Shown here piece after piece: positions 1 to 64,000 of a DNA stretch of 64,000 nucleotides. Numbering within the stretch: position 1 is the first letter of the stretch; each line of letters begins with the position of its first letter. The translations under genes were made by a program, and so were the position numbers. Source of the stretch: Promethearchaeota archaeon (GTDB lineage: Archaea; Asgardarchaeota; Lokiarchaeia; Sigyniarchaeales; SOKP01); the NCBI GenBank assembly GCA_011364975.1, contig RDOE01000001.1, positions 1 to 64,000 on the forward strand, read 5' to 3'. The notes under the pieces were generated by a model. That model had not been told where the DNA came from and ran no database searches. It saw only the letters and a program-made list of their open reading frames with translations.

Positions 1-75
1 AGAGAATAAAGGTTAATCTCATAAATAAAATTATATGATTAGTTCAATTTAGGTTAAAAAATGGAGTGAAAAAAA

Positions 76-312
76 GTGGATATAAATAAGAAAATCGTGC
101 TTGGAATGATTACAGGAGTAATAATTCTGGCGTTTGTCTACATTTTACTAACGTTTGATAATCAAGGAATTAGCCCATCTGTTTCTGGGGATTTAAGTTT
201 TCCGTTTTTTTTCATTTTCCCAGGCTGGTTCGCGATTTGGATTCCAATACTAGCTAGAAAAAGTAGAGAAGAACAACAAAGAAAACAGATATATAGGATT
301 AATGGAGGTTAA
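76..312 (+). CDS. small two-TM membrane protein
   Basis: 78-aa ORF with two hydrophobic segments; GGAGTG SD-like motif upstream. Confidence 0.6.
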   Translation: MDINKKIVLGMITGVIILAFVYILLTFDNQGISPSVSGDLSFPFFFIFPGWFAIWIPILARKSREEQQRKQIYRINGG

Positions 313-529
313 CGAGGTAGGAATGATGTTGTATAGGACTAAAAAAGAACGGATGTTTGTAATTGGCGTTTTTTCTCTCATTATAGCAATCTTATTGAAA
401 TATTTTGGTGGAAATATGTTAATGACCGATTTTTTTGAAGGAGTATTCACTGGAATTTCTTTAGTTATGAATTTATGTTATTTAGTTAGATTACGTTCAG
501 AGAAAAGAATGGAATGCAACGTAGCTTAA
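302..529 (+). CDS. small two-TM membrane protein
   Basis: Hydrophobic ORF coupled to its neighbours; true start may be ATG at about 323-326 after GAGGT. Confidence 0.55.
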   Translation: MEVNEVGMMLYRTKKERMFVIGVFSLIIAILLKYFGGNMLMTDFFEGVFTGISLVMNLCYLVRLRSEKRMECNVA

Positions 530-1680
530 AAATAGGGGTTGTAAAAATGTTCATTATAAATGAGAGGCGAGGAAAAATTTCCAATTTTTTAAGACCATCA
601 ATAATTGTAGTAATAGGGGCTATTTTATTGAACTTTTTACAAGCCATTTTACTTACACTATCGTTTTCATTAAATTTCACGTTAGGAGGAGATCTTGTTA
701 TTCTTTCGCTCTTATTCTTATTTATTTCTCAAGTTGGAGGGTTTTTGATAACGTATTTCATCTTAATTCCTCTCATGGAAATTAAGGGCGTAAAAAGGAA
801 TCCTTTAACATTATATAATCTTAAAAGAACAATATTATTCTTATGTGTGCTATTTGCCATAACCATTATTAATAACTATATATTCATTACAATCTTTACC
901 ATTTTTGATTTAATCCCACAAAGTGGTTATAGTGGTATCTTATTAAATGCAACACAGTTGAAAAATCCCCTGAATATTATTATATATTACCTTCCACTCA
1001 CGGTTGGAGCTCCCTTTTTCGAGGAATTACTTTATCGGCGTACATTAATCCCCATGTTGGAGAAACGAGGGATGGCATCGTTTACGGCGGTTATCGCTTC
1101 AAGTATCGTATTTGCTTTTGCTCATTTCCCAAATGATTTAATAAATGGAAATTTATACGGTGGAATTATCCATTGCGTGGGTGTATTTTACATTTCAATT
1201 GTAGTTGGATTGATTTACGTGCTTACTCGTAATATCCTATTTCCAATAATTATTCATAGTATTGTAAACTTCATATCCTTTTCCGGACCGATTGTTACTA
1301 CCCTAGAAAATGAGATATTATTGTTTAGTTATAATACAATTGTTTTCTGTATTGCTGGTGTTGGAATTGGGGTTTTGCTTTATGGAATTTGGCGCTATTT
1401 CAAAAGAACTACAACAGATTGGGTGATTTTATTAAAAACAAGGTCATCCAATGGCATAGGAAGAGGTTTAATCGGTTTTATTAGTATAGGGATAGGTAGT
1501 GCCTTTATACCGATAATAATTGAGATCCTTTCAGTTAATTTGTTAATTTTAAGTGCTAACCTTTCACTTTACTTCAGTATTTTGTTAGCGAATTATGCAA
1601 TAGTAAACATTTTGTTCTTTTTAGTTGGAACAAGGATTAAATATGAGCCTAATATAAATATCGAAAAAGGGGGGTCATGA
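514..1680 (+). CDS. CPBP (CAAX/Abi) intramembrane metalloprotease
   Basis: APFFEELLYR, FAFAH and IIIHSIVN motifs; many TM helices; start probably ATG 547. Confidence 0.85.
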   Translation: MQRSLKIGVVKMFIINERRGKISNFLRPSIIVVIGAILLNFLQAILLTLSFSLNFTLGGDLVILSLLFLFISQVGGFLITYFILIPLMEIKGVKRNPLTLYNLKRTILFLCVLFAITIINNYIFITIFTIFDLIPQSGYSGILLNATQLKNPLNIIIYYLPLTVGAPFFEELLYRRTLIPMLEKRGMASFTAVIASSIVFAFAHFPNDLINGNLYGGIIHCVGVFYISIVVGLIYVLTRNILFPIIIHSIVNFISFSGPIVTTLENEILLFSYNTIVFCIAGVGIGVLLYGIWRYFKRTTTDWVILLKTRSSNGIGRGLIGFISIGIGSAFIPIIIEILSVNLLILSANLSLYFSILLANYAIVNILFFLVGTRIKYEPNINIEKGGS

Positions 1681-1684
1681 TAAA

Positions 1685-1966
1685 ATGAAACCTTTAATGA
1701 CAACTGAAAGGAGTTTAATTGCTGCATTTATTATTTCGGACATTGCGAGTTTTCTATTGCTCTTGATGAATATCTTCAATAATATGACAGGTGAAAGTGA
1801 AGTTATTCCTATCTTTTTAATGATCATGCCTGCGATATATATAGAAACTAAAAGAAGGCTGAAAACTGAAGAAAGCCGAGAATTTCACTATAAAATTGTA
1901 TTACGAGTATTATTTTGGTGCTTGGTTATAACAGAAAGCATCAACATAATTTTATTCGTATTTTGA
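1685..1966 (+). CDS. small membrane protein
   Basis: 93-aa hydrophobic ORF in the operon, GGGGGT SD. Confidence 0.6.
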   Translation: MKPLMTTERSLIAAFIISDIASFLLLLMNIFNNMTGESEVIPIFLMIMPAIYIETKRRLKTEESREFHYKIVLRVLFWCLVITESINIILFVF

Positions 1967-2043
1967 TCATAAATTCCAAATTTACCAAAAAAAAATTCAA
2001 AAAAGAAATAATTAAAAATTAAAAAAAAAGAGGTACTAAAAAA

Positions 2044-2883
2044 ATGACAGAAAGTTATGCTATAAGGACTACAGGTCTTACTAAAAGTTTTGGTAATATC
2101 CGTGCAGTTAATAAGCTCAATTTAGAGATTCCTTATGGGAAAACATATGGATTGTTAGGTCCGAATGGTGCCGGTAAAACTACAACAGTTAGAATTCTTA
2201 ACGCTATAATATCGAAAACGTCCGGAAACGCTTCAGTTGGTGGTTTCGATATTGTATTGCAAAGTAATGATGTAAAAAGAATATGTGGATTCTTACCAGA
2301 ATCACCTGGATTATATTCTAAATTAACGGCTCGTGAATTCTTAGAGTTTATTGGAGAGCTCTACTCTTTACCAAAAGAAGTGATATTAGCTCGAGTTGAT
2401 GAGTTATTAGAACTTTTTGATTTAGAAGGAAGAGAGAACGATCTTTTAGAAGGTTATTCCAGAGGTATGAAGCAAAAAGTTTGCTTATGCGCTGCGTTAA
2501 TTCAGGACCCTAAGATAATTTTCTTAGATGAGCCCACTTCGAACTTAGATCCTGCAGCGGCTAGAATTGTAAAAGATCTTATTTCAATACTCGCTAAAAA
2601 AGCCGACAAGACAGTGTTCATATGTACTCACCTTCTTGATGCTGCGGAGGAATTATGTGATATCATTGGAATTATAGTTGATGGGGAATTAAAAGCGGAA
2701 GGCACACCCAAAGAAATAATTGAATCTGTTGGTGCAAAAGATCTTGAAGATGCGTATTTAAAAATTACTGGAGCGTCTCATATTGATGATTTACTTGCTT
2801 GGCGAGATGAAAATCTTAACTCTCATGAAAATAAAAAGGGAAAAAAAAGAAAGCAGAAAAATTTAATTAAAAAGTTGAGGTAA
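2044..2883 (+). CDS. ABC-2 type exporter ATP-binding subunit
   Basis: GPNGAGKTT, YSRGM signature, IIFLDEPT, H-loop. Confidence 0.95.
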   Translation: MTESYAIRTTGLTKSFGNIRAVNKLNLEIPYGKTYGLLGPNGAGKTTTVRILNAIISKTSGNASVGGFDIVLQSNDVKRICGFLPESPGLYSKLTAREFLEFIGELYSLPKEVILARVDELLELFDLEGRENDLLEGYSRGMKQKVCLCAALIQDPKIIFLDEPTSNLDPAAARIVKDLISILAKKADKTVFICTHLLDAAEELCDIIGIIVDGELKAEGTPKEIIESVGAKDLEDAYLKITGASHIDDLLAWRDENLNSHENKKGKKRKQKNLIKKLR

Positions 2884-2890
2884 AGATAAA

Positions 2891-4570
2891 ATGGCAATAT
2901 TAACAACTGAAGACAAGTTGGAAACTGTTGGAGAAGTTGTATATCAGGTAAATTCAGATAAACCTAAATATCCAAATAAGAACCTTTGGAAGATTATCGC
3001 AAAGAACGAATTAAGGATTAGAACGAGTAAGTTTCGAAGGCGTAGGCCTATTTTCTTCCTAGCATTATATTCGGTATTATCTATATGGGCATTTGTTGTG
3101 GCTCCATTTCTTTTCGATCTATTCATGCCAACATTAGCAGTACAATATTCTACAATATTCAAACCTGTAGTTGCTATTGTGATCGAATCGATAATGATGA
3201 TGCTTTTCTTAGTACTTATGATGTATCCTTTAAATAATGTATATCGGGAAAGCGAAATTGGATTTAAGGAATCACTTTTAGCAACTCCAGTGAAATCAAA
3301 TGACATTTTTCTTGGAGAATTTTTAGGAAAATTTCCAATTTATTTGATGGCTGTTTTACTAGTGACTCCGATAATCTTGGGTATTGCTAATCCAATCATT
3401 GATTTTACATTTTTTCAATATCTTACAATTTATCTTTGTATCTTAGGTTTAGTGTATTTTGCCAATTTAGTAGGCTCTATTATCGCAAGTTGGATAGAGC
3501 ATAAAATATCTAAAAACGAAAAGGCAAGAGAATTAGGCAAGGTCTTTATATGGATTTTCACCATAGCGTTGGTTGCTATAATGTATGCTATTATGTTTTT
3601 TCTAAACGAATTGATGGCGAACCCTGAATTGAAAAATTGGTTGGCATTTTACCCATCATTATGGTTTTCCAACATAATCTTATACAGCATAGACCCAATT
3701 CTGATTGAATCATTTGTATTGAATATATGGCTAAATATTGTGTTAGCCATCGGTATTCCGACTTTGATACTATATGTATCTTACAAAAAAGCCGAGAACT
3801 TTTATAGTTTAGAAGGAATCAGTGAAAAGAGTACTACGATAATTAAACAAAAGGAGAATTTTTTCTATCAAATTATCAGGAAAGTAGCAGGATCCAAATG
3901 GGGATGCTTAACTGTTGTACAATTAAAAAGAATGTTCAGGAAAAAATCAAATTACGCAAGATTAGCTTACATATTTGGTTTACTTGGCTTTATGACCTGG
4001 TTTATTTCAAGAGGAGGTTTTGATCAAGAATGGTTTGTGCTTTTTTCTACGATACTAATAGCTATTGGTGGTGGAATAGGAAGTATTATGCTGGGTCACT
4101 TTGCTTTCATTGATTCTAAAGATTTGATATGGGTATATAAGAGATCTCCACGAGGACTAAAAAGCCTTGTATATTCTTATTTACTGGCTATGCTGATAAT
4201 TAATATATTTATAGCTGCGTTCGAAACGACATTAATATCGATATTCATGAACCTTGATCTCGCAAATATTTTAATCTTTTTCGTTGAATTTTTACTATTT
4301 TCGGAGATTTCGATGTGTCAAGCGATGGGCATTCAATGTTTTTCTCCTGCTTATGGGGAGAAGGACCCAAACATGCGAGGAAATGTTACGTATTCAATGC
4401 TTTTGCTTCAACCGATGATGTTTTTACCTATAGGCCTGTTATTGCTCATTCGACCAGAAAATATCTTTATAATGCAATTAATGATGCAAGTGCCGGTATT
4501 CCTTTATGTCATCGTAAGCAGTTTAATAATATTATATTTCGGTATGAAAAAATTAAATAAGATAGAATAG
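2891..4570 (+). CDS. ABC exporter permease (large multi-TM)
   Basis: About 12-14 TM segments, directly after the ABC ATPase. Confidence 0.75.
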   Translation: MAILTTEDKLETVGEVVYQVNSDKPKYPNKNLWKIIAKNELRIRTSKFRRRRPIFFLALYSVLSIWAFVVAPFLFDLFMPTLAVQYSTIFKPVVAIVIESIMMMLFLVLMMYPLNNVYRESEIGFKESLLATPVKSNDIFLGEFLGKFPIYLMAVLLVTPIILGIANPIIDFTFFQYLTIYLCILGLVYFANLVGSIIASWIEHKISKNEKARELGKVFIWIFTIALVAIMYAIMFFLNELMANPELKNWLAFYPSLWFSNIILYSIDPILIESFVLNIWLNIVLAIGIPTLILYVSYKKAENFYSLEGISEKSTTIIKQKENFFYQIIRKVAGSKWGCLTVVQLKRMFRKKSNYARLAYIFGLLGFMTWFISRGGFDQEWFVLFSTILIAIGGGIGSIMLGHFAFIDSKDLIWVYKRSPRGLKSLVYSYLLAMLIINIFIAAFETTLISIFMNLDLANILIFFVEFLLFSEISMCQAMGIQCFSPAYGEKDPNMRGNVTYSMLLLQPMMFLPIGLLLLIRPENIFIMQLMMQVPVFLYVIVSSLIILYFGMKKLNKIE

Positions 4571-4751
4571 AACGTGGAAATCATCCGATTTCCTATTTTT
4601 TTATTATCAATTCCTAAATAAGAAAAAATAAATGAAAAAGGGTTTATGCAATAGATAGAATAATAATCATAAAGTTTGCATCTTTATTTACTCCAAAAAT
4701 TATTTTTATAAGGTATCTCATTGTGCTTAAGTTATCTTAGAGGTGAAAAAT

Positions 4752-5381
4752 ATAGCAAATAGTATTGATTTGAAGGAGTTGGAGAGAAAAGCTTGGAGAT
4801 CCACTTTTAATGATGGGCTATTTGATATTTATATTGGTATTATGTTCTTTGGAATCAGTGTGGGTTATTTACTAGGAGAATTATTTACAATTGTCTATAA
4901 TTATCTTTTCCTCTTTCTCATTTTGGGAATAGCTATACTAATCTTGACAATAGGTAAAAGAAAAATCACTATTCCTCGAATGGGTTTCGTAAAATTTGGC
5001 AAAACTCGTAAAATGAGAAAGAAAAGAATATTATTTGTTTTACTAATTAATGTAATAATCTTATTAATCATATATTTTATTACAGAGCCGTCTTCTGGTT
5101 TTTTAAAATTAGATCCGCCATTTAATAGCTTGATTCTTGGACTTTTTATGATCGTTCCTTTGTGTGCTATTGCTTATTTTCTTCAATTTAGACGGTTATA
5201 TTTTTATGGAATATTTATGGGATTAACACCTTTCCTAACAGATGTTTTTGAGGTTTTCATGAGTAATATAGCCGCTATTATTTTAGTTTTTACTATTATT
5301 GATGGATTTATTATTTTCACAGGGTTTGTGTTTTTAATTAAATTCCTCAAAATATATCCATTATTGAAAGATGAGGTGTAA
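4752..5381 (+). CDS. membrane protein, tandem paralog 1 of 4 (probable ATA start)
   Basis: Shared LK.LE.KAW.ST..DG..DIY.G, PR.G.VKFG and C-terminal FL..YP motifs; the annotated GTG 4743 lies inside the GAGGTGA SD. Confidence 0.8.
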   Translation: MANSIDLKELERKAWRSTFNDGLFDIYIGIMFFGISVGYLLGELFTIVYNYLFLFLILGIAILILTIGKRKITIPRMGFVKFGKTRKMRKKRILFVLLINVIILLIIYFITEPSSGFLKLDPPFNSLILGLFMIVPLCAIAYFLQFRRLYFYGIFMGLTPFLTDVFEVFMSNIAAIILVFTIIDGFIIFTGFVFLIKFLKIYPLLKDEV

Positions 5382-5387
5382 TAAAAA

Positions 5388-6026
5388 TTGTCAAATAATA
5401 TTGAGTTAAAAGTTTTAGAAAAAAAAGCATGGAGAACTACGTTTGATGATGGCATTTTCGATATTTATATGGGTATATTAATTATTAGCATCGGATTTGG
5501 CATTAGTTTTTATGATTATTTACCCTTCCCAATTAATATCTTGATTGGTCCTATAATAATTGGATTAGGTTTGGCGTTTTTTATTTTAAGTAAAAAATAT
5601 CTAATTCAGCCTCGCATTGGAATCGTTAAATTTGGCCGGAAACGGAAGGTTAGAAAACTCAAAACAATGATTATAATATCAATTAATGTTGTATTCTTAT
5701 TTACAATTTTTTTACTCAATTTATCAGGTATTTTCCAGTATTTAATGATTCCCCCATTTTTGTATACTTTATTTACTGAATTGTTAGTTTTAACCCTTCC
5801 TTTATGTCTAGTCGCTTACTTTTTGCAATATAATCGATTGTACTTTATTGCGATATTAATGGGAATATCTTTTTCCTTAGCAGATGCATCTTCAATATTT
5901 ATTCCTATACCTTTTAATTTCTTGATCACATATTTGCTGATTGGGGGATTAATAATAGGAATGGGATTATTCTACTTTATTAGATTTCTACACAGATATC
6001 CCCTAACAAAAAGGGAGGTGATTTAA
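5388..6026 (+). CDS. membrane protein, tandem paralog 2 of 4
   Basis: Same motifs; TTG start after GAGGTG. Confidence 0.85.
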   Translation: MSNNIELKVLEKKAWRTTFDDGIFDIYMGILIISIGFGISFYDYLPFPINILIGPIIIGLGLAFFILSKKYLIQPRIGIVKFGRKRKVRKLKTMIIISINVVFLFTIFLLNLSGIFQYLMIPPFLYTLFTELLVLTLPLCLVAYFLQYNRLYFIAILMGISFSLADASSIFIPIPFNFLITYLLIGGLIIGMGLFYFIRFLHRYPLTKREVI

Positions 6027-6029
6027 AGC

Positions 6030-6671
6030 ATTTCAGATAATATCGATTTAAAACAGTTAGAGAAAAAGGTATGGGTATCTACATTCCAAGATGGATTCTG
6101 GGACATTTATTTTGGTATGATAATTATGGGAATGGGGCTCGCACCTTTAGGAAGATTTTTTGGTTTACCAGAAACCATTGGAGTTTTATTATTGGTCTTT
6201 AGCTGGAATATAGGAGCTTGTTTAATCTTTATATTAGGAAAAAGATATATTTCTAAACCGAGGATTGGTTTCGTTAAATTTGGTCAAAATCGTAAAAAAA
6301 GAAATAAGCTTTTAACTGTTTTTTTAGGTATAAATGTCGGATTGACTGTTATAATTTTTATTTTCACTTTACTGGGACTATTTCAATTGAGTTTACCCGG
6401 ATATCTAGTTATGTTAGTTATTGGGCTATTATTCATTACTACACCCTTTAGCTTTATAGCGTATTTTATCCAATTAAAGCGTGTTTATCTGTATGCGTTG
6501 TTAGGTGGATTTGGTCTGTTCTTTAGTGAATTATTATATCCAATTTTAGATGCTCCTTTTAATGACATTCTAGTTTTTGTTCCTTTTGGTGGTATGATTT
6601 TAATTTTTGGAATTATCATTCTAATTTATTTTTTAAAGAAATATCCTCTAATAAAAAAGAGGGTGATGTAA
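6030..6671 (+). CDS. membrane protein, tandem paralog 3 of 4 (ATT start)
   Basis: Conserved N-terminus ISDNIDLKQLEKKVWVSTFQDG lies upstream of ATG 6117; GGAGGTGA SD; in-frame TAA at 6024-6026. Confidence 0.8.
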   Translation: MSDNIDLKQLEKKVWVSTFQDGFWDIYFGMIIMGMGLAPLGRFFGLPETIGVLLLVFSWNIGACLIFILGKRYISKPRIGFVKFGQNRKKRNKLLTVFLGINVGLTVIIFIFTLLGLFQLSLPGYLVMLVIGLLFITTPFSFIAYFIQLKRVYLYALLGGFGLFFSELLYPILDAPFNDILVFVPFGGMILIFGIIILIYFLKKYPLIKKRVM

Positions 6672-6674
6672 AGA

Positions 6675-7319
6675 ATTTCAGAGAAGATAAATTTAAAAGA
6701 TTTAGAAAGAAAAGCGTGGCGGTCTACATATCAAGATGGTATCTGGGATATTTATTTTGGGTGGTTAATGTTAGGTTTTGGGTTATCTGCACTTGCAGAA
6801 TTTATTCCGTTACCGGAAAATCAATTTGTAGATTTTGGAATAATTGCAATCCTATTGCCATGGAATGTAATAACTGTATTGATATTAATTTTTGGAAAAA
6901 AATATATAACGATTCCACGTTTGGGTTTTGTTAAATTTGGGGAAAAAAGGAAAAAGATAAAAAAAAGACTTTTAATTTTCCTTTTAATTAATGTGGTGGT
7001 TGCATTTGTATTATTATTCTTTACAATTTCTGGTTTTTTTAGTTTGCTTCAATTAAATACTTCAATTGAATCGCTAATAGTTGGAATTCTATTTATAACT
7101 TTGCCTTTAAGTGTCCTTGCTTTCTTTTTAGATTTCTATAGGCTTTTCTTTTATGCAATCTTATCAGGTTTGGGTTTTTTCTTTACTGAACTATTTTATC
7201 CTATAGTGGGAGAACCTTATGATGTTCTTTTATCTTTCGGAGCAATAGGTATTATAATAACAACTATAGGTTTGATTTATTTAGTTCAATTTTTGCATAA
7301 ATACCCATTAAATAAATAA
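6675..7319 (+). CDS. membrane protein, tandem paralog 4 of 4 (ATT start)
   Basis: ISEKINLKDLERKAWRSTYQDG upstream of ATG 6768; GGGTGA SD; in-frame TAA at 6669-6671. Confidence 0.8.
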   Translation: MSEKINLKDLERKAWRSTYQDGIWDIYFGWLMLGFGLSALAEFIPLPENQFVDFGIIAILLPWNVITVLILIFGKKYITIPRLGFVKFGEKRKKIKKRLLIFLLINVVVAFVLLFFTISGFFSLLQLNTSIESLIVGILFITLPLSVLAFFLDFYRLFFYAILSGLGFFFTELFYPIVGEPYDVLLSFGAIGIIITTIGLIYLVQFLHKYPLNK

Positions 7320-7332
7320 TAGGTGATTTGAT

Positions 7333-7674
7333 ATAGCTAAAGAGAAAACAAAATCAGACGATTCCGAGAAAAAGATATTACCCTTTACAGATATTGATAA
7401 ATTAATTCATGAACCCGCTCGGTTATTAATTATGTCCTTTCTTTATGTAGTCGAAGAAGCTGATTTTGTTTTCTTAAAAAATCAAACTGATTTAACTGAT
7501 GGAAATCTTTTTTCCCATTTAGGTAAACTTGAAGATGCTGGATATGTAAATGTCGAAAAAAAAGTAAAAGCAAAAAAGTCACAGACTCTATACAGCTTGA
7601 CCAAAGAAGGTCGAATCGCTTTTGAAAATTATAGAAAAAAAATGTCTCAAGTATTAGGTGATCTAACTAAATAA
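7333..7674 (+). CDS. winged-HTH transcriptional regulator, HTH_34/ArsR-like (probable ATA start)
   Basis: Family motif DKLIHEPARLLIMS begins upstream of ATG 7432; LTDGNL.SHL.KLE.AGYV; AGGTGA SD. Confidence 0.85.
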   Translation: MAKEKTKSDDSEKKILPFTDIDKLIHEPARLLIMSFLYVVEEADFVFLKNQTDLTDGNLFSHLGKLEDAGYVNVEKKVKAKKSQTLYSLTKEGRIAFENYRKKMSQVLGDLTK

Positions 7675-7815
7675 ATTTATTATTTCTAACTAAGTTTATC
7701 TAATTTCTATTTTTACTATTTAAGCTATTAAGAGGAAATAATTTTATTTTTCACTAGATTTAAATTGATTTAACATATGTTATAATTAAAAATTTTAATA
7801 ATTGAGAGGAATTAC

Positions 7816-7986
7816 ATGACAGACTATAAACGATTTAAATGTAGTTGTGGAGAAGAAAATCCACGTAAATTGCATGAGGAACCAGATAAAACTCAAGTAC
7901 TTTATTACTCAATGCAAGGTACTCCGGTTTATAAGAAGAAAATAAAGTGTGGAACCTGTGGGAATGTTTTCGATAAATCTTCATAA
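7816..7986 (+). CDS. 56-aa zinc-ribbon protein (missed by the ORF track)
   Basis: MTDYKRFKCSCGEEN...KIKCGTCGNVF; GAGAGG SD. Confidence 0.75.
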   Translation: MTDYKRFKCSCGEENPRKLHEEPDKTQVLYYSMQGTPVYKKKIKCGTCGNVFDKSS

Positions 7987-8051
7987 AGAGTATTAATAAG
8001 TTTTCTCAATTTTTAATTTTATTCTTCCTTATTTTTTGTATCTGAAGTTAA

Positions 8052-9254
8052 TCATAATCTTAGTACAATCTCATTATGAGCTTTAAGCATATCTTGCATA
8101 ATAAGCTCCATAGCATCTTTAATATCAGGAACATTTTCAGGAATACTTCTTTTTGCATTAACACTTGCCATTAAAACTTCATTTAAACCCCTTAAAATCA
8201 TATCAGGGGAATACCAAGGCTTTTTTGAGGCCCACCATTGTTGACAGGAGTGAATTCCTCTATCTAATAGATTACGAGCATTGTCGAATATCTTTTTTCT
8301 CTCTTTATCCATTGCTTCACGATATTTAGAAGACAAATGGATGAGAGTCAATGCGTACATCAAAAAGCGATGTTGCTCAACATGAATATTATTGCTTGGA
8401 TCGAACCATAATGGAAAGGGAACTTCATGGGCAAGATCATAGGGTAAAGTAGACCAGCTAGATGCTCTGGGGTTTTGAGACTCTTTAAGAGGAAATTTGT
8501 TTATAATTTCTGAAACAGTACACAATTTAATATCATCCCTTTGTGAAAGCGCATTGAATAAGGGAACTAAAAAATCAGTAATCGCATGCTTAACATGATG
8601 CCCAAATGTTTCTCCATCCATCGCAAGGATGACATAGTAATCTTCAGAGGTACATTTATAGTATAATCGACTAATGAATGCATCAACGTTATTGATTTTA
8701 TTAAACGCACAATCATTTGAAATAAAATCATCCCGAAAAATTAGTTTTAACCCATTTGAATGATTGGAGATAAAATTAGTTGGAAAAGTTGGAAGAGTAT
8801 TTGCAATTCCGCTCAAAATTATCCATTCAAATCCCTTCTCTCTTACACAAGTCAATACTTCTTCTGATATTGCCATTTCTGGGGGGAAAAAACCTTTAGG
8901 TTGATAGGATTTTCCAAAAAAGTGGCGGTTGGTTTCATTATTTAAAATTATTTGCCGTTTAATTTCTGGTTCAGGTATTAAAGGTAATAAAGGATGGAAT
9001 TTTGCAGATCCAGTGAATTCAATTTGTCCTTCTGATGCAAGACTAGTAATTGATTGAATTAAGTCATCATAACCAAAGTCATGGAGTTGTTCTGTCAAGG
9101 TGCCATTAATATTCAGTGTAATTTTGGCGAGTGGATAGTTTTTAAGCGCTTCAATAATTGGGTAATATGATTCGTGTGCGATTTGTCTTATTACGGGAGG
9201 TATTTGAACTGGTGGCTGATAAATATGAAATAAGAATGCGAAATGAACAACCAT
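8052..9254 (-). CDS. glycoside hydrolase family 57
   Basis: HIYQP, FFPPEMA and AMDGETFGHH motifs. Confidence 0.9.
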   Translation of the reverse strand: MVVHFAFLFHIYQPPVQIPPVIRQIAHESYYPIIEALKNYPLAKITLNINGTLTEQLHDFGYDDLIQSITSLASEGQIEFTGSAKFHPLLPLIPEPEIKRQIILNNETNRHFFGKSYQPKGFFPPEMAISEEVLTCVREKGFEWIILSGIANTLPTFPTNFISNHSNGLKLIFRDDFISNDCAFNKINNVDAFISRLYYKCTSEDYYVILAMDGETFGHHVKHAITDFLVPLFNALSQRDDIKLCTVSEIINKFPLKESQNPRASSWSTLPYDLAHEVPFPLWFDPSNNIHVEQHRFLMYALTLIHLSSKYREAMDKERKKIFDNARNLLDRGIHSCQQWWASKKPWYSPDMILRGLNEVLMASVNAKRSIPENVPDIKDAMELIMQDMLKAHNEIVLRL

Positions 9255-9316
9255 ATATTCAAATACAAATATTAGATATTTAATTTTAAGTTTCTATAAA
9301 AAATTATACAAGAAAC

Positions 9317-10066
9317 TTATTTGGTTAGTAATATTTTATATAGATTTTGCAGCGTATCAATGTTAATTTGTCCCGGAGCGGTTTTTTCCCCTAAGGAGGC
9401 ATATGTCATGATTGAACCTACTCTAATGCAAAATACTCTAGAGAGCATCCCTAAATCTCCCATACAAAAAGAGATAACTTTTTTATAATCTTGTGAAAGT
9501 TCTTTACAAAGAGCTAATGGAACTAAATTATCTTCAATATTTTGTGCAGTAAAAATAATCTTGTATACACTTTTGCTTAAGATATCGAGTTCATCAAGTT
9601 TATTCGTTACTATTTTATCCTCAAATCTTAATATAATTTCTTTAGCTTGTTCAAGGTTAAGAGTTGAATCAAAATTATGGTAAGAAAATATTAAATTCAC
9701 TTTTTCCATATAACATAAATTTATTATATCGCTAAGCAATTCGGTATTAGAATTCATTTCTATGTCAAAAAAATCCGGTCGTTGTTCGATTAATAGTTTT
9801 AGTATTTTAAATCTCAAATTATCATCAATCTTAATTTTTCCACCTTCAGATTCATGTCTAAATGTAAAAATGCAATAGGCATTTCTCTGAATGAAATTTT
9901 TTATCTGCTCAAGAAAGTTATTAGTAAGATCATTTACATTAGGAATATAATCGAACCTAAATTCGATAAATTCAGGATCATAGTCTAAAGCATTATTTAT
10001 CCTAGATTTAATTTCTTCTAAATTGTAAGAGTTAATTGGAAGAGCAATACAAATTTTATTGTTCAT
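9317..10066 (-). CDS. aroD: type I 3-dehydroquinate dehydratase
   Basis: EFRFD, FTFR..EGG, SYHNF, MG..G..SR and APGQI motifs. Confidence 0.92.
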   Translation of the reverse strand: MNNKICIALPINSYNLEEIKSRINNALDYDPEFIEFRFDYIPNVNDLTNNFLEQIKNFIQRNAYCIFTFRHESEGGKIKIDDNLRFKILKLLIEQRPDFFDIEMNSNTELLSDIINLCYMEKVNLIFSYHNFDSTLNLEQAKEIILRFEDKIVTNKLDELDILSKSVYKIIFTAQNIEDNLVPLALCKELSQDYKKVISFCMGDLGMLSRVFCIRVGSIMTYASLGEKTAPGQINIDTLQNLYKILLTK

Positions 10067-10099
10067 AATATTCTAAATAGAAAAATAAGAAAAATAAGT

Positions 10100-10738
10100 T
10101 TATATTTCTAATACTTTTTTCACTTCTTGTTCAGTTAATTTATTTTCATAATTAACTTCTTTTACTTTTCCTTTCTTTCGATAGAATTCAAGAATTGGAT
10201 TAGCATTTTCCTTATAAACATTAAGCCTATTTCTTAGAGTTTCTTCATTATCATCGCTTCTTTGTTCAAATTTTATTGATGCTCCACACTCGTCACAAAC
10301 TCCTTCGATTTTTGGTTTCATGAAGTATTTATTATAAATTTCTCCACAATCAGGGCATGAATATCTTCCCAGTATTCTTTTAATGATTATATCTTCATCT
10401 ACTTTTAATAAGACTACATAATCAATTTTAGTGATATTATTGAGTGCCTCCGCTTGAGTGTATGTTCTTGGAAAACCATCTAATACAAATCCGTGTTTTT
10501 TTACATCTTTTTTTTTTAATCTATCTTTTATCATATCGATTACTACATCATCTGGTACTAATTCTCCTTTATCCATATACTTTTTAGCTTTTAAACCCAG
10601 AGGAGTTTCTCCTTTTAAATTTTCCCTTAAAATATCACCCGTGCTAATATGGATAATTTCAGGTAATACATCTCTGATTTGGGCTGAGAAAGTGCCTTTA
10701 CCAGCTCCAGGTGGACCAAACAGTATGATTTTTTTCAT
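10100..10738 (-). CDS. adk: adenylate kinase with zinc LID domain
   Basis: GPPGAGKGT, HISTGDILR, LDGFPRT, CxxC...CxxC, RSDD. Confidence 0.95.
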   Translation of the reverse strand: MKKIILFGPPGAGKGTFSAQIRDVLPEIIHISTGDILRENLKGETPLGLKAKKYMDKGELVPDDVVIDMIKDRLKKKDVKKHGFVLDGFPRTYTQAEALNNITKIDYVVLLKVDEDIIIKRILGRYSCPDCGEIYNKYFMKPKIEGVCDECGASIKFEQRSDDNEETLRNRLNVYKENANPILEFYRKKGKVKEVNYENKLTEQEVKKVLEI

Positions 10739-10828
10739 AGTTTATATCTATTTTATTTTCATTAAAATAAAGTTGAATGATTTAAATTAATATGAAGTTT
10801 TATGTATAATAAACTTTTAAATCAATTA

Positions 10829-11677
10829 TTAAGTTTGACCTCCTCCATAAAGAAAGAAGTCAGAAATCAGTTTAGCACCTGGAACAACAGAATATTTTCC
10901 GAGGTCGTTTATACCATTTTCAATAAGTACTTCATCATCGATGAAAAAATTTCCTGTACATTCCTTACTTGGTTGAGTGATAATATAATACGCGGCATCC
11001 GCAACAATTTCTGGTATTCTTGAGTGCTTAACAGCAGTTTGTCCTCCCAATAAGTTTTTAACTGCAGCAGTGGCTATTGCGGTTCTTGGCCAAAGAGCAT
11101 TAACCGCAATATTATCTTTCTTGAATTCTTCTGCCATTCCGAGAACACACATACTCATTCCATATTTTGACATGGTATAAGCTACATGGTGAGCAAACCA
11201 TTTTGAATCCAAATTTAACGGGGGTGAAAGGTTCAATATATGGGGATTTTCTGCTTTTTTCAGATGAGGAATACAAAGTTTTGAGCATAAAAACGTTCCA
11301 CGAACATTAACTGAAAACATCAAATCAAATTTTTTCATTGAGGTCTCTAAAGTCGGAGTTAAGCTTATAGCACTTGCGTCATTTATTAGTATATCGATAC
11401 TACCGAACTCATTAACGGTTGCATCAACTGCAGCTTGAACTTGTTCTTCAAACCGTATATCTGCTATACAGGCAATTCCCCTTCCACCTACTTCCTGGAT
11501 TTCATCTACAGCAGTATACACAGTTCCAGGGAGGTTAGGATGTGGTTCTTTTGTTTTTGCTACAACAGCAATATTTGCTCCTTCTTTTGCAGCTCTTATT
11601 GCAATTGCTTTTCCTATACCTCTTGAAGCGCCGGTAATAAAAAGTGTTTTATTTTTAAGACTTATCAATTTAATCAA
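10829..11677 (-). CDS. SDR oxidoreductase, HSDL2-like
   Basis: TGASRGIG, YTMSK, HPNLPGTVYTA, NALWPRT. Confidence 0.9.
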   Translation of the reverse strand: MIKLISLKNKTLFITGASRGIGKAIAIRAAKEGANIAVVAKTKEPHPNLPGTVYTAVDEIQEVGGRGIACIADIRFEEQVQAAVDATVNEFGSIDILINDASAISLTPTLETSMKKFDLMFSVNVRGTFLCSKLCIPHLKKAENPHILNLSPPLNLDSKWFAHHVAYTMSKYGMSMCVLGMAEEFKKDNIAVNALWPRTAIATAAVKNLLGGQTAVKHSRIPEIVADAAYYIITQPSKECTGNFFIDDEVLIENGINDLGKYSVVPGAKLISDFFLYGGGQT

Positions 11678-11799
11678 CTTTTTTATAATTTGAATTTGTG
11701 TATTTCTAATATGTTGTATTTCAATTATTCCTGATGGTAAATATGATTTATATTTATATTTTAAAAGGGAAATTATAAAATTTTTATATATAGTCTTTA

Positions 11800-12387
11800 T
11801 TATCTACTAAGGACTGAAAATTCAATATTTTTAATCAGGAATTCAATCTTATTTTTTTCTATTAAAGAAAGAAGCTTGGATATTGTACTTTTTAGTGATT
11901 TTCCATAATAACTATTCCCTAAAAAAGTATTTGATTTACCTATTACTTTTAATAATTCGTACTTACTTCCTAAATGAAGATATATAGATATATCATTGAT
12001 AATCAAATAGGGGGTGGGATTTTTAGAATAAATTGCTAACATATTGGAGGTTTTCTTATAATTATAGCATATATGTTCAAAAAGTTCTCGTTTATTTGTT
12101 GCATTCAATCTCGGTGGAATAATTTCTGTTTTATTATTTATATTAACGCAAAGAAGACTTTTAGAATAATAGTCTTGAATACGCCCTCCAATCTTAATAT
12201 CATTGATAAGTTTAAAATTTGGTCCAAACTCTAAAATAGTGATTTCTTTTGGATTTATATTTTTAGATTCTAAGAGGTATTTAACGAAATTTGCTGTAAA
12301 TTGTGTTTTTCCTGTATTAGTTTCTCCATACACTAGAAAATGATGGCCAATTATGTTTATATAATCTAAATCTTTAAAGATGTTCAT
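11800..12387 (-). CDS. uncharacterised P-loop NTPase
   Basis: GETNTGKT Walker A; LIINDIS Walker B-like. Confidence 0.7.
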   Translation of the reverse strand: MNIFKDLDYINIIGHHFLVYGETNTGKTQFTANFVKYLLESKNINPKEITILEFGPNFKLINDIKIGGRIQDYYSKSLLCVNINNKTEIIPPRLNATNKRELFEHICYNYKKTSNMLAIYSKNPTPYLIINDISIYLHLGSKYELLKVIGKSNTFLGNSYYGKSLKSTISKLLSLIEKNKIEFLIKNIEFSVLSR

Positions 12388-12414
12388 AGAAATTAAATAA
12401 AAAATTGTTTTAAT

Positions 12415-12957
12415 TTAATAAAAATTTTCCCACGAATAACCTGCTTTCTTTAGTACAATTAAGAGTATAAATCCTAGAATACTTCCAACAATGGAGCTTA
12501 AAGAGAACAACCACCAATATGTAATCAGACCACTAATTACAGAACTTCCTATGGGTAGAACTAAGTATCCAATAGTACCTCCAATGAAAACTGTGCCTAC
12601 CGGTTCAAACAAAGCCGCATAATTTGTATATTTAGGATACTTCTTTTTGAAAAAATATGCTACAATTCCCACAACGATAGCACCAGAAATACCCCCATGA
12701 AAAGCATGGATCGTGCCTATAGCAAGTGAAAACCGTATTATAGCAATGCTTAATGCTGTAATGCAAGAAAACACAAGTCCGATTAATACACCGGTTATAG
12801 CATTTATTAAATGGGCAAATGGATTGATTTTTGTACCAAATATTTCATAATAAGCAAAAGGATTGAGAGCACTTAAAACAACTCCAAGAGCTACAAAAAT
12901 AGCAGTTGTTGCTATCTTTAAAGTTAATTTAGTATCTATTTCACTCACGATAATCAA
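12415..12957 (-). CDS. thiW: ECF transporter S component, ThiW-like
   Basis: PFAHLINAITGVLIG, GTIHAFHG, EPVGT..IG. Confidence 0.8.
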   Translation of the reverse strand: MIIVSEIDTKLTLKIATTAIFVALGVVLSALNPFAYYEIFGTKINPFAHLINAITGVLIGLVFSCITALSIAIIRFSLAIGTIHAFHGGISGAIVVGIVAYFFKKKYPKYTNYAALFEPVGTVFIGGTIGYLVLPIGSSVISGLITYWWLFSLSSIVGSILGFILLIVLKKAGYSWENFY

Positions 12958-13130
12958 CTTTTTATTTAGGATTTAAAACGACTACTTTCAAGGTAATTGT
13001 TTGTTATCTGAAAATTAATTATCTTTAAAATTTAAACGTTATTTAAATATCTATAATAAAGCATGACTTGAAAAAAATTAGACTTGCTTAATTTTAAGCT
13101 TTGAATTAATTAAATATATTAAGAATTATC

Positions 13131-13805
13131 ATGAAAATAGGAAATACAATTATAAATCCAACTAAAATTATATGTATTGGTACTAATTATATGGATCATA
13201 TTAATGAAACTAAATTACCTGTACCAAAAGAGCCAGTGTTATTTCCTAAAACCCTTAATTCTTTAATTGGTGATGGAGAGAAAATCATTTATCCCAATTG
13301 GTTATATAATGATAGAAAGAATAATCGAATAGATTATGAAGTCGAATTAGCTTTTATTATTAAAGATAAATGTAAATATGTATCTTTAGAAGATGCTTAT
13401 AACCATATTCTGGGGTACACCGTTTTTAATGATATAACTGCTCGAAAGATGCAAATCAATGATATATTTTCTAAATTGCCATGGTTTCGCTCGAAATCTT
13501 TCGATTCATTCGCACCAATAGGTCCGAGAGTCGTTAAGGATAATGAAATAGGGGACCCCCATAATTTGGAAATAGAATTAAAACTTAATGGAGAAATAAA
13601 ACAGTCATCTAATACAAAACATTTATTATTTAAGATTCCTGAGCTTATTGAGTATATATCAAGATTTTTTACCTTAGAATCAGGTGATATCATTGCTACT
13701 GGAACTCCAAGTGGGATTGGCCCAATCAAACCCGGAGATTTAATTGAAGCTTACATTGAAAAAATTGGAGTTTTAAGAAATACTGTGGTACTAGAAGAGA
13801 GGTGA
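13131..13805 (+). CDS. fumarylacetoacetate hydrolase family protein
   Basis: KIICIG.NY.DH, DYEVELA, NDITAR, GDIIATGTP. Confidence 0.92.
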   Translation: MKIGNTIINPTKIICIGTNYMDHINETKLPVPKEPVLFPKTLNSLIGDGEKIIYPNWLYNDRKNNRIDYEVELAFIIKDKCKYVSLEDAYNHILGYTVFNDITARKMQINDIFSKLPWFRSKSFDSFAPIGPRVVKDNEIGDPHNLEIELKLNGEIKQSSNTKHLLFKIPELIEYISRFFTLESGDIIATGTPSGIGPIKPGDLIEAYIEKIGVLRNTVVLEER

Positions 13806-13814
13806 TAGGATTTT

Positions 13815-14486
13815 ATGAAGATTGGTAATAAGAAAATTGAGCCAACTAAAATTATTTGTTTAGGAAGAAATTACCTTGATCACATAAAAGAAACTAATGC
13901 CCCCATACCAACAGAGCCGGTATTTTTCGCTAAAACGATAAACACATTAGTGACAAATAATGAGCCAATAATTTATCCTAAAGTATTGTATGAAGATGAG
14001 AATTATAATCAAGTGGATCATGAAGTAGAACTAGCATTTATAATATTTCAAACATGTAAAAATGTCAAAGCAGAAATCACATTCGATTATATATTGGGAT
14101 ACACCATTTTCCTTGATATTACGGCAAGAAATATGCAAGTTAGTGATAGAAATATCAAATTACCATGGTATAGAAGTAAAAATTTTGATACATTTGGTCC
14201 CATCGGTCCAAAAATAGTTCCTTGTAGTGAGATTAAAGACCCTCACAATCTTAATATACAATTAAAAGTCAATGGCGAAATCCGACAAAGATCTAATACA
14301 AAACATATGCTTTTTAAAATACCCCAAATTCTGGAATACGTTTCAAAATTTGTAACATTGATGCGTGGTGATATTATAGCCACAGGAACTCCTAGCGGAA
14401 TTAGCCCTGTTAAGCCAGGGGATGTTTTAGAAGCCTCAATTGAAGGCATAGGTACAATTACTCATGAAATAATTTTAGAACAATAA
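13815..14486 (+). CDS. fumarylacetoacetate hydrolase family protein (tandem paralog)
   Basis: Same motifs; highly similar to the upstream gene. Confidence 0.92.
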   Translation: MKIGNKKIEPTKIICLGRNYLDHIKETNAPIPTEPVFFAKTINTLVTNNEPIIYPKVLYEDENYNQVDHEVELAFIIFQTCKNVKAEITFDYILGYTIFLDITARNMQVSDRNIKLPWYRSKNFDTFGPIGPKIVPCSEIKDPHNLNIQLKVNGEIRQRSNTKHMLFKIPQILEYVSKFVTLMRGDIIATGTPSGISPVKPGDVLEASIEGIGTITHEIILEQ

Positions 14487-14570
14487 ATGATTTTTCTCTT
14501 TAAGGATTCGAATTAGATAATTAATTCTAAATACTAATATTTTTCTATTCAATTTAATATAAATCATTCA

Positions 14571-14774
14571 ATGTCTGAAGAATTCAATGAAGTAATAAAG
14601 CAAGAACTATTCAAATTAATTTCTACTCCAGGAATCGAAATTGAGAATATTCCAGAGATCATAAATAGTAAATACAATACTAATTTTAGTTATGAAAGAA
14701 TCTACAATTTCTTATCAGATGAATATTTAAAACATAATCTGGATCATGGCCGTAGATTATGTTGTAGATTTTAA
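14571..14774 (+). CDS. small hypothetical protein
   Basis: 67-aa ORF ending RRLCCRF. Confidence 0.55.
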   Translation: MSEEFNEVIKQELFKLISTPGIEIENIPEIINSKYNTNFSYERIYNFLSDEYLKHNLDHGRRLCCRF

Positions 14775-14790
14775 GATGGAAAATTTTTAG

Positions 14791-15636
14791 TTATAATAAT
14801 AAAAATTGCTGGAGAAAAAACATATCCAGATTTAAATCATTTAGTAATTTCTTGTTGTTTAATATGTATGAATAAATCTTCTCATCACTAAAGTATTTAT
14901 AGCATAAGTTTTTTCCCTTGACCTCTTTGAATGTTTTGATAATTCCTCTCAATATTGCTTTTAAGTATTTAATTACTAAATCTTTATCACATTTAATAAC
15001 ATTTATATCAACTATGTTTATCCATGATTCTTTTGAGAATGTTATGTCTTTTAGATCTTTTTGATCTTTACATTCTGCCTGATTTTTAATATTATTATGC
15101 TCTTTTTCGATACGATCGAGTATTTCATTTTTAGATTTACTATACATTTTATTATCAATGATATTTCTAAGCATGATGAATATTTGCTGAAATACCCCTA
15201 AGATATCAAAAAAGTCAGCAACCTCTGTTATTGATTCTACTTCTTCCCATTGGCTATAATAATCTTCTAATACTTTTAAGAAAGGGACATATACATTTAA
15301 ATTACCATCCCAAGATTTACCTTTCTTTTCCCAAAGCATTTTATATTCTCTAATAAAGGATTCCTTTATAACATTTAATCTCCCCAATAATAATTCTGTT
15401 TTAACATTTTTCTTGTCGGCTGCAACAAAAAGTAAATTATATCCTGGTTCTAAAATATAAATCCATCTTAAACCGCCCATTTCTATAGATTCTAAGGATT
15501 GTTGAAATTCTGCCATAGAAAAATGATAAAATGCTGTTAAAAATCCAGAAACAATATTTTCATCCGCATCTGTTTTTAAAAATGATTTATACAATATTTT
15601 TGTTCCAGAATCACTTTCTAAAACCCAGATATTCAT
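14791..15636 (-). CDS. longin-like domain protein (Asgard type)
   Basis: N-terminal SG..I...IVSGFLTAF..FS...LESIEMG...LLFVA pattern typical of longin domains. Confidence 0.65.
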   Translation of the reverse strand: MNIWVLESDSGTKILYKSFLKTDADENIVSGFLTAFYHFSMAEFQQSLESIEMGGLRWIYILEPGYNLLFVAADKKNVKTELLLGRLNVIKESFIREYKMLWEKKGKSWDGNLNVYVPFLKVLEDYYSQWEEVESITEVADFFDILGVFQQIFIMLRNIIDNKMYSKSKNEILDRIEKEHNNIKNQAECKDQKDLKDITFSKESWINIVDINVIKCDKDLVIKYLKAILRGIIKTFKEVKGKNLCYKYFSDEKIYSYILNNKKLLNDLNLDMFFLQQFLLL

Positions 15637-15812
15637 TATTATTACACAAAATTAGTGATTATAAGATTAAATCAATATACCTCAATAACGCTTACGTTTT
15701 TCTTAGTTCAAATAATAATATGTTCATTAAGTTAAATATATACCCAACCTATCTAGGAATTTAATTAATAAAATTTTTTAATCTTTTTTCATTTTGATTA
15801 AATACTAAGTTC

Positions 15813-15938
15813 AAAATATATTCTTCTAAAGGACTTAGGACGCAAATTTAAGCGGCCTCGATATAATATAGATATCGAAACCAAGAAAATTTTATTGCTT
15901 TTCTTAATTTCGCGTTCTTTAGCCTTAGAATATATTTT
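15813..15938 (+). promoter_or_regulatory. structured element upstream of the L11 operon
   Basis: AAAATATATTCT/AGAATATATTTT and AGGACGC/GCGTTCT stems enclosing hairpins TCGATAT/ATATCGA and AAGAAAA/TTTTCTT. Confidence 0.5.
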
Positions 15939-15971
15939 CAATTAGAAAAAAAGATAACTCGGTGAAAATAT

Positions 15972-16497
15972 GTGAGTGAAAGAGGAAAAGTCGTTGTAAA
16001 GGCTCTCGTCACTGGTGGAAGCGCTTCTGGTGGTCCACCTATAGGACCTGCTGTCGGCCCTACTGGCATAAACGAAAACTAATTCGGTTTTCGATGTAAA
16101 TATTAAAGATGTGGTCGATGAGGTCAACAAGAAGACAATGATGTTCAAAGGATTAACAGTTCCTGTGAGGATAGAATGCGATACAGAAACTAAGAAGTTT
16201 GAGATATTCGTAGAAACTCCCAGCACAGCATCTTTACTGCTAAAGGAAATGGGTGCTGAAAAGGGAAGCGAAAGTGCAGCAGAGAAAAAGATTGGTAATC
16301 TTACTTTAAAGCAGATAATAGAGGTGACAAGGTCAAAAAAGGACAAATTCTTAGATAGAACATTTAAGAATGCAATTAAGACCGTATTAGGGACTGCTTT
16401 ATCCATCGGAGCTACGGTAGAAGGAGAGAATCCAAAACTTATTCAAAAGAGAATAGATGAAGGGCAATATAATGAACTATTAAATGAGGAGATGTAA
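15972..16497 (+). CDS. rpl11: 50S ribosomal protein uL11, split: join(15972..16071,16100..16497), 165 aa
   Basis: Exon 1 MSERGKVVVKALVTGGSASGGPPIGPAVGPTGI; exon 2 NIKDVVDEVNKKT...GT..S.G; exons are in different frames, separated by a 28-nt insert. Confidence 0.92.
16072..16099 (+). other. putative BHB (tRNA-type) intron in rpl11 mRNA
   Basis: Central helix GCAU/AUGU, two AAA bulges, intron stem CGAAAAC/GUUUUCG; contains in-frame TAA at 16080-16082. Confidence 0.85.
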
Positions 16498-16499
16498 AA

Positions 16500-17228
16500 C
16501 TGAAGCTGGACGATAAATTATTAAAAAAATCATTAAATGTAGCAATAAATTTTTCCCTTCAAAAGAAAGAAGGTTTTAAAGAGAAAGTAAGAAAGTTCGA
16601 TGAATCAATTGATTTCATTATCAATCTTAAAGATTTAAATCTAAATGATCCTAAGCAAAGAATTGACAAAGAGGTCATCTTACCTAATAATGTACTAAAA
16701 ACAGAAAAACCCGATGTATGTGTTATTGCTTCTGATGAGATCTTAATGGAAGCACGCAATATAGGACTTGATGTTTTAGATCTGGATGGATTAGTCAAAT
16801 TAAATAATGAGGAGAAAAAATATAAAAAGAAGTTTGTAAAAAAGTACGATTACTTCATTGTAGAAGATAAAATGATGCCAAATGTAGCTCGATATTTAGC
16901 GAGGTTCCTTGGACCTATAGGAAAAATGCCTAAACCATTTCCAAGCGGATATGGGATAATATCTACTCCAGATGATTTAAGAACTGCTGTTGATCGTTAT
17001 TTAAAAATAATAAGAATTCAATTGAAAAAGCAACCCTCAATTCAGGTGAAGATCGGGAAAAAATCTATGGAAAAGGAAAAAATCTTAGAGAATATGAAAG
17101 CGGTTGTTGAATATATTGCAGATCAAATGCCTCATAAATATAATAACATAAAATCAATTTATCTAAAAACCACAATGGGACGCCCTGTCAAAATTGATGA
17201 ACAATTCTTAAAAGGTGTTGAGGTGTAA
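16500..17228 (+). CDS. rpl1: 50S ribosomal protein uL1 (CTG start)
   Basis: RKFDESIDFIINLKDL and LGP.GKMP motifs; in-frame TGA at 16485, GAGGAG SD, then CTG 16500. Confidence 0.9.
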   Translation: MKLDDKLLKKSLNVAINFSLQKKEGFKEKVRKFDESIDFIINLKDLNLNDPKQRIDKEVILPNNVLKTEKPDVCVIASDEILMEARNIGLDVLDLDGLVKLNNEEKKYKKKFVKKYDYFIVEDKMMPNVARYLARFLGPIGKMPKPFPSGYGIISTPDDLRTAVDRYLKIIRIQLKKQPSIQVKIGKKSMEKEKILENMKAVVEYIADQMPHKYNNIKSIYLKTTMGRPVKIDEQFLKGVEV

Positions 17229-17232
17229 AAAG

Positions 17233-18198
17233 TTGATTAAAAAGAAGCATATTCCGGCATGGAAGTTAGACGAAGTAAACCAATTAATAGATTTATTCAA
17301 GAATCATAAAAATGTAGTGGTAATCGAAGTTGGTAGGATAAATGATAGACAGATTCAAGAAATGAGAAAACTTTTGCGCGATAAAGCAGTAATTAAAATG
17401 TCCAAGAAAAATTTACAAGTAAGGGCAATTGAGCAGTATAAAAAGGAATCTAAGAAAGAAAATCTTGATGAATTTGCAAATCAGATTCCAGGACAAGCAG
17501 CATTATGTTTTACAAATTTAGATGTATTTGAGCTAAAAAATATATTTAATGAAAATGAATGGATGGTTGCGGCAAAACCAAATGAAATTACACCTGTTGA
17601 CATTTGGGTTCCTGCTGGTGATACCGGATTACCAACGGGACAGGTTATAAGTGAACTTAATATGACGCTTCGCTTACCTACAAAAATACAAAATGATACG
17701 ATTTGGATTAGAGAAGATACAAGAACCCATAAAGCAGGAGATTTAGTTGAAGTTAAACAAGCAGCGGTATTAAAGAAATTAGGAATTACTCCCATCGAGT
17801 CATTAATAAGAATACTTTTTGCCTGGAGTGATGGAGAACTTTTACCAGAAGAAATCTTATATATGAATCTAGAGCAGTTCCGAAAAGATGTAATCTCTGC
17901 TTATTTTTCAGCCCAAAGTCTTGCTTTGGATCTTGGAATCGTTGATCAAGAGACTTTTGCACCATTAGCTCAGAAGGCTCATCGTCAAGCTCTTGCCCTT
18001 CTTTTTGATATGCCTGTTTACATCGAAGATTTACGTGATGAGTATATTCGAAAAGCTACTTCAAATGCTTTGATACTTAATGCTATGATCTTAGGGGAGG
18101 GAACTCAAATACCTTCTAAAGAAATTAAGGAATCCAAAGAAGAAGAAGAAAAAGAAGAAGAAGAGGAGAGCGTGGGTATTGGAGGTTTATTTGGTTAA
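17233..18198 (+). CDS. rpl10: 50S ribosomal protein uL10 (P0)
   Basis: IPAWK..EV, P.G.TG..TG, acidic tail ending GGLFG; TTG start after GAGGTG. Confidence 0.95.
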   Translation: MIKKKHIPAWKLDEVNQLIDLFKNHKNVVVIEVGRINDRQIQEMRKLLRDKAVIKMSKKNLQVRAIEQYKKESKKENLDEFANQIPGQAALCFTNLDVFELKNIFNENEWMVAAKPNEITPVDIWVPAGDTGLPTGQVISELNMTLRLPTKIQNDTIWIREDTRTHKAGDLVEVKQAAVLKKLGITPIESLIRILFAWSDGELLPEEILYMNLEQFRKDVISAYFSAQSLALDLGIVDQETFAPLAQKAHRQALALLFDMPVYIEDLRDEYIRKATSNALILNAMILGEGTQIPSKEIKESKEEEEKEEEEESVGIGGLFG

Positions 18199-18273
18199 AT
18201 AATTAAATAATTTTTTTAAAATACTATAAAAATAAGATTAAATACATAAATTAGTAAAAAGGAGGATAAAACA

Positions 18274-18573
18274 ATGGAAAGTATATATGCAGCACTTTTA
18301 CTACATAAAGTTGGTGGCAATATTACGGAAGCAACCTTGGAAAAGGTATTAAAAGCAGCAGGGGCAACAGTGGATAAAAATCAGCTAAGTAAATTAGTTG
18401 CAGGTTTAAAAGAAGCAGATATTGATTCGATTATAAGTTCTGCCGCTGTCGCACCTATGGTTGCTGCTCCTACAGCTAGCGGAGCTGCTCCAAAAGCAGA
18501 AAGCAAAAAAGAAGAAAAGAAGAAAGAAGAAGAAGAAGATGAGGAGCCTACTGGAATAGGCTCACTTTTTTAG
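18274..18573 (+). CDS. rpl12: 50S ribosomal protein P1/L12
   Basis: MESIYAALLLH, Ala-rich hinge, acidic tail GIGSLF. Confidence 0.97.
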   Translation: MESIYAALLLHKVGGNITEATLEKVLKAAGATVDKNQLSKLVAGLKEADIDSIISSAAVAPMVAAPTASGAAPKAESKKEEKKKEEEEDEEPTGIGSLF

Positions 18574-18773
18574 AAAAATAATGGTGCTGTCAAAAGGAAT
18601 CTAATAAATTTAGTTATAGAATTTTTTTTTATTTTTTTTATATTTATTATTCTGATATTTTTTATCATAAAGTTTTTTTAAAATTCAATTTTTTTTAAGT
18701 TATATTGTTGATTATTTTAGCAAAAATAATACCAACATAATTGGTATTCTATAAGATAAAGTACTGATAGACT

Positions 18774-20231
18774 ATGGCTGGAAAATTTCTAAAGTTTTTC
18801 TCACCCTTCGTTCGTGTGATGCCAGAAATAAGGCAACCACAGAGGGAAGTCAGTTTTAAAGAGAAATTATTGTGGACTGCAGTTGTTTTAATTATTTATT
18901 TAATAATGTCAAATATTCCGCTTTTTGGGGTTACTGTACAAGAAACAACTGATTATTATTATTGGCTTCGAGTTATATTAGCAAGCCAACGAGGAACCCT
19001 CACAGAATTAGGTATAGGCCCTATTGTTACAGCAGGATTGATTATGCAATTACTTTTAGGATCAAAAATAATACGCGTCGATATGAGTGATCCATATGAT
19101 AGAGCAATGTTTAGTGGGTCTCAAAAAGTGTTAGCGATGTTCTTAACAATTTTTAATGCTCTTGCGTATTTAATAGGAGGGGCATTTGGTGATCTTTCAA
19201 TTATTAATGCCACATTCTTATTTTTACAGTTGATATTCGCAGGACTCATTATCATTCTATTAGACGAATTATTACAAAAAGGATGGGGATTAGGAAGCGG
19301 TGTATCCCTTTTTATCGCAGCAGGAGTTGCAGGGCAAATATTTTGGAACTGCTTTAACTTTATCGAGATCGAAGGAGGGCTTTCTAGAGGACTTGTAATC
19401 GCTTTTTTCCAGGCTCTAGCTAATCCTGCTTTAATGGACTCTTTACTTAGTAGAGGAAGTCAATTACCTACGATTCTTGGAGGAATTACCACATTACTAA
19501 TATTTGCTATTGTAATTTGGTTTGAATCAACGCGTGTTGAAATTCCATTAGCATACCGTGGGTATAGGGGATTTAAAGGAAAGTATCCAATGAAATTACT
19601 ATATGTATCCAATATCCCCGTTATACTCGTCAATGCGTTATATGCTAACTTTCTCTTCTTTGGTCAATTATTGGCAGGACCAGAGGCCGCATTGCGGAGT
19701 TCAAACGGGGGTCTCATTCCAGATTTCTGGTTGAATTTAATTGGAGAATTTGATACCCAAAGTGCTGGAGCGCAAGGTAGTTATTTGGTACCAACATCGG
19801 GACTCTTATATTTTTTAACACCTCCACAAGGACTTGAACAATTAGCTCTTGACCCACTACGTGCTATAATTTATTTAGGTATATTCATCTTTTTGTGCGT
19901 AATGCTAGGGCGTGTCTGGGTCGAAGTTAGTGGGCTTGCACCTAGAGATATATCAAGGCAAATTATTGATTCAGGAATGCAAGTTCCAGGATTTAGAAGC
20001 TCAGAAAAAATTATTGAGAGAATATTGAAGAGATATATTCCAACGCTCGTGATTTTAAACGGTTTTATAATTGCGGTTATGAGTTTCTTTGCAGATTCTC
20101 TTGGTGCATTGACATCAGGCACGGGCCTTTTGATCGCAATAGGTATCACGCATCAATATAGCGAAACGATTGCAAAAGAGCTAGCAGCTAGTCAATATCC
20201 GGGCATGCGTTCATTTCTGGGATTAGATTAA
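18774..20231 (+). CDS. secY: preprotein translocase SecY/Sec61 alpha
   Basis: GTLTELGIGPIVT, YPMKLLYVSNIP, VPGFR, GTGLL. Confidence 0.98.
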   Translation: MAGKFLKFFSPFVRVMPEIRQPQREVSFKEKLLWTAVVLIIYLIMSNIPLFGVTVQETTDYYYWLRVILASQRGTLTELGIGPIVTAGLIMQLLLGSKIIRVDMSDPYDRAMFSGSQKVLAMFLTIFNALAYLIGGAFGDLSIINATFLFLQLIFAGLIIILLDELLQKGWGLGSGVSLFIAAGVAGQIFWNCFNFIEIEGGLSRGLVIAFFQALANPALMDSLLSRGSQLPTILGGITTLLIFAIVIWFESTRVEIPLAYRGYRGFKGKYPMKLLYVSNIPVILVNALYANFLFFGQLLAGPEAALRSSNGGLIPDFWLNLIGEFDTQSAGAQGSYLVPTSGLLYFLTPPQGLEQLALDPLRAIIYLGIFIFLCVMLGRVWVEVSGLAPRDISRQIIDSGMQVPGFRSSEKIIERILKRYIPTLVILNGFIIAVMSFFADSLGALTSGTGLLIAIGITHQYSETIAKELAASQYPGMRSFLGLD

Positions 20232-20346
20232 GTTATCAATGATTAACGATTACTTATTCTTTTATTCACTCTTATTCGCAAAATTTACTGAATATAAATC
20301 TATGCTGTTAGACATAGTTATTTCGATAAAATTAAAATAATATTAA

Positions 20347-21036
20347 ATGTATTTCATCATAATTATGTTCTTATTATTTCTTCAAGAATCAAATGCTTTT
20401 TTGGATTGGATAAGATATCCTCCGGGATCAATGATTTTTATCTTTTTATTAGCAACAATGACTGCCCTTATTAGTACTGGATTGACTCGTTGGTTAGTTG
20501 ACACAGAGGCCATCAATAGGAAACAAGTAATCATGAAAGCGCATGATGAGGAGAAAGCAAAAATCATTGAAATGGCTGAAATTGATCCTGAAAAGTATAG
20601 AAAACAAAGAAAGAGATGGGAACGATTAAACGTAGTTCTAAAGCAATCACAACAGAGAATGGCCATGAAACGTATGTTGCCAAGCTGTATCACATTTGTT
20701 CCAATGATTATTATTTTTTCAGTTGTTCGCCAACTCTTCTTCAACAACCCAGTTGCATTATCTCCTATGAATGCAAACGATGTTTTATTTATTGGCCAAA
20801 TGATGGCAGCGGATACACCTAGCGCTTACCCATGGACACAATTAGTATATGGTATCCCAAGGATTATAGGATTAAATGACGGATGGATAAATTTTACTGC
20901 GTGGTACTTTCTTAGTAGTTTTGGTATTAGTACTTTAATTCAGAGAATTTTCAGGCTTCAAACCCAAGCTACAGGTGGTATGGAGCAGATGATGGGTGGC
21001 TCTAAAGCGAAAGCTTTGGAATTTCCGGATATATAA
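20347..21036 (+). CDS. EMC3/TMCO1 (DUF106) Oxa1-superfamily protein
   Basis: TM, coiled coil, TM layout; WYFLSSF motif; located after secY. Confidence 0.85.
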   Translation: MYFIIIMFLLFLQESNAFLDWIRYPPGSMIFIFLLATMTALISTGLTRWLVDTEAINRKQVIMKAHDEEKAKIIEMAEIDPEKYRKQRKRWERLNVVLKQSQQRMAMKRMLPSCITFVPMIIIFSVVRQLFFNNPVALSPMNANDVLFIGQMMAADTPSAYPWTQLVYGIPRIIGLNDGWINFTAWYFLSSFGISTLIQRIFRLQTQATGGMEQMMGGSKAKALEFPDI

Positions 21037-21138
21037 TATTAGCTCTTTTAGTTTATGGTAAGAGTTGGTGTAGCATTCTAGTAAATTTACAAAATTTAAT
21101 AATTATTAATTTTGTTATTTAAGGTTATTTAAGATAAG

Positions 21139-21240
21139 CGCAGACAGAGGGATTCGAACCCTCGAGTGCTTGCGCACACTGGCTTTATGGGAAAACCCTA
21201 CACTCCAAGCCAGCGCCGTACCGGGCTAGGCAATGTCTGC
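21139..21240 (-). tRNA. tRNA-Ser(GGA) with an intron of about 18 nt at 37/38
   Basis: GCAGACA/TGTCTGC acceptor stem, CTGGC-TTGGAG...A-GCCAG anticodon arm, long variable arm, TTCGAAT loop. Confidence 0.9.
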
Positions 21241-21323
21241 ATTTTGGTAAAAATCATTCTTATATTGGAAATAATAAAAAATGTGTTATTATTTATTACT
21301 TGAATAAATAATTTTGTTTGTAT

Positions 21324-21611
21324 TTATTTTATGGGTATTGGGAGTACTTCTTTCATTTTCTTCTCTAATTTAGCCTTTTTGATTGCAGCTTCAATATCTT
21401 CATGTTTAGCACCTTTCTTAATATCAATGGTCTCTGAAAGTGGTTCAACATGCTTATAATTAACTCTTCTTCTTTTTACTTTTAAACCATCAATAATTAT
21501 ATAATTTTTATCAATGATATCTACGATGACTCCGTAATGTCCTGCTTCTCTACCCATAGTCTTGATAACTAATCTACCTATATCGTATACGCTCATATAA
21601 TTCGTCACCAA
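21324..21611 (-). CDS. rpl14e: 50S ribosomal protein eL14
   Basis: IGRLVIKTMGREAG, KRRRVN..HVEP. Confidence 0.95.
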   Translation of the reverse strand: MVTNYMSVYDIGRLVIKTMGREAGHYGVIVDIIDKNYIIIDGLKVKRRRVNYKHVEPLSETIDIKKGAKHEDIEAAIKKAKLEKKMKEVLPIPIK

Positions 21612-21731
21612 ATTATTTTATATAAGTTTATATCTACTAATCTAATGAAAAATCAGTAGAGATAAACATTTAGTGGTAGATTAAAAAATAATTACAGAAA
21701 TAAATTTTTTATGATTTCTAAAAAGCTTAAA

Positions 21732-22268
21732 TCAGTTTTTTTTTTTTAATTCTGAAAGGATTTTTTTGAGTATTTCTTGAATTGATAGTGATTCTGTATC
21801 AATAATTATATCATACAACTCTTTTTTAACACTTTCATTGTTTAAATCAATATTATATAACTCCTTATAGCGATCCAATTCAGATTTCTCTCTTAAGAGT
21901 GTTTCATCTAATTTTGCTTTAAAATTACTTTGATCCCGCTCAACTATCCTCATTATTCTAGTTTTCAATGGACAGGTAAGGAGTATCTTCATATCTGCAA
22001 TTGATTTGAGGAGATACCCTCCTAATTGGCTATCAATAATGATATTATCCTTTCTACCAAATTCGATAACACGGTTATCTAATTCTTTATCAATTTCAGG
22101 ATGATTCTCAACATATAAAGAAAATTCTTCTAAGGACATATTTTTTTCCTGGGCTAGCTCTCGAAATGCTTGCCCTGCAGCATAATAATCTAACTTTAAA
22201 CTTTCAGCAAGTAATTTTCCTATAGTAGATTTCCCTGTTCCGTGCAGTCCAGATATTACGATTATCAT
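21732..22268 (-). CDS. cmk: cytidylate kinase, archaeal type
   Basis: SGLHGTGKST, FRELA...MSL.EF; between L34e and L14e. Confidence 0.9.
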   Translation of the reverse strand: MIIVISGLHGTGKSTIGKLLAESLKLDYYAAGQAFRELAQEKNMSLEEFSLYVENHPEIDKELDNRVIEFGRKDNIIIDSQLGGYLLKSIADMKILLTCPLKTRIMRIVERDQSNFKAKLDETLLREKSELDRYKELYNIDLNNESVKKELYDIIIDTESLSIQEILKKILSELKKKN

Positions 22269-22363
22269 TTTAATTTTTCAAACTTAAATTGATGCGTTTA
22301 AACAGATAAGTTTTTTAAATTATTTTATGATAAAATTCTAATCTAAAGAGAGATGAAAATCTT

Positions 22364-22633
22364 TTAAGAATGCCAAATAGATTCCTTAATTATTGTTTGA
22401 AGGCATTTGGAGCAGTATCTACCACTTTCAATTCGATTAGCTCGTCTTGAAGTATTATCTGTTTTCTTCATTTTAAAGGGTCTCAATTTAGGTACAGATT
22501 GTAATGGCTTTTTACACAAAGCACATTGAGCATGAGAAGGTTTTCGACGCCAATAGTGAATAACATTATTATTTCCAGGGGTTCTTACTATTTTCCGTGC
22601 TTGAGCTTTTGATCTTAAACCGGGTCTTGGCAA
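22364..22633 (-). CDS. rpl34e: 50S ribosomal protein eL34
   Basis: MPRP..RS, RTPG, CxxC...CxxC. Confidence 0.95.
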   Translation of the reverse strand: MPRPGLRSKAQARKIVRTPGNNNVIHYWRRKPSHAQCALCKKPLQSVPKLRPFKMKKTDNTSRRANRIESGRYCSKCLQTIIKESIWHS

Positions 22634-22724
22634 ACTTATTACCTTGTAGTATTAATTTAGGATAGATCACGATTAATATTATAGATTGCAAAAGCATGAA
22701 AAGTTAATTAATTTTTTGATTTAA

Positions 22725-23339
22725 TTATATTTTTAGATTTAATTTTTGTTGGAAGTCATTATACATGGTATATACTTCGTCTATTAGTGAATTTCGAAAT
22801 TGGGTATTAGAAAAAAATTGTGTTTTATTGGAGCGAAAATTATCGTAAATAGAGGAAATTTTTCTTTTAATTAGTTCAAGTCCCGGGAATTTTTCCAGGT
22901 TGGTAATTAAATCTTTAAAGAGCCCAAAAATAAACTCATAATTTTCAAATTCTACAAGTTTTAAACCATCCATTAAAGTGATAAAAGAAGCGGTTATTTC
23001 AGAAGTTGTTCCTGGAATCTGCAGTATGGAAGAAGATACCGAAGAAGAGAAGGTGTTAGAATTAAAGTTAAGAGATGATGCATTATTTATTATAGAAATC
23101 GCTTTATAGTATTCTTCAGTAAATTTCATTTGATCTAAGATCTCTAACAATTTCAAATTATTCTCATTTAATATAAAATGGATATTTATCAAATTATTCA
23201 TAGCATTCTTAATTGAACGCTTAAAAAAGTGGTCCTCTATAACACCACTTATGTAATTGCTGTTTAATTTAATGATTGTATTTACCAGAGAGAATATTTC
23301 AGATTCTATTTCATCTAGATTTTTTTCTTTTTCAGACAT
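22725..23339 (-). CDS. Vps28-like protein (ESCRT-I)
   Basis: EIFSLVNTI..L...YI.G.I N-terminal motif and SEITASFITLMDGLKL, resembling the Vps28 FIT.MD.LKL motif. Confidence 0.7.
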   Translation of the reverse strand: MSEKEKNLDEIESEIFSLVNTIIKLNSNYISGVIEDHFFKRSIKNAMNNLINIHFILNENNLKLLEILDQMKFTEEYYKAISIINNASSLNFNSNTFSSSVSSSILQIPGTTSEITASFITLMDGLKLVEFENYEFIFGLFKDLITNLEKFPGLELIKRKISSIYDNFRSNKTQFFSNTQFRNSLIDEVYTMYNDFQQKLNLKI

Positions 23340-23368
23340 ACCAGTTATTTTTAATCTAAATATTAATC

Positions 23369-24286
23369 TTATAACATAAATGTGGGTCTAAGGAAATAAA
23401 AAAGTATTGCCACAACTACACCAACACCTAAAGATGATAAAAGGACACGAATAGTAGATGAATTTGATAATTCTCTAATTGCTAGTGATATTAAAATTGG
23501 AACCCATATAGCAATAGTTAAACCCTCAATAAGATGAAGAACTGTCCATGTAGGAGAATTAAAAATTGGTAGAAACAGATCTGAATTAAAAACGAAAAGA
23601 TTTGGGATTACAATATTGGGTAAACCTACTAATATTATAATAATTTGGATTGGAGTAATAATTAATAAGGGAGCAAAAGCACTAAACATCATTTTAAATT
23701 TGAAGGCTTGCTGCTGATTTAAAGTACCGCCTTTATATATGCTAAATGGACTCATTTCAGCTTCCCTATATTTTACACCTTCCTCTTCCTTTCCTCCAAA
23801 TCGACTCTCTATTCGTTCAGAAAAATCAACTGCAACATTAGCACCTTTAGTAAAAAGCCAAATTAACACAAATCCAAAAATTGCATAAAATGCAAATCCA
23901 AACCCAAAAAAAGCTAAAAATACCGCAAAATTATAAAAAAAGCTAATAAAACCTAACGGATTAATATTTTGAACATTAACATGTGAAAACAAAGCTAATC
24001 CCATTAAACCATAGATCAAAGAATTGAATAATAGGATTTTATAACCAGGAGAACTTTTTCTTTTATGATTGATATTCCAAAAAGCTTCATTTGGTTTTAT
24101 AAATAACCAAAGAATTAATATATACCACGGAACTGGATTAGTCCATTCATCTTCTATTCGTTTAAAAATAGAAAAACTTTCAATTTTTTCAATTCTTAAT
24201 CTTTTACCACAAAACGCGCATACATATGAATCGATTCTATTATCGTTACCACATCTTGGACATCTATTAGCTACGGTCGTCGACAT
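23369..24286 (-). CDS. zinc-ribbon plus Yip1-like membrane protein
   Basis: CPRCG...CAFCG N-terminus; 'FIKPNEAF..I' followed by about 5 TM helices. Confidence 0.6.
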   Translation of the reverse strand: MSTTVANRCPRCGNDNRIDSYVCAFCGKRLRIEKIESFSIFKRIEDEWTNPVPWYILILWLFIKPNEAFWNINHKRKSSPGYKILLFNSLIYGLMGLALFSHVNVQNINPLGFISFFYNFAVFLAFFGFGFAFYAIFGFVLIWLFTKGANVAVDFSERIESRFGGKEEEGVKYREAEMSPFSIYKGGTLNQQQAFKFKMMFSAFAPLLIITPIQIIIILVGLPNIVIPNLFVFNSDLFLPIFNSPTWTVLHLIEGLTIAIWVPILISLAIRELSNSSTIRVLLSSLGVGVVVAILFYFLRPTFML

Positions 24287-24361
24287 AATTAATTAGATTT
24301 AAATTTTTATAATAATCATATAATTATAATCATATAAAAATTTCTTTTATTCTTATAATAT

Positions 24362-25447
24362 TTAAGAGCCAAATTCGATTATAAAAGAATTTTCATTTTT
24401 AAGAATATGGTATTTACGATTTGTGAATAGTTGAATTAATTCAATATTAGTTTTAGTATGACTGGAAATTTCAAGAACTTTTATCCGTGAAAAACCATCA
24501 ACATAAGCCATAAGTGGAATTAATTGATCACTAAGATAATTATCAACAGGAATTTCATTTTCAATATAATTGATCATAATATGGGCTGCAGTCTTACCAA
24601 GAGTTTCTGAGGAAATTTTTTTTTCTCCTAAAATTGTACCAGTTGATAATATTGAACCATTATTAGAACATGTCCATAAACATAAACCCACTCCAGGACT
24701 CAATGAATCAACGTACTGAATTTTTATATCTGTTTCAAGCCCTAATTTGCGTTTAATTTCAGAATTTATAGCATTACATATTCGGGATCCTATGTTTGAA
24801 CCATCTCTCTTCAAATGAGTTGTTATAATAATTTCACCTTGTATCTTCTTAATTATTCCCATCTCAGTTAATATGACAGGTTTAAGGCTCTTTTTTGGCA
24901 AATTTATAGAACAAAAAGTTTTGGCACCCCCCTTGGGGTAAAAGCCGTATTTTTTTATATCTAAATTAATTGAGAGTCCTGATCTTTCATATATTGGATA
25001 TGTAACTTTATTTAGATAATTAAGACTTGGAGCCCATTTCCCAAAGGTTCCACCACCATTAATTGTAATACTTAATTTTTCAGGCTGACGATATCTAAGA
25101 CAAGCTATTTGGATTGGTTGAAGCAATAAACCGATGCTTGCTGCAGTACTAATACTTATATTAGAATTCTCTTTCAAACTTTCAGTATTAGGCATGAATG
25201 TAATTTCAGTTGTCCCAACTTCGCATTTACTTAAATTACTATTTGTTATAGTAGCTAGCGTTCTTAAGCCTAAGAGGTGCTGCATTCTTAGTCCAGGTTG
25301 GGCTCTATTTGCTCGTATATTCGTAATATTTATCGCACGATTATAAAGAATAGAAAAAGCAGCTCCTAATCGTAGGATAGACCCTCCACCTTCTCCAAAT
25401 GATCCATCTATCTTTAACATTTTATCATTAGTCACAGTTTTCATCAT
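24362..25447 (-). CDS. rtcA: RNA 3'-terminal phosphate cyclase
   Basis: IDGSFGEGGG, NIRANR..PGL..QHL, GFYPKGG, SSHTKTN. Confidence 0.93.
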   Translation of the reverse strand: MMKTVTNDKMLKIDGSFGEGGGSILRLGAAFSILYNRAINITNIRANRAQPGLRMQHLLGLRTLATITNSNLSKCEVGTTEITFMPNTESLKENSNISISTAASIGLLLQPIQIACLRYRQPEKLSITINGGGTFGKWAPSLNYLNKVTYPIYERSGLSINLDIKKYGFYPKGGAKTFCSINLPKKSLKPVILTEMGIIKKIQGEIIITTHLKRDGSNIGSRICNAINSEIKRKLGLETDIKIQYVDSLSPGVGLCLWTCSNNGSILSTGTILGEKKISSETLGKTAAHIMINYIENEIPVDNYLSDQLIPLMAYVDGFSRIKVLEISSHTKTNIELIQLFTNRKYHILKNENSFIIEFGS

Positions 25448-26583
25448 AGTTTATAATTGTTCTTAATCCTTTTAATCCCGTTAAAAGATATTATTAGATT
25501 TGCCACTTCTTTTGGTACTAATGTCTTCCAATCTTTGTTATTGTTATAAATTAATTTACGGATATGAGAACCATTATATTTTTTTTTAAAAATCTCTAGT
25601 TTTTTTCCAACTTCATAACCCTCTTTTTTAAATAGTTCTCGTACCCAATCACTATTTGAGAAAACAATATCAAACCTTCCTGCAATACCCACAACATGAT
25701 CTACCCATTTATTCGCATTAAATACATCGGGAATTTTAAATATTTGATAATTGCTAGAGGATATATCTCTTACCTTTAATGCTGAAGTTATAAATTGAAT
25801 TCTCTCATTACTTGTAAAAGGATCATTCTTAGTATAGGAAAGTTGGGCACTTCCAATTCCAATTTTTAAGATTCTATAACTTTTTAAAATCTTTTTTAAA
25901 ACATATATATGCCCATGATGTAAAGGTTGAAATCTTCCAAGAAATAAAGCAATCTTGTATTCTTTATTCTCCTTATCTTCTTTTTCTTGATTAAGATTAA
26001 AAATCTTATTAAGATCGGCAGCTATTAACTCCCACCATATTTTCTTCGAATAATCTATCGCCTTTTCATTTTCTAAGATTTCAATTAATTCAGATTTAGT
26101 ATAGAATCTACTAGCATGAGTATTTAATTCCTCAGGATCGGGTTTTAAGACGATATTGTAAGGGACCATTGCTAAAAAAACATAGGAAAGCTCCGTTGTA
26201 TTTTGATTGGCTTCAGCTAAAAGATAATGAAAATGAAATTTTATAAGAGAGGTGGGAGGGATTCCAAATTCTTCTTGTAGTTCTCTTTTTGCTTCTTGTT
26301 TAATATCTTTTAAAGTTAACTCTTTTTTGTAATTAACATGCCCAGAAGCTGAGTCTGTGAAATAATTGGGAAAGGTTCTTTTATTTTCACCTCTTTTTTG
26401 TACAAGGTAAATAAATTCATTATTAGCATTTAGAGCAACAACAAATAATCTAATTATTAAATGACTTACTTTCTTTTTATGGGCTTCTTCTCTTTCCATG
26501 GGGAAAATAAATTTTGAAATCTGACCAGAATGCAAATATTTTATATTTTCATTTTTAATACATGCTAATATTTCTTTTTCCAT
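25444..26583 (-). CDS. NUDIX hydrolase fused to NMN adenylyltransferase (NadM)
   Basis: N-terminal SASGHV...AKRELQEEFGI; C-terminal GRFQPLHHGH, IGIGSAQ, NDPFT..ER. Confidence 0.85.
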   Translation of the reverse strand: MEKEILACIKNENIKYLHSGQISKFIFPMEREEAHKKKVSHLIIRLFVVALNANNEFIYLVQKRGENKRTFPNYFTDSASGHVNYKKELTLKDIKQEAKRELQEEFGIPPTSLIKFHFHYLLAEANQNTTELSYVFLAMVPYNIVLKPDPEELNTHASRFYTKSELIEILENEKAIDYSKKIWWELIAADLNKIFNLNQEKEDKENKEYKIALFLGRFQPLHHGHIYVLKKILKSYRILKIGIGSAQLSYTKNDPFTSNERIQFITSALKVRDISSSNYQIFKIPDVFNANKWVDHVVGIAGRFDIVFSNSDWVRELFKKEGYEVGKKLEIFKKKYNGSHIRKLIYNNNKDWKTLVPKEVANLIISFNGIKRIKNNYKL

Positions 26584-26596
26584 AATTAATCATTTT

Positions 26597-27430
26597 TCAA
26601 AATTCTATTGAGATAATTTCGCCTACTTTAATCCCTAGATTTCTCGCAGCGTTCCCTTGATTTATTGAAATTTCTAGAAATCCAGTAGAACCTTCAATAT
26701 ACACCAGTTGGTTTTCAAGTACCGCATTGAAATAGGAGTAATATTTTCCAACATACATTTTACCTTTATAATTCAAATTCAATTCCATTCCTTCCTTTAA
26801 TATTATAGATGTGTTTTGAATTATATGGTTTTGAATTGGTATATTAGTAATGCAATTACCAAAAGTATCTATGTATTGAATGATACACTCGATTATTTTA
26901 TCATTTTGATTTATTTTTAGATATTGTTGGATGACCACCATCTCTAAAACATTAAATTTTGGTCCAAATTCGGGTAATGATAATCCCATTGAAATGTACG
27001 CAGCTACTGGAGCCATTATATCCCTACCATGAAATGTATTAGAAACTGGTTTATGAAAAAAATTTGAATTCTTAATATTTATACATTCAATAATTTGATC
27101 CAAAGAATGAACCAGAGGGATAATTCCATTATTAGGGCCAATTAAATATTGATTTATGCTTGTTTTAACTGCCAATAATTCTCTCGAACTGCCAACACCA
27201 GGATCTACTACAATTACGAAAATTGTATTTTCGGGAAAATATGGATAAACTGTTTTAAGAATATAGGCCGCTTCGATAAGGGAATAAGGATTTATATTAT
27301 GAGCAATATCGATAATTTTAACTTCTGGATTGATGCTCAAAATCACACCTTTCATACTAGCTACATAATGATGCCCTCTCTGGCCAAAATCTGTAATTAA
27401 AGCTATAATTTGCGGGGTTAATTTTGTCAT
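26597..27430 (-). CDS. SAM hydroxide adenosyltransferase (DUF62)
   Basis: ITDFG, VVDPGVGS.R, TFHGRDI, YIDTFGN. Confidence 0.93.
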   Translation of the reverse strand: MTKLTPQIIALITDFGQRGHHYVASMKGVILSINPEVKIIDIAHNINPYSLIEAAYILKTVYPYFPENTIFVIVVDPGVGSSRELLAVKTSINQYLIGPNNGIIPLVHSLDQIIECINIKNSNFFHKPVSNTFHGRDIMAPVAAYISMGLSLPEFGPKFNVLEMVVIQQYLKINQNDKIIECIIQYIDTFGNCITNIPIQNHIIQNTSIILKEGMELNLNYKGKMYVGKYYSYFNAVLENQLVYIEGSTGFLEISINQGNAARNLGIKVGEIISIEF

Positions 27431-27492
27431 ATTAGATTGTTTGATTTAAAGTTGAAATTTTAAAGTTAATTCAAAAAAAGTAAGAATTTTAA

Positions 27493-28395
27493 TTATTTTT
27501 TTTTATACTTCTCATCAACTTTATAAAAATCTTCAAGTGCTTTTGATTTTAACCGATATTCTTCTTCTTTCTCAAAATCAACTAACTTTTTTGATAAGTC
27601 ACTAGCTTCTTTATAAGAAAGATATGCTGAATTAAAATCCTCATTTCTCAAATAAGTTCTTGCCTCTTGTACTAATTTATCTCTTCTTTTTTGTAACTCA
27701 GGAATACTTTCACAAAACTTAGCTTTCTCGTTTAAAGAGTCCGCAATGTCTGCACAATATAATTCCTCCGCTAAATTTGATGCCTTTTTATAAAATTTTG
27801 CGGCTTTATCATAATCTAGTTCTTTCAAACTACTCTCAGCTGTTTTAAAAAATTCTGATACTTTTTCATGTTCTCCTGCTTCAACTCTTTTTAGAAGTTC
27901 TTGAGCTATTTTCCTTTCATCTTTACCACCACTTAACATCAATTTAGTGGTAGTTATTATACTCTCTTTTAAAACATCAGGTTTTAAACTATCAATCAGG
28001 GGTTCTAAATGCTCCAGATAAATATCTTTTAGGATTGATTCAAATTCATTTTGCTCCATTTTTAACAAATTTAAGCCTAATACTTCCATCGCTTCTGAAG
28101 CTTCCTTAAGAGTTGATCTAAATTTTTCAGGTTTTTCAGTTTCATTTAAGAGAAGCCCAACAATAATTCCTGAGGCTTTACGTACTAATTTTCCCTCAAA
28201 ATTATAAATGTATGAAAAAACTTTATGATCTTTAAGCTTCAATACATTATAATCACTTTTTGAATGATCAAGATGCAACCTTAAAAATAAATCATTTGAT
28301 AATTCAAAGGTTTTTTTACCATCCTTAAAATAATATCCTAAAATTTTATAATCGGCATCTAACGGTAATAATACAGCAAAAGCGCCAGTTGGCAT
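27493..28395 (-). CDS. hypothetical protein: possible longin-like N-domain plus TPR-like helical C-domain
   Basis: Beta-rich N-terminus; two repeats of 'A...L...D[YF]..A...Y..AS.L'. Confidence 0.55.
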   Translation of the reverse strand: MPTGAFAVLLPLDADYKILGYYFKDGKKTFELSNDLFLRLHLDHSKSDYNVLKLKDHKVFSYIYNFEGKLVRKASGIIVGLLLNETEKPEKFRSTLKEASEAMEVLGLNLLKMEQNEFESILKDIYLEHLEPLIDSLKPDVLKESIITTTKLMLSGGKDERKIAQELLKRVEAGEHEKVSEFFKTAESSLKELDYDKAAKFYKKASNLAEELYCADIADSLNEKAKFCESIPELQKRRDKLVQEARTYLRNEDFNSAYLSYKEASDLSKKLVDFEKEEEYRLKSKALEDFYKVDEKYKKK

Positions 28396-28455
28396 AATTA
28401 AACACTCCGAAATTTTTATATTTTTAAGATAGATAAATTATGATCATAAAAAAAT

Positions 28456-28887
28456 TTAAATATTTGATGGTTCTCTACAACTTATTATTCTATTAGTCTC
28501 TTCTCTAATTGATTGGATAACATTTAATAATTGAGCATAATATAAATTATTAGAAACTGCTTTTGCAGCCTGTCGAATTAACTCAATCGCTTTCTTTTCA
28601 TCTTCCGTTATATTTTCAATTGATTTCTTTTCGTAGAGTTGTTTAATACTTTTATTAAAATCATTTGCGATCTCTTGCATATTATCACTTGATTTCATCC
28701 GAAATTGCTTAAGTACTTCAACTATAAGTCTTATATTTTCATTAATCGAAATAGTTTCTTCAGAAAATTTCTGAGACATGCTTTGAATTGCTGTACTCAT
28801 TTGATTTATTTGAGCAATAGTACCATCTAACGATGCGGTAATTTGATTAATCTTATTAATCATCTCATCTAATAACTTTTCTGCCAT
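28456..28887 (-). CDS. coiled-coil protein
   Basis: Heptad-rich, begins MAEKLLDEMINKI. Confidence 0.6.
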   Translation of the reverse strand: MAEKLLDEMINKINQITASLDGTIAQINQMSTAIQSMSQKFSEETISINENIRLIVEVLKQFRMKSSDNMQEIANDFNKSIKQLYEKKSIENITEDEKKAIELIRQAAKAVSNNLYYAQLLNVIQSIREETNRIISCREPSNI

Positions 28888-28908
28888 TTGTTTTTCACCA
28901 ACTTAACT

Positions 28909-29322
28909 TTAACCTTTACTTGAAGGTTTTGTTTTTAATTCCTTTACTGAAGTAATTGCTTCTGATAATAGCAAATTTACCGTATCTTGATTAAGTATTT
29001 CACTGGAAAGCCTTTCAAATTCCTGAAGATTACTTATTAAAGTACTCAAAGCTTCTAATCCTAATCCTTCTTGTATCTTCTTTAATTCATTCTTAGTACT
29101 TTCCCCGATTTCCTTCAAGACTCCAATGTGCTTATTTTGAGTAACATCAATTTCTTCCGAAAATTCTTTTAACTTCTCATTTAAATTAATAATCTTTTGC
29201 TCAATATTCTGATTTAATCCGTCCATCGAGGTTTTTAACCCCTGTATTGCCTGCCCAAGCTGTGCTATTCTTTTATAGATGGAATTTAACAAGTCAGTTA
29301 ACATTTCTGCCATAAGGATCAC
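28909..29322 (-). CDS. coiled-coil protein
   Basis: Heptad-rich, begins MAEMLTDLLNSIYKRI. Confidence 0.6.
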   Translation of the reverse strand: MILMAEMLTDLLNSIYKRIAQLGQAIQGLKTSMDGLNQNIEQKIINLNEKLKEFSEEIDVTQNKHIGVLKEIGESTKNELKKIQEGLGLEALSTLISNLQEFERLSSEILNQDTVNLLLSEAITSVKELKTKPSSKG

Positions 29323-29459
29323 TATTCAAATTTTTTCTGATGCTATGTAATTTCTATATCTGATTTTACTTATTAATATAACAGAGTACTCCAATAAAAA
29401 AATTTTTATGTTTTTGTGCTTTTTGAGTTTATAATAATAAGATTTTAAATATTATCTCA

Positions 29460-29639
29460 GGGCCATTAGCTCAGACAGAAGTGAGAAAATCTCTCTCTGC
29501 CTGGAATGGTTAACGAGGTTTTGAAATAGCTTGGCCAACAAGCGCAGGTCTTATAAGTGACCCATGGACAGACATTAAGAATTTATTTGTCCATGTCAAT
29601 AAAAACCTGAGATCCGGGGTTCAAATCCCCGATGGCCCA
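29460..29639 (+). tRNA. tRNA-Ile(UAU) with about three introns (about 29477-29506, 29513-29539, 29557-29604)
   Basis: GGGCCAT/ATGGCCC acceptor, CAGGT-CTTATAA-ACCTG after splicing, CGGGG-TTCAAAT-CCCCG; removing the introns gives a 75-nt cloverleaf. Confidence 0.85.
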
Positions 29640-29669
29640 TTTTTTTCTCAAATTTTTTAATTCCTTTGT

Positions 29670-30557
29670 TTATTTAATATATCCACTCATTTTTAATTGT
29701 ATGATTTGCCATTCGATTAATAGTTGTAATCCATGAATATTTTCTTTAGTATGAATTGTTGAATTCGGAGTGAATTTTTGATGGTATTTGGCAGTGATGT
29801 ACTCTAAAGAGGAGTTTTCATTATACCATTGTATTATCGAATTTTTAGAATCAAAGTGGAACTCTTCCATCATACTGATGGTTTCCTCGTAATCCTTACC
29901 TGTCCAAACTCCAAAGTGAGGCATACTTATCGAATTTACTCTGTTTTTTAAAAGTCTTAATTTTTCAAAAGTTTTTAGAAGCTCGGTTTCATTAAAATCA
30001 GGAGGAGCAAATTCTGGTATATGGGTATTTGGATCAAATCTATCAATTATTGCATCTCCTACAAAAATATTTTTATTTTTACTATCAAGAATAGCGATAC
30101 AGTCTTGAGTGTGTCCAAAAAAGTTGAAAATCTCTAATTTTAATCCATTTACATTGAAAATGTCTCCCTCTTTTAGGGGGGTTACATTCTCTATAACAGG
30201 TACGCTGTATCCAAAGATTTTATTCATTTTATCAGGATTCTTTAAATTATTTATCGCCTTTTCTGAAGCAAGAATTTCAATTTCTGAATCAGGTATTAAT
30301 TTTTTCAACTTTTCTACTCCTTGTACATGGTCAAAATGAGAATGAGTCAATATTATTTTATGAATTGGATAAAGTCCATACTGATTAAGCTTTTTAATAA
30401 ATTTTCTTACTCCTAATTCAGAGGGAGCATCTATCATTACTCGCATTCCCTCATTTTCTATTACATAAACCGCTAAACTTCCTTTAAGTTTATACAATTC
30501 TGCATCTATTAAATAAGTATTATCATTAAACTTTCCTTCTGTATTGATGTGAACCAT
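29670..30557 (-). CDS. MBL-fold metallo-hydrolase
   Basis: THSHFDHV, GHT, GDA, PHFG. Confidence 0.9.
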   Translation of the reverse strand: MVHINTEGKFNDNTYLIDAELYKLKGSLAVYVIENEGMRVMIDAPSELGVRKFIKKLNQYGLYPIHKIILTHSHFDHVQGVEKLKKLIPDSEIEILASEKAINNLKNPDKMNKIFGYSVPVIENVTPLKEGDIFNVNGLKLEIFNFFGHTQDCIAILDSKNKNIFVGDAIIDRFDPNTHIPEFAPPDFNETELLKTFEKLRLLKNRVNSISMPHFGVWTGKDYEETISMMEEFHFDSKNSIIQWYNENSSLEYITAKYHQKFTPNSTIHTKENIHGLQLLIEWQIIQLKMSGYIK

Positions 30558-30766
30558 AAAAAAATCACGATATTTATTATTATATGTATTATATTTAAAT
30601 TAAACGTAAATTATAAATGATATTGATAAGGAAGATTTATAATCCATTAAAATAGAATAGAATAAAATCGTTTATAGTATATTTTGATTTCTTATCTTTA
30701 GAATTATGATCGGATTTTTATAATATGGTTTCATCATAAGATATCACTATAGTTTAGGATGGTAAT

Positions 30767-31282
30767 ATAACTCCCCAAAGTGAGTTAATTTCATTTAATT
30801 CAGAAGAGAGTACGAAAAAAACATTTTACATTATTATTTTAATCTTATTTGTAGCATTTTTAATAATCCTTTCTGTCGCTGTTATTCCTTTATTTGAAGA
30901 ACAAAATAGAAAAGTAGCCTATTCGGTAATGTGGGGGATCGAAATTGCGGTTATACTACTTGTTTCATGCGTTTTACCTGGAATTCTTAAAATTCGCCAA
31001 TTTAGCATATCAAATGAAGGAATTAGAATAAATAAGCCATTTCAATTAGGTTTCAATATTAAATGGAATGATTTTAACAAGATTGAAATAAGAGAATAGA
31101 AAATAATGGCTGGTAGGGTTAGGCGTAATTTCGTAGTCTTTAGATTTTTATCTAATGAAGAAACAAGAGAAATTAAAATAGAACCAGGTAGGGACTTTCG
31201 TTAAGAGTCAATCTAAAAAATTACTAAAATTCTTAAAAGATATGCTGATAAATTTAATAAACCGTATCTAGAAGAGTTATAA
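30767..31282 (+). pseudogene. degraded two-TM plus PH-like domain protein with three in-frame stops
   Basis: One continuous frame with TAG 31097, TAA 31202 and TAA 31214; 'ISNEGIRI...IKWNDF.KIE' resembles bacterial PH domains. Confidence 0.55.
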
Positions 31283-31338
31283 TGAATATTTTTATTGTTG
31301 TTACTTTACTTTTTTAGAAAACAGCTTTAAAGGTTGCT

Positions 31339-32037
31339 TTATCGAAGTTTACTTGATTCTTTTAAATCTTTCTCGAAAAATTTGGCGCCATAATGTGAAA
31401 ATAAAACTGCCGAGGGGTTATGGGGTGATGAGCGTTCTTTTGCTATTAGAGTAGTTACTGGTGCTTCAGAAAGCCTTGTAAAAGTTATATCATGTCCCAC
31501 ACACAAACCTATTATAATGTTCATATCTGTATGTGCATCATTTAATAATAAGGCTTGAGCTACGGGATTACATGTTACCCATCCTATCGTATATCCAGTC
31601 TTAGAAAACATATTAAATTCTTCTGGAACTCCTACATCAACTTTTTTCAGAGAGCCCGTTTTGCAACAGATGCTTGCGATTTTAAAATCATACTTTTCCA
31701 AGATTTCTGCTATTTTCTGTGCCTCTCTAAGCAAACCAACACAGAAAGCTAACCCTAATTTTTTGTAGCCCATTCCTTTAGCATATTCAATGGTATCTTT
31801 TAATCTTGGCCAATGAATATAGCCTTTTGCTTCTACAATGGAGGCCACTGCAGTAGACTTTTTTACAAATTCATCCGTTTCAAAATATTTTGCTGCTTGA
31901 TTCTCAATTTCAACTTTAATTTTCATTGGACAATTATCTAATATTCTATTAGCTTTACCTACGGTACAAAATGATATACTATTACATTTATGGCAAGTAG
32001 GATAATCTTTCCCATCATTTTGTGAGGATTCATTCAT
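31339..32037 (-). CDS. DUF1847 metal-binding protein
   Basis: LGLAFCVGL, CCK.G, CNPVAQA, GLCVGHD. Confidence 0.9.
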   Translation of the reverse strand: MNESSQNDGKDYPTCHKCNSISFCTVGKANRILDNCPMKIKVEIENQAAKYFETDEFVKKSTAVASIVEAKGYIHWPRLKDTIEYAKGMGYKKLGLAFCVGLLREAQKIAEILEKYDFKIASICCKTGSLKKVDVGVPEEFNMFSKTGYTIGWVTCNPVAQALLLNDAHTDMNIIIGLCVGHDITFTRLSEAPVTTLIAKERSSPHNPSAVLFSHYGAKFFEKDLKESSKLR

Positions 32038-32158
32038 AATGTAATAAAGTTGTGATTAATTTTAGGATATATTATAAGTTTGTATAGATGAGTTATTAAA
32101 CTATAAGTTTTAATGAAACAAATAGCAAAATTGAAAAACCAGTAATAAAATTTAGATC

Positions 32159-32839
32159 TTATTTATCTAAATTTGTTGTTAATAAATTTAAAACCCATTT
32201 TTTAATCTGCATTAAGTTTTTTAGGAGTCCGGCTACATAATTTTCTGGAAAGGGCTTTTCATGGTCAAAAGTTTGAACTATGGTCATCCATTTGTTTAAT
32301 GCGAGCTGAACCAAACTAGAGCCCTCCGCTTCCATAAACATAGGTACTACAGCTGCGCTTTCTCGAGCGTCTCCTATACTAAAATAGACTTTTCTATTGA
32401 TATCTTTGAGCATAACATAATTAGCACACTCATCGAGCTTCCTTTCTACTAAAATGGTTTTAAGTAATGCTAATTTTAACTCTATATTCTTTATTGCGAA
32501 TAATTCTTTTCTTCTTTTTAATTTTGGATAAATATCATTAATTAATTTATCACCCGAACTTCCTTCAGGAAAATACTTTCTAGCTCTTAAGCAATCATCA
32601 AATGTTTCAATTGAGAGAAATTTTTTAGTATTTGAATAGAAGATCGCTTGAGAGCCACCAGTTGTCTCACTTTGAGATAATTTAATCATGATATTCCTCA
32701 TTCCGATAGAATTACACGTATGATATGCTAATTCAAACAATTCTCGGGGAGTTAAGGGATGATAGGGTTCTTCAAATTCGTTATATGGCCACTGTATTGA
32801 TATTACGTTATTAAACTGGTTTAAAAGGAGATTTTCCAT
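32159..32839 (-). CDS. hypothetical protein
   Basis: 226-aa ORF downstream of SepSecS; no recognised motif. Confidence 0.7.
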   Translation of the reverse strand: MENLLLNQFNNVISIQWPYNEFEEPYHPLTPRELFELAYHTCNSIGMRNIMIKLSQSETTGGSQAIFYSNTKKFLSIETFDDCLRARKYFPEGSSGDKLINDIYPKLKRRKELFAIKNIELKLALLKTILVERKLDECANYVMLKDINRKVYFSIGDARESAAVVPMFMEAEGSSLVQLALNKWMTIVQTFDHEKPFPENYVAGLLKNLMQIKKWVLNLLTTNLDK

Positions 32840-32936
32840 TATTGCTCCAATAAGTTATTTTTATTATAATATAGTACTTCTAGTTTTTATTATTTTTTAT
32901 CATTTTGAAAATAAGATTTGATTTCGAATGATATAA

Positions 32937-34313
32937 TTATTTTTGAGTTACCTGTTGGTATGCTTTTTCTAATCGTTCAACAGCGGAGTGAATATCCTCT
33001 GTAGATGCTCCAATCGCTGCATTCATTACAATATAAGGAGTTTTATAATCAGAAGTACAAGTACCAAATACATTTTTCTCAGGATTATAGACGCGAGGTC
33101 CTGTTACGCGGAGATTATACAATGCACCCCCTAATGCGAACAATTGCTCCGACTTCATATTATTTAATGACATCGCAACCGCAACAGGGTTAAATACTTT
33201 TAAAATTCTCTCATTATATTTTTTAGCTATAATTTTTAATTTATCTTCAAGATCTCTTCGGTTACGTTTTTGGTCTGCTAATAGTTTTTCATATCCATCA
33301 ATTCCCAATGAAAGCATGGAGATTAAAAAATTAACAATTGGGGTAGCTGAAGCTCTTCCAGCATATGCTTGGCTGATTCTTGTGATTGTCTCTTCATTGG
33401 GAGAAGCTATAATTGCTCCTCCTATAGGGGTAAGAGCATTTTTATCGGTTGATTGGATAATAGCATCAATTCTTCCTGCATCTATTCCAGTTCTAATCAA
33501 TTTCATCCACTCAGGACTTTGGACACCATATGCATTAATTACAATATGCACAAGATCATTTTCTTTAGCGAATTTACTTATCTCCTTAATATCATCATTT
33601 TCACGTGGGGGGAAAAAACTAGTAAGGGAAATGACTCCAAAACAATTTTTATCTAAGCTCTGTTGTATATCTTCAATAGGGATTCGTACTGCATCTCCAA
33701 ATATCTTACCTTTAACAGTTTTACGTCTTATACCCATTAAATCTAATCCTTTGATTAAAGATTTATGATCGATCTGCGGAACAATTACAGTTCTTTTATG
33801 CAATAATTTGTCGTCATTCCAATCAGGCCTCAGTGCACCAACAGTTAAGGCTAAAGCCATTCCAGTACATAGAGGTACAGTAATAGCACTTTTAATATTG
33901 GGAACACCGAATTTTTTAAGGAAGTTTAGGGCTAAGTAATTGGTTATATCATACATTATTGAACCTCCTGGAGCTTTAGGCTGCGGAGCTGTTAGGAATC
34001 CGCTTCGACCAACGCCATGACAAAATCCAGCAGAGGTTTTTTTGTGGAGATTTGAAGCAATTCTAGCTTCTCTTTCTCCAACTCTTGATGCTAAATTATC
34101 TTTATCTGTATCCATTTTAGAAAGCATTTGAAGAAAAAATTCAATTTGTTCCTCCGACCATGATGATTTAGGTAGATTTTTTTGTTCAAATAATATTTTG
34201 AGTGGTTTTAAGAAATTGTTAAAAACTAATTGTCCTCTATCTAATATATTTTGAGGAATTGTAGAATTCTTGAAAAATTCAATCAAATTATTAAAATCCA
34301 TTGAATTATTCAC
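32937..34313 (-). CDS. spcS: O-phosphoseryl-tRNA(Sec) selenium transferase (SepSecS)
   Basis: GEREAR, HGVGRSG...PQPKAPG, DHKS, NAYGVQ, QSTDKN, Y.GRAS. Confidence 0.95.
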   Translation of the reverse strand: MNNSMDFNNLIEFFKNSTIPQNILDRGQLVFNNFLKPLKILFEQKNLPKSSWSEEQIEFFLQMLSKMDTDKDNLASRVGEREARIASNLHKKTSAGFCHGVGRSGFLTAPQPKAPGGSIMYDITNYLALNFLKKFGVPNIKSAITVPLCTGMALALTVGALRPDWNDDKLLHKRTVIVPQIDHKSLIKGLDLMGIRRKTVKGKIFGDAVRIPIEDIQQSLDKNCFGVISLTSFFPPRENDDIKEISKFAKENDLVHIVINAYGVQSPEWMKLIRTGIDAGRIDAIIQSTDKNALTPIGGAIIASPNEETITRISQAYAGRASATPIVNFLISMLSLGIDGYEKLLADQKRNRRDLEDKLKIIAKKYNERILKVFNPVAVAMSLNNMKSEQLFALGGALYNLRVTGPRVYNPEKNVFGTCTSDYKTPYIVMNAAIGASTEDIHSAVERLEKAYQQVTQK

Positions 34314-34337
34314 TCTCTTTTTTAATTGAATTAAAAT

Positions 34338-34460
34338 TGGCGGCCCTCGAGGGGAATCGAACCCCTATCCCTCCGCAGGATAACTAGGTTTGAAGCCTAG
34401 CGTCAGAGACCACTTATCGTTAAAAATCTATAAGATTTTCAATTCCGACCGTCAAGGGCC
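34338..34460 (-). tRNA. selC: tRNA-Sec(UCA) with a 30-nt D-stem intron (34414-34443)
   Basis: 9-bp acceptor GGCCCTTGA/TCGAGGGCC, 4-bp T stem, TCA anticodon, long variable arm, G73 plus encoded CCA; 7-bp D stem after splicing. Confidence 0.93.
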
Positions 34461-34584
34461 ACTTTATTAAGAGATTTCCTTAATAAGGATATCTGTTATT
34501 ACTTTATATTTTCAGAGTTAAATGAATTTTATTATTATTGAATATTTATTTTGTTTGGATTGAATGTTTTAAAAGATACCAAAA

Positions 34585-35607
34585 TTAGTATATTGTCAAT
34601 ATCTCTTTATCCACAAACTTTCCTTTATCGATAATAAGATTATCGTCAAACCAAAGAGAACATTCCTTCATAATTCCATCCACATGCCCTTTTGATGCCC
34701 AATGTGCGCCTGTTTTATCGGGATAAGGGTTTCCAAAAGCAATGTGCACTCCTGGAAATTTCTCATCCTGCAATAAATTACTTATTAAATCCTTCAGCGC
34801 AATATTAGTACCACAGGCAAATTCTCCTACTCTGTTAGCATTTTCATCATGTTGTAAATACTTTTTAAATTCAAGGAGTAGATCGTTGTTCTCACAGGAA
34901 ATTTTTTCAACTTCTGCTCTTGAATTATTAATTGGAATAGTAACTGGGGTTTTTTCTAAATTACCATATTTTTGATTAAAAAAATCACCAAGAGTTCCAT
35001 CTACGACCATTACACCATTTATTGATTCTGGACAGGTATACACCTCTCCAGCAGGTAAATTCCCCCAAACACCCCTATACCACAACAAACCTGTATCTGG
35101 AACCCACTTTAAATTTCTTGAAAGAGTGATTTGTAAATTTGTTCCATTTAAGGTTGTTACTTTAGCGGTTTTTGACTTAACCGCAATACTCATAATTAAA
35201 AGCGTTAACCCAGCTATCTTATAATAATCTGCTTGCATTCCAGTTTGCATAATTTTAGTATTTATATTCGGCATATGGATTTCTCTGCCAGACATTGTTG
35301 CTAAACCAACTACTGGCCCCCGAAAGTTCTGGAGTTCCCCTTTTTTTGATGTGGCTGCATAATAAGTAATATTACTTTTCCTTATATCTTTCTTAATCTC
35401 TTTAGGAACGAAATCTAAAGGTCTATTACCATAATCCTCAACAATATGATAATAAACTTGATTTGTAATTAACTCGGCATATTTTTCGATTATAGCCCCA
35501 ATATGGGCTGTTTCTTTATCCGTTATGATTGTAACTTTCTCATAAGACTTTAATTGAGAACAAATCTCTACTATTGTTTTTCCTGCGTTTTCAATTAGAT
35601 TATTCAT
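34585..35607 (-). CDS. M29-like (thermophilic) aminopeptidase
   Basis: NLPAGEVY, GEFACGTN, DEK..GVHIAFG, HVD. Confidence 0.88.
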   Translation of the reverse strand: MNNLIENAGKTIVEICSQLKSYEKVTIITDKETAHIGAIIEKYAELITNQVYYHIVEDYGNRPLDFVPKEIKKDIRKSNITYYAATSKKGELQNFRGPVVGLATMSGREIHMPNINTKIMQTGMQADYYKIAGLTLLIMSIAVKSKTAKVTTLNGTNLQITLSRNLKWVPDTGLLWYRGVWGNLPAGEVYTCPESINGVMVVDGTLGDFFNQKYGNLEKTPVTIPINNSRAEVEKISCENNDLLLEFKKYLQHDENANRVGEFACGTNIALKDLISNLLQDEKFPGVHIAFGNPYPDKTGAHWASKGHVDGIMKECSLWFDDNLIIDKGKFVDKEILTIY

Positions 35608-35656
35608 TTTGGTTTCCTCTTTAAATAATTTTAAAATAATACTATCATAATTTAAT

Positions 35657-36325
35657 TCACTTTATTATTCGATCTTTAATATCTACACATGTGATTCTCC
35701 TACATCCCGGTGTCATTAGACCGAGATTATATATAGTATCGAGAAAGTTGACGATTATATGTGACGTTGCCCCAAATATTACGTAAAGTTTATTCTCTGG
35801 AGATCTATAATTAAATTTACCTACTCCAATTAAATCATTTCCAAGTTTATACGTTTTTTCTTTAAAATTTTTTTTATTAGCAAAAAATGTTATAGGTATT
35901 TTCACGATCTCCTTTACTTCATCTTCTGCCCTTATCATTTTTTGATTTTCATTAACGTAGCAAACAAAAGCCGTTATTATAAATCCTTTTGGTGTAAGGT
36001 GGTCATCTATACATCCTAAAATTTTTACTTTTTTTTTTGGAATCCCTAATTCTTCCTCTAATTCCCTTAAGGCTGTATCTAAGTAAGAGTGATCAATCTG
36101 AGGATCGAATTTTCCACCAGGAAAGGACATCTCACCAGAGTGCTTATCATTTATGTGTTTTGTTCTCCGAATTAAAACTAAATCAAACGGTTTCGCTATA
36201 TGGGGAATAATCAAAAAAGTAATTGCAGAATTGATAAAATTTTCATACTGCATAGAGATTCGATCTGGAGAATCGAATTTTTTTAGTTTTTGACTGATTA
36301 ATTCCTCATTAAAAATGAAATCCAT
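35657..36325 (-). CDS. NUDIX CoA pyrophosphatase
   Basis: HSGEMSFPGGK..TALRELEEELG, IFGATS. Confidence 0.9.
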   Translation of the reverse strand: MDFIFNEELISQKLKKFDSPDRISMQYENFINSAITFLIIPHIAKPFDLVLIRRTKHINDKHSGEMSFPGGKFDPQIDHSYLDTALRELEEELGIPKKKVKILGCIDDHLTPKGFIITAFVCYVNENQKMIRAEDEVKEIVKIPITFFANKKNFKEKTYKLGNDLIGVGKFNYRSPENKLYVIFGATSHIIVNFLDTIYNLGLMTPGCRRITCVDIKDRIIK

Positions 36326-36348
36326 TTAAACCAATAAATTGTATAATT

Positions 36349-37059
36349 TTAAAATTTATTTGTGACTTGATTACGATATTTGATATATTCTTTTAAATCT
36401 CTAATTTTTTCTAATTTAAATCTCTTTAATCCCAAATTTGACATAGTAATACCATATATTGTTTCGATAAACGTTGAAATCATATAAGCGGTTGCCCCCC
36501 AAATAGTATACTTTTGTTGAGTTTGCGGTTCTTTAAAATTAAAATAAAACACTGGGAATTTATTTCCGCTCATTTCTATCGCTTCTTCATTGAAATTTTG
36601 CTTATTTACAAAAAAATCTATGGGTACTTTTACAATTTCTTGTACTTCTCTGTCATCTTTAATTAGTTTTTCATCCTTTTTTATTATGGCTACAAAAGGA
36701 GTTATTATATATTTGGTCATTGTCGGAAAATCATCTAAACAACCAATTATTCTAATATTTTCTCTTTTTACACCTATCTCCTCTTCAGCTTCTCTTAACG
36801 CAGTATCCTTTAATGATTTATCCTTTCCAGTTTCAAATTTTCCGCCGGGAAACGACATTTCTCCTCTATGTCTTGTTCCTCGGTTGGTTCTGTGTATTAA
36901 TACTAAATCATAAGGTTTATCTTTATATGGTATAATAGAAAAAAGCACCGCAGAACTTGTGAAGAAATCATCCTTTAATTTGATTCTAGATAGTGAGTCA
37001 CATTGATGAAGATTCTTTTTAATGATCTCTTCATTAAATATTAAGTTTAATGAATCCAT
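36349..37059 (-). CDS. NUDIX CoA pyrophosphatase (tandem paralog)
   Basis: HRGEMSFPGGK..TALREAEEEIG, IWGATA. Confidence 0.9.
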   Translation of the reverse strand: MDSLNLIFNEEIIKKNLHQCDSLSRIKLKDDFFTSSAVLFSIIPYKDKPYDLVLIHRTNRGTRHRGEMSFPGGKFETGKDKSLKDTALREAEEEIGVKRENIRIIGCLDDFPTMTKYIITPFVAIIKKDEKLIKDDREVQEIVKVPIDFFVNKQNFNEEAIEMSGNKFPVFYFNFKEPQTQQKYTIWGATAYMISTFIETIYGITMSNLGLKRFKLEKIRDLKEYIKYRNQVTNKF

Positions 37060-37143
37060 GCGATGTTAGTAAAATTTTAAGTTGTTAAATAATTAAAAAT
37101 CATAATATTTAATCCTAATAAAATTTTTAGAAAGAGATTAAAA

Positions 37144-37446
37144 ATGAAGCTCCCGAAAGATCTAAGAGAAAAAGGAGATTTAAGTAGTACGGCGAGTAAG
37201 GGTAAAGAATGCTCAATTAAAGGTTGTGGAGAAACAGCAATAAGATCTTTATCAGAAAATAAATGGAAAACTTATGTTGATAAAGCAAATTTAACATACA
37301 CTGAAAATAAGCAGCATAAAATCTATCTTTGTAAGCGACACTATAAAGATGTAAATAAATTCAGAAAATCACAAGAAAAGCAATTTCAAAAGAAAGGATT
37401 TTTAGAAGACGAAAAAGGGATTGCTAAAGGAAAGAGATGGGATTAG
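37144..37446 (+). CDS. small basic putative zinc-finger protein
   Basis: CSIKGC...LCKRHY pattern. Confidence 0.7.
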   Translation: MKLPKDLREKGDLSSTASKGKECSIKGCGETAIRSLSENKWKTYVDKANLTYTENKQHKIYLCKRHYKDVNKFRKSQEKQFQKKGFLEDEKGIAKGKRWD

Positions 37447-37465
37447 CACTTAAAGGTATAATTAT

Positions 37466-37591
37466 TTAAGGGATAATTGCCATCTGTTTATATAGAGAAT
37501 TTATTAATAAATATTCTCCATTAATTAGCCCTATTGTTAATAAAGATAAAGCAACAAGAAATATGATAAAGCCAATTAACTTTTTTCTCAT
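37466..37591 (-). CDS. 41-aa single-TM peptide
   Basis: MRKKLIGFIIFLVALSLLTIGLINGEY...; fills an intergenic gap. Confidence 0.4.
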   Translation of the reverse strand: MRKKLIGFIIFLVALSLLTIGLINGEYLLINSLYKQMAIIP

Positions 37592-37642
37592 AGTTATCAT
37601 TCATTATAATATGTGAAGTCAATTAAAGATTTAGTATCAAAA

Positions 37643-38494
37643 TTATTTTATTAAATCTTCTAAAGTTTTAATTTTTATATCAATTTTTTTTAACTTGAGA
37701 TCGTAGTCTTTAGCTTTCTCATTATAATCTGTTTCTGAAATTTCTTTTGCTGAAAATCTTCCTTTGTTAAGATTAAGGTCTGCTTGTAGTTCAGCTTTCT
37801 CTAATTTTAATTCTTTTATCCATAATTTCATCCCTTCAATTAAATTTGTCCTTTCGACTTCTAAATCTTCTTTTTCTTGTTTATATTTTCCTTTTAATTT
37901 TTCAAAACTTTCCTCATCAACTTTCTTTAATTTATATTCTTTTGTAAGATTTTTAAGCTGAAAGATTTTCTTCTCAATATCATCTTGAATTCTCTGAACA
38001 ATGAATGGTTTTTCCATTTTTACTTCAATTTCTGATTCTTTTTGCTTTAATTCTGCTATTAATGTTTTAATTGCATCTAATTTCACAGTGATGGTTTTTT
38101 TATAATCCATTTCAACATCATATCTTGGATCTTTTAAAGAATTCTGGACATCTTTTAATTTTTCTGCTAAAATTTTTTTATTTAGTTGTATATCATTAAA
38201 TTCAATATAGAGAATCATTTGTTCTTTTACTTCAAAAGGAAGTGGCTTTTCACCGGATTCGAATTCTTTTTTCTTTTTATCCTTTTTATTTTTTTTTGTT
38301 CTCTTTAGATCTTCTACTTCCTCTTCCTCATAATCTTTTTCTATAGGTTCAGGTTCTACTTCAACCTTTCTAAATTTCGGTTCAGGTTTAGTTTGTGGTT
38401 TTGATAAGTTTGTTAATACTGGTTTACCACAGATAATACAATACTTATCAGTTTCTTTTAAAGGATTTCCACAAAATACACAGTATTTACTCAT
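37643..38494 (-). CDS. zinc-ribbon plus CdvA-like coiled-coil protein
   Basis: CVFCG..CIICG; two repeats of 'L...Y/F....V/I.EE.F/Y..L...Y'. Confidence 0.6.
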   Translation of the reverse strand: MSKYCVFCGNPLKETDKYCIICGKPVLTNLSKPQTKPEPKFRKVEVEPEPIEKDYEEEEVEDLKRTKKNKKDKKKKEFESGEKPLPFEVKEQMILYIEFNDIQLNKKILAEKLKDVQNSLKDPRYDVEMDYKKTITVKLDAIKTLIAELKQKESEIEVKMEKPFIVQRIQDDIEKKIFQLKNLTKEYKLKKVDEESFEKLKGKYKQEKEDLEVERTNLIEGMKLWIKELKLEKAELQADLNLNKGRFSAKEISETDYNEKAKDYDLKLKKIDIKIKTLEDLIK

Positions 38495-38676
38495 AATTTC
38501 TCACTCGAAAGATTTTTTGAATGGGATATAAAAAATGGCTATTAAGTTGAAAATACAATATATCTAATTAAATTTTATTGGAGTCCAATTATTATTGTAT
38601 TTAATTCGAGTATTTTTTAAATTTTGAATATTTTTTTAATTAATTACAAATAAAATTGAAGTATTGTAAGAATTAT

Positions 38677-40119
38677 ATGGTTAATATTATTGAAAAAATT
38701 CCCGTACATATTGGGTTGTTTGGTCATATTGACAGTGGAAAGACAGCCATTGCAGCTGTCCTAAGTGAATTTATTTCTACTGCAGGAATTGATGCTCATC
38801 CTCAGAGTAAGGAAAGAGGAATAACCATAGATTTAGGATTTACCAGCTTTATTTTAGGAGATTATTTAATCACTTTAGTTGATGGTCCAGGTCATTCTGA
38901 TTTGATTAAGATAAGCGCATCTTCAGTTGAAATTATTGATTGTGCACTATTAGTAATTGATATTACTAAAGGCCCTCAAGTTCAGACTGGTGAACACTTA
39001 ATTATGATTGAATCTCTAAATATCCAGAATATTATTGTTGTTTTAAATAAAATTGACCTTTTTAAGGGAAATATTGGTAAAGAAATTGAAAAAATACGAA
39101 AATTTTTTGATTCAACATCATTTGGAGCTAATATTCCAATTTATGCTGTTTCTGCGAAATTAAAAACTGGATTTGAAGAGTTAAAGGAAGGAATTTTGCA
39201 TAAAATTCAATCCTTAGAGATTGAAAGGAATACTGAAGGAAATCTAATAATCCCTATCGATCATCATTTTTCTATTAAAGGTAGAGGATCAGTGGTGACT
39301 GGGACAATTTTAAATGGTAGAATAGCAATAAATCAAATCCTTCATATATTACCCATTGATACTTCGGGTAGGGTTAAATCTATTCAAATTTTTCATAATA
39401 ATGTCCAAAATGCTGAAGCTGGAGATAGAGTGGGAATAAATTTTAAGGGGATCGATTTAAAAAGTGTTTATAGAGGTTGTTATGCGACAAACAATAAACA
39501 AGCATTTGATTATGCAAATATTTTAGATTTAGAAATTAAAAAGAATAAATTATTCAAGCATGAAACGCGTTTCGGAACTCAAGTTCATGTAACCATTGGT
39601 ATGGTTACTTCAGTAGGTTATGTTTTTCCTTACTATAAATTAAATCAAAAAAGAGTACAGATTGATGTAATTGAAGGAAAAAGTAATTTTAATGCTTTCT
39701 TATGGTTAAATGAAAAGGTATTAGTTAATAAAGTAAAAAATTTAATGCTAATTAGTCGATTAGATTTACCTCCAACAACTCTAAGGATATTAGGAGCTGC
39801 AACAATTCTAAATGTTCTTAAAGACCCCCCCACACTATATAAATTTAAAATTAAAAAAGGAATCATTACGAATCCCCAACATTCACAAGGAATTATTTGT
39901 TCTGGTTTAGCAAATAGCCTCGAAGGAGCAAAAAAAATTATAGGTAGAGCTTTAGAAACCCCTTACACGAAAGTAATAAGCCCATTTGGTACTAAAGGTG
40001 CAGTAATTGTCGGGGTAAAGGATAATATAAGCAAAATAGAGAAGGGTGATTTTGTTGTATTAAAAGATCTAAGGAGTTTTAAATTAAATCCAAAAAAATA
40101 TTTAAAAGGTCAAAGTTAA
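38677..40119 (+). CDS. selB: selenocysteine-specific elongation factor (aSelB/EFSec)
   Basis: GHIDSGKT, PQSKERGITIDLGF, DGPGH, DHHFSIKGRG, SRLD, FG..G; near tRNA-Sec and SepSecS. Confidence 0.9.
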   Translation: MVNIIEKIPVHIGLFGHIDSGKTAIAAVLSEFISTAGIDAHPQSKERGITIDLGFTSFILGDYLITLVDGPGHSDLIKISASSVEIIDCALLVIDITKGPQVQTGEHLIMIESLNIQNIIVVLNKIDLFKGNIGKEIEKIRKFFDSTSFGANIPIYAVSAKLKTGFEELKEGILHKIQSLEIERNTEGNLIIPIDHHFSIKGRGSVVTGTILNGRIAINQILHILPIDTSGRVKSIQIFHNNVQNAEAGDRVGINFKGIDLKSVYRGCYATNNKQAFDYANILDLEIKKNKLFKHETRFGTQVHVTIGMVTSVGYVFPYYKLNQKRVQIDVIEGKSNFNAFLWLNEKVLVNKVKNLMLISRLDLPPTTLRILGAATILNVLKDPPTLYKFKIKKGIITNPQHSQGIICSGLANSLEGAKKIIGRALETPYTKVISPFGTKGAVIVGVKDNISKIEKGDFVVLKDLRSFKLNPKKYLKGQS

Positions 40120-40146
40120 TTTATTATATTAAAAGAGGTATTAAAA

Positions 40147-40581
40147 ATGGAGAGAATTCGAAGTTCAGAGCTTGATATCGATCCAGACATTTTAGCGGAT
40201 TTAATGAAAAATCTAGAGCAATTAGAAAGCTCAACTGATTTAGAGGGAACGGCAATTGTTTCAAAAACCGGTTTAAGAATCGCAAGTTCTGAAACTGCCG
40301 ATGTAGTTGCTGATATTTATAGTGCTAGTCCAGCTACACTAATCTCACTTGGAGAAAAAATAAGCACTGGATTAGGTCAGGGTGAACTTAGAGAAATTGT
40401 AATTAAAGGAATAAAGGGATATACTATAATTCTAGTTGGTGATGCGGGAAATAATTTCATGCTTTTTACTAATTGTAAAAAAGGTTATAAATTAGGGTAT
40501 TATTTCCATAAAATAAGAAAAGCTTTTAAAGAAATGGAACCAGTATTAATGAAAATTGAAAGTTCGAGTTTACATACGTAA
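40147..40581 (+). CDS. roadblock/LC7 domain protein
   Basis: GTAIVSKTGL.IAS, G.L.EIVIKG..GY. Confidence 0.85.
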   Translation: MERIRSSELDIDPDILADLMKNLEQLESSTDLEGTAIVSKTGLRIASSETADVVADIYSASPATLISLGEKISTGLGQGELREIVIKGIKGYTIILVGDAGNNFMLFTNCKKGYKLGYYFHKIRKAFKEMEPVLMKIESSSLHT

Positions 40582-40589
40582 TCTTTCCT

Positions 40590-40976
40590 TTATGCAACTC
40601 TTTCCCATTTTACCAGATCACCATCATTTAAAGAATATACTGCGGCTCCAACTCCAGGACTGTAATTATTTACTAAATAAATCCAACTACCTCCTACCCC
40701 ATCTATAATTCTAACTATTATTCCCCATCCAAAATCCTCGTATTCAATATCACACCACTTGTTAAGTGCATCAAAAGCAGTAGTCTTTCCTCCTTCAAGA
40801 GTAAAATTGTATTGTTCTTTTATTGTTCCGTTGTTATAATCTACGATTAATGAAATATTTTCCACAATAGACAGAGTTTGGGGTCGTTCATAGAGAGAAA
40901 AGTTAAACATAAGTAAAATTGTAAAAAAGGAAAACCCAATTATAGCTAGTAAGAAAAATTTAACCGATTTTTTCAT
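40590..40976 (-). CDS. DUF4430 (transcobalamin C-terminal-like) membrane-anchored protein
   Basis: TAFDAL, G..V..IDGV, WIYLVN...VGA..Y.L.DGD.V.W. Confidence 0.8.
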   Translation of the reverse strand: MKKSVKFFLLAIIGFSFFTILLMFNFSLYERPQTLSIVENISLIVDYNNGTIKEQYNFTLEGGKTTAFDALNKWCDIEYEDFGWGIIVRIIDGVGGSWIYLVNNYSPGVGAAVYSLNDGDLVKWERVA

Positions 40977-41000
40977 TGGATACTCCTAACAATATATAAA

Positions 41001-42407
41001 TTATAAATCTGATTTGATTCTTCTCTTTAGGTTCATGATAATAAATGCGATTGAAACTCCAAAGAAAGCCAATATAACTATCATTGGAAATGAATCTATT
41101 TGATTATCTGGTTGCTCTGGTGGATTTTCAATTTGAGGTGGCGTAAATTCTTCAATACTCATCTCTAAAATATATGGATTAATATAAGTTGAAGCCCATA
41201 ATAATAATCCAGTTCTCTTTTCATAGATTAAATGAGTACTTTGTTCAAAACCTCCTATTTGATCATAATAGAATCCTATCGTTAATTCAGTCTCCTTGAT
41301 AGAAACTTCTCCTGGGTTAGCAGAATTCAATGCTATTTCGTTTAACAAGGTAATGTTATCTATTATAGGGCTTAAAAACCCAGTCTGAAAGCCTAAGAAT
41401 CCTATACCCATTTGTAATGCAGCTTCTCGGTTTGATATATTTGTGAATGAGATTATTGGTCCAATTGGTCCAAAATAACCCTTATAAAAAATTTCGATAT
41501 CAAACCAAGCTCTCATGATATCAAGTGAAAAAGCATCTAGCGACCAATTAGGTTCATTAACATCTCTTGGATAGAAACCTGTGAAGTTGATGGTTACAAA
41601 GCCGCCAGGATTAGTAGTCCATGTATCTATATAATTAAAGTCCCAGTCATACCAAAAAGCAGATCCTTCGAATTTTAAGATATCATAGACATAAAGAGTA
41701 TCTAAGTCTAAAGAATAATTAGTTAATGACATCTCCAGTTTATATCCAAGTGGATTAGTAATTGGAATCATTTCGGTATACGCCCAAATAAGTAATCCGG
41801 TTGCTTTATCATAAATCAATGTTGTGTTTTGAGCACCAGAATCTTGCCGAAAATCAAATGATATAAAATTGTATGTTTCTTCAACACTGACAGTCCCAGG
41901 CATAAATCCTGAATCTTGCGCTAAAGCTAATTCCTTTAATTCAGTGAAATTATTTAATGCAATAAGGAATCCAGATTGAAAAGCGTTGTACCCCAGGAGC
42001 ATATTAAAAGCCGCTTCTCCATTTGAAACATTATAGAATGTGTGATTTGATATTAACGTACCGAAGTCATTTTTAACAAACTCTAAGTTCATATAAGGCA
42101 TAGGACTACCAAATAGATTAAATACGTCGTTAGAATCTTTATCATAAAAGCCAGTGAAGTTTACAATTATTTGCCCTCCAAAATTAGTTGAAAGATTATA
42201 TTTTGATGCCCAGTCAAATCCAATCCAGTTCAAATCTCCTCCAAATTGAGTGACATTATATACATACGTAGTGTTTAGATTTAGATTCTGAGAATAATTA
42301 GCTGGAATTTCGTGATCTGCTCTGGAAGTCGTTATAACAATGAAATCGATGCTTGTAATAAGCAATAAAGAACTGAATATTATGGAAATAACTTTGTTTT
42401 TCCTCAT
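41001..42407 (-). CDS. secreted surface protein with two internal repeats and a Loki-CTERM-like anchor
   Basis: Signal peptide; duplicated YVY.....F.G...GG.I.INFTGFY and LIY.K.TGLL.WA; P-rich linker, IDSFP, TM helix, KRR. Confidence 0.75.
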   Translation of the reverse strand: MRKNKVISIIFSSLLLITSIDFIVITTSRADHEIPANYSQNLNLNTTYVYNVTQFGGDLNWIGFDWASKYNLSTNFGGQIIVNFTGFYDKDSNDVFNLFGSPMPYMNLEFVKNDFGTLISNHTFYNVSNGEAAFNMLLGYNAFQSGFLIALNNFTELKELALAQDSGFMPGTVSVEETYNFISFDFRQDSGAQNTTLIYDKATGLLIWAYTEMIPITNPLGYKLEMSLTNYSLDLDTLYVYDILKFEGSAFWYDWDFNYIDTWTTNPGGFVTINFTGFYPRDVNEPNWSLDAFSLDIMRAWFDIEIFYKGYFGPIGPIISFTNISNREAALQMGIGFLGFQTGFLSPIIDNITLLNEIALNSANPGEVSIKETELTIGFYYDQIGGFEQSTHLIYEKRTGLLLWASTYINPYILEMSIEEFTPPQIENPPEQPDNQIDSFPMIVILAFFGVSIAFIIMNLKRRIKSDL

Positions 42408-42439
42408 ATTAAAATTACCTATCATACTTCTTGTGTTTA

Positions 42440-42493
42440 TTAAGTTACAAAATTTAATCTCTCCTAACATTTAAAATTAGCCAAATTACCCTA
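42440..42493 (-). promoter_or_regulatory. 54-bp promoter/operator module, copy 1
   Basis: TAGGGTAATTTGGCTAATTTTAAAT..ATTAAATTTTGTAACTTAA, ending 33 nt before ATG 42407. Confidence 0.7.
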
Positions 42494-42815
42494 TATATAA
42501 TATTTATCGATCTTAGGATTATTAAGGAATATACATACCTTATTTTCATAAATCTTACTATTTTCTGTAGGGTGGTTTCTATATTTAAGTAATTTAAGAC
42601 TAATTTTGTTTAATTGTTGAATTTGTATTTAGTTGATATAAAAGAATATATTAATAATTATTTTTGTTAAAAATTAATAAAGTATTATTTCTTTATATGG
42701 AAGAAATCTAAAGGTTTATTCTTGATTTTTTATATCCACCCTAATAAGATAGGATTGCTTTTTCACATAGAGAGCCAATTATATTGATAATTTTATGATA
42801 TCGAATTTTTCTCAC

Positions 42816-42869
42816 TAGGGTAATTTGGCTAGTTTTAAATTGAAGTGGATATTAAATATTATAACTTAA
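42816..42869 (+). promoter_or_regulatory. 54-bp promoter/operator module, copy 2
   Basis: 45/54 identical to copy 1, ending 33 nt before GTG 42902. Confidence 0.7.
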
Positions 42870-42901
42870 GCAGCAATAAAAACAAAAAATTTGAGTAAAT
42901 T

Positions 42902-43519
42902 GTGATTACAGAGGAAACTATAAAAAAAGATAATATTGAACATTTGAATCATTCGGTATGGTTAAGAAAGCAATCTGTTCGATTTGCGTTGATTGCAACT
43001 TTTTCAGCGCTGTCTGTAGTCTTAGGTTATATGTTAGCTTATATCCCTAATATCGAAATTTTTACTCTAATGATATTTCTTTCTGGCTTTATTATGGGAA
43101 AAAGGGATGGAATGATTATAGGTTTGTTAAGCTCCGCAATTTTCACATTTTTAAATCCTTTAGGCCCGTCTCCATTACCTCTTTTTGCATACCAATTAGC
43201 TCATTATTCTTTAACAGGATTATCTGGTGCCCTGACAAGAAGTTATCTGAATAATAAGGATTTTTTTAAGCCTAAGGAAGATTTATATTTACTCAAGATT
43301 ATTATTATTTTTGGTATAACAGGTGGACTACTCACTTTTACATATGATATTTTAAGTACCTTTTTTGGAGGATTAATTGTTTCTCCTAAAATAGAATACT
43401 TCATTATAACATATTTTTCTGGAATAATATTTACAAGTATTCATTTAATCGGAAATATTCTAGGTTTTATATTCATTTTACCAGGATTAATCCAACTAGT
43501 ATTAAGACTTTTAGACTAA
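42902..43519 (+). CDS. ECF transporter S component, CbrT-like (cobalamin?)
   Basis: IPNIE....IF.SG...G...G, T..YD..ST, H...N pattern; about 6 TM. Confidence 0.75.
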   Translation: MITEETIKKDNIEHLNHSVWLRKQSVRFALIATFSALSVVLGYMLAYIPNIEIFTLMIFLSGFIMGKRDGMIIGLLSSAIFTFLNPLGPSPLPLFAYQLAHYSLTGLSGALTRSYLNNKDFFKPKEDLYLLKIIIIFGITGGLLTFTYDILSTFFGGLIVSPKIEYFIITYFSGIIFTSIHLIGNILGFIFILPGLIQLVLRLLD

Positions 43520-43565
43520 TATAGAATACTATAAAAAAAGAGTGATTATGTTCAAATTTATTCAT

Positions 43566-44054
43566 CTATTCATTCTGTGTTAGTAAGGTAACCTTTCCAC
43601 CAACAGCTTCTATTTTTTCGATTGCTTGTTTAGATGCCTTATTTACAGAGAGATTAATTTTTTTATTAATTTCTCCTCGGCCTAAAATTTTTTGAACATT
43701 AATATCTTTTAAATTAATTGTAAAAGTATTGCCTGATTTTGTTGCGATATTATCTTGTACCAATAGTTCTATTTTTAAATCTAAATCTTTCACATTTAAA
43801 GTATTTACTTGATGTATACGTTTCATATCCTGAGGTCTATTGAAACCCTTGAAACCTAATTTCCAGTTAGGATCCGGGAATCCTAATTCTTTTTGCTTAT
43901 AATAATAAGATTTCATACTTTTATTCCATTGGGTAGTGGTTCCCCTACCAGCCCGTTGACCAGTTTTTCGGTGTTGGCCTACACGTCCATAGCCAATTGT
44001 GCGAGTTCCTCGCTTTTTTCGTATTTTTTTAGCAAATTTTCTCAATTTTAACAC
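43566..44054 (-). CDS. rpl15: 50S ribosomal protein uL15
   Basis: RG.RT.GYG...HR, KILGRG, A.EKIEA.GG. Confidence 0.95.
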   Translation of the reverse strand: MLKLRKFAKKIRKKRGTRTIGYGRVGQHRKTGQRAGRGTTTQWNKSMKSYYYKQKELGFPDPNWKLGFKGFNRPQDMKRIHQVNTLNVKDLDLKIELLVQDNIATKSGNTFTINLKDINVQKILGRGEINKKINLSVNKASKQAIEKIEAVGGKVTLLTQNE

Positions 44055-44064
44055 ACCTTAGGAA

Positions 44065-44610
44065 TTATATCATTTTATGTATTATTTCGTTTATATGGGA
44101 TTCAACATAACCTAGCGTTCCTCCCTCGGTATAATGCTTTTTAATTGAACCTCGATGTCCCTTAATTGGGGGATGAAGTCGAAACACTGGTTTAATCTTT
44201 TTTATATCTTTAGAGTTATATTTTATCTTTCCGGATAATAAAGCTTTGGCAAATTCCTTAATGCCTTTAAATGGAGTTAAATTTTTAATATGTTCGTCGT
44301 TGAGTGGTTTATTACCTTCTATTCTTCCTCTTACTCTTAATAAACGTACTAAAGTTTTTTCATCAATTTCTCCATAAGCAATATAATCCTTGCATTTTTG
44401 AAGCATACCGCGATAACTTTGATCACCCCAAAGTAAAACTCCATGGTTTAATTTATGCATTCTTAGCATTTTCAATGTATCTTCTATAGAACGTTTCATT
44501 CCAGGAGCTCCTCTAATACGTATTGCAAAATACAATACTGCAGGGTTTTCTTCTTTTACTTTAGTCTTCTTTTTCATAATAATTTTATCTTCTGCCATCA
44601 TTTTCTCCAC
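44065..44610 (-). CDS. rpl30: 50S ribosomal protein uL30
   Basis: AIRIRG, TL.MLR, FRLHPP.KG. Confidence 0.95.
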   Translation of the reverse strand: MEKMMAEDKIIMKKKTKVKEENPAVLYFAIRIRGAPGMKRSIEDTLKMLRMHKLNHGVLLWGDQSYRGMLQKCKDYIAYGEIDEKTLVRLLRVRGRIEGNKPLNDEHIKNLTPFKGIKEFAKALLSGKIKYNSKDIKKIKPVFRLHPPIKGHRGSIKKHYTEGGTLGYVESHINEIIHKMI

Positions 44611-44617
44611 TCATCCG

Positions 44618-45232
44618 TTATAAATTAAAATTATATTTATGAGCATTTTTTAAGGCATCAAAAGTTGCCTTAACTAAATTTTCACTTGTTCTCGTATCAC
44701 CGAAGGTTTTGCTCCAAATATCTTCAATACCTGCTAATTTTAAAACTTGCTTTACTTTATCTGCAGAAGCTAATCCAACGCCAGCAGGAGCAGGGATTAA
44801 ACGTATCCTCACCGATCCACATTTCCCTTCAACTTTAAAGGGAATACTATGAGTATGCCCGCAACCACATTCTTTGCTTCCGCAGCCTCTTAGAATAGGA
44901 ATAACGGATAACTTAGCTTTATCAATAGCTTTTCTAATAGCTGGTCCTACCTCTCTACTTTTAGCAGAACCAACACCGATAAAACCTTCAGAACCAACGA
45001 GAACAACAGCTTTAAACTTTGATCTTTGTCCACTTGCTGACATTTGCTGAACCATTTTAATATGTACAACAGATTCTTCTAATTGTGGTAAGAGAATGTC
45101 AATAATTTCTTTTTCTTTAACAGGAAGGTTATTTTCAAAAATCTTATCTATCGTAATAAGGCCTTCTCTCACCAGTTCACCTAATTTTGTCTTAGGTATC
45201 CAAGTATCTTCAATATTTCTTGATCGACTCAT
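44618..45232 (-). CDS. rps5: 30S ribosomal protein uS5
   Basis: WIPKTKLG, HSIPFKVEGKCGSV, PAPAG.G. Confidence 0.97.
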   Translation of the reverse strand: MSRSRNIEDTWIPKTKLGELVREGLITIDKIFENNLPVKEKEIIDILLPQLEESVVHIKMVQQMSASGQRSKFKAVVLVGSEGFIGVGSAKSREVGPAIRKAIDKAKLSVIPILRGCGSKECGCGHTHSIPFKVEGKCGSVRIRLIPAPAGVGLASADKVKQVLKLAGIEDIWSKTFGDTRTSENLVKATFDALKNAHKYNFNL

Positions 45233-45244
45233 CTATTTTCACTT

Positions 45245-45838
45245 TTAAGCATTATTTGTTATAGTTTTTAATGTTTCGTTAAAAATTTGACTAATTTTTA
45301 ACGGATTTATTTTATTTTTTTTAATATATCCTGAAAAAGTTTGATTATATTTTTCAGGATCTTCATTCTTTAAAAGATTGGCATATTCCTCTATATGAGT
45401 TCCATTTATACGACCATTTAAGCCCTCTGGGAAAAATTCATCTCGATAAGGAATATCAACTTCTGCTTTGAGTAGTCCTTGAAAAGCTGCAAGTACTCGA
45501 TTTCGATGATAGAAAATACCTAAATCAAGAATAGCTTCTTTGATATTGTTCTTTTTTGCCCTTAAACCTGCAAGATATCCAGTTAAATAAGACGCAGGAA
45601 TATTTTTTGTATTCGCCTTCCATCCAAATTTCTTTCCTAACTCCTTTGAATGAGCAGAGATTAAAATCTTATCCCCACCAAGCTTTGATTCAATAAACTG
45701 CACTATAATATGATTATTTGAAGCTCTTATGACGGCCCTAATTTTTTTAGATTTTAACAATTTTAATCGTTTAGAATAATTTGTTCTTCCTTCTCCTCTT
45801 CTTCGAAGTGGTCTTCTATAGCGTGGACCTTTTGCCAT
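45245..45838 (-). CDS. rpl18: 50S ribosomal protein uL18
   Basis: MAKGPRY..RRR.EG.T.Y..RL.LL. Confidence 0.96.
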   Translation of the reverse strand: MAKGPRYRRPLRRRGEGRTNYSKRLKLLKSKKIRAVIRASNNHIIVQFIESKLGGDKILISAHSKELGKKFGWKANTKNIPASYLTGYLAGLRAKKNNIKEAILDLGIFYHRNRVLAAFQGLLKAEVDIPYRDEFFPEGLNGRINGTHIEEYANLLKNEDPEKYNQTFSGYIKKNKINPLKISQIFNETLKTITNNA

Positions 45839-45841
45839 TTC

Positions 45842-46297
45842 TTATCTTCCTCTCCTTATTAATTCTTTTTCTTTGATATAACGATGCATTTGAGCAACAC
45901 TATTAAACATCCCACCCTTCGCATTTTTATATAATTTTCTATAAGTTGTGGTGGTGATTAGTTTTCTATCTCGTAATTTTTTTAATTCACGCCTCTGTGG
46001 ACGAATTCTTTTCATCCAACCTTCTTTCTTTGGAGACCGTGAATGTTTGGTGCCTTTTCTTTTACCTAACCCGCTAGCTCTGCCTTTTTTCTTCCTCTCA
46101 TGATGTAAGTTTTTTCTGTATTTTGAAATACCCTTTTTGTATTTCTTTTGAATTATTCCTTCTTTTATTAAATTGCGAATATCATCTCTAGTGATAGCCA
46201 TTTTAATTTCTTCAATCAAATATGGGTCAAATAATACACGATTTTCTCCACATTTTAAAATTTCTGCGGCTATTCGTTTTTGGGCTTTTAAACTCAT
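45842..46297 (-). CDS. rpl19e: 50S ribosomal protein eL19
   Basis: LKAQKRIAA, AITRDDIR.LI, YRKLY..AKGG. Confidence 0.97.
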   Translation of the reverse strand: MSLKAQKRIAAEILKCGENRVLFDPYLIEEIKMAITRDDIRNLIKEGIIQKKYKKGISKYRKNLHHERKKKGRASGLGKRKGTKHSRSPKKEGWMKRIRPQRRELKKLRDRKLITTTTYRKLYKNAKGGMFNSVAQMHRYIKEKELIRRGR

Positions 46298-46322
46298 TTT
46301 TAATCACATCATCTTTTATTAT

Positions 46323-46796
46323 TTACTGTTCCTCTTCTTCGATAAAATCCTCATCAAAATCTTCAATCGAAGATTCAAGTATTGATTCTAAGCTTTCTAA
46401 TTCTGCTTGGGAAATTCCTATATTAAGAATCTTAAAACCTCTATTTTGAGCATAATCAATTAAAGCAATTCTTTTTTTAGCGCCTATTCTTCCTGATAAT
46501 TTTAGAGCATGCTTTTTGTTATTCAATCCTTTAATATCATTAATATTAAAGACTCTTACTTCCTCATATCCAGATGGATGTACCCCTCTTACTTTTTTAG
46601 GGCTTCTATACCCCACTGATGGAGATTTAACTCCTGATTTTTCTTTCATACGTGTTTGGGAATCAATTCCACGAGCTTTTCTCCATGGATCTTTAACTCT
46701 TTTGTATCTCCATGATTCTACTCGCCTAAAGGATGGGCGCTTTTTACTTAATTTTTTTCTTATATCCATTAATCTTTTTTGTTCCATGAGAATCAC
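46323..46796 (-). CDS. rpl32e: 50S ribosomal protein eL32
   Basis: P.F.R.ESWRYKR, WRKARGIDS, HPSG; acidic tail. Confidence 0.96.
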   Translation of the reverse strand: MILMEQKRLMDIRKKLSKKRPSFRRVESWRYKRVKDPWRKARGIDSQTRMKEKSGVKSPSVGYRSPKKVRGVHPSGYEEVRVFNINDIKGLNNKKHALKLSGRIGAKKRIALIDYAQNRGFKILNIGISQAELESLESILESSIEDFDEDFIEEEEQ

Positions 46797-46801
46797 CTTA
46801 A

Positions 46802-47380
46802 TTATTTAATTTGCCAGAGAATTTCTTCTCCAAGTTGTATCTTATAGACATATACTCCATCTTGAAAGACTCTTGGATCCTTTTTTCGGATTCGGCATGC
46901 ACGTTTGAGATTTGCCGCGGTTTGTCCTAATGCCTCTTTATCCGGTCCAATTAAAATGACATCATCACCTTGAACTTTAACTTCTACATGATCTTGGTAT
47001 TTGGTCTTTCTAGGAGCTCTCTCACCAAGAAAATTAACAACATGAATTTCTTGTCTATTCTGTTTAACTTCAACTGTACATGGAAAGTGACTATAACATA
47101 CCTTACAAATATATTTATAGTTAGTTTGAACACCTACAATTAAATTTTTAATGATATTGTAAATTGTATTAGTCAGCGCAAGAGTATTACCCTTTGGAAA
47201 ATGGGTTGAAAAAATTAGTTTATTTTTTTCTTTTAAGAACTTTATTCCTCTAATATGTGAGAAATCTTTCGTTATTGTTCCATTTGGGCCTTTTACAGTG
47301 ATAACATGTTCCTCACTAAAATCTACTTCAACGCCTTTAGGGATCTCCAATACTTCTTCATAAAATGCTGTTTTTACCAT
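46802..47380 (-). CDS. rpl6: 50S ribosomal protein uL6
   Basis: YSHFP, NFLGER, KDPRVFQDGVY. Confidence 0.97.
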   Translation of the reverse strand: MVKTAFYEEVLEIPKGVEVDFSEEHVITVKGPNGTITKDFSHIRGIKFLKEKNKLIFSTHFPKGNTLALTNTIYNIIKNLIVGVQTNYKYICKVCYSHFPCTVEVKQNRQEIHVVNFLGERAPRKTKYQDHVEVKVQGDDVILIGPDKEALGQTAANLKRACRIRKKDPRVFQDGVYVYKIQLGEEILWQIK

Positions 47381-47405
47381 AATCTCTCACCTTTTTAATT
47401 CTAAA

Positions 47406-47789
47406 CTAATAAATAAAACAGAGGGTCATTCCTCCAATATTTTTATCTTCTGCTTCTGACATTGTCATTATACCTTGATTCGTAGTTAAAACTATTATGC
47501 CCAACCCAGGAGCAGGAAGTAACTTACGCTCTAAAGCCTCGAATTGATTAACTTTATAATTTAATCGCATTAATCCAGAACATTCATTAATTTTACCAAG
47601 TAGGGCAATTTTAAATTTTCCCTGTCTTCCATCATCGTATCTTTCAAATTCTCCAATATACGCATACTGTTGGAAAATACGTAGAACTTTTTGTAATTCT
47701 TTTGAAGCAGGGCTGATCATTACCTCTTTTTTTCTTGCTCTTTCTGCATTCTTAAGCATATTACACGCATCAGTAATAGTATTTACCAT
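47406..47789 (-). CDS. rps8: 30S ribosomal protein uS8
   Basis: YIGEFE..DDGR.GK, L.GKIN.C, LTT.QG. Confidence 0.96.
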   Translation of the reverse strand: MVNTITDACNMLKNAERARKKEVMISPASKELQKVLRIFQQYAYIGEFERYDDGRQGKFKIALLGKINECSGLMRLNYKVNQFEALERKLLPAPGLGIIVLTTNQGIMTMSEAEDKNIGGMTLCFIY

Positions 47790-47812
47790 ATTTTTTACAC
47801 CTTATCATTTTT

Positions 47813-47959
47813 TTAATCAAATCTATGAAAGCCAATTTCTTTGCCAATCTCATAAAAACACCGTCGGCATATATAAAGACCATACCTTCTTATTAAACCT
47901 CTATGAGTATGGCATCTTCTGCATTCTCTCTTGCCTTTTCCCATTTTTCCTTGCGGCAT
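47813..47959 (-). CDS. rps14: 30S ribosomal protein uS14 (missed by the ORF track)
   Basis: [44 protein letters not shown]. Confidence 0.95.
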
Positions 47960-47980
47960 AATTATCATGATTTTGTTTAA

Positions 47981-48586
47981 TTATGTGTATTCTAAATTTA
48001 GTTTTTCTACAATATCAACATCAAATTTTTTTTGAAGGAAGTATTGTGATTCGAGTTTGGAAACATAATGATGTTTTGGAACTTTTGCTTTATGCTTTCT
48101 TCTATATCTTACTCTCATTCCAGGTCTTACAATTCTTCCGATAACATCAAGACCCCAGATTCCAATTAAATTATCATAATCGATACCTGGTATAGTAATA
48201 TGTTCTGTAATACCAAATCCAAAATTTCCATAATTATCAAAGCTATGTCTTAAAATTTTATCATTATTTACTAATAATAGCCTTTTAAGTAACTTTTCAG
48301 CTTCTTTTCCTCGAATAGTGACCTTTACTCCTATAGGTCTTCCTTTTCTTAAATTAAATTCTTTAATATTTTTTTTTGAAAGTGTTTTAACGGGTTCTTT
48401 TCCTGCGATGGTTTTTAAAACGGTTGTGGCCCTTTCTAATTCCTCGCCTCCAGAACCGACTCCAATATTTAATACAATCTTTTCTAAAAATGGTTTTTTC
48501 ATTGGATTAGTCCATAGTTCATCAAATTCTTTTTCAATTTCTTTTTGTGCCTTTTTATTCGCTTTTCTTTCAGCTCGACTTGACAT
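47981..48586 (-). CDS. rpl5: 50S ribosomal protein uL5
   Basis: NPM, VLNIGVG, PIGVKVTIRG, GNFGFGI.EH. Confidence 0.97.
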   Translation of the reverse strand: MSSRAERKANKKAQKEIEKEFDELWTNPMKKPFLEKIVLNIGVGSGGEELERATTVLKTIAGKEPVKTLSKKNIKEFNLRKGRPIGVKVTIRGKEAEKLLKRLLLVNNDKILRHSFDNYGNFGFGITEHITIPGIDYDNLIGIWGLDVIGRIVRPGMRVRYRRKHKAKVPKHHYVSKLESQYFLQKKFDVDIVEKLNLEYT

Positions 48587-48609
48587 TATTTTTCACATCC
48601 TCTCATTAC

Positions 48610-49362
48610 TTATTCCATAATTGGTAAATTAATTTCAGATTGTTCTTCTCCAATAATAAATGTATAATCATATAATGTTTCAGTATGTTCAGAATTATGT
48701 TGAATTGAAACTCTACTTGCTTTTGGACCAAACCTTTTCAGAATGTTTATTATTTTTCCAACTTGCCCGATATTTTTACCTGACATAATTAATGCTAAAT
48801 TCCCTTCTTTAAACTTCAATACCTTCAATATTTCTTGTTCTGGGATTGAAATCTTTAAAACATCCATTCTGTTATATACGTCTTCTTTTGGGTTCTTAGG
48901 ATCTTTTACTCTTATAAGAATATTCCTTCCGTCGTGAAGATTTAACTGAAGATGGCCTCCTTTAATCGTGCTTTTTTGGTTAATTCGGCATAACTTAAAA
49001 TTACTTTCTGATTGTGTTATTTCATATAAGATTAAACCATGATGGGAATCAGGTAATATTCTAAAATGTTTATTGGATCCTTCAATACTTAATACATCCA
49101 TCAGACCTACAGGATAACCTTTATCTTTTACAACCTTACCATCAATTTTAAAATTACCTAATCCAATCAATTTTTTTGCTTCCCTATGGTTATCAACGAT
49201 TTGTAGAAGATCTCGAACGATATGTAATAGGGGTAAACTAAATCGTGAAGGATGTGGGCCAGGGGATGGTTTTACAAAGAATTTACCATGTTTTCTCTTA
49301 ATCTGTAAAAATTTTGGGGTATTTAACCTTTTTAATGTCTTTTTTTCTCCATGACGTGTCAT
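48610..49362 (-). CDS. rps4e: 30S ribosomal protein eS4
   Basis: LKRL..P, PSPGPH, PVGLMDV, LHDGRN. Confidence 0.97.
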   Translation of the reverse strand: MTRHGEKKTLKRLNTPKFLQIKRKHGKFFVKPSPGPHPSRFSLPLLHIVRDLLQIVDNHREAKKLIGLGNFKIDGKVVKDKGYPVGLMDVLSIEGSNKHFRILPDSHHGLILYEITQSESNFKLCRINQKSTIKGGHLQLNLHDGRNILIRVKDPKNPKEDVYNRMDVLKISIPEQEILKVLKFKEGNLALIMSGKNIGQVGKIINILKRFGPKASRVSIQHNSEHTETLYDYTFIIGEEQSEINLPIME

Positions 49363-49368
49363 TTAATA

Positions 49369-49797
49369 TTACTCCTCCGATTTTTTTCCTTTTTTTGGTG
49401 ATATTAGTCCTTCTTCCTTGAAACCGTAAAGAGCTTTTCTATCAATAATTTTTGCTCTCCAAGGATCTAACTTTTTCTCTTTTTCTAATTTTGTAATAAC
49501 TATTTTTGATATATGAACAGTAGGATGAAATTGAGTTCCATCAGCTTTATCAAAAGTTACCTCCTTGATTTGTACTCTTAAATCATTCGTAACTTCAATA
49601 ACTTCTCCCTCAAAATCCTTAAATTCTCCTTTTACTACTCTAACTTGATCCCCTACTCTAATAGGTAATGATTTAATACCATATTCCTCTCTTACAAAAT
49701 CGGCTACTCTAGTGGATAATAAATTTGATCTATTGTGATTTTTAAAATTAAATAATGCCTTTCTTTGCTTCCGAGGTTGTTTTGATTGTATTTTCAT
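49369..49797 (-). CDS. rpl24: 50S ribosomal protein uL24
   Basis: SKQPRKQRK, GD.V.V..G. Confidence 0.96.
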   Translation of the reverse strand: MKIQSKQPRKQRKALFNFKNHNRSNLLSTRVADFVREEYGIKSLPIRVGDQVRVVKGEFKDFEGEVIEVTNDLRVQIKEVTFDKADGTQFHPTVHISKIVITKLEKEKKLDPWRAKIIDRKALYGFKEEGLISPKKGKKSEE

Positions 49798-49818
49798 TCC
49801 ATAACACTTCCATTTCCA

Positions 49819-50244
49819 TTAAATTATTAATGATGAGATCGATGCTAATCGGGGAAATAATTCTGCGGCTTCCCTCGCAATAGGACCTCTAATTTCGGTC
49901 CCTTTGGGATCTCCTTCTTTTGTTATTAATACACCCGCATTATCTTCAAAACATAATCGAGTTCCATCTAATCTTCTATATACCATTTTCTGTCGAACTA
50001 TAACCGCTTTCATAATTGTTCCACGTAAATCTGGACGTCCTTTTTTAATGGTCACAGAACAAACAGATCCTACAGTTGCTTGAGGTAATCTTCTAAGACG
50101 TGTTTTTGCATGATCAACATTTATTATTTGAGCGATTTTTGCGCCAGAATTATCTGTGATAAACATTTGAGTACCATTTTGTAATCCATAGCTTGTTCTT
50201 GCTCTCACTTGCTTCTTTTTTCCTGTTTTTCTTCGCGTTCCCAT
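49819..50244 (-). CDS. rpl14: 50S ribosomal protein uL14
   Basis: DNSGAK, FEDNA, KGTEIRGPIAREA. Confidence 0.97.
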   Translation of the reverse strand: MGTRRKTGKKKQVRARTSYGLQNGTQMFITDNSGAKIAQIINVDHAKTRLRRLPQATVGSVCSVTIKKGRPDLRGTIMKAVIVRQKMVYRRLDGTRLCFEDNAGVLITKEGDPKGTEIRGPIAREAAELFPRLASISSLII

Positions 50245-50610
50245 TTATTCAGCACCACTCTCAATTTTATCCAATAATATGAATGCCTTTGTTTTAGAGA
50301 TTTTTCTGCTTTCACCTATGCGTACTAAATCTCCTATATTAATTTCGTTTCTTAGGCATGATGGTAAATGACATGGTAGACGTGAATTACGTCTTTCATA
50401 TCTTTGATATTTTCTAACAAATTGAACGTAATCTTGCCTTATTATGACAGTGTTTCGAGACTTTTTACTAACTACTACTCCCTTAGTTATTTTTCCCCTT
50501 ATTCTGGTACTGCCATGAAAAGGACAATATTTATCATCACATTCTCTTACTCGAGGGGGATTCACTCCCGGGATTCCTATATTTCTAACACTCATTATTT
50601 TTTTAACCAC
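50245..50610 (-). CDS. rps17: 30S ribosomal protein uS17
   Basis: RNIGI, C.D..CPFHG, KY.RYE.R. Confidence 0.96.
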   Translation of the reverse strand: MVKKIMSVRNIGIPGVNPPRVRECDDKYCPFHGSTRIRGKITKGVVVSKKSRNTVIIRQDYVQFVRKYQRYERRNSRLPCHLPSCLRNEINIGDLVRIGESRKISKTKAFILLDKIESGAE

Positions 50611-50888
50611 TTCTTCTTTTTTAAACTTCTCAATCTATTTTCAGGAATACCAATAATATTAATTCCATCAACCTCCAACATTCCTTCCTTAAGAACAAAG
50701 CGAAAAATATAATCTTTTTTAATATATTTTTTCATTTCATGATTTTTTATAGTTATTAGCAAATTTTGAGTGTCATCGATTATGCTTCCGATATCTAAAA
50801 ATCCTTCATTGGTCTTTTTGAACTTAGCTTTTGCATAAACTTTAAATCCAATTAAATCATGATATATTAAGTATTTGGGACTAATCAT
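50595..50888 (-). CDS. rnp1: RNase P protein component 1 (Rpp29)
   Basis: HDLIG, G.IIDDT.N, VDG..I.G.PE.RL; operon position. Confidence 0.88.
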   Translation of the reverse strand: MISPKYLIYHDLIGFKVYAKAKFKKTNEGFLDIGSIIDDTQNLLITIKNHEMKKYIKKDYIFRFVLKEGMLEVDGINIIGIPENRLRSLKKKKWLKK

Positions 50889-50899
50889 TTTTGTTCACT

Positions 50900-51109
50900 T
50901 CACTTCTTTTCATTTTTTACAGTAAGAATTCGAGCAATCTGCTTTCTTATCATTTTAGCTTTAGCAGGATTATCTGCAATTCCCCCTCCAGTCTGTTGAC
51001 TGAAAAGCATCATTAATTCTTCTCTTAATGAGAGTAAAGTTCTTTCTCTCTCTCTCTCATCCATTTCTCTAACTTTTTGAGCTGTAATTAAATCTGTCAT
51101 TATTTGCAC
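50900..51109 (-). CDS. rpl29: 50S ribosomal protein uL29
   Basis: NP.K...IRK.IARILT. Confidence 0.95.
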   Translation of the reverse strand: MQIMTDLITAQKVREMDERERERTLLSLREELMMLFSQQTGGGIADNPAKAKMIRKQIARILTVKNEKK

Positions 51110-51127
51110 CTTTAATTAAATTATAAA

Positions 51128-51919
51128 TTACTCTCCTTCTTGTTCTTCTTCATCGGGTTCTAATGAGATTTCAGATACATCCTCTTCTTCAACATCTTCA
51201 AATAATTCTCTCTCTTCGTCAGTAGGTTCTCGCTCATCCTCAGCAATCTCATATTCACGTTCTATTCTTGTCTTTCCCTTTTTAGCTATTATCTGAGCTT
51301 GGGCTTTAGCTAATGCTTCCTCATCGATTTTCACGGTATCACCCATTTTCGTATCGGCTCGCATAATTTTTACAATTATTCCTAATACTCCACTTTTTTG
51401 AATACATTGGGCAACACCTTTATCAACACCTACTTGTGCAGGCTGACCTGATTTAGACATCGTACCTGCTCGAAAGATACTAGTACGTGCTCGCTGAGAA
51501 GTTACTTTTCCTGAGACAACTACTTCACACCCTCTTGCTCCCGCATCCATTACCTTTCTTAAAATATAATAACCTGCTCTACGATAATGTCTTCCTCTAT
51601 CAAGAGAATAAGCTAATCTCTCGGCCATAATTTGAGCATCTAAATCGGGATTAGGAACTTCCTCAACCTCTATCTGTGGCATTTCAAGACCGAATTTTTC
51701 TTGTAATACATCAGTAATTTCTTGAATTCGCTTTCCGCCCTTACCAATGACGAGTCCCGGACGGCTTGTCTTAAGCGTTATTCTCACACCTAAGGGGGTT
51801 TTTTGGAGTTCTACTCCAGCAAATCCTGCTCTTACTAATTCTGAACGTAAATATTCATTAATTTGCATCATCTTGATACCTTGTTCAATGAAATGTTTGG
51901 CTAGTGGCAATTGTTTCAA
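51128..51919 (-). CDS. rps3: 30S ribosomal protein uS3
   Basis: RPGLVIG.GG.RI, GARGCEV..SGK; acidic tail. Confidence 0.97.
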   Translation of the reverse strand: MKQLPLAKHFIEQGIKMMQINEYLRSELVRAGFAGVELQKTPLGVRITLKTSRPGLVIGKGGKRIQEITDVLQEKFGLEMPQIEVEEVPNPDLDAQIMAERLAYSLDRGRHYRRAGYYILRKVMDAGARGCEVVVSGKVTSQRARTSIFRAGTMSKSGQPAQVGVDKGVAQCIQKSGVLGIIVKIMRADTKMGDTVKIDEEALAKAQAQIIAKKGKTRIEREYEIAEDEREPTDEERELFEDVEEEDVSEISLEPDEEEQEGE

Positions 51920-51962
51920 CCTGAGTTTTTTTTATATTTATTTTATATTTTTTATATTTCAA

Positions 51963-52442
51963 TTAACTTGGAAATTCATAAATGACAATTTCAACATGAC
52001 TTAAATGCCTAAATTTAGCGGTGGATCTACCATGTGCGCGAGGGATATAACGTTTTATAATTCTTCCTTTATGAGCAGCAGCGTGGATAATTCGGCATTG
52101 TTCGATATCTAAACCTTTATATTCTGCATTAGATTCTGCAGAAGTTAAAATTTCATATACTCTGGCTGCCGCTTTTTGGGGATATCTTCCCGCATACCAT
52201 TTAAATGGCTTAAGATCTTTTTTGTGTGCTTGTTTTTTCTTATATCTACGAAATGGAACTGATTGTTTTAATTGAATAACCTTTTCTAAGAATGTCTTTG
52301 CTTGCTCAACTTTCATACCTTTTATTACTGCACAGATTTCTCTCGCATGTTTAGGCTTTATCCTAAGATCTCTACCTGATGCTTTTGCCAATCTATCAGC
52401 ATCATACTTTTGTTCTGCAAAAGAGTAACCCCAATTAGGCAT
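51963..52442 (-). CDS. rpl22: 50S ribosomal protein uL22
   Basis: GRYPQKAA, PRAHGR. Confidence 0.97.
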   Translation of the reverse strand: MPNWGYSFAEQKYDADRLAKASGRDLRIKPKHAREICAVIKGMKVEQAKTFLEKVIQLKQSVPFRRYKKKQAHKKDLKPFKWYAGRYPQKAAARVYEILTSAESNAEYKGLDIEQCRIIHAAAHKGRIIKRYIPRAHGRSTAKFRHLSHVEIVIYEFPS

Positions 52443-52556
52443 CTTTTATCACTTATATTTGAAATTTTTGTTAATTTTTATTGATTGTTGTAATTTTTTA
52501 TTAATTGATTTTTAATCCGAATTTTTTTAATTCAATACTGGGTAGAGTAGATGACT

Positions 52557-53090
52557 TTACTTTAATGGCACATATTTACTGGATCTAGTAGCACCAATTC
52601 CGGGGGATCCATGCTGTACTCGTTTGCGTGTCAAAGAGAATTCTCCTAAATAATGGCCAATCATTTCAGGTTTGATTTCAACAGTTTCATAGCTCCTTCC
52701 ACTATAAACTCCTATTTTTAGACCCACCATTTCTGGAAAGATTAACATATCTCTTACGTGAGTGCGTGTTAGTATATCTTTTCCTCTCTTTTTTGCCCGG
52801 TAAGCTCGTCTCAATCTTTCTAATAATTTCTTTTGCCGGGGAGGTAACCCTCTTTTTAAAGATCTCCGTGCTCTTGCAGGAAGTAACTGTATAAATTCAT
52901 CCATGCTCATCTTTTTAAGATCTTCAATCGTAAAACCTCTATAATGGAATTTAAGCCTATCTCGTTCAGCCTCTAAATCTAATTCATCTAGGTCTTCTTC
53001 TTCTTCAATTTCTTCTGATGATTCCTCTATTTCTTCTTCAAGTTCTTCTTCCTCATGATCCTCTTCTTCTAATTCCTCATCCGGAGTCAT
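52557..53090 (-). CDS. rps19: 30S ribosomal protein uS19 with acidic N-terminal extension
   Basis: [30 protein letters not shown]. Confidence 0.97.
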
Positions 53091-53322
53091 TTTTCCACCA
53101 AGTAACTTGTTTTATTTATCTAATTTTAATATTTATTTGCGATTTTATTTTGACGTTGTAAGGAAATTAGTTATCTATTAAATTTTAATTTTATTAAAAC
53201 AAGGGAAGTAAAAAGCATAAAATTTAAAAGGTTGTAATGTGAACTTCGAGGAAACCTAATAAATCACATATAATTTTTTTTTATCGAGAAATATAGCATC
53301 GATTTGATCCTATAGAAGCACA

Positions 53323-53997
53323 TTAAATATAATTATTTGGATTATAGACCCTTTCAATATCCTTCTCATCGAATTTACCACTCCATTCTTCATGAATCTT
53401 GACAAAAGCCTCAGGATCCTTATTTGGGTTTATAACACAATGATACATGTTTATTCCATTAACGAATTTATATACATTCTCAACATAATACCATACATTA
53501 TTTCCATTAATTATTATAGGTTTTCCTGCAAGTATTTCCCATTTTTCAGATCTCTGAGAATGAATTTGAATAGAAATCCCCATTTCAGGTTTGATAAATA
53601 TTAAATTATGATCAGGATATGTGAATTTTATACTATACCATTTAGATAATGTATCTATATACCCATTAGGAACATTATATTTTTGAGCAAACAATTCTGG
53701 GTCAAAATTTTCCTGTTTTGAATGTTCATATTTATAGGGATTATATATGACTTCATGAGTTGAAATATCATCATTATATTGTACTTTAACCACCGTATTC
53801 TTCTTGTTTATAATCATATAGAATTTATGAGGGTCTATAGATAAATGTGTGAGGTTTAAATTTTTTGTTATGAATTTGGTATGATTAATAATAAAGAGGT
53901 TATCTAAGTCCTCAGAATCAAAAGATATTTTGAGTAATTTAGATCCATTTTTCCTAAGTTCAGACCCCCTCTCTGATCCTATCACTTCCTCATACAT
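53323..53997 (-). CDS. cupin-domain protein (mannose-6-phosphate isomerase-like)
   Basis: ISIQIHSQRSEKW, H...NP, E.DI.R. Confidence 0.65.
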   Translation of the reverse strand: MYEEVIGSERGSELRKNGSKLLKISFDSEDLDNLFIINHTKFITKNLNLTHLSIDPHKFYMIINKKNTVVKVQYNDDISTHEVIYNPYKYEHSKQENFDPELFAQKYNVPNGYIDTLSKWYSIKFTYPDHNLIFIKPEMGISIQIHSQRSEKWEILAGKPIIINGNNVWYYVENVYKFVNGINMYHCVINPNKDPEAFVKIHEEWSGKFDEKDIERVYNPNNYI

Positions 53998-54980
53998 TAA
54001 CGCTCATCTCCTTTAAGGCTTTTATTATATTCGTTAAATCGCATTTCAATTTCATTTTTAAATGGCATAGATTCTTGAGCACCTGTTTTTGTTACTGCAA
54101 TTGATGCTGCTGATATAGCATATTTTACAGAATTGATAATATTCTCCCCTTGAGAAAGTTTGCTGGCTAAAACTCCATTGAAGCAATCACCGGCGCCTAC
54201 CGTATCAAGAGCTTTAACTTTAAATGCAGGTAATTTCATAAAAAAATTTTCTTCAATTTGATAAATGACCGCTCCTTTTGGACCTAGAGTAGTAATTATA
54301 TTTTTAACACCCAATTCAGAAATATTTTTTGATGCCTGAAGTATTCTTTTTTTCGGATCATCGGATAATGGTTTTAGTTTAAGTAATGAATTTAGTCTGA
54401 ATAACTCTCCTTCATTAGGAATTATTAAATCAAGTTTTTTCAAAATTTCTAAAGGAATAGGCTTTAAGGGAGCAGGATTAAGAATCTTAATAACTTTACC
54501 GGTATTCGCTATTTCGAAAATCTCTAAAATGGTCTCTATGGGAATTTCCATTTGAACTATTAGTACAGAAGCGTTTTTTATTATATTCTCCTTTTTTCGT
54601 ACATCTTCTGGAGTTAAGTTAAAATTAGCCCCTGGAGCCACACTTATAATATTTTCTCCATGTTTATCGATAATAATAAAAGCTATTCCACTTGATTCGT
54701 GAGGATCTCTAAAAATGTGTGAGGTATCAATTCCTTCCTTTATTAATTGTGAAATCATTTGCTCTCCGCAAATATCCGTTCCAATCTTTCCAATAAAAAT
54801 AGTTTCTGATCCAGATCTCTTACATGCAACCGCTTGATTAGCCCCTTTCCCCCCTAGGTATTGCTTAAATTTACCACCTGTTATAGTTTCACCCGGTTGA
54901 GGTAATCTATCTAAATATATATTGAAATCCATATTACTTGAACCAATTATTAGCACATAATTACTACTAACATCCATCAT
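53997..54980 (-). CDS. rbsK: ribokinase (PfkB family)
   Basis: GGKGANQA, NPAP, PNEGE, DTVGAGDCF. Confidence 0.93.
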   Translation of the reverse strand: MMDVSSNYVLIIGSSNMDFNIYLDRLPQPGETITGGKFKQYLGGKGANQAVACKRSGSETIFIGKIGTDICGEQMISQLIKEGIDTSHIFRDPHESSGIAFIIIDKHGENIISVAPGANFNLTPEDVRKKENIIKNASVLIVQMEIPIETILEIFEIANTGKVIKILNPAPLKPIPLEILKKLDLIIPNEGELFRLNSLLKLKPLSDDPKKRILQASKNISELGVKNIITTLGPKGAVIYQIEENFFMKLPAFKVKALDTVGAGDCFNGVLASKLSQGENIINSVKYAISAASIAVTKTGAQESMPFKNEIEMRFNEYNKSLKGDER

Positions 54981-55176
54981 TAATTCACCTAATTCTTCAA
55001 ATTCAAGAGATAATTTTAATTATTATCATAGAACTAGATACTATCACAAATAAATCTAAATAATTCTTACCGAATGGTTTTAATTTAATATATGTTTAAA
55101 AATAATATTAAGCAAAATAAACTTGCTTCAAACTATACTTAAATAAAAAAGATTAGAATTCACAGAGGTGTTCAAA

Positions 55177-55503
55177 ATCGCAAAAGATAAAATAATCGGA
55201 GCTCTAGTTATGATTCTTGGCTTCCTTATTGCGATTATCTATACCATGGGAAGTATTGTTGATTTATTCTTCCGCACATGGGGCGGAAATCCAAATTGGG
55301 CACTTGATCTATTTGGACCAATTGGCAATCTTCTTGATTGGAGACTCTTTGTAGTCGTACCTTTATGGATTATCGTATTATTAATAGCTATCATAGGAAT
55401 TTGGATAGGATATAGCATGCTAACCACTCCAGCGCCAGTTCCCTTAGAAGAACTCGAAGAGGAACTCGCAGCGGAAGAGGAAGCTGCTGAATCTGAAGAA
55501 TAA
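55177..55503 (+). CDS. conserved archaeal two-TM protein (possible ATC start)
   Basis: KDK.IG, WIGY.M.TTPAP.P.EE; the annotated GTG 55168 lies inside the GAGGTG SD. Confidence 0.75.
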   Translation: MAKDKIIGALVMILGFLIAIIYTMGSIVDLFFRTWGGNPNWALDLFGPIGNLLDWRLFVVVPLWIIVLLIAIIGIWIGYSMLTTPAPVPLEELEEELAAEEEAAESEE

Positions 55504-55587
55504 ATAATTATCCTTTTTTTTCTTTATTTCTTAACAATTTTAACAATTATTTAAATACAAGACATAAAAAAATAATGAATGATTTAA

Positions 55588-56100
55588 CTATATTAAACAT
55601 ACTAGCCCAAATCTAAAGATATGATTTTTTGGTGGCCATTCGATATCTATTTGAATTTTTCGGACAGTTTCAGTGACATTTATCCCTACTGCTTCCATAG
55701 AATACTTTATATCATCTGGATATCTACAAGGAATCCCTTCGTCAATAGTACACTTTTTTCCTTCTTTTTGACAAATTCTGCAATGTCCATCCCATAAAAT
55801 TTTAATTTCATTATAATCATTTTTGTTTTCTTTTATAAATCGGGCTACCTCTTCTTCTATATCATCCCTCATAAACTCATATCGCTTAAAATATGCATTT
55901 TTATTTTTGATTAACTCTTTTTTTACATAAATTAGGAAAAATTTCTTAAATTGCAGTATTTGCTCTTCAAGATATGGCGCTTTAGGGGGACAAGCCCATG
56001 AATGATTATAATTAGGGCATTTAAACTTCGGATTATTGCAATAAGTTTGTACTTCTGGATCAAAAACAATTGTATCCTTATTAATCTCTATCCATGGCAT
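55588..56100 (-). CDS. DUF2284 metal-binding protein
   Basis: C..Y...WACPP, G.C..C...C....PC.YP, SMEA.GI.V. Confidence 0.88.
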   Translation of the reverse strand: MPWIEINKDTIVFDPEVQTYCNNPKFKCPNYNHSWACPPKAPYLEEQILQFKKFFLIYVKKELIKNKNAYFKRYEFMRDDIEEEVARFIKENKNDYNEIKILWDGHCRICQKEGKKCTIDEGIPCRYPDDIKYSMEAVGINVTETVRKIQIDIEWPPKNHIFRFGLVCLI

Positions 56101-56291
56101 AAAAATGGCGTTTTAAAATAATCTCGTTATCATAAAAAAGGTTTCTTTAAAGAAAAGATTTTTTCTTATAAAAAGCATTGAATTCTTATGAGATTTAGCT
56201 TATTAATGCCAATTATAGATTAGGATGTATTTTATAATGCTCATCTAAATTCAACTAAGAGTTTTTATAGTCAGATGAAAATAGATAGGTA

Positions 56292-56912
56292 ATGATCATT
56301 AATGAAGTAGAAGCAACCATTCATAGTAAGATTGTTTATGTAGGTCCTGCGATGTCAGGGAAAACTACTACCTTGAAAGTGCTTTCAGAATATTATAGGG
56401 ATAAAGTTGTAAATGATTTTTTGAGTATTGAGAATACATCTGGTAGGACATTATATTTTGATTATCTACTTCTATTTTTTAAGAAGAAAAGATACTCTCT
56501 TAAAACTCATGTTTATTCTACGACAGGACAAGATTTTTATGCTATTACAAGACCTGATACAATTAGAAACTTAGATGGTGTAGTATTTATTGCAGATTCT
56601 GTCGAAGAAGCATTATCTCGTAATATTTCTTCTTGGAAAGAACTGGAACATTATCTCGGTAATGATTATTTATTTCTTCCCAAAGTAGTAGTATTTAATA
56701 AGCAAGATTTATCACCCAAATTTGATAAAAATATATTTTTAACCGCTATTAGAAGTTATAAATACACTAATTTTGAAACCACAGAATCAATTGCTACAGA
56801 AGGGGAGGGCGTTATTGAATCATTTAGGATAATATTGAGATTAATATTAGAAACTTCACCTTATTTAAATCCATCTTATCTCAAGCCTAAAAAAAAGCAA
56901 GTATTAACTTAA
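56292..56912 (+). CDS. small GTPase, MglA/Arf-like
   Basis: KIVYVGPAMSGKTT, RTLYFD, GQ, DGVVFIADS, NKQD. Confidence 0.9.
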   Translation: MIINEVEATIHSKIVYVGPAMSGKTTTLKVLSEYYRDKVVNDFLSIENTSGRTLYFDYLLLFFKKKRYSLKTHVYSTTGQDFYAITRPDTIRNLDGVVFIADSVEEALSRNISSWKELEHYLGNDYLFLPKVVVFNKQDLSPKFDKNIFLTAIRSYKYTNFETTESIATEGEGVIESFRIILRLILETSPYLNPSYLKPKKKQVLT

Positions 56913-56928
56913 TTATTAATATTCAGTG

Positions 56929-57894
56929 TTAATGCATCCATAATTCTTCAAGATCATCTAAAGCTTGTTCTTTTGCCCATATGATTTCTAGACAAAAATA
57001 ATCCTTTATTATTTCTGAAAGATAATAAAGATAATCCCGGTTTATCTTGAGGTTCAAGTTTTGGTAAAGAAATTTTATTAATCTTCTAGCAGTAACAGGT
57101 TTTGTAATTCCAATATTTTTCAAATATTCGCATATTCTCTGAGCTAACAATATATCAATTTCTTGAAAGTTTAAGTTTTCAGGTTCAATATCAGAGATAA
57201 TAATATCGATTTTATGATAATTTTTTGGATTGAGATTATCATCTATCTGGCAAATAAATGAATGTTCACATATTTTGAATTTGGGGACAAATATGCTTAT
57301 ATAAGTTTTATCTATGTTTAGTTTGCTTAAAGGAATTCTTAGTTTATCTTTTTTCCTGCAATATGGACATTCCACTGTAATTGTTTTCCAATTTTCACTT
57401 TCAAATCGAATGATTTCTGGATATAATAATTTGAAATAATTATTATAAATGTTCAGAAATTCTGCTTGATATCCAGGTGATACTAAACTTAGAGCCGTTT
57501 TTCGAAAATTTTTATCTTTAATATTGAGAAATTGAGGTAACCAACTAAGTTTTTTCAAATCATTAGCAAAATCTGAAAGAATGGATTGTTTTGATTTAAG
57601 GAATTTAAAAATATCAATATATTCATTTTTAAGATTATCCTCCTTAATAATATACGAGATAAGCATTTGTTCATAACCCCCTCGCGAAAAATTCGAGTTA
57701 ATTAAGAAAGAATAATTAATTGTATGATATTTTTCATTTGCCAGAATAATACAATGTTCTCTTGTGTTGAAATCTAGTAATTTATCAAATTCAATTGGCT
57801 GGTGATCATTTAAATTTTCGTTAGAATGAAAAATTGAGGGGCCAATTATCTGATCGAAATAAGATATAACTAAAAACCAAGAAATTTGCTTCAT
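56929..57894 (-). CDS. uDENN/longin-like domain plus zinc-ribbon protein
   Basis: SYFDQIIGP N-terminal motif, RGG.E.MLIS, CPYC...CEHSF...D.N. Confidence 0.55.
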   Translation of the reverse strand: MKQISWFLVISYFDQIIGPSIFHSNENLNDHQPIEFDKLLDFNTREHCIILANEKYHTINYSFLINSNFSRGGYEQMLISYIIKEDNLKNEYIDIFKFLKSKQSILSDFANDLKKLSWLPQFLNIKDKNFRKTALSLVSPGYQAEFLNIYNNYFKLLYPEIIRFESENWKTITVECPYCRKKDKLRIPLSKLNIDKTYISIFVPKFKICEHSFICQIDDNLNPKNYHKIDIIISDIEPENLNFQEIDILLAQRICEYLKNIGITKPVTARRLIKFLYQNLNLKINRDYLYYLSEIIKDYFCLEIIWAKEQALDDLEELWMH

Positions 57895-58000
57895 ACATAT
57901 CAGTTAAGTTTTAGATAATATTTCTCTAAATTCTGCTATTTATAGTTCGCTTAAAATTGGAAGGGAGTCGGTTAAGCTATTAGAACAAATAGATAATACT

Positions 58001-58744
58001 TTAAATAGAAAGTGAATTGAAATTAATACTTAGGGTTTTTAAATCGATGGTAATTAACGAATAATTATCAATTTCTGTAGAATTTGCTTTTATGGGAGTA
58101 GTGGATACAAAAATAGTATTTTTATCTTTATTTATAAATAAAGTATGATGTCTCCCATTAAAATTAGAATTATGATAATTAACAACATGACATTCATTAG
58201 CATTGAATAAAAATGCATTTGCTCCTGCTCCTATTTTAACGCGTTTGAATAAATATTCTAAAGATTCTTTTAAAGTATAGTTCTTTTGAATTTTGTCAAT
58301 AAGATGGCAGAGATATTTTCTTGTATCAAGGGTTGTATTCTTATTAATTATGTCTAATTTAGGATTACATAATTTATTTTCCGGAAAATACTTTATAATT
58401 CCATTATGAGTAATTAGGTATTTTTCATGAATACTAATTGGATGGATGCTACTAAAACTTTTATTCCATGGTTTAGCTTTTCTTGCATGAACCAATAAGA
58501 ATCTAGTTTTAATAGTAGCAAGTTTTTTCCAATCTGAATGATATATAGGATTTATATCTCTTTTTATGATGAGAGAATTGTTATTATGATCATCAATGTA
58601 AGCGAAACCCCATCCAAGGTTATGATGACCAAATAAATCATATTTATGTAGATATCTCCAATGACAAGTTTTAATAAATTTTTTCAAAATACTCGAATCT
58701 ATAGTTAACGGTTCTGTAGAACACTGAAAAAACATACGACACAT
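58001..58744 (-). CDS. class II glutamine amidotransferase
   Basis: MCRMF, GWG, HARKA, HP, HNG. Confidence 0.88.
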   Translation of the reverse strand: MCRMFFQCSTEPLTIDSSILKKFIKTCHWRYLHKYDLFGHHNLGWGFAYIDDHNNNSLIIKRDINPIYHSDWKKLATIKTRFLLVHARKAKPWNKSFSSIHPISIHEKYLITHNGIIKYFPENKLCNPKLDIINKNTTLDTRKYLCHLIDKIQKNYTLKESLEYLFKRVKIGAGANAFLFNANECHVVNYHNSNFNGRHHTLFINKDKNTIFVSTTPIKANSTEIDNYSLITIDLKTLSINFNSLSI

Positions 58745-58780
58745 TAATTGTTATTAATTAATGCAAAGTCAAAAAGGTAA

Positions 58781-59899
58781 TTAATCCATAGAAATACGAT
58801 AAGCATTAATGTATCCATTATCATGGCAAGTAATTAGAATGTTTGAAACTTTATCAAATTCAAAATCATTAATACATGAATTGTGATTAATTTGAAATAA
58901 AATTTCACCATTTAACTCGTTTATTAGAAATAATTCTCCCTTTGTACTGCCAACAAGAACAATTTTAATTCCAAACACTTCAATATAATCGATCTTTTCA
59001 ACATTTACGTTTTTTAGGTTCCACATTATGTTAAATTTTTGGTCTAAAGCGATAACTTCTGAGGTAAATTGAATGCTTTGTATTGGAATATTCTCGTCAA
59101 GAAAGTCAAAAGAATAGGTACTTACTAATAATTTATTATTGAAAATATATGGATATGATAAGCTTTTCCAGACATAATCTACCATCATTAGAGTTTTAAT
59201 TTCTTCTTTTCTTTCAAGTTCTAATATATGCAATTTTTTATCATCTCCGCCACAGACAATAAAGTTATCTTTTTCGTCCCTCACATAAGAGATCGTTCTA
59301 ACTTTATTATCAAATTGTTTAAACCAAAGTAAATCACCTTTAAGAGAATCAAAAGATCTAATAGTTCCATCATTACTTGAAGCTATTACTTCAATTTTTT
59401 CAACATTATCCAAGCTTGTGAAAATTATTGCGTCAGAAACTCCTTCCTCAAACAATTGTCCCCATATTAAAGCTCCACTGTATGGATTTAATACACGAAT
59501 ACTTTTATCTAAGGAATAAGCGATTATTTCATTTAAACCATCGTTATTTATATCACTAATTAATATACCACTAATAGATGCACCAAATTGGTGTGCCCAA
59601 TAAGGTATTAATTGAAAATCGTCACTACATTTAAAGATCCTTAATAATCCATCTATTCCACCTAAAATTATTTCCCCTTTATTATCCTTATCGATGTCTT
59701 CAATAATTCCATCCCAAATTGCCATTTTTTCCGCAACAATGTCATCGAGTAGTAAATTACCACTAAGGGAGAATAGGAGTATTTTCCCTGATTTGGTGTA
59801 TGCTAAAACATGTTTTTCTTGACCTTTAATTAGATTTCCTATGGCAATTCCCATTACTTGATCCTTAGTATTGAACTTCCAGAAATTTGTGACTTTCAA
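58781..59899 (-). CDS. beta-propeller protein (FG-GAP/WD-like)
   Basis: DIDKDNKGEIILGGIDG and DINNDGLNEIIAYSLD repeats. Confidence 0.75.
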   Translation of the reverse strand: MKVTNFWKFNTKDQVMGIAIGNLIKGQEKHVLAYTKSGKILLFSLSGNLLLDDIVAEKMAIWDGIIEDIDKDNKGEIILGGIDGLLRIFKCSDDFQLIPYWAHQFGASISGILISDINNDGLNEIIAYSLDKSIRVLNPYSGALIWGQLFEEGVSDAIIFTSLDNVEKIEVIASSNDGTIRSFDSLKGDLLWFKQFDNKVRTISYVRDEKDNFIVCGGDDKKLHILELERKEEIKTLMMVDYVWKSLSYPYIFNNKLLVSTYSFDFLDENIPIQSIQFTSEVIALDQKFNIMWNLKNVNVEKIDYIEVFGIKIVLVGSTKGELFLINELNGEILFQINHNSCINDFEFDKVSNILITCHDNGYINAYRISMD

Positions 59900-60015
59900 G
59901 ATTATTAATTTGTTTTCTAAAAATTTACACTTTTATTCACTAATAATAAAAAATAATACAATTTATTTACTTTTAAAACCTAATTATAATCTAAAAACTA
60001 ATTTTATGATCAAAA

Positions 60016-60449
60016 TGTCCGCTGAGAGAAAGATTGATATATTTTCTGGATTAATATTGTTACTTAGTTTTATCGCTTTTATAATGGTGATAATCGGTCC
60101 TTTTGCTTATGCTTTTATAGGTGGTTATACATATTATTATTCATGCTTAGACTGCGAAAATAGCACTCCTGGTGATTATAGTTCACAAATATTTATCTTG
60201 GTTCTTTTAATTCTTCAAATAATTATTGCTATTAATGAATTACTTCCAAATAAATTCATTAAAAAAGACACTACAAAATATGGTTTATTCATTGCATTCT
60301 TAACATTACTTTTTACTATTGTAGGAATTGTATCTTTTGGAACGGCTTATATTGCTTATGATTGGTGGGCAGATATTGGATTTTATGGACCACTTGTCGC
60401 TGGAATCCTAAACATACTTTTCTCTTATTTCAAACTTAAAAATAAATAA
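60016..60449 (+). CDS. four-TM membrane protein
   Basis: Four hydrophobic helices with CxxC in the first loop; start probably ATG 60016 or 60007. Confidence 0.65.
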
Positions 60450-60635
60450 TTATCTTTATTTTCTTTTTTTATGTCGCAATTATAAAAAGATTTTGTATTT
60501 ATCTTTTTTAGAGAATTATTAAAAAAAAATTATAAAATAAGAAAGAAATTTAAATTTTTTAGACTATTCTCAATCATACTATTAATCATTCATACAATCA
60601 AACAATATAATTAAAAAACAACAAAGGTATGAAAA

Positions 60636-60833
60636 ATGTCATTTGGAATCGAAATTGATAAGGATGCTTGCACTGGTTGTGGTACATGCTACGAGGTTTG
60701 TCCAAGTGAGTGCTTTGGAGAGCCGGAAGGAGGAAAGGTTAACGTTATTGAGGAAAACCGAGATGACTGTGTAGGATGCAGAGCTTGTGAAACTCAATGT
60801 CCAGAAGAAGCTATTACCATTACTGAAGATTAA
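60636..60833 (+). CDS. 2x[4Fe-4S] ferredoxin
   Basis: Two CxxCxxCxxxCP motifs. Confidence 0.95.
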   Translation: MSFGIEIDKDACTGCGTCYEVCPSECFGEPEGGKVNVIEENRDDCVGCRACETQCPEEAITITED

Positions 60834-60906
60834 ATAATTCTTCGAAATATTACCTTTTCATTATCATTCTTTTTTTTATTTTTATAACTAGTTCTTTTTT
60901 ATTGTC

Positions 60907-62874
60907 TTATTTAAGTATTTTAACATTTTCTAATGGAATCCAACCACGTTCCCCCGTTTCTGAACTAACCCAAGCCCAACCACTTTCTTCCTTTTCAATT
61001 GTAAACTCTTGATCCTTAAAGGCTGTCATTTCAGTTGCATCATAATCCTTTAGCATTAAAGCTTTTTTCCCGTCTATTTTTATAAAATTTTTAGGGACCC
61101 AACCTGATTTATCAGAATCAATAATCGCCCAAATCCAACCCGACCATTCAGATTGTTTTTCTTCTACTCTTAAATTATCCCCTTTGTTTAAGATTAAGGG
61201 ATCAGGAAATGATGACACGAAATCCTTTATTACTCTACACCGTCTTTTCTTCATTTTCTCTTCAAAATATTCTTTCAACAAGAAATAAGGTAAATCCCCA
61301 CTTTTGAGAATTGTATCATGAAAGAACTTTAAATTGAAATTATTACCCATTCTTTCTTCCACTTCCCGTCGTAAATCTGCAATTAGGAGCTTTCCAACGA
61401 GATACGACAATTGGTATCCTGGAGTTGTTGTCCATCCCACTACCGCTGCTTTAGCTGCTCCCTCTCCCATTTGGAGTATATTCATTAACATCTTACTAGC
61501 ATCCGCTATTGATCGTTGCTTACAGTGCAATTGGATATCCAATATGATTTCCATTGCTTCCTGTAATTGCATTCCTGATAATAATTGTTGAGTTTTAATT
61601 GGATCATGATGAAATCCTTCTTTTAGCATTAATTCTTCACAATAAAGAGCCCATCCTTCAATAGTTTCATAACTTGGGGACATTTCTAACCCTAACAATC
61701 GGATGAGAGGTGCATAAGTGTTATTGCAAGTAAAATCCAGATGATGACCAGGATAGGCTTCATGAGTCATCCAATAAGATATACTTGTATAAGAATGGCG
61801 TTCCTTTTGTGTAGGAGAGATCATAAAAATTCCAGGTTGTTCTCGATTAAAATAAGGAGGCGCATCATAGGCAGCAAGAGCAATGATTGGTATAAGGTGG
61901 AGAGGAGTTTCAATAATAACTAGCTTCTCTTGAGGGATAGTAGCAAGGTCATGATTTTCTATAAATTCTTTTGCTCGCTCTGCTTCACTCCGAGTGTATT
62001 CAAGCACATTCTCAAACGTCGGTATTAGATCTTCTTTAAAAAACTCTTCAATTCCCTCATTAAGCGTTTTAGTAGGATATCTCTCTTTGAGAATTCGTTT
62101 CATTTGTTTAAATCCAGAGTTAAATAGCTTAGTTCCCTTTTTCATAAGTGTGTTTCGGTCCCAAGGAAGTTTCCTTAAGCTTAATAATTTATCGAATTTT
62201 TCAGGTCCTAAAGCCCAAGCAAATTCATCATTATCTACTGGTAAACTTTTTATCCATTCAATATGGGGCTGGATAACCAAGTTAATCTCTTTAATAGCTT
62301 TTAGAAGTGTATCTTTAAGAGATTCAGCAACTTCTGATGTTTTACTATAAGTTTCAGCCAGAATATGTAAAAATTTAGGAGTTGTTTGTATTTGTTCTAA
62401 AGCTAAATCTCTCCATACTAGTGGGATCGGAGTCTCATCAAAACGAGATTGAAAATCCTTTAAATAATTTGGTAAATTTGTTAAATGGACTATGAGAGCT
62501 TCTGCTACATCGTTAGTTGGGCCCTTTCGTTGGAATAAAAGATAAGCAATTTCTTGAAAATACGCAAATCCATTAGGGTCTTTTTTCCATAAGGGAAATG
62601 CTTCATGCATAAACCGGTTAATATTATGATTGTATTCCATTGCTTTTAGTGAAATTTGGTTTTCGAAATTTAATTTTTCACCGTCTAATTCTTTAATTTC
62701 ATCAATCCATTGACGGAACCATTTAAGATTGTCCTCTATGTGTTCTTTCGTTCCTGATTCTACTACTTTTTCATATTCTTCTTTACCAAATTTGACAGCA
62801 ATTCTAGGATTACGCTTAAAGTACTCTTCTATCCCTCTATTGACTAATTTTTCGAATTTTTGGTTCTCATCCAT
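60907..62874 (-). CDS. DUF885 family protein fused to tandem SH3 domains
   Basis: HEAYPGHH, EGWALY.E, PG..LSY..GK, FHD..L..G; two C-terminal SH3-like repeats (GW.W...GWVP/GWIP). Confidence 0.85.
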   Translation of the reverse strand: MDENQKFEKLVNRGIEEYFKRNPRIAVKFGKEEYEKVVESGTKEHIEDNLKWFRQWIDEIKELDGEKLNFENQISLKAMEYNHNINRFMHEAFPLWKKDPNGFAYFQEIAYLLFQRKGPTNDVAEALIVHLTNLPNYLKDFQSRFDETPIPLVWRDLALEQIQTTPKFLHILAETYSKTSEVAESLKDTLLKAIKEINLVIQPHIEWIKSLPVDNDEFAWALGPEKFDKLLSLRKLPWDRNTLMKKGTKLFNSGFKQMKRILKERYPTKTLNEGIEEFFKEDLIPTFENVLEYTRSEAERAKEFIENHDLATIPQEKLVIIETPLHLIPIIALAAYDAPPYFNREQPGIFMISPTQKERHSYTSISYWMTHEAYPGHHLDFTCNNTYAPLIRLLGLEMSPSYETIEGWALYCEELMLKEGFHHDPIKTQQLLSGMQLQEAMEIILDIQLHCKQRSIADASKMLMNILQMGEGAAKAAVVGWTTTPGYQLSYLVGKLLIADLRREVEERMGNNFNLKFFHDTILKSGDLPYFLLKEYFEEKMKKRRCRVIKDFVSSFPDPLILNKGDNLRVEEKQSEWSGWIWAIIDSDKSGWVPKNFIKIDGKKALMLKDYDATEMTAFKDQEFTIEKEESGWAWVSSETGERGWIPLENVKILK

Positions 62875-63141
62875 TATCTTTTCATCTCATAAAAAAATAT
62901 TGATTTAAAAAGCAGAGTTCTTTATTTTAGATTCAAACCCATATATACATTAAAGTAAAGATATATTTAAATTTTGTAGAAAAATTAATTTTGAAAGAGA
63001 GAAATACAAGAAAGGAAATAATACGTTTTATACGAATCTTCGTGAAACCTCTCTTTCACGAAATTTGATGCATATCCTCTTGATATGGTGATATATCTCG
63101 AAATATTATTTAGATGTTCTAAAAAAAGAAAGAGTTTTACT

Positions 63142-64000
63142 TCAAAGATCAGCACATAAAAAAATTATTAATTCCTTTATATAAATTAAAACTTCTTTTA
63201 ATCGAATATTCTCGTTTACACCATGTTCATTAGAACCAGTGTTTCCTAATCCATGGAAAATTATATCATCGGTTTTAAGGATCTCTGAAACGAATCCCAT
63301 ATCGGTAGAACCAGAAGCTCCTATTATTCTAATCTCATCTTCACTGATTTTTTGAACTTCCATCATAACTTTCTTTAATCGTGTAATATCTGGAGCATTT
63401 GGATTAGTTACCATTGGAGGATACCCCAGATTAAAAGCCACTTTTACATTGAGTAAACTACTTTTAATTTTACCTTTTTCAATAGCTTCCATAATTTCCT
63501 TTATCACATCATCAATGTTTTCATCAGGAATATATCGTCTATTAATTGTTAGAGTACAAAGGCCTGGAACAATGTTAGCTTTGGTTCCTGAATGGATAAT
63601 ATCCAAATTAAACATAGGATACATGTTTCTCTTCTCTCCAGTTCCCAAACGTGGTAATCCGGGAATATTTTTGCTTTCACGCTTCTCAACAATCTTTTTT
63701 AATTTCATCAATTCATTAAGAATAGGAATAGTCTCTTCTAAAGCATTAATCCCCATAAAATTCATTCCAGAATGACAACTTCTCCCTATTGACTCTACTA
63801 CCACGTTTATAGCTCCAGCAGTGCCGATAGGAATAACAGGGATTGTGACACCTTCCATACAGAAGACTGTACCTTTAATATACCCTTTTTCAGCAAGATA
63901 TCTAACTCCTGGCCAAACACCTATTTCCTCATCTGTACAATTTACTATGGTAATATTATACTTTGGAGTTAGATGCAATTTTTCCATAATTTGTAAGGCT
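63142..64000 (-). CDS. M20/ArgE-DapE family metallopeptidase (5'-partial)
   Basis: DEE.G, G.SCHSG...GINA, G.K.NIVP, GSTDM, EHG.NE; runs off the window edge. Confidence 0.88.
   Translation of the reverse strand, partial: ALQIMEKLHLTPKYNITIVNCTDEEIGVWPGVRYLAEKGYIKGTVFCMEGVTIPVIPIGTAGAINVVVESIGRSCHSGMNFMGINALEETIPILNELMKLKKIVEKRESKNIPGLPRLGTGEKRNMYPMFNLDIIHSGTKANIVPGLCTLTINRRYIPDENIDDVIKEIMEAIEKGKIKSSLLNVKVAFNLGYPPMVTNPNAPDITRLKKVMMEVQKISEDEIRIIGASGSTDMGFVSEILKTDDIIFHGLGNTGSNEHGVNENIRLKEVLIYIKELIIFLCADL

What the first reader, a model, noticed from the sequence alone, without database searches (positions are those of the whole stretch)
16061..16105. tRNA-type (bulge-helix-bulge) intron inside the mRNA of ribosomal protein uL11
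Seen: the L11 N-terminus (15972, ...PPIGPAVGPTGI) runs into TAA at 16080, and the rest of L11 (NIKDVVDEVN...) continues in the +1 frame. The 28 extra nt fold as a BHB motif: central helix GCAU(16066-69)/AUGU(16094-97), bulges AAA(16070-72) and AAA(16098-100), a 7-bp stem CGAAAAC/GUUUUCG, and a short outer G-U/U-A helix. Cutting after the second base of each bulge removes 16072-16099 and gives GGC ATA AAT ATT AAA GAT (G-I-N-I-K-D), a 165-aa L11. Known: the archaeal EndA endonuclease cuts BHB motifs at these positions, and mRNA introns of this type are best known from crenarchaeal cbf5. Inference: this Asgard archaeon splices the mRNA of a core ribosomal protein with its tRNA-splicing machinery, which could also gate expression of the L11-L1-L10-L12 operon. 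I cannot verify whether this has been reported.
Basis: partly seen in the sequence, partly recalled or inferred. Interest (0 to 1): 0.95.

Follow-up and report, generated by a model that had tools for sequence, protein, structure and literature searches.

The report
tRNA-type intron in Lokiarchaeal rpl11 mRNA
The only gene for ribosomal protein uL11 in this Asgard (Lokiarchaeia-type) archaeon is interrupted by a 28-base insert with the shape that the tRNA-splicing enzyme cuts, and many related species carry such inserts at four different places in the same gene, so an essential mRNA here very likely has to be spliced by the tRNA machinery.

Summary
No RNA data could be obtained.

- **The interruption.** The genome's single rpl11 is broken at 16072-16099. 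Removing exactly these 28 nt rejoins the Pfam L11_N profile without a gap.
- **The fold.** The insert forms a 4-bp helix (16066-69 with 16094-97), two AAA bulges and an 8-bp inner stem.
- **Real DNA.** Contigs from four studies carry the insert with no indel.
- **Relatives.** In 117 rpl11 genes of the same family (Promethearchaeota/Lokiarchaeia MAGs), 55 carry one to three inserts of 28-38 nt. These sit at four sites within about 60 nt.
- **The cutting rule.** Cutting after base 2 of each 3-nt bulge restores the conserved protein in every case. At that register the central helix is 4/4 paired in 51 of 68 distinct inserts and 3-4/4 in the other 17.
- **Covariation.** The inner stem shows changes on both sides, and synonymous exon sites are fixed in carriers.
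- **Machinery.** The genome encodes a catalytic and a non-catalytic EndA subunit, with the Lys of the broad-specificity loop, and RtcB.
- **Other genes.** A second mRNA insert of the same kind lies in a CoA-transferase gene and is present in 7 of 7 orthologues in the genus.
- **Literature.** Seven searches found no report of this in Asgard archaea or in rpl11.

The parts
15972..16071 (+). rpl11 exon 1. It starts at GTG and holds 33 codons plus the first base of the Asn codon.
   Evidence: ORF and translation. Pfam L11_N profile positions 1-26.
16072..16099 (+). 28-nt BHB-type intron (site C). The upstream frame reaches its stop at 16080-82 inside it.
   Evidence: Seamless Pfam profile after removal. 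Homologous inserts in 28 relatives' genes, 25 of them distinct. Present in contigs of 4 studies with no indel.
16100..16497 (+). rpl11 exon 2. It holds the last two bases of the Asn codon, 131 codons and the stop TAA at 16495-97.
   Evidence: L11_N positions 27-58 and Ribosomal_L11 positions 2-69.
16066..16069 (+). Central 4-bp helix, 5' strand (GCAU). This strand is exonic.
   Evidence: Pairs with 16094-97. 100% of cells are paired in 25 distinct sequences. Carriers have GGC-ATA here in 26 of 26 cases, against 12 of about 89 non-carriers.
16070..16072 (+). Bulge 1 (AAA). The predicted 5' cut lies after 16071.
   Evidence: Sequence. B1 is AAA in 21, AAG in 2 and AAU in 2 of 25 distinct sequences.
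16073..16093 (+). Inner hairpin: 8-bp stem (16073-80 with 16086-93) and pentaloop AAUUC (16081-85).
   Evidence: MFE fold. 7 of 8 pairs show changes on both sides across relatives.
16094..16097 (+). Central helix, 3' strand (AUGU). This strand is intronic.
   Evidence: It reads AUGC in 16, GUGC in 5 and AUGU in 4 of 25 distinct sequences.
16098..16100 (+). Bulge 2 (AAA). The predicted 3' cut lies after 16099.
   Evidence: B2 is ANA in 25 of 25 distinct sequences.
16064..16065 (+). Weak outer helix, 5' strand. It pairs with 16101-16102 (U-A and G-U).
   Evidence: Only 82% of cells are paired, and the U-A pair is absent in 9 of 25. A strain in run X17 has T>A at 16064.

Best explanation
The 28 nt at 16072-16099 are a bulge-helix-bulge (BHB) intron inside the coding region of the only rpl11 gene. 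I propose the following steps. In the transcript, exon bases GCAU (16066-69) pair with intron bases AUGU (16094-97). Two 3-nt bulges then lie four base pairs apart on opposite strands, next to an 8-bp intron hairpin. The heteromeric splicing endonuclease, made of the catalytic EndA subunit on contig C126 and the non-catalytic paralogue on C191, cuts after the second base of each bulge (after 16071 and after 16099). RtcB (contig C124) joins the exons, and the intron is released, probably as a circle. The joined mRNA encodes a normal 165-aa uL11. The unspliced mRNA gives only a 36-residue peptide. Shown here: the interruption, its reality in DNA, the conserved and covarying structure, the exact restoration of the frame by the cutting rule at four sites, and the presence of the enzymes. 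Inferred: cleavage, ligation and circularisation. I read the intron as a tolerated passenger rather than a regulator. In my reading it persists because Gly-Pro codons (GGN-CCN) make this stretch of the mRNA prone to form the flanking helices.
For: The genome holds a single rpl11 and is 99.25% complete. The Pfam profile is seamless across the cut. Contigs of runs X1, X2, X15 and X17, from four studies, span the insert with no indel and no joint, and the X17 strain differs at 8 sites, none of them inside the insert. Family survey: 55 of 117 rpl11 genes carry inserts at four sites, with 22 instances at A, 17 at B, 28 at C and 6 at D. None of 8 genes from other families of the order carries one. 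With the BHB cut rule, all 125 aligned genes read through the conserved ...GGPPIGPxVGPTGINIKD stretch. Central-helix pairing at the register that the reading frame demands: A 20/20, C 25/25 and D 6/6 distinct sequences have 4/4 pairs, and B has 9 at 4/4 and 8 at 3/4. Registers slid by 1-3 nt average at most 3.0 pairs (A), 1.9 (B), 1.64 (C) and 2.5 (D). Site C alignment: 90.9% of cells are paired against at most 40% when slid, 7 pairs show double-sided changes, and 0 of 500 shuffles reach the observed score. At site A the exon wobble base covaries with the intron: AGGG/CCCU against UGGG/CCCA or CCCG. Synonymous exon sites are fixed in carriers. Stop codons block both frames in 14/20 A, 11/17 B and 3/6 D inserts, so ribosomal frameshifting cannot rescue those. 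In its alignment to A. pernix EndA, the catalytic EndA has residues matching Y125, H133, K164 and the loop residue K44; the roles of those residues come from PMC3241643 passages. The second EndA lacks the Tyr and His. RtcB is present. Asgard archaea are reported to have (alpha-beta)2 EndA with the L1 loop insert (PMC5829648 passages). A second coding-region insert of the same kind lies in a CoA-transferase gene and is conserved in 7 of 7 genus orthologues.
Against: There is no RNA evidence of any kind. The fold of the single window sequence is not better than chance (z = -1.47). The outer helix is only 1-2 weak pairs, so the motif is relaxed rather than canonical. Site A has no outer helix at all, and 8 of 17 distinct site B inserts have one mismatch in the 4-bp helix. 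For site C a single frameshift path is formally open in all 25 distinct sequences. The sequences are related, so the shuffle statistics overstate independence. A loose genome-wide BHB scan showed no enrichment of ORF-joining motifs over decoys (0.56% against 0.54%), so the motif alone does not predict introns.
Confidence: 0.85

Rival explanations
1. The chemistry is the same, but the intron is a regulatory gate. How efficiently the first gene of the L11-L1-L10-L12 cluster is spliced would tie ribosomal-protein output to EndA/RtcB activity or to tRNA-precursor load.
For: The intron sits about 100 nt into the first gene of the cluster. All six mRNA insert sites seen lie in the first ~40 codons. 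Carriers keep their exon bases fixed for pairing.
Against: 62 of 117 family members, and all 8 genes checked from other families of the order, do without any insert. Sites and numbers vary between close species, as expected of passengers. Nothing links splicing to L1, L10 or L12, which are uninterrupted in all loci examined.
Confidence: 0.1
2. Translational recoding. The ribosome would shift +1 within 16072-16079, or hop from an Asn codon at 16071-73 to the one at 16099-101, as in phage T4 gene 60 (recalled from memory).
For: For site C a single-shift path exists in all 25 distinct sequences. In the window AAC and AAU flank the insert.
Against: A shift would add 9-10 unconserved residues inside a conserved loop. 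In L010, L036 and L044 bulge 1 is AAG or AAU, so no matching take-off and landing codons exist. Sites A, B and D mostly have stops in both frames. Recoding does not explain the invariant 4-bp helix, the 3-nt bulge geometry or the compensatory stem changes.
Confidence: 0.03
3. A broken gene or an assembly artefact.
For: The gene is interrupted by a stop and a frame change.
Against: It is the only rpl11 in the genome. The insert is seen in four studies' contigs without indels and in 55 species-level genomes. The exons stay conserved at the protein level.
Confidence: 0.01
4. uL11 is made as two separate polypeptides (36 aa and about 128 aa) that assemble on the ribosome.
For: A GTG at 16111 could start the second piece.
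Against: The break points differ between species (four sites), and some genes have three inserts, which would give tiny fragments. This reading does not explain the RNA structure conservation.
Confidence: 0.01

Closest known systems
BHB intron in the cbf5 pre-mRNA of Crenarchaeota (Watanabe 2002; Yoshinari 2006; Yokobori 2009, PMC2738675, abstract read)
   Same: A short BHB-type insert inside a coding region. It is removed by the tRNA-splicing endonuclease in organisms with hetero-oligomeric EndA, and lineages differ in presence or absence.
   Different: The host gene is a ribosomal protein and the lineage is Asgard/Lokiarchaeia. There are four alternative sites within about 60 nt and up to three inserts per gene. 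Splicing is not yet shown at the RNA level.
BHB intron in the 5' UTR of HVO_1309 in Haloferax volcanii (PMC7714728, passages read)
   Same: An mRNA substrate of the archaeal splicing endonuclease, lying near the 5' end of the transcript.
   Different: That one lies in the untranslated leader and was shown by circRNA-seq and in vitro cleavage. This one interrupts the reading frame and is so far known only from genome sequence.
Non-canonical and multiple tRNA introns of Asgard archaea (PMC11291895 passages; bioRxiv 10.64898/2026.10.13.758758, abstract and one passage)
   Same: Short inserts sit at BHB-capable sites, are patchy between species and have an unknown route of arrival. This genome fits that picture: ARAGORN finds only 15 tRNAs, 9 of them with introns.
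   Different: Those studies treat tRNA genes only. The word 'mRNA' does not occur in the preprint's main text.
HAC1/XBP1 unconventional mRNA splicing in eukaryotes (recalled; RtcB-HAC1 appears only as a reference title)
   Same: Protein-enzyme cleavage of an mRNA at stem-loop sites and joining by RtcB-type ligase, without a spliceosome.
   Different: The endonuclease there is IRE1, not EndA, and the event is a stress-regulated switch. No regulation is shown here.

Membership tests
Archaeal BHB intron | Two 3-nt bulges on opposite strands, separated by a 4-bp helix | tested here: met
   In the window: 16066-69 pairs with 16094-97, with bulges at 16070-72 and 16098-100. The helix is 4/4 paired in 25/25 (C), 20/20 (A) and 6/6 (D) distinct inserts, and 3-4/4 in 17/17 (B).
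Archaeal BHB intron | Flanking helices of at least 2 bp on both sides (canonical hBHBh') | tested here: inconclusive
   The inner helix is strong (8 bp, 88.5% of cells paired). At site C the outer helix is 1-2 weak pairs (82% paired). It is absent at site A and 5-7 bp at sites B and D. Sites A and C are therefore relaxed forms.
Archaeal BHB intron | Cuts after the second base of each bulge give the functional product | tested here: met
   The Pfam profile is contiguous. The conserved peptide is restored in all 125 aligned genes under this rule.
Archaeal BHB intron | Structure kept by compensatory change | tested here: met
   7 pairs show double-sided changes and 0 of 500 shuffles reach the observed score. 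At site A the exon-intron pair covaries from A-U to U-A or U-G.
Archaeal BHB intron | A splicing endonuclease able to cut relaxed motifs, and an RNA ligase, are encoded | tested here: met
   Two PF01974 genes. One has residues aligned with Y125, H133, K164 and K44 of A. pernix EndA. The other lacks the Tyr and His. RtcB scores 553.7 bits.
Archaeal BHB intron | Spliced RNA and an excised (circular) intron exist in cells | not testable with these tools
   No RNA run is listed for the locus.
Translational bypass or programmed frameshift | Matching take-off and landing codons, or a single open path between the frames | tested here: not met
   No matching codons in L010, L036 and L044. Stops block both frames in 28 of 43 distinct A, B and D inserts. 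A path is open only at site C.
Group I or group II intron, or another curated RNA family | Match to a curated covariance model | tested here: not met
   Rfam at gathering thresholds finds only a tRNA at 21139-21240 in the whole window. The insert is 28 nt long.

The most novel reading that the evidence does not exclude
The rpl11 inserts, the CoA-transferase insert and the GHMP-kinase insert may belong to one mobile family of ~30-nt BHB mini-introns. Their shared mark would be a small hairpin whose loop ends in UC followed by G. On this reading they settle near the 5' ends of mRNAs wherever exon sequence, for example Gly-Pro codon palindromes, can supply the flanking helices. In this Lokiarchaeial family the tRNA-splicing enzymes would then act as a true, if sparse, mRNA-splicing system, and production of an essential ribosomal protein would depend on them.
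Probability: 0.3. Interest if true: 0.9.

Novelty: new member of a known kind. Interest (0 to 1): 0.8.

Why it matters
Only two mRNA substrates of the archaeal splicing endonuclease are described in the papers I could read: cbf5 in Crenarchaeota and one 5' UTR in Haloferax (PMC7714728 passages). Here an essential, highly expressed ribosomal-protein gene carries such inserts. The lineage is the archaeal group closest to eukaryotes. The inserts recur at four sites and in dozens of species, and at least one further gene is affected.

If RNA work confirms splicing, three things follow.
- Enzyme-catalysed mRNA splicing would be part of normal gene expression in Asgard archaea.
- There would be a natural series of gains and losses for studying how such introns arrive.
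- Gene callers that mark these genes as broken or split would need correcting. That matters for marker-gene phylogenies, which use uL11.

Tried and rejected
- **RNA evidence.** The look-up of sequencing runs listed 20 DNA holders in 7 studies and no RNA holder. Expression and splicing could therefore not be examined.
- **Loose genome-wide BHB scan.** I scanned for a 4-bp helix, 3-nt bulges and an inner helix of at least 4 bp, then applied an ORF-joining test and a codon-usage filter. The result showed no enrichment over decoys without the helix: 1895 of 339,183 against 34,377 of 6,340,682. With an inner helix of at least 6 bp the counts were 118 against 1775, about 1.2-fold. The scan does recover the rpl11 insert but is otherwise uninformative, and I abandoned it.
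- **Motif-free census.** I compared the genome with 1.2 Mb of the 3.34 Mb of genome G085. Among REL ORFs, 445 + 835 had hits and 4 pairs were flagged; among own ORFs, 1717 had hits and 6 pairs were flagged. Two flagged pairs are convincing inserts, one in the CoA-transferase gene here and one in a GHMP kinase gene in G085. One of the four REL pairs was the antisense shadow of the CoA-transferase hit. Three were adjacent genes that are fused in the other genome. The remaining four were weak or divergent matches.
- **Gene tree.** The tree of exonic rpl11 DNA (125 rows, quick search) gave minimum changes of A 16, B 14, C 23 and D 4. The gene is too short to trust, so these are upper bounds only, and no direction of gain or loss is claimed.
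- **Sequence relatedness between sites.** Longest common substrings between insert sites did not exceed shuffles, except a 13-mer shared by a site D insert (L050) and the CoA-transferase insert of L268 (13 against a shuffle maximum of 10). Common descent of the sites is therefore only a hint.
- **tRNA introns.** The introns that ARAGORN called showed no obvious shared hairpin.
- **Phylum-wide search.** In the search of 400 genomes, the listed matches outside the family all have open frames of at least 157 aa. A further 235 matches were not listed, so those genomes were not checked.
- **Supplementary files.** I did not open the supplementary files of any paper. Their tables might list mRNA introns that I could not see.

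Full report
**What is in the window.**
An ORF starting at GTG 15972 encodes the N-terminal 33 residues of ribosomal protein uL11 and then runs into TAA at 16080-82. The rest of the protein is open in the +1 frame from 16072 and ends at 16495-97.

Pfam places L11_N profile positions 1-26 on the first piece. Positions 27-58 begin at the first residue translated from 16102. Taking out exactly 16072-16099 (28 nt) therefore gives an uninterrupted 165-aa uL11.

Downstream lie uL1, uL10 and the stalk protein, all uninterrupted.

An 8-bp stem (16073-80 with 16086-93) around a 5-nt loop is the minimum-energy fold. Taken alone, this fold is not better than shuffled sequence (z = -1.47). The full bulge-helix-bulge (BHB) fold costs little: -9.0 kcal/mol without the outer helix, against an MFE of -10.7.

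**Is it real DNA, and is the gene needed?**
- The window is part of contig C106 of a 3.74-Mb, 200-contig assembly that is 99.25% complete. It holds a single rpl11.
- Contigs from four public DNA runs of four studies cover the insert with no indel and no joint.
- One of those runs holds a strain with 8 differences, none inside the insert.
- The same run also holds a low-depth contig of a relative that lacks the insert.
- One of the runs may be the source of the assembly, so I count at least three as independent.

**Who is it?**
Relatives found with the neighbouring uL1 protein are metagenome-assembled genomes. Most are titled Promethearchaeota or Promethearchaeia, the current name of the Lokiarchaeia group. 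The genome has 30.6% G+C.

**Relatives.**
A first search of 41 related genomes, with tblastn of the two gene pieces, showed that species of the same genus have inserts at several different places in the first ~35 codons.

I then searched all 135 genomes of the family; 127 had a match. I fetched the loci and aligned 125 5' regions, 117 from the family and 8 from other families of the order. Five loci were left out because they were cut by a contig end or matched from residue 4.

Four insert blocks stand out. In gene order they are:

| Site | Position | Instances | Length (nt) |
|---|---|---|---|
| A | in the Ser codon after Thr-Gly-Gly | 22, one of them cut | 28-38 |
| B | after Pro-Pro-Ile | 17 | 30-36 |
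| D | after Pro-Ala-Val | 6 | 28-30 |
| C | the window's site | 28 | 28-31 |

- 55 of the 117 family genes carry one to three inserts.
- By genus: 22 of 33 in the window's genus, 24 of 49 in g22, 7 of 8 in g21, 1 of 1 in g19 and 1 of 2 in g17.
- None was found in eight further genera (24 genes) or in the 8 genes from other families.
- In a phylum-wide search, the listed matches outside the family have open frames of at least 157 aa. A further 235 matches were not listed, so they remain unchecked.

**The cutting rule.**
For each site I asked which excision of the observed length places a 4-bp helix and two 3-nt bulges so that cuts after the second base of each bulge join the exons.

- One fixed register per site does this. 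With it, all 125 genes read through the conserved ...GGPPIGPxVGPTGINIKD stretch.
- At that register the central helix is fully paired in 20 of 20 (A), 25 of 25 (C) and 6 of 6 (D) distinct sequences. For B, 9 have 4/4 pairs and 8 have 3/4.
- Sliding the 3' strand by 1-3 nt drops the mean to at most 3.0 (A), 1.9 (B), 1.64 (C) and 2.5 (D) pairs.
- Site D has a 7-bp outer helix and site B one of 5-6 bp. These are made of Gly-Pro codon palindromes.
- Site A has no outer helix, and site C has only 1-2 weak pairs.
- Sites A and C are therefore relaxed motifs, of the kind that only broad-specificity endonucleases are reported to cut (PMC5829648 passages).

**Covariation.**
On the 28-row alignment of site C (25 distinct rows), the structure pairs 90.9% of cells, against 25-40% for slid controls.

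- Seven pairs, all in the inner helix, show changes on both sides.
- No shuffle of 500 reaches the observed values for four of the five measures.
- One genome (L090) has replaced the whole A-U-rich stem with a G-C-rich one of the same geometry.
- At site A the exon base at a Gly wobble position covaries with its intron partner: AGGG/CCCU against UGGG/CCCA or CCCG.
- Carriers also hold synonymous exon sites fixed. GGC-ATA precedes site C in 26 of 26 registered carriers, against 12 of about 89 non-carriers.
- These rows are related, so the statistics overstate independence. The four sites are the more independent replicates.

**Enzymes.**
The genome has two tRNA-intron endonuclease genes.

- The 200-aa protein aligns to the catalytic subunit of the A. 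pernix enzyme. It has residues matching Y125, H133, K164, R157 and W183, and the loop residue K44. [quoted passage not shown]
- The 205-aa paralogue has Phe in place of the Tyr and has lost the His. This fits a structural subunit.
- RtcB is present.
- This matches the report that Asgard archaea have (alpha-beta)2 enzymes with that loop.

**Rivals.**
- **Frameshift.** Stops block both frames in 14/20 A, 11/17 B and 3/6 D inserts, so a frameshift cannot explain them. At site C a path is formally open in all 25, but it would add 9-10 unconserved residues.
- **Ribosomal hop.** This needs matching codons, which are missing in L010, L036 and L044.
- **Other RNA families.** Rfam finds no curated family here.
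- **Pseudogene, artefact or split protein.** These do not fit a single-copy essential gene with conserved exons, inserts at varying sites and conserved RNA geometry.

**Beyond rpl11.**
A loose motif scan of the genome was uninformative. A motif-free comparison with 1.2 Mb of a complete family genome found one further insert in this genome.

- It is 31 nt long, at G000 contig C43 9037-9067, after codon 37 of a CoA-transferase III gene.
- The Pfam profile runs 2-33 before it and 35-366 after it.
- Its central helix is GUAG/CUAU, 4/4 paired, and bulge 1 is AAA.
- All 7 orthologues found in the genus carry an insert at the same place. The G085 orthologue has none.

G085 in turn has a 31-nt insert after about codon 16 of a GHMP-kinase gene, with a 3/4 helix.

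All six sites lie in the first ~40 codons.

53 of 65 distinct rpl11 insert cores contain UCG, against about 12 expected from shuffles. It usually sits as the last bases of a pentaloop plus the closing G. One site D insert shares a 13-mer with a CoA-transferase insert. These are hints of a common origin, not proof.

**Literature.**
Seven full-text searches found no report of BHB inserts in Asgard mRNAs or in rpl11.

- A 2020 paper states that cbf5 was then the only coding-region case, and adds one 5' UTR (PMC7714728 passages).
- A 2025 structural paper still cites only the three cbf5 papers for pre-mRNA.
- Recent work on Asgard introns treats tRNA genes only.
- I could not see supplementary files or subscription journals.

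**Verdict.**
This is a genuine interruption and very probably a BHB intron spliced by EndA and RtcB (confidence 0.85). It is a new host gene and a new lineage for a known mechanism. The unusual features are a four-site hot spot and at least one further spliced mRNA. Splicing itself remains to be shown.

Noticed in passing
window 16500-17228 (+): The uL1 gene has no ATG, GTG or TTG before 16746. Where 18 relatives have ATG, GTG or TTG directly before the Lys codon, this genome has CTG at 16500-02, preceded by a GAGGAG-like stretch. This is a probable CTG start or a recent point change.
   Followed up: partly
window 21139-21240 (-): tRNA-Ser(GGA) with an 18-nt intron. Rfam and ARAGORN in intron mode find it, but the default ARAGORN run misses it. 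Genome-wide, ARAGORN finds only 15 tRNAs, 9 with introns, in an assembly that is 99% complete. Most tRNA genes are probably hidden by multiple or non-canonical introns.
   Followed up: partly
G000 contig C43 9037-9067 (L261 538-568): A second coding-region BHB-type insert (31 nt) after codon 37 of a CoA-transferase family III gene. All 7 orthologues found in the genus carry it, and genome G085 lacks it.
   Followed up: yes
L222 about 15300-15340 (- strand; G085): A 31-nt insert between Gly-Glu and His-Phe-Val-Val near the start of a GHMP (mevalonate-kinase-like) gene. The central helix is paired 3 of 4. The window genome's orthologue (contig C134) is uninterrupted.
   Followed up: partly
rpl11 inserts in L005-L123; L262-L268: Insert hairpins at all four rpl11 sites and in the CoA-transferase gene tend to end their loop with UC followed by G (53 of 65 distinct cores contain UCG, about 12 expected). 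L050 (site D) and L268 (CoA-transferase) share a 13-nt identity.
   Followed up: partly
rpl11 codons 15-35 in all loci: The hot spot coincides with repeated Gly-Pro codons (GGN-CCN). These are self-complementary and form the 5-7 bp outer helices of sites B and D. This may be why the stretch tolerates inserts.
   Followed up: no
G000 contig C149 47135-49502; G085 about 1056382-1058722: Two adjacent genes (stop, ribosome-binding-like stretch, ATG) correspond to single fused ORFs of 790-810 aa in paralogues or orthologues of the other genome. This is gene fusion or fission, not an intron.
   Followed up: partly
run X17, record 8 on window 16097-16131: A low-depth contig from the same sample carries an rpl11 without the site C insert. 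It is a co-occurring relative.
   Followed up: no
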